Source: a virus
Lineage: Duplodnaviria; Caudoviricetes
Virus record (IMG/VR): IMGVR_UViG_3300005611_000128
Location: 1 to 32,330 of that record
Length of the DNA stretch: 32,330 nucleotides
Reading direction: 5' to 3' (one strand)
The position numbers were made by a program, and so were the translations under genes. The notes below the pieces were generated by a model. It had not been told where the DNA came from. It saw only the letters and a list, made by a program, of their open reading frames with translations, and made no database searches. Positions 1-32,330 of this stretch are shown here, in pieces (positions within the stretch are counted from its first letter, which is position 1; every line of letters begins with the position of its first letter).

Positions 1-2120
1 TTTGACTTTTCTAATAAATAAGTATCGATAAACTGTTGAGGGGCTAGATCAAAATATTTAGGCTTCCCATTCTCCATAACATAAGCAGGGTAAGTCTCAG
101 TTTGATATTTCAAGTACAGCCTATAAACCCCATTGATTGGGACAAAAGATGCTCTGTTCTTCAACTCTTGCTCAGTTACTTCTTTTTTTATTCCTGCCAA
201 CTGAATAATTTCATTGAACTTAAAAGCATCATCGATTGCGCCAGTATCAATAAGCATCTTCTTCGCCATCGAAAAATTAACCGAGCGATCCTTTAATGCA
301 CGCTTGATAATAGGGTGATCTTGCTCTCTCGGGATACTAACTCTGCCATTAACCCCAGGGACTATTGACCATTGTGTTTCAACAATGTTATTAAAAGCAC
401 TTTTAGCGAACTTGCCATTCTCTCTGTTTTTAGCGCCACCTCGGGCAGCTTCACCAACAGCTGAGCGTTGAGCTAATTTAAACAAAGAAGTTGAAGGTAA
501 GTCAAAAGGCAAGACATCACCTAACTGATTAAAGGTTTTATGGAAATCACGAAATTTTTTCTGCACATCAGATTTAATATCACGCTTAACATTGGGTTCC
601 AAGATAGAATCATCGGCGATTATATTCTTAATCAACTCATCAAAAACTGGTGGGTTATCAATATACTGTAACGCAATTACTACCGCTTGGTCTGGCTTCA
701 AATCAGAATCAATATCCTCAAGGCTTGACATAATTTCTCTACCTAATTGTTTAGTTGTTAACTGCCAAAGGTCTGCACCCTTTAATGAAGGGATTGTGCC
801 ACTGTATTGGTTTCTTAAATTCAAGGCATACTGTCTTAATCCTGCTGGATCAGTCAACCTTGACGTTATATCATTCCTAATAGAAGTAGATTCATCGGTT
901 CTCAATGGTGAGAAATGAGCAATATCAATCTTACCCCCAGATTTCTGGGCCATTAAATTAACTGCTTCTGCCTGCCTCCCTTCTGATTTCAAGATAGAAA
1001 CCATTGGATCACTAGAATAAAAATCTGCTGCGTGGAAAGTAAACTGTTCATCCAACTCAACCAAGCGCTCTGAAACTTTCTCTTTGCCAGCATCAAGCTT
1101 AGCCGCCAAATCAAAGTTACCACTATTACGAGCTTTAGATATCTGAATATCAAACTGAGACATCTCGGACTGAGCTTGATCGTCATTACCCTGCTTTGCT
1201 AATCCAACTATACGATTCGATATATTTGCAACAACAAGATCCTCCTCGAACTCGGCCCTTTCGCTTGTTGTAAGGTACCTAAATGCCGACATTTGGGCAA
1301 CGCCTGCCTCTGAACCCGAAATCTTTCCTTGCCCAAACAATTCAATTGCGGCCTTGAGATTCCCCTTCGCCTCATCCTTTGCGGCCTGGGTATAAGTTGT
1401 TAGGTACTGGCTCTTAACATTATTAAGCTTTGTACCATAATCAAGCATCTTGTCAGCATTTAATTTATAAAGCTCAGGTTGACCCACCACTGTCTTCAAT
1501 AAATCATCAACCGCTTCGGCAGCCTGCTTAGGAGTTAACTCCTTACGAGCAAGGCTCAAATCCAGTGCTGACATTCGAGAAAGTAGAGCAGCCTCGGTGT
1601 ACCTAGATTGAGTCGCAGGTAACAATTCATCTTTAATCCCAGCGCTAAACCCATCCTTGTTTAACTCTAATTTTTCCAGCTTACTTAATAAAACCAATTC
1701 ATCGCCGCCAGATGCTATTATTTCAGAAATGTCATTTCGCTCCATATCACCCCAATCCAACTTCTGCTTCTCTAGATGCTTTTGGGTCTGTAAAGTATCA
1801 GCCTTCGTTGTAAAGTCAGTCTTTAGCTTTGTTGAAGCTGCCGCAACCCTCTTCCTTACATTCTCATTAGTGATCGAATTTAAAGCCGCATTTTCTTGAT
1901 CTGCGATAAACTGCTCAGCGTCAGCAACTAACCTACCGTCATAACTATAATTCTCTGTCTTATCAAGGAGATAACGATTAGCCTGCTGCTCTAAATCAGA
2001 AGAAATTTTAATAGCAGTAAGAGTCTCCTCCTGTTGTTGAAGCACCTTGGCTTCTGCTAATTCATTCTTTGCGACATTTAAACTTACATCGCCCAATACG
2101 TCAAAAATATTACTAGACAT
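1..2120 (-). CDS. Large internal virion (ejection) protein, T7 gp15-like position; 3' end runs off the window
   Basis: Not in the ORF track. ATG at 2120 follows GGAGG, and the frame stays open to position 3 (MSSNIFDVLGDVSLNVAKNELAEAK...YLLEKS, >706 aa). The protein looks helical and follows the gp13/gp14-like genes. Confidence 0.75.
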   Translation of the reverse strand, partial: MSSNIFDVLGDVSLNVAKNELAEAKVLQQQEETLTAIKISSDLEQQANRYLLDKTENYSYDGRLVADAEQFIADQENAALNSITNENVRKRVAAASTKLKTDFTTKADTLQTQKHLEKQKLDWGDMERNDISEIIASGGDELVLLSKLEKLELNKDGFSAGIKDELLPATQSRYTEAALLSRMSALDLSLARKELTPKQAAEAVDDLLKTVVGQPELYKLNADKMLDYGTKLNNVKSQYLTTYTQAAKDEAKGNLKAAIELFGQGKISGSEAGVAQMSAFRYLTTSERAEFEEDLVVANISNRIVGLAKQGNDDQAQSEMSQFDIQISKARNSGNFDLAAKLDAGKEKVSERLVELDEQFTFHAADFYSSDPMVSILKSEGRQAEAVNLMAQKSGGKIDIAHFSPLRTDESTSIRNDITSRLTDPAGLRQYALNLRNQYSGTIPSLKGADLWQLTTKQLGREIMSSLEDIDSDLKPDQAVVIALQYIDNPPVFDELIKNIIADDSILEPNVKRDIKSDVQKKFRDFHKTFNQLGDVLPFDLPSTSLFKLAQRSAVGEAARGGAKNRENGKFAKSAFNNIVETQWSIVPGVNGRVSIPREQDHPIIKRALKDRSVNFSMAKKMLIDTGAIDDAFKFNEIIQLAGIKKEVTEQELKNRASFVPINGVYRLYLKYQTETYPAYVMENGKPKYFDLAPQQFIDTYLLEKS

Positions 2121-2634
2121 TAAATCCTCCTGAGCTAAGGTCTGGAGCCGATGGACCTGCTGTTTGAGGAGGCCCTAAAACTTCTGTATTATTAGCATCC
2201 GCTGTAGCCGCAGAAGTCTTACGAGCAGTAGATACAGCTTCCGCACCAGTTATAGCAGCCGTTAAGCCACCCTTAAGACCAGTCAAGAAAGCTGACTGAC
2301 TTTTCTGTTGACCAAGAACCCCTGTTTTTGTTTGCTCTACTCTTAGTTGATAATTCCTAGCTGCTCTCTGTAACTGCAAACCAAATGCTTGATCAAATGC
2401 TTGGTCTAGAACTGAACCTGATTGAGCGACACCACGAGCCGCTGCTGAAACTAAAGACTCACCAGTCTTAGCTCTAATCTCCCTAGCATACAAGATATCA
2501 TTAACTGCTATCTGCTCTTCTAATAACTTTTGATTAAACTCAGCCTGCTTGCGAGCGTTGATCGAATTGATAATCCCACCGATTACCTTCTGTCCTGCCG
2601 ATACTCCGGCTAATACTGCTGTTACTGCTACCAT
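2113..2634 (-). CDS. Internal virion protein B-like (T7 gp14 position)
   Basis: Ala/Gly-rich hydrophobic N-terminus, Gln-rich helix and an 'AAARGVAQSGS' motif; lies downstream of the nozzle and gp13-like gene. Confidence 0.65.
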   Translation of the reverse strand: MVAVTAVLAGVSAGQKVIGGIINSINARKQAEFNQKLLEEQIAVNDILYAREIRAKTGESLVSAAARGVAQSGSVLDQAFDQAFGLQLQRAARNYQLRVEQTKTGVLGQQKSQSAFLTGLKGGLTAAITGAEAVSTARKTSAATADANNTEVLGPPQTAGPSAPDLSSGGFNV

Positions 2635-2996
2635 GACCTTGTATATTTATTATAATCCATTTTCCGAATCTCGAAGGTAAATCCAAGCACCCTAAGCAAT
2701 CTTTTTGTCTTGGAATCATCTTTTTTTATCCATGCAACCAAATTATTGGGCAAAGCAAGCATTGCTTTCTTGATTACCCTAATAGAATAAGCCCTAAACC
2801 TAGCACTCAGTTCACCACGTTTCACTATTGAAACAGTATTGTCATCCGCAAAATGAGTAAGATAAATAACAGAACCAGTCTCCTCTATAGCAATAGTAGT
2901 ATTATCACCACGCTCACATCTTGCTATAAAATCCTTATCCCCTGAAGCTAATATCTCTTCCTGAGTTGCGAATCGCTTCTTAAATGTCGTACTCAT
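2628..2996 (-). CDS. Internal virion protein A-like (T7 gp13-like, GNAT-fold)
   Basis: C-terminal 'AWIKKDDSKTKRLLRVLGFTF' resembles the GNAT/gp13 motif; directly after the tail nozzle gene. Confidence 0.55.
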   Translation of the reverse strand: MSTTFKKRFATQEEILASGDKDFIARCERGDNTTIAIEETGSVIYLTHFADDNTVSIVKRGELSARFRAYSIRVIKKAMLALPNNLVAWIKKDDSKTKRLLRVLGFTFEIRKMDYNKYTRSW

Positions 2997-5349
2997 ATAT
3001 CAACGAATTGAGAGTTAAAGGCACACTCTCATCTTGTGTGATCTGTAATTGAATAAAGTTTTGACGACTACTACGAACATCCCAGCTCTTTTGACCAGAG
3101 AATGTAGCAGGCGGATCAGTCAAGTCAGACAAGCCCTCTCTAATCTTAACTTCTTCTGGGTCATAAATAGAACTCAACTCCTGAACCTGGAAATTTAAAG
3201 TCTTATAGAGGTCGAATATAACCTTCTTCAACTTACGCTTACGGTTACCATCAGTTAGATTACCCTGAACCGTATTAACCTTATTCAACTTAACCCTAAC
3301 AGTAAATGGAGTTCCAACCTCATAAATATTATCAGGAGTTACAGTAGTAGAACTAGCCTGATAAGTCCAGTTCTCATAGTTAGTATCATCAACTACTATC
3401 TCACCAGTACCAATCGTGTTCAAATCAATTGAAGCTCCTGCTGCATAAAGAGTGGCATAGTCCGTATAAAGCTCTTGTTCCACCTCATTAGAATAAGTAT
3501 GGTAGAAGTCAGTCGTCAAATAATTGTCAGCCCTTAAATTTAACTTAGTACGAGTATCACCCTCAAATGTACCGAAAGCACCAAGCTTAATAAGGGCTCC
3601 ATTTTGGTCTAATAAATAAACCTTCTCTGTACCATCAGACTGACGCAATACCGCAACGTCAAGTATTGAACCCCCAAACTCTAATTTACTTGGAGCATAA
3701 TTATTATCAATCTCATTGTTGGTAACACTAATAATAGTGCCGTCATCCATAATCGCCCACATCATAGTAAAAGGCTGACTCAATAATACGAGCCTACGGA
3801 TACGCTTAATAAACAACTGGTCATCAAAATTATTTGCCTTCTCAGCAGTATAAGCACTAGTCTGAAACTTAAAATTCATATTGTAGATATTCTGTCTTAA
3901 ATTATCTACAAAAAACAATGAGTTCATTGCAACAGGTTTGATCTTCGCCGCTCCGATTGTGTTCTGCTTGATTATAGAGACGGTGCTAGGAGCGATAGCA
4001 CCGAAAGCCGAAGAGCCCTGGATGGTAAACTGATTTGCATCAGTACCATTAAATAAAACTTTGTCGCCAAATAACCATGTTGGTTTTGATGCAATTGGAT
4101 CTGAACTTGTAACCGAAATACCAGCATCAGGACTCACTTGGTGAGCGCCAGTATCATCTGGCAAAGTAGGACTAAATTGGAATAATGACCCTGCAACCGT
4201 CTTCCATCTATCATTGTCTCTACCGAACCATAAAGAATCTTGGTGAACTCCAACCACCTCTGGATATTGACCCTCATACCAAGCTGATAATGCCCAACGA
4301 TAAGTTCTTGGAGCCCATGTTACAGGAGGTCCCGCAGTACTTATCGACTCACTTAACATTGGATACTCTTCACTCACAGTACCAACATAAACTGATTGAG
4401 TAGTTGTAATACTATCTATTGAAATAGTCGCATAAGCTTCCTCGGCGACTGGACTGCCGCCATCATCTGAATAAACACGGATATTCCTACCAACCCATGA
4501 GTCGTTAAACCAGGTCTTAGCCTTACCTTTCTTTGCTACAGCACGAATAGCACATGCGCCATAATGACCATCATCATCAGTTATATTACCTGACGCAATT
4601 GCGCTAACAGCGATCTTATGAGTCTGATCAGTATTCTCCTGCTCCCATGGACCATCTAAATTAGGATACACATGCCAACCCCAATCTCTAATAATCTCTA
4701 TGTTAGCCCCGTTCGCAGGGATAGAACCACCAGCAAAAGTTATTCTTACACCGATATACTGCCCATCAACTTGCTCAAATGACGTCAATGTATAATCAGT
4801 ACCACCACCAGTCTGCACCACATCATTAACCTCTACGGAAATATCAGCAGTGTCAGGCACCGGATAAGGGAAATCAAAAATAGTAGTAGCACCATCGCCA
4901 GTATAAGTCTGAGTGCGCTCCTTGATAAACATCTGAGGAGCATAATTCCTATGAGCGAAAAATATATAATCACGCACCTGGGCGTAATCTAAATCATGAA
5001 TATCTAAAGCACCATTAGTATAAGGATGAGCTAAAGTCTTAACTGCCACATCATTTTGATAAATATGCAAATCACCAGTGCCAGATTCATTTGGTTCAAA
5101 AACTAAAAGCGCACCGTTATTATCCGGGTCTTGAAACTCAATCATACGGCTAGTTTCATTAATGTCACCAGAGCCAGCAACTATTAACTCAGTCCCAGGT
5201 CTACGGATTAAAGAACCACCAGGTGTTGGAATTACATTCAATAACTCTTCTGCACCATTAACATACAAAGGGTGATCATAACGACCACGCATCCTAACAG
5301 GGGTTTGACCTGCTATAAAATTACTAGTAATACTCCCTTGCTCTGCCAA
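2980..5349 (-). CDS. Tail tubular protein B / nozzle (T7 gp12-like)
   Basis: 789 aa, TTG start. Motifs include 'NFIAGQ..RMRGRYD..Y.NG...LLNVIPTPGGSLIRRPGT', 'DLDYAQVRD', 'YPEVVGVHQDSLWFG' and C-terminal 'QDESVPLTLNSL'. Confidence 0.85.
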   Translation of the reverse strand: MAEQGSITSNFIAGQTPVRMRGRYDHPLYVNGAEELLNVIPTPGGSLIRRPGTELIVAGSGDINETSRMIEFQDPDNNGALLVFEPNESGTGDLHIYQNDVAVKTLAHPYTNGALDIHDLDYAQVRDYIFFAHRNYAPQMFIKERTQTYTGDGATTIFDFPYPVPDTADISVEVNDVVQTGGGTDYTLTSFEQVDGQYIGVRITFAGGSIPANGANIEIIRDWGWHVYPNLDGPWEQENTDQTHKIAVSAIASGNITDDDGHYGACAIRAVAKKGKAKTWFNDSWVGRNIRVYSDDGGSPVAEEAYATISIDSITTTQSVYVGTVSEEYPMLSESISTAGPPVTWAPRTYRWALSAWYEGQYPEVVGVHQDSLWFGRDNDRWKTVAGSLFQFSPTLPDDTGAHQVSPDAGISVTSSDPIASKPTWLFGDKVLFNGTDANQFTIQGSSAFGAIAPSTVSIIKQNTIGAAKIKPVAMNSLFFVDNLRQNIYNMNFKFQTSAYTAEKANNFDDQLFIKRIRRLVLLSQPFTMMWAIMDDGTIISVTNNEIDNNYAPSKLEFGGSILDVAVLRQSDGTEKVYLLDQNGALIKLGAFGTFEGDTRTKLNLRADNYLTTDFYHTYSNEVEQELYTDYATLYAAGASIDLNTIGTGEIVVDDTNYENWTYQASSTTVTPDNIYEVGTPFTVRVKLNKVNTVQGNLTDGNRKRKLKKVIFDLYKTLNFQVQELSSIYDPEEVKIREGLSDLTDPPATFSGQKSWDVRSSRQNFIQLQITQDESVPLTLNSLIYEYDI

Positions 5350-5350
5350 G

Positions 5351-5935
5351 CTACCACCTTTGATTTACAAACGAAGAACCAGATGTAATGTCATAACGAG
5401 CCCTTGTTCTACCAACAGACCTTGATGCCGCGATACCTTCTAACTTATCATTCCTCTTACTAAGAAAATCTTCCTTTTCGGTACTACCAGTAATCTCAGC
5501 TGCACAGAACTCCGCTAAAGTCATTGCAAGCAACTGAATAAAATGCTCATCAAACTTGGAATAATCCTCAAAATACTTAGTGTACTGAATATAAACAGGC
5601 GATGCATCAGTATACAAACCATCCGCTGTACGGATATACTCTACATTCTTCCTGTCACTATCAAAAACTTTCTGAAACTCTAAAAAATTATTTGGCAATT
5701 GATACAAATAAGCAAAACCACTTAAATTAGCAGCCGAAGATATTAAGTTTGGAGTCGCAAATGTTGTTGCGAAATCCCAGTTGCGTGCCTTTAAACATGT
5801 ATGTAACGCTAAATCATAAGCGTTATTCAACACCTTCACATTACGGGTGTCTGAAGAAAGTGCCACAATTGGCTCCTGCTCTAATTCAGCAAGAGCCAGA
5901 TTGTAGACTGTCAATTTAGAGATTGACGTTGCCAT
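5351..5935 (-). CDS. Tail tubular protein A / adaptor (T7 gp11-like)
   Basis: 'VYNLALAELEQEPI', 'WDFAT', 'YLYQLPNNFL' and 'F...LA..LA' motifs; between capsid and nozzle genes. Confidence 0.85.
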   Translation of the reverse strand: MATSISKLTVYNLALAELEQEPIVALSSDTRNVKVLNNAYDLALHTCLKARNWDFATTFATPNLISSAANLSGFAYLYQLPNNFLEFQKVFDSDRKNVEYIRTADGLYTDASPVYIQYTKYFEDYSKFDEHFIQLLAMTLAEFCAAEITGSTEKEDFLSKRNDKLEGIAASRSVGRTRARYDITSGSSFVNQRW

Positions 5936-5937
5936 TA

Positions 5938-6915
5938 CTAAGAAGCGTCAGTGATACCAGAACTAGTTCTGATCTCAACTACCTTTTTCTCCTCAACACG
6001 GACAGCACCAACTGATCCTTCAACGTGGATTGTTAGAGCCATGTTACGCTCAGGGTTAGGCGCAATCATGATTGAAGGCGCATCACCTTTAACAATACCA
6101 AGACCAGATGTTGTGTACATAAGACAACTTCTGTAGTGGTTTGAAGCACTTGCAGGGTCAGTCTCAGTCAAACTGTTATATCTTAGGAAGTCAATACCTA
6201 ACCAGTTACCAATGTAACCTGCTGGGTCGATACCTAAAGTATAAGGTCTGTTGTTGTTGAAGTCGGCAGATTTGAACTCATTAATACCATATAGATCAAT
6301 CTCTTCATCAGGACCAATAACACAATAAATGTTATCGCCAGGAGCGATTGCATGGTTTTGCTGAAGAACAGCTCTTCCCTTTAGGATCTTAGCTAATGTG
6401 AAACCTGAGTCAGTTCCCCAAGTACCTGTACCGTTACCAGCACCGATTGGGTCACCACTTACAAAGTTAACATCAACTGTTTGAGTTGCAGTTGTGAACG
6501 CTTGTGAACCAAACGCCGCTCCTACACCTGTTCCTGTTGTTGCTGCACCAAGTAGAGCAGTATTAATTGTACTGTCTATTTGACGTTTCCAAGCAGCTAC
6601 TGCATCCTTAACGTAAGCACTGTTTACGTCAATAAGCATACGCTTAGCATCACGCATATCAGCATAAAAGTTGATTACGTAATCTTGGAATTGTACCGCA
6701 CGTTTCTCATGCGTTACATCTGTAAAAGATGTTGCTAAGTTACTAGAAGTCTTCTGAGTCATTGATACTGAATCAATTCTCTCGAAAAACTTATAATCGC
6801 CCTTTGCTTCACCTTTCATACCAGTGTTTTCAAACACTGAATTTAATTGTTGAGACAATAAAGACACGTTGTCCGTGTACATATTGACCCATGCTTCATC
6901 TACTGAATAAGTCAT
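5938..6915 (-). CDS. Major capsid protein (BPP-1 Bbp17-like)
   Basis: 325 aa with 'YTDNVSLLSQQLNS', 'WLGIDFLRYNSL' and C-terminal 'GAVRVEEKKVVEI'; AGGAG RBS; follows the scaffold gene. Confidence 0.88.
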   Translation of the reverse strand: MTYSVDEAWVNMYTDNVSLLSQQLNSVFENTGMKGEAKGDYKFFERIDSVSMTQKTSSNLATSFTDVTHEKRAVQFQDYVINFYADMRDAKRMLIDVNSAYVKDAVAAWKRQIDSTINTALLGAATTGTGVGAAFGSQAFTTATQTVDVNFVSGDPIGAGNGTGTWGTDSGFTLAKILKGRAVLQQNHAIAPGDNIYCVIGPDEEIDLYGINEFKSADFNNNRPYTLGIDPAGYIGNWLGIDFLRYNSLTETDPASASNHYRSCLMYTTSGLGIVKGDAPSIMIAPNPERNMALTIHVEGSVGAVRVEEKKVVEIRTSSGITDAS

Positions 6916-7017
6916 TTTTCCGTTCTCCTATATAAACTACGACTGTCGAAGCTACCCACTATGTGGACTTCTAGAATAACGGAACTGTAAAAAGTCTCCC
7001 CGTATATTTACATTATA
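6916..7017 (-). promoter_or_regulatory. Putative capsid promoter (-10 TATAAT) and structured 5' leader
   Basis: TATAAT at 7017-7012 on the minus strand. The leader has TTCCGTT/AACGGAA and GAAGTCCAC-ATA-GTGGGTAGCTTC pairings. Confidence 0.45.
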
Positions 7018-7019
7018 CA

Positions 7020-7835
7020 CTAACTTTTTGCTTCTTCTTGAGCGGCATAATGCAAATCCTGCCACAGCTTTTGAGCTTCCTTCCTAGCCTGCTCAGGAAT
7101 ACTCCTGTCAGTACCCAACAACTTCTTCAAAAATTCTTGGTCACCCTTCAATGATTGAATCTGCTCAGCAGCAGTCTTAGCACTACGAGGGGGCTGCTTA
7201 TTACTTGGACCAGCCGGGTTATCACCCATCATCTTCCCTGATACTTGAGATAAGAATTCAAGGCCGTCAGCTGTAGACATCAACTCCTTCAAGCCATTCT
7301 TAACACCCTCACTCTCAACCTTATCAAGTAATGACTTGGCTAAATTCTCAGCCTCACCCAACTTATCACCAAACTTAACCTGCTTCTGCTTTAAATACTC
7401 TGCTGCCTGCTGCTCAGCCGCCGCCTTCTGCTTATCAACATCAGACTTCGTTAAATCAAGAAATGTTTTCAATACCTTCTCAGCCTGCTTATTAGTTAAA
7501 TTAGCCTCATGCAAACTCTTAGTCACAGGCTGCAATATATCCTCAGGTAACTCATACTCTGGTAAATTAAAATCATACTTGTCAGGAGACTCCGGCTTAC
7601 CAATCTTCTGATAAAACTTCTCCCAACCCTCTGCGTCATCATCCTTTGGCAAACGATTAGAAGGGTCGCCAATCATCTTCTGGGCATCAATAAAAGACTT
7701 CATCAAAGTCCTTACATTATTAATAGGCTCCAAAGCCTTACCTTGACCATCTGGTAATGACATCGCCTTCTCTTTAATTGAACCAAAGTCAAAATCTTTA
7801 GTCGCTTCCTCTATCTCTAACCATATTTCATCCAT
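7020..7835 (-). CDS. Capsid scaffolding/assembly protein
   Basis: Charged helical protein with 'AQKMIG..RLPKDDDAEGWEKFYQKIGKPESPDKY'; immediately upstream of the capsid gene. Confidence 0.8.
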   Translation of the reverse strand: MDEIWLEIEEATKDFDFGSIKEKAMSLPDGQGKALEPINNVRTLMKSFIDAQKMIGDPSNRLPKDDDAEGWEKFYQKIGKPESPDKYDFNLPEYELPEDILQPVTKSLHEANLTNKQAEKVLKTFLDLTKSDVDKQKAAAEQQAAEYLKQKQVKFGDKLGEAENLAKSLLDKVESEGVKNGLKELMSTADGLEFLSQVSGKMMGDNPAGPSNKQPPRSAKTAAEQIQSLKGDQEFLKKLLGTDRSIPEQARKEAQKLWQDLHYAAQEEAKS

Positions 7836-8139
7836 TTTTTTTCGCTCCTTGTTTCCTCATTAATGCAAATTGAGAATATTCCATCATCCCCAACATATGC
7901 AATAAAACTGACTTCTGGCCCTCATAAAAAGCCAAAGCCTCCGGCTTCAAATCGTTACTATAAGTAACCTTATCTAAACCACAAAACTCAAACAACTCAT
8001 GCAGAATAACCTCACCATCTGGTGTGTTAAACTGCGCCCTATAAGCATCCTGTATTAAAACCTGCTTTGCCCTATTAAATTCTTCCGGTTTTAAACTTCC
8101 GAGTCTCTCAACCCACCACTTTGCATTTGTTTGTATCAT
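7828..8139 (-). CDS. Bbp19-like small protein between portal and scaffold
   Basis: 'YRAQFNTPDGEVILHEL..FC' and 'AFYEGQKSVLLHM' motifs, in the conserved position. Confidence 0.7.
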   Translation of the reverse strand: MIQTNAKWWVERLGSLKPEEFNRAKQVLIQDAYRAQFNTPDGEVILHELFEFCGLDKVTYSNDLKPEALAFYEGQKSVLLHMLGMMEYSQFALMRKQGAKKNG

Positions 8140-9767
8140 ACACCTTGTGTTAATTGTAACGCTTGATTCAAATCTTTCAAGCCCCCAGCTGCATCTTTAA
8201 ATGATCCGGCATCAGCTTGATCCTGCTCTACTTGACGCTGCTCCGCTAACTGCTTCTTAACTACCTCTGGATCCTCTAATAAATTAGTATCCGCACCCGT
8301 AGCCTTGAACACATAAGGCGCAAGCTCTTCCTGCTTAATACCAGGAACCTGGACCGCTCCACTAGAAAACTGAGTTAAAATACCAGCCGCATTTTGTAAT
8401 GCTTGTAACCTAATACCCTGTTGAGCCTCATACATCGCAGTCGTAAACGCTACCTTTATCTCCTTTAAATCACTAGGAACGTCAATCTCACCAAAAGCAA
8501 TACCTGCCTCGTAAACAAACCTGATTATAGGCTCTACAAAATCTGTCTCCAAATTAGCAAATGGACCAGTAAACCTGCGCACACGATCTGTAAACCTAAT
8601 ATTACTCTCAGTTGCAGATTGCTCTGCATTCTTCCCATCCTCTAATAAATCATTGTAAAATGCCAATAAAATCTGATTGCGCTTACGATCCTGCATCTCA
8701 ACACCAATTGGTAAATTCTGAATCGTGTTCAATGGCTCCGGCTTAACAAACTGAGTACCAAACATCGCACGACTTAAATTAATATAGTTAATAGCAGCTG
8801 GGGATAAATCTAAATCATCTTCCATAATGTCATATGGCATTATCAACGGCGGAGTGATCATAACCTCAGCAGCAGCTAAATTCTTCTTCTCCATCAGATT
8901 CAAAGTTATAATATCCGGTAAAGCACGATGACCAGGTCCACGCCCATAATCCTCACCAGGACCCAATGTCCATGCAGGTGCCTGAAATGGCCAGTAGTCA
9001 AAACCTGACTCCTTCAATAACACCTTCTTATCATAGTCAAACCACAATGACGCATACTTCATCTCATTAGCGTTAAGAGTCTTAACCTTATAATCATCAC
9101 GCTCATAAACTACGTTGATAATCTTTGACTCCTCATTCGGATTAGTCTTAATCTTCTCATCTAATAAACGCCAGTACTGAGCATCTCCCTGACCACTAGA
9201 CTCTCCAGCAAACTCTCGCTTCAACTGAATAGGAGTCATGTAAACTTCACGGAAGAAATTTAATACCTCTCCATACTGATTACGCTGGAAATATACCTCC
9301 TGCTTAGGTAAAGCCGCAAACTTTACCAGCTTCTTCTTCATATCACGGTGCATCAAAAATGGTCCATCACCATAACCAACTACACTACGTAAAATGTTCC
9401 CAGACGCCTTCGCAAAACACGTATCAGGACGAGTTAAATGATCCGCTATCCAATTCTTCGCTCGCTTCAACGCATCAATATGCTGCTTACTCTTCGCCAA
9501 CTTTCCAGTAGGCACTAAATTAAACTTGTCCTCAATTGGACTTACCAACATTCCCAACAAAGAAGACGCTAAATCATCACACGCTCGCTCAGGTGTTCCA
9601 TCAAATAAATCAGTACGACTTACATTACCATCTCCCTCTCGACTCTGAAAAAACTTCGTTGATGACGGATTCAAATACTTATTCAAACGGTTAAACTGAT
9701 AATCATAATTCTGACGGACAGAAACTACATTATCAAAAATACTACACCACTCTAAAACTGCGTTCAT
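8136..9767 (-). CDS. Portal (head-to-tail connector) protein
   Basis: 543 aa with 'LFDGTPERACDDLASSL', 'GEDYGRGPG..ALPDI..LN' and 'SATE' motifs of T7/BPP-1-type portals. Confidence 0.92.
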   Translation of the reverse strand: MNAVLEWCSIFDNVVSVRQNYDYQFNRLNKYLNPSSTKFFQSREGDGNVSRTDLFDGTPERACDDLASSLLGMLVSPIEDKFNLVPTGKLAKSKQHIDALKRAKNWIADHLTRPDTCFAKASGNILRSVVGYGDGPFLMHRDMKKKLVKFAALPKQEVYFQRNQYGEVLNFFREVYMTPIQLKREFAGESSGQGDAQYWRLLDEKIKTNPNEESKIINVVYERDDYKVKTLNANEMKYASLWFDYDKKVLLKESGFDYWPFQAPAWTLGPGEDYGRGPGHRALPDIITLNLMEKKNLAAAEVMITPPLIMPYDIMEDDLDLSPAAINYINLSRAMFGTQFVKPEPLNTIQNLPIGVEMQDRKRNQILLAFYNDLLEDGKNAEQSATESNIRFTDRVRRFTGPFANLETDFVEPIIRFVYEAGIAFGEIDVPSDLKEIKVAFTTAMYEAQQGIRLQALQNAAGILTQFSSGAVQVPGIKQEELAPYVFKATGADTNLLEDPEVVKKQLAEQRQVEQDQADAGSFKDAAGGLKDLNQALQLTQGV

Positions 9768-10075
9768 CTAAACTTCACCCCAGGTACACCAATCGGTGGA
9801 CGCTCTATTGGACGAGCCCTACGAACAGACTTCTCAGACTCCAAAAACTCCTTACGCCTACGACTTCCCTCTTCTGCACTCAATAACTTTGATGCCTCAT
9901 TAATACTACCCTCAGGAGTTAACCTACTAGAAGACGTACGCTCACTTAACTCAGCAATACCTAATCGCTGACCTAAACGCACAACCAAATCTCGCTGGTC
10001 TTGACGTGCCTCACGCCGCACCGCCTTAGCAGTGACTTCCTCTGGCAACTCATTTGGAACTCCACTAGATACCAT
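9764..10075 (-). CDS. Hypothetical basic protein between terminase and portal
   Basis: 103-aa Arg-rich ORF with an ATGA overlap with the portal start. Confidence 0.6.
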   Translation of the reverse strand: MVSSGVPNELPEEVTAKAVRREARQDQRDLVVRLGQRLGIAELSERTSSSRLTPEGSINEASKLLSAEEGSRRRKEFLESEKSVRRARPIERPPIGVPGVKFR

Positions 10076-10079
10076 AACT

Positions 10080-11711
10080 CTATTGTACTACATGATTAAA
10101 CTTTGCTAAACGGGACATCTTACGCTGACGACCAGTTGCACGTGCAAAACCATTATCAATATCAAACATTCCCATCTTAAAAGCCGTCGCTCCAGTACGG
10201 ATCATATCCGCTCCATGTGAGTGCTTATCATGAACAGCCGAATCAGTATAACTATTAGTCACACGATTAAACTTCTTCTTGTAATTCCTTAAATTACTTA
10301 CCAACTCCTGACATCTCTCTGAATCAAAAATACACTGCGTCAAATACTCCTTCGTTAACTGAATTCCATCAGCTACCGTCTTACTCCTAGGTACCTGCAC
10401 GATATTATTAATACCCTTACGCCGCAATGCCTCTATCCTCGACTGGAAATAATCAACCATATCTATACGCATCTTCCCATCATGTGGAAAATAATGACTA
10501 CGAACCTTCGGATACTTCGCAAGAACTGCATCCATTACAACCCCAACAGGCACTGACTCCATCTTAATACAATCAATATAACGGTGGTGATCACCATAGG
10601 ACTGACGAATACCTGCAACAAATGCATCAGATCCACCCAAGTCCCAATCCACATCCACCGCATGAGCCTCATTATAAGGAACCTCACGTATCCTCTCCTC
10701 CTCATCTATCCGCTGCATCGAATGTTTATACCAACTACCACTAGCTGCTGCTTTGAACGAACAATAATACTCCTGCTGGATAACCTCAGGATCTACACCC
10801 CTAGCTAACTGCTGCTCTATATACTCCCTAGTGATAATAGGAGAACCATCATTGTAATAAGTACGATCAATGTCCAACAACCATGCACGATTACGAGGAT
10901 CATCCGACTCCAAATCATACATATAATCACGGAAAAACTGATTCTCACCCTTAGGAGTACCAACCCGAAACATAAAACCACCGTTCTGTGCCAACACAGG
11001 TGAAAAAATCTCAGAAACTACATCCTCATCCCACTCACCATACTCATCTGGAACTACACCCATCGGATTATATCCACGCCAATGATTCGCAGTTCCATCC
11101 GATCCCTTAGCACCACCAAGACGATACGTTGACTTATTACTAAACTCCAAAGTCATCTCATGATTGTTCTTCTTAACCCAATACTGCTTAGGAAATATCT
11201 CCATATAAGGTATAGCAGGAATACTCATATCCCTCGTAACACGACCCATACCCGTCCATAACGCTCCTCGACCCTGCACTAATGTCGGAAATATGTGGAG
11301 GTAAAGCCCCGGGTCCGTTAATGCCCTCGGCATAAATACCGTAGCCAATACTCCCACAGACTTACCAGCACGACGATGCAACACCGCTGTACCCTCTAAA
11401 TTACGCTCAAAACCACCATCCTTACCCATCTGGGTAAAATGCTCATAAAATTCATACTGATACAACGTCGGGACAAAATCTCCCCATATATCAAAAACAT
11501 TCTCCTGAACAACCGGCGCATCCTCTGTCGCCTCATACTTCTCTATAATCTCGTCATATTGATTAGGATCATACGTGTTCACATAATTGAACTCGTGGTC
11601 AGGATCCTCCTCCATCTCACGCTTCTGCCTAGCAGATATCTTGGACGCATCTACAAAATTACTGTCATCCCAATATGGGTTAGTCCTTATCTCTGGAGCT
11701 TTCTTCTTCAA
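10080..11711 (-). CDS. terL: Terminase large subunit
   Basis: Walker A 'HRRAGKS', Walker B 'VVPDEY', coupling motif 'GTPKG.N', 'QEYYCSF' and nuclease motifs 'DWDLGGSD' and 'HDKHSHGADMIR'. Confidence 0.93.
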   Translation of the reverse strand: MKKKAPEIRTNPYWDDSNFVDASKISARQKREMEEDPDHEFNYVNTYDPNQYDEIIEKYEATEDAPVVQENVFDIWGDFVPTLYQYEFYEHFTQMGKDGGFERNLEGTAVLHRRAGKSVGVLATVFMPRALTDPGLYLHIFPTLVQGRGALWTGMGRVTRDMSIPAIPYMEIFPKQYWVKKNNHEMTLEFSNKSTYRLGGAKGSDGTANHWRGYNPMGVVPDEYGEWDEDVVSEIFSPVLAQNGGFMFRVGTPKGENQFFRDYMYDLESDDPRNRAWLLDIDRTYYNDGSPIITREYIEQQLARGVDPEVIQQEYYCSFKAAASGSWYKHSMQRIDEEERIREVPYNEAHAVDVDWDLGGSDAFVAGIRQSYGDHHRYIDCIKMESVPVGVVMDAVLAKYPKVRSHYFPHDGKMRIDMVDYFQSRIEALRRKGINNIVQVPRSKTVADGIQLTKEYLTQCIFDSERCQELVSNLRNYKKKFNRVTNSYTDSAVHDKHSHGADMIRTGATAFKMGMFDIDNGFARATGRQRKMSRLAKFNHVVQ

Positions 11712-12069
11712 TTTGTTGGACCTTCTCTATTACTACCCTACCATCCGGTAAAGTCCTCTTATGATGCTGCAATATAATACCTTGCCTACCCTTGTTCTTA
11801 TCCTCAGGGTTCTTCTGCTCTATCTCTAACAACTTAATCGCATGACCCTGCTCCGTCTGCCTTATCTTCGTTACACCCGTTAGAACACGCTCACGCAACT
11901 TCTGATTGTCAATTGGGTTCAATACCCCAACCCACTCAGGATTCTCCTCTAAACGCTGCTGCAAATTAAGCTTGTCCTCCTCCAACTCATCATATAAATC
12001 CAATAGCTTGTCCACTGGACTGAAACCTCGCTCCTCTAATATCTGCTCTACCGATTTAAGCTCACTCAC
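11680..12069 (-). CDS. Probable terminase small subunit
   Basis: 129-aa helical protein directly upstream of and overlapping terL; GTG start. Confidence 0.55.
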   Translation of the reverse strand: MSELKSVEQILEERGFSPVDKLLDLYDELEEDKLNLQQRLEENPEWVGVLNPIDNQKLRERVLTGVTKIRQTEQGHAIKLLEIEQKNPEDKNKGRQGIILQHHKRTLPDGRVVIEKVQQIEEESSRDKD

Positions 12070-12301
12070 GTACCTTCGCTACCTTCTCTATCTCTTGAAC
12101 TAACTTCTTCGTCTCACGGACCTTTGCCTTCATTGCACGAGCCTGCACACCAGGATCCCTACGCTTCTTGAGTTCATTCAAGTACTCCTTGTTACGCTCA
12201 CCGAGTTCTTTGACCTTCTCCTTTAACCAGGCAATGTCACACTTAGACTGCTTTACAACCTTCTCTAGCTCCTCGATACGTAATTCCATTTTAATATCCA
12301 T
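12062..12301 (-). CDS. Hypothetical coiled-coil protein, first gene of the packaging/virion operon
   Basis: 79 aa; extended -10 TGaTATTAT ends 6 nt before the ATG. Confidence 0.6.
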   Translation of the reverse strand: MDIKMELRIEELEKVVKQSKCDIAWLKEKVKELGERNKEYLNELKKRRDPGVQARAMKAKVRETKKLVQEIEKVAKVRE

Positions 12302-12307
12302 AGCTTT

Positions 12308-12316
12308 ATAATATCA
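12308..12316 (-). promoter_or_regulatory. Extended -10 promoter (leaderless) for the late operon
   Basis: Minus strand reads TG-a-TATTAT-aaagct-ATG. Confidence 0.5.
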
Positions 12317-12415
12317 CAAGTTTCTATTTAGAGTGTATTGACTAATTAAGTTTTATTGATTTTTTTAAAAAATTGTAGGCGCCCATCCAATAGAGAAAAT
12401 TTTTTTTGCGCAATT

Positions 12416-12429
12416 CCCCCCTAGGGGGG
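12416..12429. repeat. Perfect 14-bp palindrome CCCCCCTAGGGGGG; candidate genome terminus/packaging site
   Basis: GC palindrome in the AT-rich divergent region upstream of the terminase genes, next to a T-tract and TTGCGCAA. Confidence 0.45.
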
Positions 12430-12739
12430 TCTAAAAATGAAGTCAAAATTTGCAGGAACAACTTAAATAACATGGCTAAATACAATAAACTTGATACATT
12501 TATCTAGGTTATGGCGTGGTTGAGCCATTCTAATTCAAGATAAGTATAAATTATCTTAATCGCCTAGTATATTGACCGTGTTGATACCAATGATTAATAC
12601 ATACATTATAGACACGTGTTCCCTTATGGATGGGCATGCATCAACACTAGATAATACTAGGGTTATCCCTTACAATATATTACCACCAGGTATCTATCCA
12701 ACATAACACCCCTTCCAGGATCGATTCTAAGCGATTTAA

Positions 12740-12768
12740 TTGACGTGATCCATACTTAACCCTATACT
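12740..12768 (+). promoter_or_regulatory. Sigma70-type promoter giving a leaderless ruvC mRNA
   Basis: TTGACG-17 nt-TATACT-6 nt-ATG, with no SD sequence. Confidence 0.65.
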
Positions 12769-12774
12769 AAATAC

Positions 12775-13233
12775 ATGCTATTAAGCCTAGATTTATCACT
12801 TAATGAGACTGGTTATTGTGTAGATACCAGTCAATCGATAGCTAGCGGTATATTGAAGCCACCTAAGAATTTAACCCAGTATGAGAAGATCGAGTATAAC
12901 TTAACTAAGATCTTGGAGTTAGTAGAGGCTAATAATATAAAGCTAGTAGGTATTGAAGCGGCGGCTTATGGAATGAAGTCATCTAGTATGAACATCCTAG
13001 CAGAGCAGCAAGGCGTTATAAAGCACGAATTACGCAAGCGTGGTGTATCGGTCACTGAAGTCGCTATCAGTTCAATTAAGAAGTATATAACGGGCAAGGG
13101 TAATGCTAAAAAAGTTCAGGTAATCCAATCCTTGCGTGATAAGTACAATATCCTAGCTACTAATCATAATGAGTGCGACGCTATAGCTTTACACCTATAC
13201 TTAAAGTCCCAGGAATCAGTAATAACTATCTGA
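12775..13233 (+). CDS. ruvC: Holliday junction resolvase, RuvC family
   Basis: 'LSLDLSLNETGY', 'VGIE', 'IKKYITGKGNAKK.QV' and 'NECDAIAL' catalytic motifs. Confidence 0.9.
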   Translation: MLLSLDLSLNETGYCVDTSQSIASGILKPPKNLTQYEKIEYNLTKILELVEANNIKLVGIEAAAYGMKSSSMNILAEQQGVIKHELRKRGVSVTEVAISSIKKYITGKGNAKKVQVIQSLRDKYNILATNHNECDAIALHLYLKSQESVITI

Positions 13234-13257
13234 ATTATAAAGAAATAATTAATTAAA

Positions 13258-13297
13258 TAGTTTTTAACTAGATCTTAGTTAATATATGCTAAGATCT
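13258..13297 (+). promoter_or_regulatory. Early promoter (TGcTAAGAT) with overlapping inverted repeats
   Basis: Inverted repeats AGATCTTAG-N10-CTAAGATCT and TTAACTA-N5-TAGTTAA. The 13-mer TAGTTTTTAACTA is shared with 24951. Confidence 0.5.
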
Positions 13298-13353
13298 GGG
13301 TATAGATTAAATACAAGGTTAATCAAGCGATTAATCAACCGGAGAAAAAAGAC

Positions 13354-13533
13354 ATGACAAACGCAAAAGAATTCATCACTAGAGTAATGACCCAGGTAGT
13401 AAACACAAGACCAGACATCGACGCTCAAACATTCTGGGACAATCACAAGGGACTAATGAGCGAAGCTATCCAATACTACGGGGACAATGTAGCAGAGGTA
13501 GCGGGACACATGATAGAGGTGGCTGGGTACTAA
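13354..13533 (+). CDS. Small early protein (59 aa)
   Basis: Not in the track. GGAG RBS; MTNAKEFITRVMTQVVNTRPDID...IEVAGY*. Confidence 0.7.
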   Translation: MTNAKEFITRVMTQVVNTRPDIDAQTFWDNHKGLMSEAIQYYGDNVAEVAGHMIEVAGY

Positions 13534-13539
13534 ACCCAG

Positions 13540-13612
13540 CTAAGCTCTAACCCTGGGCACTAGAGATAGTGCCTAGTCTAGAGCCTAGCGAGAGACTAGG
13601 TAACAATAGGAG
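13540..13612 (+). promoter_or_regulatory. Structured intergenic element, copy 1
   Basis: GCTCTA..CTGGGCACTA-GAGA-TAGTGCCTAG..TAGAGC hairpin, then CCTAGC-GAGA-GACTAGG, then TAACAATAGGAG. Confidence 0.6.
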
Positions 13613-13620
13613 ATAAAGGC

Positions 13621-13980
13621 ATGACAAAAGAAGAACTACTAAAGAAAATTCAATATTATAAGATCAAGGTAGATAAGTCAACTAAAGAGTTTATCAAGAC
13701 TAGACTTGTCGAGATATCTCATAGAGTCGATGATAACGGCTATTTTATTTATAACTTAAAAGAACTTACGCCGTATGGCAAAAGGGCTTATCAAGGGTCT
13801 AAAGTATTCTACGCTTATAAAGCGGTAATAGAAGCTATTACAAGCGCAAAAGAGCGGGGCAATGAATTAAGAGCAGAAGCTAGAGATATGAAAGCAAATC
13901 CAGGTGCTTATGCTTCAGACGAGGACTTAATGCAAATATTCAATACATTAGGTAAGACAACATTAGCAAAACAAGCCTAA
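13621..13980 (+). CDS. Hypothetical early protein
   Basis: 119 aa with AGGAG RBS. Confidence 0.7.
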   Translation: MTKEELLKKIQYYKIKVDKSTKEFIKTRLVEISHRVDDNGYFIYNLKELTPYGKRAYQGSKVFYAYKAVIEAITSAKERGNELRAEARDMKANPGAYASDEDLMQIFNTLGKTTLAKQA

Positions 13981-14044
13981 GCTCATACTATGGGCTCTAC
14001 CAAGAGCCTATACATGAGCCTAGCAAGTGACTAAGTAACAGGAG
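13977..14044 (+). promoter_or_regulatory. Structured intergenic element, copy 2
   Basis: GCTCAT..TATGGGCTCT-ACCA-AGAGCCTATA..ATGAGC-CTAGCAAGTGACTAAG-TAACAGGAG; covaries with copy 1. Confidence 0.6.
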
Positions 14045-14052
14045 TAAATACA

Positions 14053-14532
14053 ATGACAAGAATATATCACGGGACCAATCACCCAGTAATAGAACCAAAT
14101 CCAGCTTATGATTATAACCGTATTGCTAACGGGCTAGGGTTCTACTGGACTACTAGCAAAGATGAAGCTTTAAGTTATGGCAAGAATTTATTTGAGCGCG
14201 AGGTAGCTGGTTATAATCTTATCTACAGTTCAATATTTAAAGACCCAGCTAGTAAAGCTACCGTTAGTAATTGGATTAAGCAAGCGCAAGAAGTTAATCC
14301 TGAACGCGTTATAACAGCCGCAAGCAATTTTGCCGAAGATTTTAATCAAGGCATTAATCTTTTGATTAAAGCAGTACATAGCGAGACAACTAAGCAGGAC
14401 CAATGGCTTGCATTCCAAAGTGAATTAATGTTGAGAGATACTAAAGCATGGAATGACATCGCCCAGGCAATAGGGATTGACGGAATAGTAATAGAACAAG
14501 AGCACGCAACACACTACGTGCTGTATAGGTAG
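14053..14532 (+). CDS. ADP-ribosyltransferase-fold protein (ART-PolyVal/DUF3990-like)
   Basis: 'IYHGT', 'GLGFYWTTSKDEALSYG' and 'GIDGIVI...HYVLY' motifs. Confidence 0.7.
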   Translation: MTRIYHGTNHPVIEPNPAYDYNRIANGLGFYWTTSKDEALSYGKNLFEREVAGYNLIYSSIFKDPASKATVSNWIKQAQEVNPERVITAASNFAEDFNQGINLLIKAVHSETTKQDQWLAFQSELMLRDTKAWNDIAQAIGIDGIVIEQEHATHYVLYR

Positions 14533-14538
14533 CAGGTT

Positions 14539-14579
14539 ATCCCGTTAGGTTTTATGTCTTGGCATAGCGGGTATTTTTT
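14539..14579 (+). terminator. Possible intrinsic terminator
   Basis: CCCGTTA...TAGCGGG stem followed by TATTTTTT. Confidence 0.35.
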
Positions 14580-14601
14580 AAGGCATGTAGGAGCAAGCAA
14601 A

Positions 14602-14805
14602 GTGAGACTAACAGATACACAAATCAGGGGACTAGCAGATATAGCATCACAGCATGGGCTCTCTTGGTTCATTAGAGGCGGTTTTAACATCATTGTGGAC
14701 CGTAACACCAAAAATGGATTAAGAGCTCCCAGATCGACCCATAAGGTCAATTCTACGCGTGAGCTATACGAGTTCATAGCATTAGGAGATATAAAGCATG
14801 ATTAA
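14602..14805 (+). CDS. Hypothetical protein (67 aa)
   Basis: GTG at 14602 follows AGGAG and is in frame with track ORF 14554..14805. Confidence 0.6.
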   Translation: MRLTDTQIRGLADIASQHGLSWFIRGGFNIIVDRNTKNGLRAPRSTHKVNSTRELYEFIALGDIKHD

Positions 14806-15007
14806 CAAGGGACCGATAAATAAATTAGATAAGATCAGAGAATTATTAGATTGCTCGATGGAATACAGGGAATGCAAGCACCAGATATTAATATCAGCGT
14901 TAAAAGAACTAATACGTATTATCGAGACAGAGGGACCGGGGTCTAGCCGGGATAGGCGTAAAGCGTGGCGTAAGGCAATAGATTTTATAGCCAATGACAT
15001 GATTTAG
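14798..15007 (+). CDS. Hypothetical protein
   Basis: 69 aa with AGGAG RBS; overlaps the upstream stop. Confidence 0.6.
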   Translation: MINKGPINKLDKIRELLDCSMEYRECKHQILISALKELIRIIETEGPGSSRDRRKAWRKAIDFIANDMI

Positions 15008-15038
15008 TCAAGAAAAATAATAACAAGGAAAACAAGCA

Positions 15039-15317
15039 ATGAAAAAACAAGTAATAACATTAATAGCGATAAGTGTATTTGGTCCAAGTCTATTAGGTCC
15101 ATCTACGTTAGGTGAATCAACAAGTACAAATACTAGTAATACTGGCAGATTAGTAAACATATATAATTCAGGGTCAACGAATACGCTAGGGAATATTTAC
15201 CGTGACCCAGGTAGTGATACTTATTCAGGTATTATCCAAAATTATGGGACTAATGAGAGTTATAACGTACAGACAGATATTTCTGGTAATACTAATGTAT
15301 TCCGTGTGGGATTTTAG
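15039..15317 (+). CDS. Small exported/membrane-anchored Ser/Thr/Asn-rich protein
   Basis: MKKQVITLIAISVFGPSLLG signal-like N-terminus; AAGGA RBS. Confidence 0.6.
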   Translation: MKKQVITLIAISVFGPSLLGPSTLGESTSTNTSNTGRLVNIYNSGSTNTLGNIYRDPGSDTYSGIIQNYGTNESYNVQTDISGNTNVFRVGF

Positions 15318-15387
15318 TCCTAATGGGTGGACATGGCGCAAAAATTCTGAGTAAAAGATTTCAGATCAGAAAAAAAGGAGAAATGAT

Positions 15388-15750
15388 ATGAAAAGAGAGA
15401 TAATAGTAATGGCAGTAATAGCGATAGGTGGTATTAAGGGAGCGCCAGCTAAGGCTAATATATTGGCAATTAATGAGATGAAGCAGGAATTAAGTAGTTT
15501 GACTGAGAAGTATTCAGATGCGAAGGTTAATTTAGCGAGGGCTAAGTCAGAGTATAAGAACTTGAAGAGTGCTCAGAAGGATTTAATCAAGTCGATTAAG
15601 TTAGCTGTCAAATCAGACGAGAGTAAGAAGCGAGCAGAGCAGGCATCAATCGAATCAGTTGGTTACAGCCATAAGCGCAACCCTTACCTTGCAGATATGA
15701 GCCATGCAGTAGGTCAGGCGAGTTTAACTGATAAGAGTTTGCAGTATTAG
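15388..15750 (+). CDS. Exported coiled-coil protein
   Basis: MKREIIVMAVIAIGGIKGAPAKA signal-like N-terminus ending in AxA, then a heptad-rich helix; AAGGAG RBS. Confidence 0.65.
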   Translation: MKREIIVMAVIAIGGIKGAPAKANILAINEMKQELSSLTEKYSDAKVNLARAKSEYKNLKSAQKDLIKSIKLAVKSDESKKRAEQASIESVGYSHKRNPYLADMSHAVGQASLTDKSLQY

Positions 15751-15754
15751 GTAA

Positions 15755-15834
15755 CTAGTCTGCGATCTGGGTTCTTCTCTATTAATTCAGGTGAGTTAAT
15801 AGAATCCCCTAGAAGAGCCCAGGACGAAGCCTAG
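15755..15834 (+). promoter_or_regulatory. Long bulged intergenic hairpin (related element, copy 3)
   Basis: CTGGGTTCTTCT/AGAAGAGCCCAG and CTATTAATTC-AGGT-GAGTTAATAG stems; ends in AGCCTAG just before the RBS, like copies 1 and 2. Confidence 0.55.
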
Positions 15835-15850
15835 AGCAAAAGGAGAAAAA

Positions 15851-16261
15851 ATGATAAAGACAATAGAAGAGTTAAAACAAGCAATGGAAGATTGTCCAAG
15901 GTGTGGATCTTTGGGAAGTATCGACCATATATCTGAACCACAAATAATTAAATTACTAAACAATGGTCTCACCAATAGAGGGTGTTGCGCTATAAGTCAT
16001 ATTAACGACAATTTTAAAGCGGTAAGTATATTTAACGGTTATAAAGAAATGAGCAAAACGAAGTGGGAGATCCAAAATAGATTGCGCTTCATTGGCAGAG
16101 TTATTGGTAATGCTATCCGCGACAGGGAGCATGAACTTATTTATTCAAAAGACCAAGAATATTCTGACGAGGATATATATTCATCAGGCTTAAGCCTATT
16201 GTCCCGCATAGAGGAAAATCTGTTATTTTGTCACGAAATAATAGCAGAGTTATCGGAATAA
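15851..16261 (+). CDS. Hypothetical protein, possible Zn-binding (CPRC, CC..H)
   Basis: 136 aa with AAGGAG RBS. Confidence 0.65.
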   Translation: MIKTIEELKQAMEDCPRCGSLGSIDHISEPQIIKLLNNGLTNRGCCAISHINDNFKAVSIFNGYKEMSKTKWEIQNRLRFIGRVIGNAIRDREHELIYSKDQEYSDEDIYSSGLSLLSRIEENLLFCHEIIAELSE

Positions 16262-16276
16262 AAAGGAGAGAAAAAA

Positions 16277-16410
16277 TGAACGAATTAATATGTAGTACGG
16301 AGCAGTTATTAAAGCAGTTGACTTACTTATGCGAGACACCAACGGTCCATGCAGTAAGTATTGCTTTAATAATCTGGGTTACAATGTGGGTAGACAGAAA
16401 CAGAAGTTAA
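16277..16410 (+). CDS. Small membrane protein
   Basis: ATG after AAGGAG; MNELICSTEQ... with a C-terminal hydrophobic helix. Confidence 0.5.
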
Positions 16411-16425
16411 AGGAAATATAAACCA

Positions 16426-16704
16426 ATGGCTAATGATGATAAAGACAATAATAACTATGCAATAGATACATATTCAATGCAAAAGTTATATGATTTACAG
16501 GACAATTTTTTACCGAACAAGAAAGACCAGTATCAGATCCTATGGTTTATCCGAGAACATCTATTTTCCCTGGTCAAGACGCTCACTATAGAGGACTTTA
16601 GGGAGTTAAAGGCATATGAGTCTAGCTCTCTGGTTTTAAAGTGCTGTGATAAGATCACGAACCTACAGTTGGATAAAATCAATAAAAAAAATAAAGGGGA
16701 GTAA
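16426..16704 (+). CDS. Hypothetical protein
   Basis: 92 aa with AAGGA RBS. Confidence 0.6.
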   Translation: MANDDKDNNNYAIDTYSMQKLYDLQDNFLPNKKDQYQILWFIREHLFSLVKTLTIEDFRELKAYESSSLVLKCCDKITNLQLDKINKKNKGE

Positions 16705-16720
16705 TACTCCTCTTTTTTTT
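16684..16720. terminator. Bidirectional intrinsic terminator
   Basis: A-tract, GGGGAGT-AAT-ACTCCTC hairpin, then T8. Confidence 0.7.
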
Positions 16721-16760
16721 ATCGTGTTCCTGAGATCAGGAAGATGATGGCTATTATGCT

Positions 16761-16820
16761 GCAGCCGTTCGGTGGGACCGGCACCCCGTGTGCCGCATGC
16801 CCGCCGGCGAAGCAGGCTGC
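16761..16820 (+). other. Three-way-junction element A (candidate ssDNA priming/origin signal)
   Basis: GCAGCC-GTT-CGGTGGG...CCCGCCG-GCGAAGC-A-GGCTGC. Confidence 0.6.
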
Positions 16821-16866
16821 CAGTTATATAATTTGATTAACCTTGGAGTATACAGGTCTTATTGAG

Positions 16867-16895
16867 AGCATATTTTAATAATTAGAATTTGTCAA
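16867..16895 (-). promoter_or_regulatory. Leftward sigma70-type promoter with no downstream ORF
   Basis: TTGACA-17 nt-TATGCT on the minus strand. Confidence 0.6.
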
Positions 16896-16952
16896 AAAAA
16901 AATTATTTTGAGGGTATATATTATATAATATATCATCACTGGTAGTTCGCTA

Positions 16953-17009
16953 CTGGGCTGCTTCGCCGAGACGGATGAGGATCTTCGACCTCACCGCTCG
17001 AACGCCCAG
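16953..17009 (-). other. Three-way-junction element B (inverted structural twin of A)
   Basis: Minus strand reads CTGGGC-GTT-CGAGCGGTGAGG-TCGAAGA-TCCTCATCCGTCTCG-GCGAAGC-A-GCCCAG. Confidence 0.6.
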
Positions 17010-17061
17010 ACAACCAGGTGAAATAGCAGTTCTTTCTGTAGCGTTCATTGTATATATAATA

Positions 17062-17090
17062 TATATAGCAATTTTTCTTTTTTTTGTCAA
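17062..17090 (-). promoter_or_regulatory. Possible second leftward promoter
   Basis: TTGACA-17 nt (ending TGc)-TATATA on the minus strand; the -10 is imperfect. Confidence 0.4.
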
Positions 17091-17166
17091 TATGTATGAC
17101 ATCAATCTTAATATTCTTTTTGTAGATATCTTTTCTTTAAAGAATTATTAAGGTATAGTATATTTC

Positions 17167-17194
17167 TTGACGTTCTATATATATCTGCTATAGT
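17167..17194 (+). promoter_or_regulatory. Promoter for the leaderless Arc-like repressor/helicase operon
   Basis: TTGACG-16 nt (ending TGc)-TATAGT-6 nt-ATG. Confidence 0.65.
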
Positions 17195-17200
17195 TTTGAT

Positions 17201-17350
17201 ATGGAAACAGTTCAGTTAAATATTAGTAATTTGCCTGTTGAATTGAGAGATTCGCTAAGGGCAATAGCAGAGGTAGAGAAGAGAAGTATGCAAGCGCAGA
17301 TCGTCTACATGTTAGAAGGGGCTGTAAAGGAGTACAATGCTGCAAAGTGA
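17201..17350 (+). CDS. Arc/ribbon-helix-helix DNA-binding protein (49 aa)
   Basis: Not in the track. METVQLNISNLPVELRDSLRAIAEVEKRSMQAQIVYMLEGAVKEYNAAK fits the Arc pattern (strand-LP.EL...L...A....RS....I...L). Confidence 0.8.
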   Translation: METVQLNISNLPVELRDSLRAIAEVEKRSMQAQIVYMLEGAVKEYNAAK

Positions 17351-18638
17351 GCAAGCCGTTCTTGGATGCTTACTATTTGACCCCTCTAAATTTGCCCACG
17401 TTAATCAGTTGTTATCAATAGACGACTTTAATGAGTACGAAAATAGGGAGATCTTTAAAGCATTTAAGTACCTAGATTCCATTGGGTCTCAAGCCGATCT
17501 CGTACTCCTTAGAGATAGACTTCGAGGCAAGATCGATATCAACTACCTGATTTCGTTAAGTGAATCAGTTAGCTTTGCAGACAACCTAATTAGCTACTGC
17601 AAAGCAGTCAAAGAAGAATCAAATAAAAGAAAAATTGTCGAAGTAATGCAAAATACACTAGAAAAAATTAATGACCCTGATGCTAGATCCAAAGATCTTG
17701 TAGCTGGCATCATGAAAGACTCACTCGCTATTGACACATTCTTTGAGGATAAATTTACCATGAGAGAGGCTTTAGATGCCTACATGAAACATCTAGAAGA
17801 ACCAGCTGAGCTTGTATCTACCGGATTCGTTCAATTAGACGAGCAGACTAATGGCGGAATTGACCTCCACAGCCTCGCTGTCATCGTTTCTGACTCCGGG
17901 ATAGGTAAAACTACCTTAACCACCAATATGCTCGTTAATAAGGCTCTTAAAGGCGAGAAATGCTTATATATCAACCTTGAGATACCAGTATTCGACATGC
18001 TGGAAATCATCATCCCTCAATTGAGTGATGAAGATACTTGGGTTGATTATAAGAATCTGGTCACTAAAGATGATATTGATCGGATTCGGGGATTCTTGGA
18101 AGAGAAGCTGGCAGGACTGGGCATCTACTTTGCCCGGAACTGCTATAGCAAAGAAGAGATCGTGGCTCAAATGGACCTGCATCGCATGGACTATGGGGTT
18201 ACTTCATGCTTCATTGACCATGCCCAACTAATAGAGGGGTCTGAAGACTACACCAAGTATGTAGGGATCACCAAAGAAATTAAGCGCTACTGCCTAAGGC
18301 ATTCGATGGCAATTTTCCTTTTGTGCCAGACGAATGACAATAAAGAGAAACGAGGCGATAAAGAACCTCGTAAAACTGACCTTAGAGGTGGCGCTAATCT
18401 CTACCAGGATGCAGATATTGTTTTATTTCTATACAGGCTAGATGTAGCTGAGAAACAAGTGTATTTAAAACTTGCTAAGAATCGTAAGGGTTCTAGCGGG
18501 GAAGCGGTCTACTACGCTGTTAAATTTGATGAGGCTAGAAGAAAAGTTAGCCTTGCCTGGATGGCAGAGAGACCAATTAAAGAAGAGGATGAGGGGTTTG
18601 TGAAAAAAAGAAGGAGTAGATATGACAGAGAGTACTAA
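17337..18638 (+). CDS. dnaB: Replicative DNA helicase, DnaB family
   Basis: N-terminal 'EQAVLGCLL', 'STGFVQLD', Walker A 'SGIGKTT', 'FIDHAQLI', 'DLRGGANLYQDADIVLFLYR' and 'AKNRKG'. Confidence 0.93.
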   Translation: MLQSEQAVLGCLLFDPSKFAHVNQLLSIDDFNEYENREIFKAFKYLDSIGSQADLVLLRDRLRGKIDINYLISLSESVSFADNLISYCKAVKEESNKRKIVEVMQNTLEKINDPDARSKDLVAGIMKDSLAIDTFFEDKFTMREALDAYMKHLEEPAELVSTGFVQLDEQTNGGIDLHSLAVIVSDSGIGKTTLTTNMLVNKALKGEKCLYINLEIPVFDMLEIIIPQLSDEDTWVDYKNLVTKDDIDRIRGFLEEKLAGLGIYFARNCYSKEEIVAQMDLHRMDYGVTSCFIDHAQLIEGSEDYTKYVGITKEIKRYCLRHSMAIFLLCQTNDNKEKRGDKEPRKTDLRGGANLYQDADIVLFLYRLDVAEKQVYLKLAKNRKGSSGEAVYYAVKFDEARRKVSLAWMAERPIKEEDEGFVKKRRSRYDREY

Positions 18639-18867
18639 ACAGGCTTTACAGCATGAAATTAGAACCTCACTCGATCTAATGAAAGATAGAGAAGAGGACA
18701 TCGAGACAGAGACGGCAGCGTTTCTAACAGCAGAGGGTGATGATAAGCGCAAGCTTGCTTATAATTTGCGGACAGCAATATCCAGCTGGGCTAGACATGA
18801 AGACAAATATAGATTGCTTCATAAAATCTATCACCATGGCTGGGGAGAGGATACAAGACACGAATAG
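18622..18867 (+). CDS. Hypothetical protein
   Basis: 81 aa with AGGAG RBS; overlaps the dnaB end. Confidence 0.6.
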   Translation: MTESTKQALQHEIRTSLDLMKDREEDIETETAAFLTAEGDDKRKLAYNLRTAISSWARHEDKYRLLHKIYHHGWGEDTRHE

Positions 18868-18877
18868 GAGAAAATAA

Positions 18878-19816
18878 ATGACATTTGAAATCAAAAAAGC
18901 AAGTAAGAAAAAATCCAGGTTGAAACTTGGTCTATCAGGACCATCTGGTTCAGGTAAAACATGGTCAGCATTACTACTGGCTGACGGAATGGGATGCAAG
19001 AAGGTCTGCGTAGTTGACACTGAGCGTAGTTCTGCTGAACTATATGCAGATAGATTCAAATTTGATACAGTTGACTTTCAACCACCTTATTCACCTGATA
19101 GATACGTTGAGGTGATTAAGATGTGTGAGCGAGAAGGTTACGACATGATTGTAATTGACTCTATTAGTCCTGAATGGGATGGTGAAGGTGGATGTTTAGA
19201 TATGCACTCTAAGATTCCTGGTAACTCATACGTAGCATGGTCTAAGGTAACACCTAAGCACAACAAGTTTATTGAAGCTTTGCTTAGCTGTAGTAGTCAT
19301 CTAGTTGTTACTACTAGGGCGAAGAGTGAGTACATTCTAGAAGAGAAGAACGGAAAGCAAGTGCCACGTAAGATTGGCATGGCTCCTAAGCAGAGAGAAG
19401 GTCTTGAGTATGAATTAACTTCATTCCTCGAGCTTGACTTCAATCATAACTTTATTGCATCTAAGGATCGTACTGGTTTGTTTAGTGGTGATATTCCACA
19501 ACCATTAACAGTAGAGACTGGTAAACAACTTAAAGATTGGTTGTCTAGTGGTGAGGAAGTTGAATTTAAACCAGTAGAACCAATTGCTATTGCTAAGCCG
19601 GAACCTAAGAAGGCTCCTAAGGTTAGTATCAAAGAGAGAGCAGAAAATTTATTTGGCGCAATTGACGCAGTTGAAGATTCGGAGGGATATTCTGCTTGTG
19701 TAACTGAGTTTGAAGCAATCAAAGGTGATCTACCTGAGAAGGCTTACTTCCAGTTACAGACAGCGATGCGTGGGTTGAGCCAAAAATACGTGACAGAGAT
19801 AGAGAAACCATTCTAG
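18878..19816 (+). CDS. AAA_24 / Sak4-like P-loop ATPase (putative recombination/annealing protein)
   Basis: 'GPSGSGKTWSAL', 'VVDTERSS..LYA', 'VIDSISPEWDGEGG', 'QREGLEYE' and 'KDRTGLF'. Confidence 0.85.
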   Translation: MTFEIKKASKKKSRLKLGLSGPSGSGKTWSALLLADGMGCKKVCVVDTERSSAELYADRFKFDTVDFQPPYSPDRYVEVIKMCEREGYDMIVIDSISPEWDGEGGCLDMHSKIPGNSYVAWSKVTPKHNKFIEALLSCSSHLVVTTRAKSEYILEEKNGKQVPRKIGMAPKQREGLEYELTSFLELDFNHNFIASKDRTGLFSGDIPQPLTVETGKQLKDWLSSGEEVEFKPVEPIAIAKPEPKKAPKVSIKERAENLFGAIDAVEDSEGYSACVTEFEAIKGDLPEKAYFQLQTAMRGLSQKYVTEIEKPF

Positions 19817-19829
19817 GAGGAAATAAAGA

Positions 19830-20450
19830 ATGACACATTGTGAAGTACTAAGCGTGCCTATGCGTGCAACCGGTGAGGTTAGCGAGAACGGCAATAAACT
19901 ATGGAGAGGATACATTTGCTTCAATGGCAAACCATTTGTTGATGTATTCGGGACAGAAAGCAAGACAGAGAAAGAGAAAAAAGATGGATCAGGCACTTGG
20001 ACAGACCATAAGATTTTGGTTAATGTAGGTGATGATTTATTAGGAGCGTTTTCTTTCTTGCCTAGAGGGACTAAAGAGGACGGTACGCCTAAGAAGCAAG
20101 TGCTTGTTGGTGACGTAACCTTTGGTCCTTTCTTTTTCCCTGTTAATGGATTCTATAGCGATGAACAAGATTCAATTAAGTTTGTTTATAGCCAGTATGG
20201 ATTCGATCGTAACGAACAGGATACTAGTGACTACAAAAGAGAGTATGGCGTTGAAGATCATGACTTTGATTTATCAGGCGCTATTAACGATCTAGCAGCA
20301 GAGTATCCAGAGTTTGATGAGTGGTATAAAGCTGCATTTCCTGGTAGCCAATCAGGCAAGCGTAGAAGTAAGGCTGAAGAATCTAAGCGAGTTTCAGATA
20401 TTTTAGCTTTAGCGAAAAAAGGGACGAAGAAAGCAATTGACTGGGAATAA
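19830..20450 (+). CDS. Hypothetical protein, possible ssDNA-binding partner of the Sak4-like ATPase
   Basis: 206 aa with a beta/aromatic-rich N-terminus and a tail ending IDWE. The function is inferred from position only. Confidence 0.5.
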   Translation: MTHCEVLSVPMRATGEVSENGNKLWRGYICFNGKPFVDVFGTESKTEKEKKDGSGTWTDHKILVNVGDDLLGAFSFLPRGTKEDGTPKKQVLVGDVTFGPFFFPVNGFYSDEQDSIKFVYSQYGFDRNEQDTSDYKREYGVEDHDFDLSGAINDLAAEYPEFDEWYKAAFPGSQSGKRRSKAEESKRVSDILALAKKGTKKAIDWE

Positions 20451-20673
20451 GAGAACTTATCGCCCGAGACTATTCGGACCATGGGTGTATAAAAAATATC
20501 CATGGTACGAAGATGTCCAAGAGGCGAAGATACGCAAGCAGGAGCTTGAGAATAAATTTGACACTTGGACAAAGTCGAGTCTAAGTGCTGAGGGGAAGGA
20601 ACAATTAGCGGAGATCAATCAAGAATTAGAAATCATAGATGACTATTTTGATTGGTTGCAAATAACGACATGA
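20437..20673 (+). CDS. Hypothetical protein
   Basis: 78 aa, coupled at both ends; start uncertain. Confidence 0.5.
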   Translation: MTGNKRTYRPRLFGPWVYKKYPWYEDVQEAKIRKQELENKFDTWTKSSLSAEGKEQLAEINQELEIIDDYFDWLQITT

Positions 20674-20747
20674 TGGAATTTTTATTAGGAGCATTAGCAG
20701 TAATAGTAGTGTGTTTAAACTTGGCACATTGGAGTGAGAAATGGTAG
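20670..20747 (+). CDS. Small membrane peptide (25 aa)
   Basis: MMEFLLGALAVIVVCLNLAHWSEKW; ATGA overlap with the upstream stop. Confidence 0.45.
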   Translation: MMEFLLGALAVIVVCLNLAHWSEKW

Positions 20748-20851
20748 AAGGATTTTTATTTGGCGTGGGATTCAGTGTTGGTTCGGTAGTAACTTTATTG
20801 GCAGGGATGAAGTTACTCTGGGCTATTCAATTAATAGGAGATAGACGATGA
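20741..20851 (+). CDS. Small membrane peptide (36 aa)
   Basis: MVEGFLFGVGFSVGSVVTLLAGMKLLWAIQLIGDRR; GGAG RBS and ATGA overlap with the next gene. Confidence 0.5.
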   Translation: MVEGFLFGVGFSVGSVVTLLAGMKLLWAIQLIGDRR

Positions 20852-21072
20852 CACCAGTAGAGAGATTGAGACACTGCTTAGAGGGCGCAGTAATAGCATC
20901 TAAAGAATTAAAAGCCCTGAAAGAGAAGCATTATAGTGAGCAGATTAGCTTGCCAACCAATGCAGACTTGGTAAGGAAGATGCACCAGATGGAAGCATCA
21001 ATGTTTGACCGTCATGCAGAAGTAGCTAAATGGATGTTAGAAATGATTGAGGTGTTACATGGAAACAATTAA
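20848..21072 (+). CDS. Hypothetical protein
   Basis: 74 aa with AGGAG RBS. Confidence 0.6.
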   Translation: MTPVERLRHCLEGAVIASKELKALKEKHYSEQISLPTNADLVRKMHQMEASMFDRHAEVAKWMLEMIEVLHGNN

Positions 21073-21247
21073 CGGACACTACAGAAAAATAGATAACCTA
21101 GACGATGCTTTTAAAGCTGTCGCATGTAAGTTTGCAGAGATGTCAGAGAAGGATTCTTCTTTAGCTGCTGCAAATGATGAGATAGAAGTTGGCGGGGCTA
21201 AGTATAAGGTTGTCGTAGAGAGGGTTAAAGAAGGAGAGAAGGAATGA
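21059..21247 (+). CDS. Hypothetical protein
   Basis: ATG at 21059 after GAGG (METINGHYRK...). Confidence 0.55.
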   Translation: METINGHYRKIDNLDDAFKAVACKFAEMSEKDSSLAAANDEIEVGGAKYKVVVERVKEGEKE

Positions 21248-21411
21248 AAGCGTTAGATGATGAACAAAAAAAAGTAGTAAGAGATCTTGTCAACACAAGA
21301 GCAGATGGTATTGCTGAAGCAATGTTGAATGGTTTTAATAAGCGTGCTGAGGATTTAAACAAAAGAGTTAAAGAATTGGAAGAGATATTAGGGCTTAATA
21401 ATGGAAATTAA
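21244..21411 (+). CDS. Small hypothetical protein (55 aa), similar to 22694..22840
   Basis: Not in the track. MKALDDEQKKVVRDLVN...VKELEEILGLNNGN; ATGA-coupled. Confidence 0.55.
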   Translation: MKALDDEQKKVVRDLVNTRADGIAEAMLNGFNKRAEDLNKRVKELEEILGLNNGN

Positions 21412-21682
21412 AAAAGCAATACAAACACTAGTGAAAGCATTGAATGAGGACGAGGATTACAGATATTCATGGCAAGCAAATATTGCAGTAGCAATGCAAG
21501 ATGAGTATAGAAGTATACCGCATGATAAATACGAATCCTTTGGTGAGATGGTCCATGATCTTACTAATGGAGGGGCTAAAAGGTTTTTAAATATTCTTTG
21601 CTATCAACCAAAAGAAGACGAAGAAGAATTACCAGGCATGCTAAAGCTGAAGTTAGTAGGAGATGGTACTGATGCAAACTAA
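21401..21682 (+). CDS. Hypothetical phage protein
   Basis: 93 aa, 'ALNEDEDYRYSWQANIAVAMQDE'. Confidence 0.6.
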   Translation: MEIKKAIQTLVKALNEDEDYRYSWQANIAVAMQDEYRSIPHDKYESFGEMVHDLTNGGAKRFLNILCYQPKEDEEELPGMLKLKLVGDGTDAN

Positions 21683-22058
21683 AGACTTAGTCCTCCAAGA
21701 TGTTGAACTTTGTAAACAAGTCGCTCCGATCATGGAGAGGCTTGGGATTGAGCCTGATGATCGATGGTTTAATAGGAAGTATGCAAGTTTAACTGGACAT
21801 GACCCTAATGAATACATGCTATGGAGTGAAGAACACCCCTCGGTCAGATATGGCAATTGGGGAAGAACTGTCCCAACCTACCGCCAAGACAAGCTGGCAC
21901 TGGCTTTGCCTAAAGACTGGACCGATATTCACTTTGTAACAGAAGATATTTGGGAACAAGTTGTATATTATAGGGGACAAAACCAACTAGAAGCCACAGC
22001 AAAACTAATCCTGCTTCTGGAAGAAAATAATTTATTGGAGGTGAACGATGCAAAATAA
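21672..22058 (+). CDS. Hypothetical protein, N-terminus similar to the next gene
   Basis: MQTKDLVLQDVELCKQV.. vs MQNKVVSYELCKEL..; the ATG at 21672 is better spaced from AGGAG than 21663. Confidence 0.55.
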   Translation: MQTKDLVLQDVELCKQVAPIMERLGIEPDDRWFNRKYASLTGHDPNEYMLWSEEHPSVRYGNWGRTVPTYRQDKLALALPKDWTDIHFVTEDIWEQVVYYRGQNQLEATAKLILLLEENNLLEVNDAK

Positions 22059-22464
22059 AGTAGTATCCTACGAGCTTTGCAAAGAGCTGGACGAGCTGGG
22101 GTTTGAGTCAGAGGGACATACTGGCTGGTGGTTACTAGATACTACTGAACCAATATATGTAGATTATACAGGTCGCAAATCGAGACGAAATATTCGTGGG
22201 CAAGTAGTTTATCTAGGGTGGATAAACATAGATGATTTGCCTATCATGGTTAAAAACGGTTACGCAATCAAAGCCTACGACTGCTGGGATTTAATCATGT
22301 GGCTACAAAAGAATGAAGCTTTTGAGCATATTCAAATTAGCAAACATTTTTCAGTTGGTGCAATGAATCACACTGATGAGTACACGGTGGATATATCGCA
22401 TGATCCAGTTGTGCAAAACGCCCCCGCCAAGGCAATCATAGCGATACTAAAGGAGAAGAAATGA
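22048..22464 (+). CDS. Hypothetical phage protein
   Basis: 138 aa with GGAGG RBS; 'VSYELCKELDELGF'. Confidence 0.6.
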   Translation: MQNKVVSYELCKELDELGFESEGHTGWWLLDTTEPIYVDYTGRKSRRNIRGQVVYLGWINIDDLPIMVKNGYAIKAYDCWDLIMWLQKNEAFEHIQISKHFSVGAMNHTDEYTVDISHDPVVQNAPAKAIIAILKEKK

Positions 22465-22697
22465 AAACAAAAACATGTGGCAACTGTGCATACTGGCTCG
22501 ACCCTGACAATGAGTACGACTTCATGGGTGAGTGTCGTAATAAGCATTTCATATTCCAAGAAGTAGATGACATCCCTAGAACACTAGAAGAAATGGCAGG
22601 GGTTTCAGTAAAACGAGAGCGGCATGTAGTAGGTAGTGATATCTATTTTGAAACAGGGATATCATTTGGCTGTATACATTTTGAGGAGAAGGAATGA
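22461..22697 (+). CDS. Small Cys-rich (putative Zn-binding) protein
   Basis: CGNCAYW...GEC...FGCIHF pattern. Confidence 0.65.
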   Translation: MKTKTCGNCAYWLDPDNEYDFMGECRNKHFIFQEVDDIPRTLEEMAGVSVKRERHVVGSDIYFETGISFGCIHFEEKE

Positions 22698-22840
22698 AAG
22701 ATACAGAAATCTACAACCCAAAACTAAACCCTTTGCAGAAGGAGTTGGTGAGGGAATTGTGTAATAGTCTTGTCGCTAAGTGGTTACATGGTGAAGATGA
22801 TGGGGCTATAAAAAAGTTAAAGGAAAAACTAGGGTTATGA
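22694..22840 (+). CDS. Small hypothetical protein (48 aa)
   Basis: Not in the track. MKDTEIYNPKLNPLQKELVRELCN...IKKLKEKLGL; ATGA overlaps at both ends. Confidence 0.55.
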   Translation: MKDTEIYNPKLNPLQKELVRELCNSLVAKWLHGEDDGAIKKLKEKLGL

Positions 22841-23076
22841 GTATCAAATTAACCAAGGGGCATAAAACAGGCAAGATTAATTTTACTATCAATGGTAATA
22901 AATATAGTTTATTTTTAGTGCATAACTGTCAATTATTAGAGGGATCACCAGTGTTGCAACTAAGTCGCAAAGACAAACACGGGAATTATCAGGATTGTTG
23001 CATGAGGGATATTAGTGATATTGCTAGAGGAATGATAGCAAGTATGGAGATAAGAGATGAGGAGCTAGGGTTATGA
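22837..23076 (+). CDS. Hypothetical protein
   Basis: 79 aa, flanked by 15-nt direct repeats. Confidence 0.55.
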   Translation: MSIKLTKGHKTGKINFTINGNKYSLFLVHNCQLLEGSPVLQLSRKDKHGNYQDCCMRDISDIARGMIASMEIRDEELGL

Positions 23077-23246
23077 GTAAAAAAATATACGAATATTTAA
23101 GAACAGCTAGAGACATAGCAAGGCTATTGGAAAAAGACGTAGAGATGTCCGCTTGCTGCCCTGCTGTAATAGAGATAGCAAAGATGATCCAAAAGGAAGA
23201 GCATTTCTACAAAACCTTTATCCCTGAAAAGGGGGTAAAACAATGA
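23073..23246 (+). CDS. Small hypothetical protein (57 aa)
   Basis: Not in the track. MSKKIYEYLRTARDIARLL...; ATGA overlaps at both ends. Confidence 0.55.
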   Translation: MSKKIYEYLRTARDIARLLEKDVEMSACCPAVIEIAKMIQKEEHFYKTFIPEKGVKQ

Positions 23247-23512
23247 AAACAAAACTACTAATATCGTTAACTTTACTGCTGACAAGTCAACAGTTTGCAC
23301 AAGCGCAATATATACGGCAAGAGAAAACAATACTACTTGACGTTAATAACAAACTAATATATTGCTGCTATCAAGCGGAGTACAAGAAGCGAGTATGGGC
23401 ATATATGAAAGTTAAAAACATTCAGCCGTGGGGTAGCGATCATTATCTTGGTGAATTTACAAACCTAGAAGAATGTTTGAAAAGTTTAGATAAAATAGAG
23501 GAGAAAAAATGA
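23243..23512 (+). CDS. Small exported protein
   Basis: MKTKLLISLTLLLTSQQFAQA signal peptide ending in AxA. Confidence 0.6.
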   Translation: MKTKLLISLTLLLTSQQFAQAQYIRQEKTILLDVNNKLIYCCYQAEYKKRVWAYMKVKNIQPWGSDHYLGEFTNLEECLKSLDKIEEKK

Positions 23513-24132
23513 TTAGAATATTAATAGCATTAATACTTACAACACAGTCAGTGATGGCGTTTAATTTGAATGGGAAGAAACTAGCCAGCGATAAGGTCAC
23601 AATGCTACTACCAAGAGCATTTAACCATAAGCTAATGCGTAAACGAATGAAGATTATAAGGAATCAATTCACCGACACTACAGGTGTCAAGGTGAAGATT
23701 AGGTATCATGACCTAAGATTTAATTCCTTGCTTGATGCTGTTAATTTTGTATCGGAGCATGATGTAATTCTCGTGCTGTATAAACCTGACACGAGCTACG
23801 GATTAGCGTCTAGTAAAGTTGCTAAGGCTGACTTCACTACCACTAACGGAGGTACTCTTGTAACAGGGGGTCTTATTAGAATTAATGATATTAGATACCA
23901 GCAAGCGATAGAGGGTCTGGAATCACGACCTAACTACGCACTTAACTATCTTGCAAATGTAAACTGGCATGAAACTAGCCATCTAGCAGGATTGGATCAT
24001 ATTAATAAACCAAAGTCTATAATGTTTGGTGGTGGGAAATTTAGTATGTTAAGGAACCTAGGTTTCTCTAGGGACGATAAGCGAGGGTTGAGAGCGATTT
24101 ACAGGGGATACAAACAAGTAAAAGGAAAATGA
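23509..24132 (+). CDS. Exported metzincin (matrixin/M10-like) metalloprotease
   Basis: HETSHLAGLDH (HExxHxxGxxH), Met-turn 'SIMF' and terminal 'DD..GLRAIY'; signal peptide MIRILIALILTTQSVMA. Confidence 0.85.
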   Translation: MIRILIALILTTQSVMAFNLNGKKLASDKVTMLLPRAFNHKLMRKRMKIIRNQFTDTTGVKVKIRYHDLRFNSLLDAVNFVSEHDVILVLYKPDTSYGLASSKVAKADFTTTNGGTLVTGGLIRINDIRYQQAIEGLESRPNYALNYLANVNWHETSHLAGLDHINKPKSIMFGGGKFSMLRNLGFSRDDKRGLRAIYRGYKQVKGK

Positions 24133-24501
24133 ATGGAACAAGAAATGACAATAAACGGAGAGAAGTATGTACTGGCTGGTTCAGTGCAGCAAAATAAGGC
24201 AGAGTCTTTGGACGGTTTACCTTATTGTATAGTTAGAACGTATTCAGCAGGCGTCTTTGCTGGCTATGTAAAAGAGCGAAACGGTAAAGAAGGTACAGTC
24301 TTACAAGCAAGAAGGCTGTGGTATTGGTCAGGAGCTTCTAGTTTGAGTGAAGCTAGCCAACAAGGTTTCGCCAACCCTGACGAATGTAAATTCCCACAAG
24401 AGGTTCCAGAAGTATTACTAACCGAAATCATAGAAGTAATACCTTGCTCAGAGAAAGCACGTAAATCAATCAAGGAGATTGCAGTATGGTCTCAACACTA
24501 G
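24133..24501 (+). CDS. DUF6948-like phage protein
   Basis: 'YCIVRTYSAGVFAG', 'ARRLWYWSGASSLSE' and 'IEVIPCSEKA' motifs; family assigned from recall. Confidence 0.7.
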   Translation: MEQEMTINGEKYVLAGSVQQNKAESLDGLPYCIVRTYSAGVFAGYVKERNGKEGTVLQARRLWYWSGASSLSEASQQGFANPDECKFPQEVPEVLLTEIIEVIPCSEKARKSIKEIAVWSQH

Positions 24502-24728
24502 GCTATGGCTATGGCTATGGCTCTGGCTCTGGCTCTGGCTCTGGCGATGGCTCTGGCGATGGCTCTGGCTCTGGCTCTGGCTATGGCTATGGCTCTGGCT
24601 CTGGCTATGGCTCTGGCTATGGCTATGGCTCTGGCTATGGCGATGGCTCTGGCTATGGCGATGGCTCTGGCTCTGGCTATGGCGATGGCTCTGGCTCTGG
24701 CTATGGCGATGGCTCTGGCGATGGCTAA
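24486..24728 (+). CDS. (Gly-X)n low-complexity protein, X = Y/S/D
   Basis: MVSTL followed by 37 GX dipeptides and G; overlaps the end of the upstream gene; AAGGAG lies upstream of the ATG. Confidence 0.6.
   Translation: MVSTLGYGYGYGSGSGSGSGDGSGDGSGSGSGYGYGSGSGYGSGYGYGSGYGDGSGYGDGSGSGYGDGSGSGYGDGSGDG
24501..24728 (+). repeat. Hexamer tandem array using only GGCTAT/GGCTCT/GGCGAT, closed by GGCTAA
   Basis: 37 units plus an in-register stop unit. Confidence 0.95.
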
Positions 24729-24737
24729 ATAATAGTT

Positions 24738-24817
24738 ATGGCGCACACTCCTTTGTTTGTTCACCCTCACCAAGGATAGTCGTTTAGGGACATTCTGACT
24801 CCGTGCGCCACTTTTTT
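24738..24817 (+). ncRNA. Candidate small RNA 1 with anti-SD loop
   Basis: TGGCGCAC/GTGCGCCA closing stem, then C-T6; loop contains ACTCCTTT and CATTCTGACTCC. Confidence 0.45.
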
Positions 24818-24949
24818 ATGGAACTAGAAAGAACAGTACCAAGAATATTTATGTACACAGGCATGACCTTCCTTGGTATCCTGTTCGCTCCTGTAGTATT
24901 TAAGGGGCTAGCACCTAGGTCAGTAGTACGAAAACTACACCAACCTTAA
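24818..24949 (+). CDS. Small membrane protein (43 aa)
   Basis: MELERTVPRIFMYTGMTFLGILFAPVVFKGL...; no clear RBS. Confidence 0.35.
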   Translation: MELERTVPRIFMYTGMTFLGILFAPVVFKGLAPRSVVRKLHQP

Positions 24950-24950
24950 T

Positions 24951-24988
24951 TAGTTTTTAACTACTAGTTAATAAAACTATGATACAAT
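24951..24988 (+). promoter_or_regulatory. Extended -10 promoter with palindromic operator
   Basis: TAGTTTTTAACTA-C-TAGTTAATAAAACTA near-palindrome, then TGaTACAAT-5 nt-ATG. Confidence 0.55.
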
Positions 24989-24993
24989 AAACC

Positions 24994-25188
24994 ATGATGA
25001 AAGCAAAATTACAAACATATAGTATGTATCCTGATACTATCCAGCAGATAAGCGACATTGTCGAGTTCAAAAAAGACCCTAGTTATAAGAAATCTAAGGT
25101 AATTAGAGAGGCTGTAGAGGCCTTCTGGTTGCGTTGTAAGTCTGAGTTGAATGACAAGCGTCATGAGGAGGGTGCATTGAATGAATGA
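24994..25188 (+). CDS. Ribbon-helix-helix (CopG-like) regulator
   Basis: Strand 'LQTYSMYP', a helix, then 'KSKVIREAVEAF'. Confidence 0.65.
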   Translation: MMKAKLQTYSMYPDTIQQISDIVEFKKDPSYKKSKVIREAVEAFWLRCKSELNDKRHEEGALNE

Positions 25189-25396
25189 GAGATTAGTGAT
25201 TGATCCTCGTGGTGAGGAAAATCTAAAGAAGAAAGTCGAAGAACTAACCAAGCAGGTAAAGAAGATGGAGCATGTTTTATTCCAGCTAGGTGGTGGGCTA
25301 ATTGAAGTCAACCAAAAGTTCGAGGCTAATATCAAGGACATAGCAAAGATATGGACGAAACTAAAAGCAGCAGAGGAGATCAAAGATGATAACTAA
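25181..25396 (+). CDS. Hypothetical coiled-coil protein
   Basis: 71 aa, coupled to the upstream gene. Confidence 0.55.
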   Translation: MNERLVIDPRGEENLKKKVEELTKQVKKMEHVLFQLGGGLIEVNQKFEANIKDIAKIWTKLKAAEEIKDDN

Positions 25397-25496
25397 GATA
25401 GCAATAGGGCTACTCGGACTAGTCGGTTTAATTACCTTACTATTGGTCTGGGTTAATACCCCAGAGAAGAAAGGGGTGGACGAATGGTGGTCATGA
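25386..25496 (+). CDS. Small membrane peptide (36 aa)
   Basis: MITKIAIGLLGLVGLITLLLVWVNTPEKKGVDEWWS; GAGGAG RBS. Confidence 0.55.
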   Translation: MITKIAIGLLGLVGLITLLLVWVNTPEKKGVDEWWS

Positions 25497-25717
25497 ATCA
25501 AAATCAGCAAAACACTTTAAGGCTTGCTGTACTTGGTGGAGATATTACAAGATCAGACCTTGTTAATTTTTTAAATGTAAATAGGTCTACAGCATGGGGC
25601 TTATTATCAAGGCTCATGGGCGAGAATTTTTTACAAAGGATGGGCGAGGGAACCAAAACTCGCTATGTGGCAACCAAAAAAGGTTGCGATTACTATTTGC
25701 AAAATATAAATAAATAG
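25493..25717 (+). CDS. Winged helix-turn-helix protein
   Basis: 'ITRSDLVNFLNVNRSTAWGLLSRLMGENFLQRMGEGTKTRY'. Confidence 0.75.
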   Translation: MNQNQQNTLRLAVLGGDITRSDLVNFLNVNRSTAWGLLSRLMGENFLQRMGEGTKTRYVATKKGCDYYLQNINK

Positions 25718-25729
25718 TATACTAAAGTT

Positions 25730-25792
25730 ATGCCCAGGTTCCTTTTCATGTCGAGATTCTCCTTTTACCTCTTCTACCTGGGCACTTTTTTT
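25730..25792 (+). ncRNA. Candidate small RNA 2 with anti-SD/anti-AUG loop
   Basis: TATACT ends 6 nt upstream; TGCCCAGGT/ACCTGGGCA stem, then C-T7; loop contains CTTTTCATGTC-GAGA-TTCTCCTTTT. Confidence 0.55.
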
Positions 25793-25800
25793 AATTTAAT

Positions 25801-25856
25801 ACGGGACACAACGAGGGAGTCTGGAGGCTCCCTCGGGGGGATTCTTGTATGCCCGT
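25801..25856 (+). other. GC-rich bulged hairpin
   Basis: CGAGGGAGTC-TGGA-GGCTCCCTCG inside ACGGG...CCCGT. Confidence 0.45.
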
Positions 25857-25892
25857 GATTATTATGTAACATATAGGAATTAAGGCTCGGTT

Positions 25893-26099
25893 ATGGATAC
25901 AATAAAAATACAAGATATTCAATTAGGCAAGTGGTACAAGGTACTAATTGGATTTGCTACCAAGCCAGATATACGCTCTGGTTACTGTGTTCGGGGCATG
26001 TTAAAAAGTGGAGACAGGGTCCAAGTAATGGGCGAGTATGGCACTATAGAAAACACTGAGAGTTATATCAACTACATCAATTCGGTGGTTAAGGATTGA
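25893..26099 (+). CDS. Hypothetical protein
   Basis: 68 aa. Confidence 0.5.
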   Translation: MDTIKIQDIQLGKWYKVLIGFATKPDIRSGYCVRGMLKSGDRVQVMGEYGTIENTESYINYINSVVKD

Positions 26100-26114
26100 T
26101 TGTATAATGGATTT

Positions 26115-26531
26115 ATGAGCTTTTTAGAGTACAATAAAGTTCACGGCAGTTGGTCGAAAGACAATAAGCATTTCAAGCTAAGTAAAGAGTTCACGGTGGA
26201 AGATACTCGCAATGGGCTTAAATGGGTTGTCCCAGCAGGCTATGAAACCGATGGAGCCAGCTTCCCCCCTGGTTTTGATAGACTCTACGGTGGTAAATTT
26301 AACCCTAAGTATATAGAGGCAGCCGTGGTGCACGACTGGTATTGTCATTTTGCTAAAGAAAGAGACGGCAACCCTCCTGCGCATAACCGGACCCAAAAGC
26401 AAGTACACGGTATTTTCAGGGATATTTTAAAAGAGGAAGGAGTCAAAGGGTTCTTTGGCTGGTGGGTGCGAGGCAGTATGTATAATGCCGTAGTCATCTG
26501 GAACAGGGTTAGAAACCCTAAATGGAAATAA
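26115..26531 (+). CDS. DUF1353 family protein
   Basis: 'VPAGYETDGASFP', 'AAVVHDWYC' and 'MYNAV'; the ATG at 26115 is 6 nt after TATAAT (leaderless). Confidence 0.85.
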   Translation: MSFLEYNKVHGSWSKDNKHFKLSKEFTVEDTRNGLKWVVPAGYETDGASFPPGFDRLYGGKFNPKYIEAAVVHDWYCHFAKERDGNPPAHNRTQKQVHGIFRDILKEEGVKGFFGWWVRGSMYNAVVIWNRVRNPKWK

Positions 26532-26537
26532 TATATA

Positions 26538-26771
26538 ATGGAACTGGAAACAAGAGTGGCTATATTAGAAGAGCAAAGAAATCATGACAAGGAAATGCTG
26601 AGCGAAGCTTTAAATGAGCTTAAAGCAATGCGTGCTGACCTACATGACATGGTGATTAAATTTGATAGAAGCAAATCGTGGATCGGTGGGCTTGTCGTAG
26701 GACTGTCAGTAGTCTTTGCAGGACTCTTTGAAGGTATCAGAGAAGTTTGGCAATACTTTAAGTTAGGTTAG
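26538..26771 (+). CDS. Holin/haemolysin XhlA-like membrane protein
   Basis: 'LETRVAILE' coiled coil followed by one C-terminal transmembrane helix. Confidence 0.5.
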   Translation: MELETRVAILEEQRNHDKEMLSEALNELKAMRADLHDMVIKFDRSKSWIGGLVVGLSVVFAGLFEGIREVWQYFKLG

Positions 26772-27898
26772 AAGCCGTTCCACCAGAAGACTGGTCCAGC
26801 AGTACTAGGTACATCTTCTTCTGCACTAACAGTATAGAAGGTAGCTGGAGATGACTGGTTGTTATACTCAGTAGATATCCACGTGCTAGAAAGTAAGCTA
26901 GCCCTAACCCTGAACTCATCTATATCAACGTCAGTCTTACTACCAGTGTCCCCTCTAGTCGCCTGGTTTACTACATAAGTCCCAGCAGCAAGAGTATTGA
27001 CCGAAGTGTCAGAACCGTCAGCAGATCCGTCAACATAAAGATCAGCTCTTGTAGACCCATCTTGCGTTGCGTGGAATATATGCCAATTCCCGTCATCAAA
27101 CCCAGTTGCAGTCGTTGTTGCTACTGTAACTGCCGTAGAATTATAACCTAGCATCCTTAAATCACCGGATGCGGTATTAAATATAACGGCCCATCCGCTT
27201 GTAGATGCAGAACAACAGGCTAATTTAGAAACTATTGGGCTTGCTATTGCGTTTATAGAATTAAACCAAGCCGAATAGGTGTAGCTAGTACCAGCTAAAT
27301 CTAACCCACTAGTGTCTGCCGTTGTTAAATAATCATTACTCCCATCAAAGTCAAGAGCCTGCCCCATTTTACCTGCTATCGAATCACCAGAAGTCATAGA
27401 ACCACCACTAGTAAAGTCTTGGCTGTTAGAAGTTGAGTCTAGTATTTGAGGGGCTGAACCAGAAGGATCTTCCTGGTTATGCCATACAGCTACATAATCA
27501 GACCATACATTCTCTGCTCCATAAGTAGCAGAAGTAGCATAGTCAGATGCGCCTGAGTTGTTGTAGTAAAGATACCAGTCAGAGTTAGTGGTCCCACTCA
27601 AAGTACCAGAAGCCTTGAAGTGAACCTCACCATTAGCACCATCAAAGAAAACAATTTCTCTAGGTACCTCTGTAATACCATCAGCTTTCGTAATCCTAAT
27701 ATCAGCACCATTAGTACCAATATTAGTTCCATCGAATAATGATAGGTCTAGATATACAGGGAAATCGGTTAAATTAGCATCTACCTGGCCAGCATCAATA
27801 GTAAACTTTTGTCTATTTAGCCAGTTGTCATCATACCAAGCTGCTGAGGCAGGGTTGGCGATTAAGAATACTAATAACAGCGATATCCATTTTTTCAT
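26768..27898 (-). CDS. DUF2341 + LamG/concanavalin-like protein with Sec signal peptide
   Basis: 'WYDDNWLNRQKFTI', 'LTDFPVYL', 'GADIRIT', 'ALDFDGSNDY', 'DDGNWH' and 'IDEFRV...WISTEYNNQSSP'; N-terminus MKKWISLLLVFLIANPASA. Confidence 0.8.
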   Translation of the reverse strand: MKKWISLLLVFLIANPASAAWYDDNWLNRQKFTIDAGQVDANLTDFPVYLDLSLFDGTNIGTNGADIRITKADGITEVPREIVFFDGANGEVHFKASGTLSGTTNSDWYLYYNNSGASDYATSATYGAENVWSDYVAVWHNQEDPSGSAPQILDSTSNSQDFTSGGSMTSGDSIAGKMGQALDFDGSNDYLTTADTSGLDLAGTSYTYSAWFNSINAIASPIVSKLACCSASTSGWAVIFNTASGDLRMLGYNSTAVTVATTTATGFDDGNWHIFHATQDGSTRADLYVDGSADGSDTSVNTLAAGTYVVNQATRGDTGSKTDVDIDEFRVRASLLSSTWISTEYNNQSSPATFYTVSAEEDVPSTAGPVFWWNGF

Positions 27899-28287
27899 TA
27901 TGCACCTTTAATTGGGACGGTAGTCTCATTTAAAATAGTAACAAACAATCTTTGACCACCGACATTAAGATCCGCAAACTTGATACCTAGATGCGAGAGA
28001 TCATTCGCCGTAACTTCACCTTGTGCTTGTAGTTCACCAAGAGCTTTAAGAATAATCGCATCTCTATTAACTGGTGGCTCAGCAACATAGTAAGCCTTCT
28101 CTTCAGGGGTACCTTCATTAAGGACCCTAATAGGGATGGTTCTCTCTACGCAAACGTTATGGCTTTGCTCTGCTACTACTTCAATAGGGTATTCTTTATC
28201 ACCGCCATTCAAGTTACTAGGCTCACCAATTGAGATCAGTTTCACTATCTTTGTTTTTAAGTCTGCGACTAATTCTGCTTTATTCAT
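27898..28287 (-). CDS. Hypothetical protein in the fibre module
   Basis: 129 aa with GGAGG RBS. Confidence 0.6.
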   Translation of the reverse strand: MNKAELVADLKTKIVKLISIGEPSNLNGGDKEYPIEVVAEQSHNVCVERTIPIRVLNEGTPEEKAYYVAEPPVNRDAIILKALGELQAQGEVTANDLSHLGIKFADLNVGGQRLFVTILNETTVPIKGA

Positions 28288-28296
28288 ATCTTCCTC

Positions 28297-30306
28297 CTAT
28301 TGGAAATCTAAACCACTCTGACAGTAGTAGTTAGTACCATCGTAATAACAACTAACGAAATCTATATCTGCATTACCAGTACTTAGAGTTGGTGCTGTAC
28401 CACCAGGCCACTTTACCGCAGCAGGGAACGTAGCTAACCTTGTACCAGTTGCATCCTGAACTAGCTTTAAAGTTAAAGTAGTAGGCCCCGCTGGAGCAGT
28501 AAAGGTATAAGTACAGTTACCTGTCATTGTAGACTTGTGATGGTTGCCTATTCTCCAGTCAATTGTATCTGCTGTACTCGAATTACCATCATCAACTTCT
28601 GCATCAAAAACAATTGACTGAGCAAAAGATCCGTTACCACTAACAGTTAAAACAGAGCCAGCGAAAGTATCGCTAGTGTCTGAACGCAAGAAAGCATGTG
28701 AAGCCACACCATTGACGGTAATTGCATTACTGGCTGTTGCTAGGCGACCATTTGTATAGTCTACAAGTTTGACGGTTTTAGTTGTACCGCTAGTGTTAGT
28801 TTTAATTAAAACATCTCCAGCATTAGCATTAGCACCGTTTGAGGTATAAAATAAGGCTTTCCCCGTACCTGGGTCTGCTAATCCCGTGGGATCTCCACTT
28901 GGTGCGATTGCAACAGTTATGGTTGCCCAACCTTCATCTTCACTTATTGTCATTGTATTTGCATCAGTGATACCAGCGCTTGCTTGGTCTTTGTCATAGA
29001 CCCTTTCATCATGTAGGGAGGTGTTATTGTACCTAAGACTAGTGTATCCACTTAAAGTCCCTAATGTTTGAGGATCTACTAGAGATTGTGCTATTGCTGC
29101 CTTGATGATTTTACAATTATCAACTGTAGTGGTTACGGCTGCTGTTGTTACTGGGCCAGATGCACCAGTATTTGTTGCATAAGCATTTATTGGGTTGCTT
29201 GTATCTACGCCTGAATATCTAAGAATTGTAATTAATTGTGATGTTCCTGCACTAGCAGTAAAAGTATACGGACCAGATTCACCCGAGCCTGCAATTTTAT
29301 AGAGTACGTGAACATCTAGAATAGAGCCAGAATAATTATAAGTATCGCTATCAACCAATGTCCATCCTGTTGAAGTGTAGGTTCTATTATTAAATGCCAA
29401 AATCACAGCTACCAGAAGATCATTCTCTTGCGTACCAGAAGGCATCGCAACTGAATTAGATGCCGTATTAACAAATGCATCGTCTGTTTGTGATTCTAAT
29501 ACAGGCGCTGCACCACTACCAGCTGCAGTGTCATTAATTTGATGAATAATAACAGCACCATTAACATCAAGCTTAGAAGTAGGTGAAGTCGTCCCGATTC
29601 CCACATTGTCAGTAATCGTCGTTAAATAAATATCAGTCCCACCATCTGTCCAAGGACTACTAGCAGTTTCCCAATTAATTGTATTACCATCCATTGTAAG
29701 AACCTGATTGTCAGAACCCTTAGTAAGCATCACTAAAGAACCGTTTACGGTTGTGATTAAATCACCATTAGCTGCATAAGTTAATCCTGCTAAAGATGTT
29801 AAATCTGCATCAGCAGCTTGATAAACACTTGAGATGTCATCACAATTACCCTCACCATCTAGGTAAACATTAGTACCTGAGCAGATAGTATTAGCGTTCG
29901 TGTCAGTATCAATCACCGTACTTGCGATTGTTAAAGTATCAGTTGATGAATCTCCAGTGATAGTAATGCCAGTACCAGCCGTTAAGGTTAAAGTATCAGC
30001 ATTACTATCAGCGACAGGGCTAGTCCCACTAGTTGGAGTAAAAGTTTTAAAAACATATTCAGTGCTACCACCACCAGTAGAAGCCTCCCATCCAAGGGTG
30101 CTGCCATTAACGGTTAAAACATAATTGTCAGAACCGATTGGGAGGTTAGTCCAGGTAGAGCCATTATAATAAAGTATATCCCCGGTTGCTTGACCTGGAG
30201 CGGAAAGCTCAGAAAAGGTGGTTGTTGCACCAGCTGTAAAGAAGCCAGCATGAGCCGTCAAGGTACAAGCTAAGCTAATCGCTATTATTATCAGTAATCT
30301 CTTCAT
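28297..30306 (-). CDS. Mosaic tail-fibre/adhesin-like protein with Sec signal peptide
   Basis: Start at 30306 (GAGG RBS, ATGA overlap): [20 protein letters not shown]. Two 'GD..(Y/T).NGS...L..GSDN.VLT..G....WE' repeats, '[17 protein letters not shown]', and a C-terminal 'LVQDATGTR...[13 protein letters not shown]' domain. Confidence 0.75.
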
Positions 30307-30782
30307 ATTGTCGCCTCGCCTATTTCTATCTCTCCTTGCCATACGATCTCTGCTCTCTTGTCTATTGCTTGAACCATAAAGCCACCAGCGATTGGATTAA
30401 CTTTAATTTTTTTCCACGTAGCAAAAGAAGCGTCCTCGCCCCTAGGTCCCATTATTCCTCGTGGACCTAATGGACCTCTTGGGCCTTCCGGACCTTGCTC
30501 TCCAATAGGTCCTCTCTCGCCCTGCTCACCTTGAGGGCCTTCTACACCTTGGATACCTTGATCACCCTTCTCACCTTGAGGGCCAACTTCTCCTTGAGGT
30601 CCCTCTGGACCCTCTGGACCTTCTGGACCTTCTGGACCAACTTCGCCTTGAGGTCCTTCTGGACCTTGTAAACCTCGTGGTCCCTTTGGACCTACTTCAC
30701 CAGGAATACCTTGTGGACCTACTGGTCCAGGTGGCCCATGATAGACATTGACCTCAATAGTTTCCTCACCACCTCGGATCAT
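30303..30782 (-). CDS. Collagen-like (Gly-X-Y)n protein
   Basis: More than 30 consecutive GXY triplets. Confidence 0.85.
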
Positions 30783-30784
30783 TG

Positions 30785-31090
30785 TTAGACAAGCTCCCTA
30801 ATATAAAAATCTACATTACCTATCACAGCAATTTTATGCCCTGCAATAAGTTTAATTTGCTCACCTGCTTTAGCAGGAAGGTAATTACTGGCTGTTGTTG
30901 CCGTTGGAGAAACTCCGCACTCATAATGACAATCTGCGTTACATATAACTCTGACGATTACGTCCCTAGAAGCATTAAAGGCTGTTGATTGAGCCACGCT
31001 CGAACCGGAACTAGTTAATTTATCCGTTTGACCAGTCGGAGAAAAAGTGTTTGGAATAGTCCTATTAAAAATGTCACGAGGCTGTTGCAT
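30785..31090 (-). CDS. Small beta-rich putative virion protein
   Basis: 101 aa, '[15 protein letters not shown]'; AAGGA RBS and TGaTATACT upstream. Confidence 0.6.
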
Positions 31091-31117
31091 AAAGGCTTCC
31101 TTACTCTCAGTATATCA

Positions 31118-31591
31118 TCAATATGACCATTCAGCACGGTACGGGCGAGTGTCTTTATGGATGAAATTACCTTCCTTACTCATCCCTCTACCCCCAAGTT
31201 TAAAGGTCCGATTTACAAACGCATAAACATCCTCTAATGGCACTCCTTCTAAATGATAATCAAGAGCTCTACCAAGAACATGCTGACTCCTGCCGTTACG
31301 GTTTTTAGATATTTCCCATTCTAATGGCCTAAAAGCGCCACCCCAATGAATAACTACAGGAGCGTCAAAGTAATCTCTGCAAATCTGTGCCTCTTGTGCA
31401 ATCGCAATTAAGTTATAGATATGCGCTGATGTTATATTGCGTTTAATAGACCTAGTGAGACGCTTAACCTCAACTTCTTCTACACCAACAGGAGGTTCTG
31501 TACCATAGATACATTCCCTCATAGTAATATTCTTAGTCAACTTTAGCTTGTCGAGGAACTTGTCACTAAAATCATACACAGAATAATTCAC
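31118..31591 (-). CDS. Peptidase M15A-family endolysin
   Basis: 'R...E.....G.SQHVLGRALD' and 'FIHKDTR' Zn-peptidase motifs. Confidence 0.85.
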   Translation of the reverse strand: MNYSVYDFSDKFLDKLKLTKNITMRECIYGTEPPVGVEEVEVKRLTRSIKRNITSAHIYNLIAIAQEAQICRDYFDAPVVIHWGGAFRPLEWEISKNRNGRSQHVLGRALDYHLEGVPLEDVYAFVNRTFKLGGRGMSKEGNFIHKDTRPYRAEWSY

Positions 31592-32275
31592 TAGCTCAAT
31601 GTATTTTCACTAACGATAATCGCATCAGTATCAACAGCCCAGCCAAAGAATGGTCCAGTTGTTGATATGCTGCTTACGCCAGTATCTCCTAAATAATAAT
31701 TAGTACCTCTAGTTAAGCCAGAATAAGACTCACTTAGAATACCCATTAATCCCCTTCTGATATGGATAGTAGCTTCACTACCAGAACTGACACTATCTTT
31801 AAAAACTCCGATCTTGAAGAAAGGTATTGAGTCTTTAAATTTCTCAAGGATTAAACCATTAGTTACATCATCAAGAGTCGCATAGAAAAAGTCATTGGTA
31901 GTTTCAAAAGTAACGGCATTAGTCCAACCCTGTGCTTGGCTACCAGTAGCACCAGTAGCAACTCCAGATTGTAGAAGAACCGCAGTACCTGCAACGCCAC
32001 CCTGTATCTCCTTAACATACAGGCTCGTCACAGCAGAAACAGTATCTGTGTAAGTAACTACATAGTTATTCTGATTAGGGTGGAAGTAGCCACCAATTGG
32101 TCGAAGCCCCGTGCCATCACTAATGGCGATCTTAGAACCAATGGTTGCACCATAACCAGAGCAGATTCTAGCCTGAACCTCATTATTGTCATCATATAAC
32201 ACCACAAAGGAACCAGCTGTTGTTGATGGTACTAAAATTACTGGAGAACTAATTACTATTTGCTGATTAGTAGTG
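31591..32275 (-). CDS. C-terminal part of a tail-fibre-like protein (5' truncated)
   Basis: Beta-rich, with a C-terminal 'YSGLTRGTNYYLGDTG..STTG...GWAV' domain; the real N-terminus is replaced by adapter sequence. Confidence 0.6.
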
Positions 32276-32330
32276 ATCTCGTATGCCGTCTTCTGCTTGA
32301 AAAAAAACAAAAAAACAAAAGACCACACAC
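32276..32330 (+). other. Illumina P7 adapter plus low-quality A-rich tail (artefact)
   Basis: ATCTCGTATGCCGTCTTCTGCTTG at 32276-32299, followed by poly-A. Confidence 0.97.

Follow-up and report, generated by a model that had tools for sequence, protein, structure and literature searches.

A phage small-RNA candidate whose terminator loop mirrors the start site of a distant gene

The phage and its gene map

The window analysed here comprises 32,330 nucleotides and is the whole record of an uncultured phage (IMGVR_UViG_3300005611_000128, 32.3 kb). A leftward virion arm carries a T7-type head-tail connector, Phage_capsid_2 and Bbp19. The rightward arm harbors early and replication genes (RuvC, Arc-like, DnaB, AAA_24), and the tail and lysis-side genes include DUF1353 and peptidase M15. 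No integrase was found among the 52 scanned proteins of the window, and no prophage in genome contigs. The nearest named phages show capsid identities of 28% or less. The closest capsid group (86%) includes two long contigs, G001 and G002, which both end before the RNA region described below. Relatives were collected with a capsid anchor (27 loci) and a DUF1353 anchor (14 loci), a set that was later extended; winged-helix and AAA anchors returned no close relatives with DNA.

Seven genes of the window look leaderless, with a -10 box 5-6 nt before the ATG (12775, 17201, 24994, 26115 and 26538 on the plus strand, 12301 and 10075 on the minus strand), and many late genes of relatives have the same appearance. 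A common operator-like imperfect palindrome occurs at 13258-13290 and 24951-24980, 5′ of 13354, which is the first SD-led early gene, and 5′ of the leaderless gene 24994. The product of the latter may be a small DNA-binding protein that regulates both genes. An early gene at 14053-14532 displays weak similarity, below cut-off, to ADP-ribosyltransferase-like ART-PolyVal/DUF3990 domains. The contig end (~32290-32330) translates to FFFKQKTAYEI, which we take to be sequencing-adapter carry-over; the start of the terminal ORF is therefore unreliable.

Architecture of RNA2

A candidate RNA gene, RNA2, is located on the lysis side of the window (Table 1). Its -10 box TATACT (25718-25723) is followed after 6 nt by A25730, a 9-bp clamp (25731-39/25776-84) closes a pyrimidine-rich loop (25740-75), and T7 lies at 25786-92. 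An earlier note on this DNA had proposed all of these elements, and every coordinate proved correct, with a total length of 63 nt.

Table 1. Coordinates of the features discussed in the text, in the window and in loci of related phages (L numbers)
Feature	Position	Strand	Remarks
Start of gene 13354, possible secondary target	13341..13357	+	rank 4/58, -18.3
Start of gene 13621, possible secondary target	13606..13631	+	rank 2/58, -23.0; overlooked by the earlier note
Predicted main target	15373..15395	+	gene 15388 from the SD through spacer and AUG into the first codons
Gene 15388	15388..15750	+	120 aa; signal-peptide-like N-terminus and one 70-residue helix
RNA1	24739..24817	+	second clamp (8 bp), 56-nt loop, T6; just behind a stop codon
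Winged-helix (MarR-like) small gene	25484..25717	+	directly 5′ of RNA2; Pfam E 1e-4 to 8e-4, below cut-off
18-codon ORF	25693..25749	-	opened by the mirror of the RNA2 loop; overlooked by the earlier note
Promoter-like site	25696..25723	+	weak -35 TTTGCA, 16 nt, -10 TATACT right behind the winged-helix stop codon; 9/12
RNA2	25730..25792	+	predicted 63-nt RNA; whole molecule is one terminator-like clamp, 36-nt loop and U7
Anti-AUG seed	25742..25753	+	12 bp with 15384-15395, 2 G-U
Anti-SD seed	25757..25766	+	10 bp, exact complement of 15373-15382
Strong hairpin	25797..25862	+	directly 3′ of RNA2; 25797-25850, -26.9 kcal/mol, z -4.8
~85-nt RNA family, undescribed	L058:7637-7734		minus strand
	L063:7440-7538, L069:2742-2836, L072:2958-3050, L074:2242-2341, L079, L080, L081, L082		
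Distant members of this family	L064:7705-7800, L066:3898-4001		
	L071:11742-11836		minus strand
C-rich-loop hairpin	L058 ~7740-7770, L064 ~8545-8572		minus strand
	L063 ~7405-7435, L066:3559-3592, L071:7056-7100		
G013 linker / sigma gene start	L066:3945-3960 / L065:6615-6628		complementary, 14 bp

The predicted fold of RNA2 reaches -16.7 kcal/mol (z -4.17), a stability equalled by none of 200 shuffles, and leaves both seed stretches mostly unpaired. Elements which combine a clamp, a long loop and a T-tract occur twice in the window (RNA2 and RNA1) and not once in any of five dinucleotide shuffles. The architecture of RNA2 is non-random. Rfam 15 covariance models gave no match in the window at E<=1. 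Altogether, RNA2 is a real element, non-coding and probably functional.

Promoter-like sites as a class are not in excess over shuffles in the window (39 versus 39.7). The spacing of the RNA2 -10 box, 6 nt and ATG is the same as in the leaderless genes 12775, 17201, 26115, 12062 and 9764, and 8 of the 21 -10/ATG sites of this geometry are gene starts or RNA2. RNA2 itself opens with a leaderless-type AUG, a feature which the earlier note had overlooked. This AUG could begin a Phe-rich upstream ORF (25730-25858, 42 codons, without a stop before the U tract) whose translation would melt the terminator and allow read-through into the lysis-side genes. The exact 6-nt distance to the -10 box speaks for such a reading, as does the AUG with which several RNAs of the G004 type (see below) likewise start. 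However, two letters of this AUG, U and G, form clamp pairs, any pyrimidine tract encodes Phe, Ser and Leu, relatives lose the AUG or carry frame-shifting indels, and 26115 possesses its own -10 box. We regard this possibility as very improbable.

The loop as a mirror of a start site

Read on the reverse strand, the RNA2 loop consists of a strong SD, 9 nt and ATG. Eleven AAGGAG-N4-10-ATG sites were counted: nine are gene starts and one is intragenic. The eleventh mirrors the RNA2 loop and is the sole site of this kind outside the coding strands (35 kb of non-sense sequence). The same count with AGGAG gave 23 gene starts, 4 intragenic sites and 3 in non-sense sequence. The loop would therefore be made for pairing with a start site, or it is itself a start on the minus strand.

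The second option corresponds to a cis-antisense arrangement resembling type I toxin-antitoxin systems. A minus-strand mRNA would encode an 18-aa hydrophobic peptide (25749-25693) with RNA2 as the overlapping antitoxin, and the match to gene 15388 described below would merely reflect a common AGGAGAA..AUGAAAAG start style. RNA2, as an antisense RNA, overlaps the SD/AUG of a short ORF, as expected of type I systems, and this SD-9 nt-ATG is perfect. A promoter-like site (26071-26043, 10/12) lies on the minus strand, a structured leader is present, and a hairpin is situated just behind the stop of the 18-codon ORF. Furthermore, 10% of mirrored real starts match some window gene equally well. According to the available part of PMC8309996, type I toxins are hydrophobic peptides of less than 60 aa and their antitoxins are mostly encoded in cis; the resemblance extends to a terminator-ended RNA of ~60 nt that overlaps the beginning of a small hydrophobic reading frame on the opposite strand. 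In contrast to the systems covered there, the hydropathy of the peptide (0.84) is at background, close to that of two chance antisense mini-ORFs (0.74 and 0.77), and on the minus strand no U tract accompanies the hairpin behind the ORF, so that a U-tract terminator is missing. Moreover, the ORF has to cross the -10 box and an A-rich stretch. The peptide is too short for protein searches, and comparable elements show no counterpart of it: the mirror frames are 8 aa (RNA1), 3 aa (G011) and 22 aa (G013) long and share no common peptide, and several G004-type members miss the mirror AUG. We consider the cis-antisense arrangement unlikely.

Predicted pairing with the start of gene 15388

The two seeds of RNA2 are predicted to pair with the start of gene 15388, about 10 kb away. 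The earlier note had reported 21 bp, composed of 25742-52 with 15385-95 (one G-U) and 25757-66 with 15373-82. This is correct, and an additional G-U raises the number to 22 bp (12+10), which flank a small internal loop. RNA2 shares with trans-acting, RBS-blocking sRNAs of the Yfr1/6C-like mode a largely unpaired seed that matches the SD and AUG of a gene far away.

A ranking against shuffled controls, proposed by the earlier note as a check, places 15388 at the top but leaves its chance expectation borderline. The start of 15388 ranks first among 58 own starts and among 652 pooled starts from 19 phage records (-26.9 kcal/mol). Among six starts of the target family, RNA2 binds its own 15388 best (-26.9 versus -19.0 or weaker). 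With 15388 alone as the target, RNA2 is equalled by 0 of 745 and 0 of 150 controls. The fair null, however, is the best of all own starts (56-58). Under this null, 14/300 shuffles equal the base-pair count, as do 4/56 real starts in mirror form; the plain duplex energy is equalled by 60/300 and 13/56, and the energy with accessibility by 3/60 shuffles. Natural sequences equal RNA2 in 17/150 cases (pyrimidine-rich 36-mers) and 15/150 cases (mirrored AGGAG starts of relatives). Taken alone, the RNA2-15388 match is borderline (p about 0.05-0.11), and the window by itself cannot prove that 15388 is the target.

Other starts in the window

Two further starts, those of 13621 and 13354, are possible secondary targets (Table 1). 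The partial matches which the earlier note lists at 13341 and near 15838 and 16261 are present (the last at 16260), but 15851 and 16276 reach no better than ranks 11 and 17 among the 58 starts. Gene 17201 was rejected as a target: its 16-bp helix contains 5 G-U pairs, lies mostly 5′ of the leaderless AUG and ranks 28th with accessibility.

A wider role would be general anti-SD repression of numerous phage and host mRNAs, with leaderless ones spared. The top five own starts all carry GGAG-type SDs, leaderless genes rank 28th-58th, and in the relative G013 the loop of the corresponding RNA matches several own early starts (6 in the top 20, p 0.008). A precedent is the 6C RNA, which acts on many targets via C-rich loops (PMC6486639, in the part available). 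Against this, the anti-SD comprises just 10 nt and is A-U rich, and own starts are not enriched in the RNA2 top 20 (3/20, p 0.26). A blanket silencing of AGGAG-led mRNAs, as formerly claimed, finds no support: the capsid gene ranks 30th, and others take ranks 37, 38, 43 and 44 of 58. Because many AGGAG-led genes rank so low, the specificity of RNA2 rests on its AUG-side seed. The claimed escape of leaderless mRNAs stands as far as their ranks go, but these low ranks are a consequence of having no SD. Broad repression thus appears quite unlikely. Finally, RNA1 has no target above shuffles among the starts examined (38/150; 14/60), which deprives the suggested RNA1/RNA2 switch of support.

The product of gene 15388 and its family

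A structure prediction for the 15388 protein (mean pLDDT 74) comprises a signal-peptide-like helix and the 70-residue helix, and the product is a putative secreted coiled-coil protein. No named family was found for it, and atlas and fold searches returned nothing meaningful for a single long helix. The gene has 8 close relatives and distant homologues in five phages. The protein P0125 is about 70% identical to 15388, and P0130-P0132 of the same cluster are encoded on JGI contigs of 35-44 kb. The G017 homologue is connected by hhalign with 93.7% (E 2e-7), those of G022, G025 and G004 with E values of 1.6e-6, 0.008 and 0.1, and the G016 homologue is linked to that of G004 at 91%. No member of the family was found in viral contigs, genome contigs, phage records or 15 capsid relatives, a metagenome scan returned just two copies of the window's own phage, and the complete phage G013 has no detectable homologue. 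Two candidates were discarded. L074:523 of G020 (E 0.11) belongs to another family and was removed before the target-family counts; the G013 gene L051:1739 has a similar outline and is not homologous (0.5%).

The distant homologues adjoin a lysozyme gene or sit a few genes from it. By analogy with RI and Spackle of phage T4, and from the lysozyme neighbours, one may speculate about a role of the 15388 protein in lysis timing or exclusion.

RNAs of related phages

DNA searches of viral contigs, phage records and a metagenome scan reached no sequence homologue of RNA2. A clamp pattern search in viral contigs yielded 16 loci, none like the window, and BLAST of window 24700-26100 against phage records gave chance matches only. 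Near the lysis genes of relatives, a -10 box precedes a predicted RNA built of a 5′ hairpin, a linker rich in U and C, and a terminator whose loop is U-rich and 14-16 nt long (the ~85-nt family of Table 1). Nine records form one hairpin-linker-terminator family (G004, G010, G016, G018, G020 and G022-G025), the G004 type, whose model was built from 8 sequences. The best matches of this model outside the family in 531 kb are G011 and G017 (E 0.012 and 0.015); G013 follows with E 0.6. RNA2 and RNA1 are not matched at E<=10 with filters off, and RNA2 is therefore an analogue rather than a member. Compensatory pairs in the terminator stem of the G004-type alignment number 0/12. In five loci of relatives, Rfam detected just tRNA and two sub-threshold matches.

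RNA2 and the RNAs of G011 and G017 all lie directly behind a winged-helix gene. This slot harbors a -10-led ncRNA in relatives: the seed RNA in G011 and G017, a tRNA-like element and tRNA-Tyr in G010, and tRNA-Tyr in G004. G004 and G010, with tRNA genes in the slot, have their seed RNA in convergent orientation. The winged-helix protein of the window weakly resembles the C-terminal half of the protein encoded next to the slot in relatives (BLASTP E 2e-4, hhalign probability 1.8%).

The RNA linker of G013 is complementary, over 14 bp, to the region of the AUG of the phage's own sigma-70-family gene, which ranks 1/652 (-16.1 versus -12.9). The whole 5′ segment of this RNA does not beat shuffles (43/60). 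The best family of the sigma factor is a cyanobacterial RpoD model, below cut-off.

The same predicted target family in relatives

Relatives offer an out-of-sample test, since the target family was fixed beforehand from the window. The test used the own RNA (linker plus loop) of G017, G022, G025, G004 and G016; G010, G011, G013, G018, G019, G021, G023 and G024 were left out, as no homologue start was available for them. Across the five phages the own RNA ranks the own 15388 homologue 1/52, 1/59, 2/60, 8/58 and 7/59. The 15388 family comes first of the 18 families common to four G004-type phages, which are not mutually independent.

Single segments are equalled in energy by 1-8/100, 1/60 and 2/47 shuffles. 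Ranks are weaker than energies (1-27/100, 8/60 and 6/47); the G017 rank is equalled by 27/100 shuffles, and the null for the G025 linker consists of 47 shuffles. Across the four G004-type genomes, none of 115 dinucleotide shuffles matches the G022 RNA, and the mean rank of the own RNAs is reached by 11/115. Shuffled RNAs also rank the target-family starts high (median top 9%), so these starts are sticky.

One compensatory RNA-target pair distinguishes G004 and G016. The cross matrix is not diagonal in the G004 group: the linkers of G004 and G022 bind the G016 target better than G016's own, and the own RNA of G025 does worse than the G022 RNA. In a contiguous-seed test, G004 and G010 fail (130/150 and 150/150). 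Seed boundaries were picked by eye. The seed of G011 mirrors the start of the G017 homologue without a mismatch over 15 nt, and G017's own seed needs a 1-nt bulge. The out-of-sample evidence is consistent and of moderate strength. The earlier proposal of a stand-alone anti-SD/anti-AUG RNA gene whose best target is 15388 is backed by the high ranks of the target family in five relatives.

These results also bear on a simpler idea, namely that RNA2 is the ordinary intrinsic terminator of the winged-helix operon, with a large U/C-rich loop that matches purine-rich starts by composition. The distance of RNA1 and RNA2 from the stop codon before them is 10-13 nt, an equal best-of-58 match is reached by about 10% of pyrimidine-rich 36-mers from natural sequence, promoter-like sites show no excess, and the G004-type hairpins could end convergent transcripts as well. 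However, termination needs no 36-nt loop, and the mirror start sits exactly in this loop. In addition, the 9 aligned RNAs of relatives keep the -10 box unchanged, and the target family ranks first in relatives. We rate a plain terminator as improbable. A hybrid is possible, with the loop acting as part of the upstream mRNA, at its 3′ end.

G016 and G017, phages with another capsid type, have this RNA, the 15388 homologue and the early/lysis module in common. RNA and predicted target thus seem to move as one module.

Proposed mechanism

On balance, we lean slightly towards RNA2 being a trans-acting RNA that blocks translation of the predicted secreted coiled-coil protein 15388, the most probable of the mechanisms considered. 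RNA2 would turn down 15388 as a small RNA, because its loop mirrors the 15388 ribosome site and the RNAs of relatives are predicted to pair with the same family. RNA polymerase would start at A25730 from the -10 box and stop at the U tract; alternatively, RNA2 might originate as the 3′ end of the winged-helix mRNA. The clamp stem could guard the ends and hold open the 36-nt loop. One seed would then take the SD in trans, and the other the AUG and first codons. Loading of the 30S subunit would be blocked, with less of the putative secreted protein as the result, and weaker pairing with 13621 and 13354 may occur. A 22-bp duplex within a closed 36-nt loop may require clamp opening. Action late in infection is only suggested, by the position beside lysis-side genes and by a promoter geometry common to late leaderless genes and some early ones.

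A wider model, which we put forward with considerable doubt, concerns a podovirus clade. A replaceable small-RNA slot beside the lysis genes would serve as an RNA-level early-to-late switch. Convergence of unrelated RNAs (RNA2, the G004 type and the G011/G017 type) would have led to one common target, the start of the gene which encodes the secreted coiled-coil protein next to lysozyme. Its product could be an inhibitor of lysis or superinfection and would be removed late. In one member the RNA would also silence the phage's own sigma factor.

Comparison with known systems

P1 C4 and P4 CI are small RNAs of phages which act on phage mRNAs. The review PMC12197685, in the part covered, adds sar, OOP, aQ, sas, 24B_1, VpdS and PreS, some of which act at translation initiation (sar on ant). 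They are mostly cis-antisense or Hfq-bound and stem from temperate enterobacterial or Vibrio phages. In contrast to these, RNA2 is predicted to act in trans on the gene of a secreted coiled-coil protein 10 kb off, with a single-stem scaffold, and unrelated RNA sequences point to one gene family.

Outside phages, cyanobacterial Yfr1 is similar (PMC2796815, in the part available): it is short, and an unpaired stretch containing UCCU pairs with a ribosome-binding site and inhibits translation, as predicted for RNA2. The hairpin-linker-terminator layout of Yfr1 is also found in the RNAs of relatives. However, RNA2 lacks the ultraconserved 11-nt Yfr1 motif and any Rfam match, and has a single stem instead of the two stem-loops which flank this motif. 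It is phage-encoded, carries its seed within the terminator loop, covers the AUG too, and its predicted target is a phage gene. Mycobacterial 6C/B11 RNA likewise pairs via loops on stems, reported for 6C to occur without Hfq (PMC6486639, same part as above). Its loops are C-rich and its many targets belong to the host, whereas RNA2 has one U-rich 36-nt loop, a two-part seed and no Rfam match. No description of RNA2 or of the phage clade was found in the literature, a search mainly of openly accessible papers in which PMC12197685 was partly covered.

If the proposal is true, a trans-acting RNA pared down to a terminator and a bipartite anti-SD/anti-AUG loop would represent translational shut-off in minimal form. 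Should unrelated RNAs indeed hit a conserved target, phages would time expression at the RNA level in more cases than are on record. The RNA2-15388 pair offers a first handle on an unnamed protein family and is directly testable.

Other small elements near the lysis genes

Two additional elements recur in relatives. A tRNA-like element that ARAGORN does not call has a TATAAT of its own and lies directly behind the winged-helix gene (L063:7690-7800, minus strand; also L072, L074, L079 and L080). A second small hairpin, with a C-rich 13-15-nt loop and a U tract, recurs near the lysis genes (Table 1).
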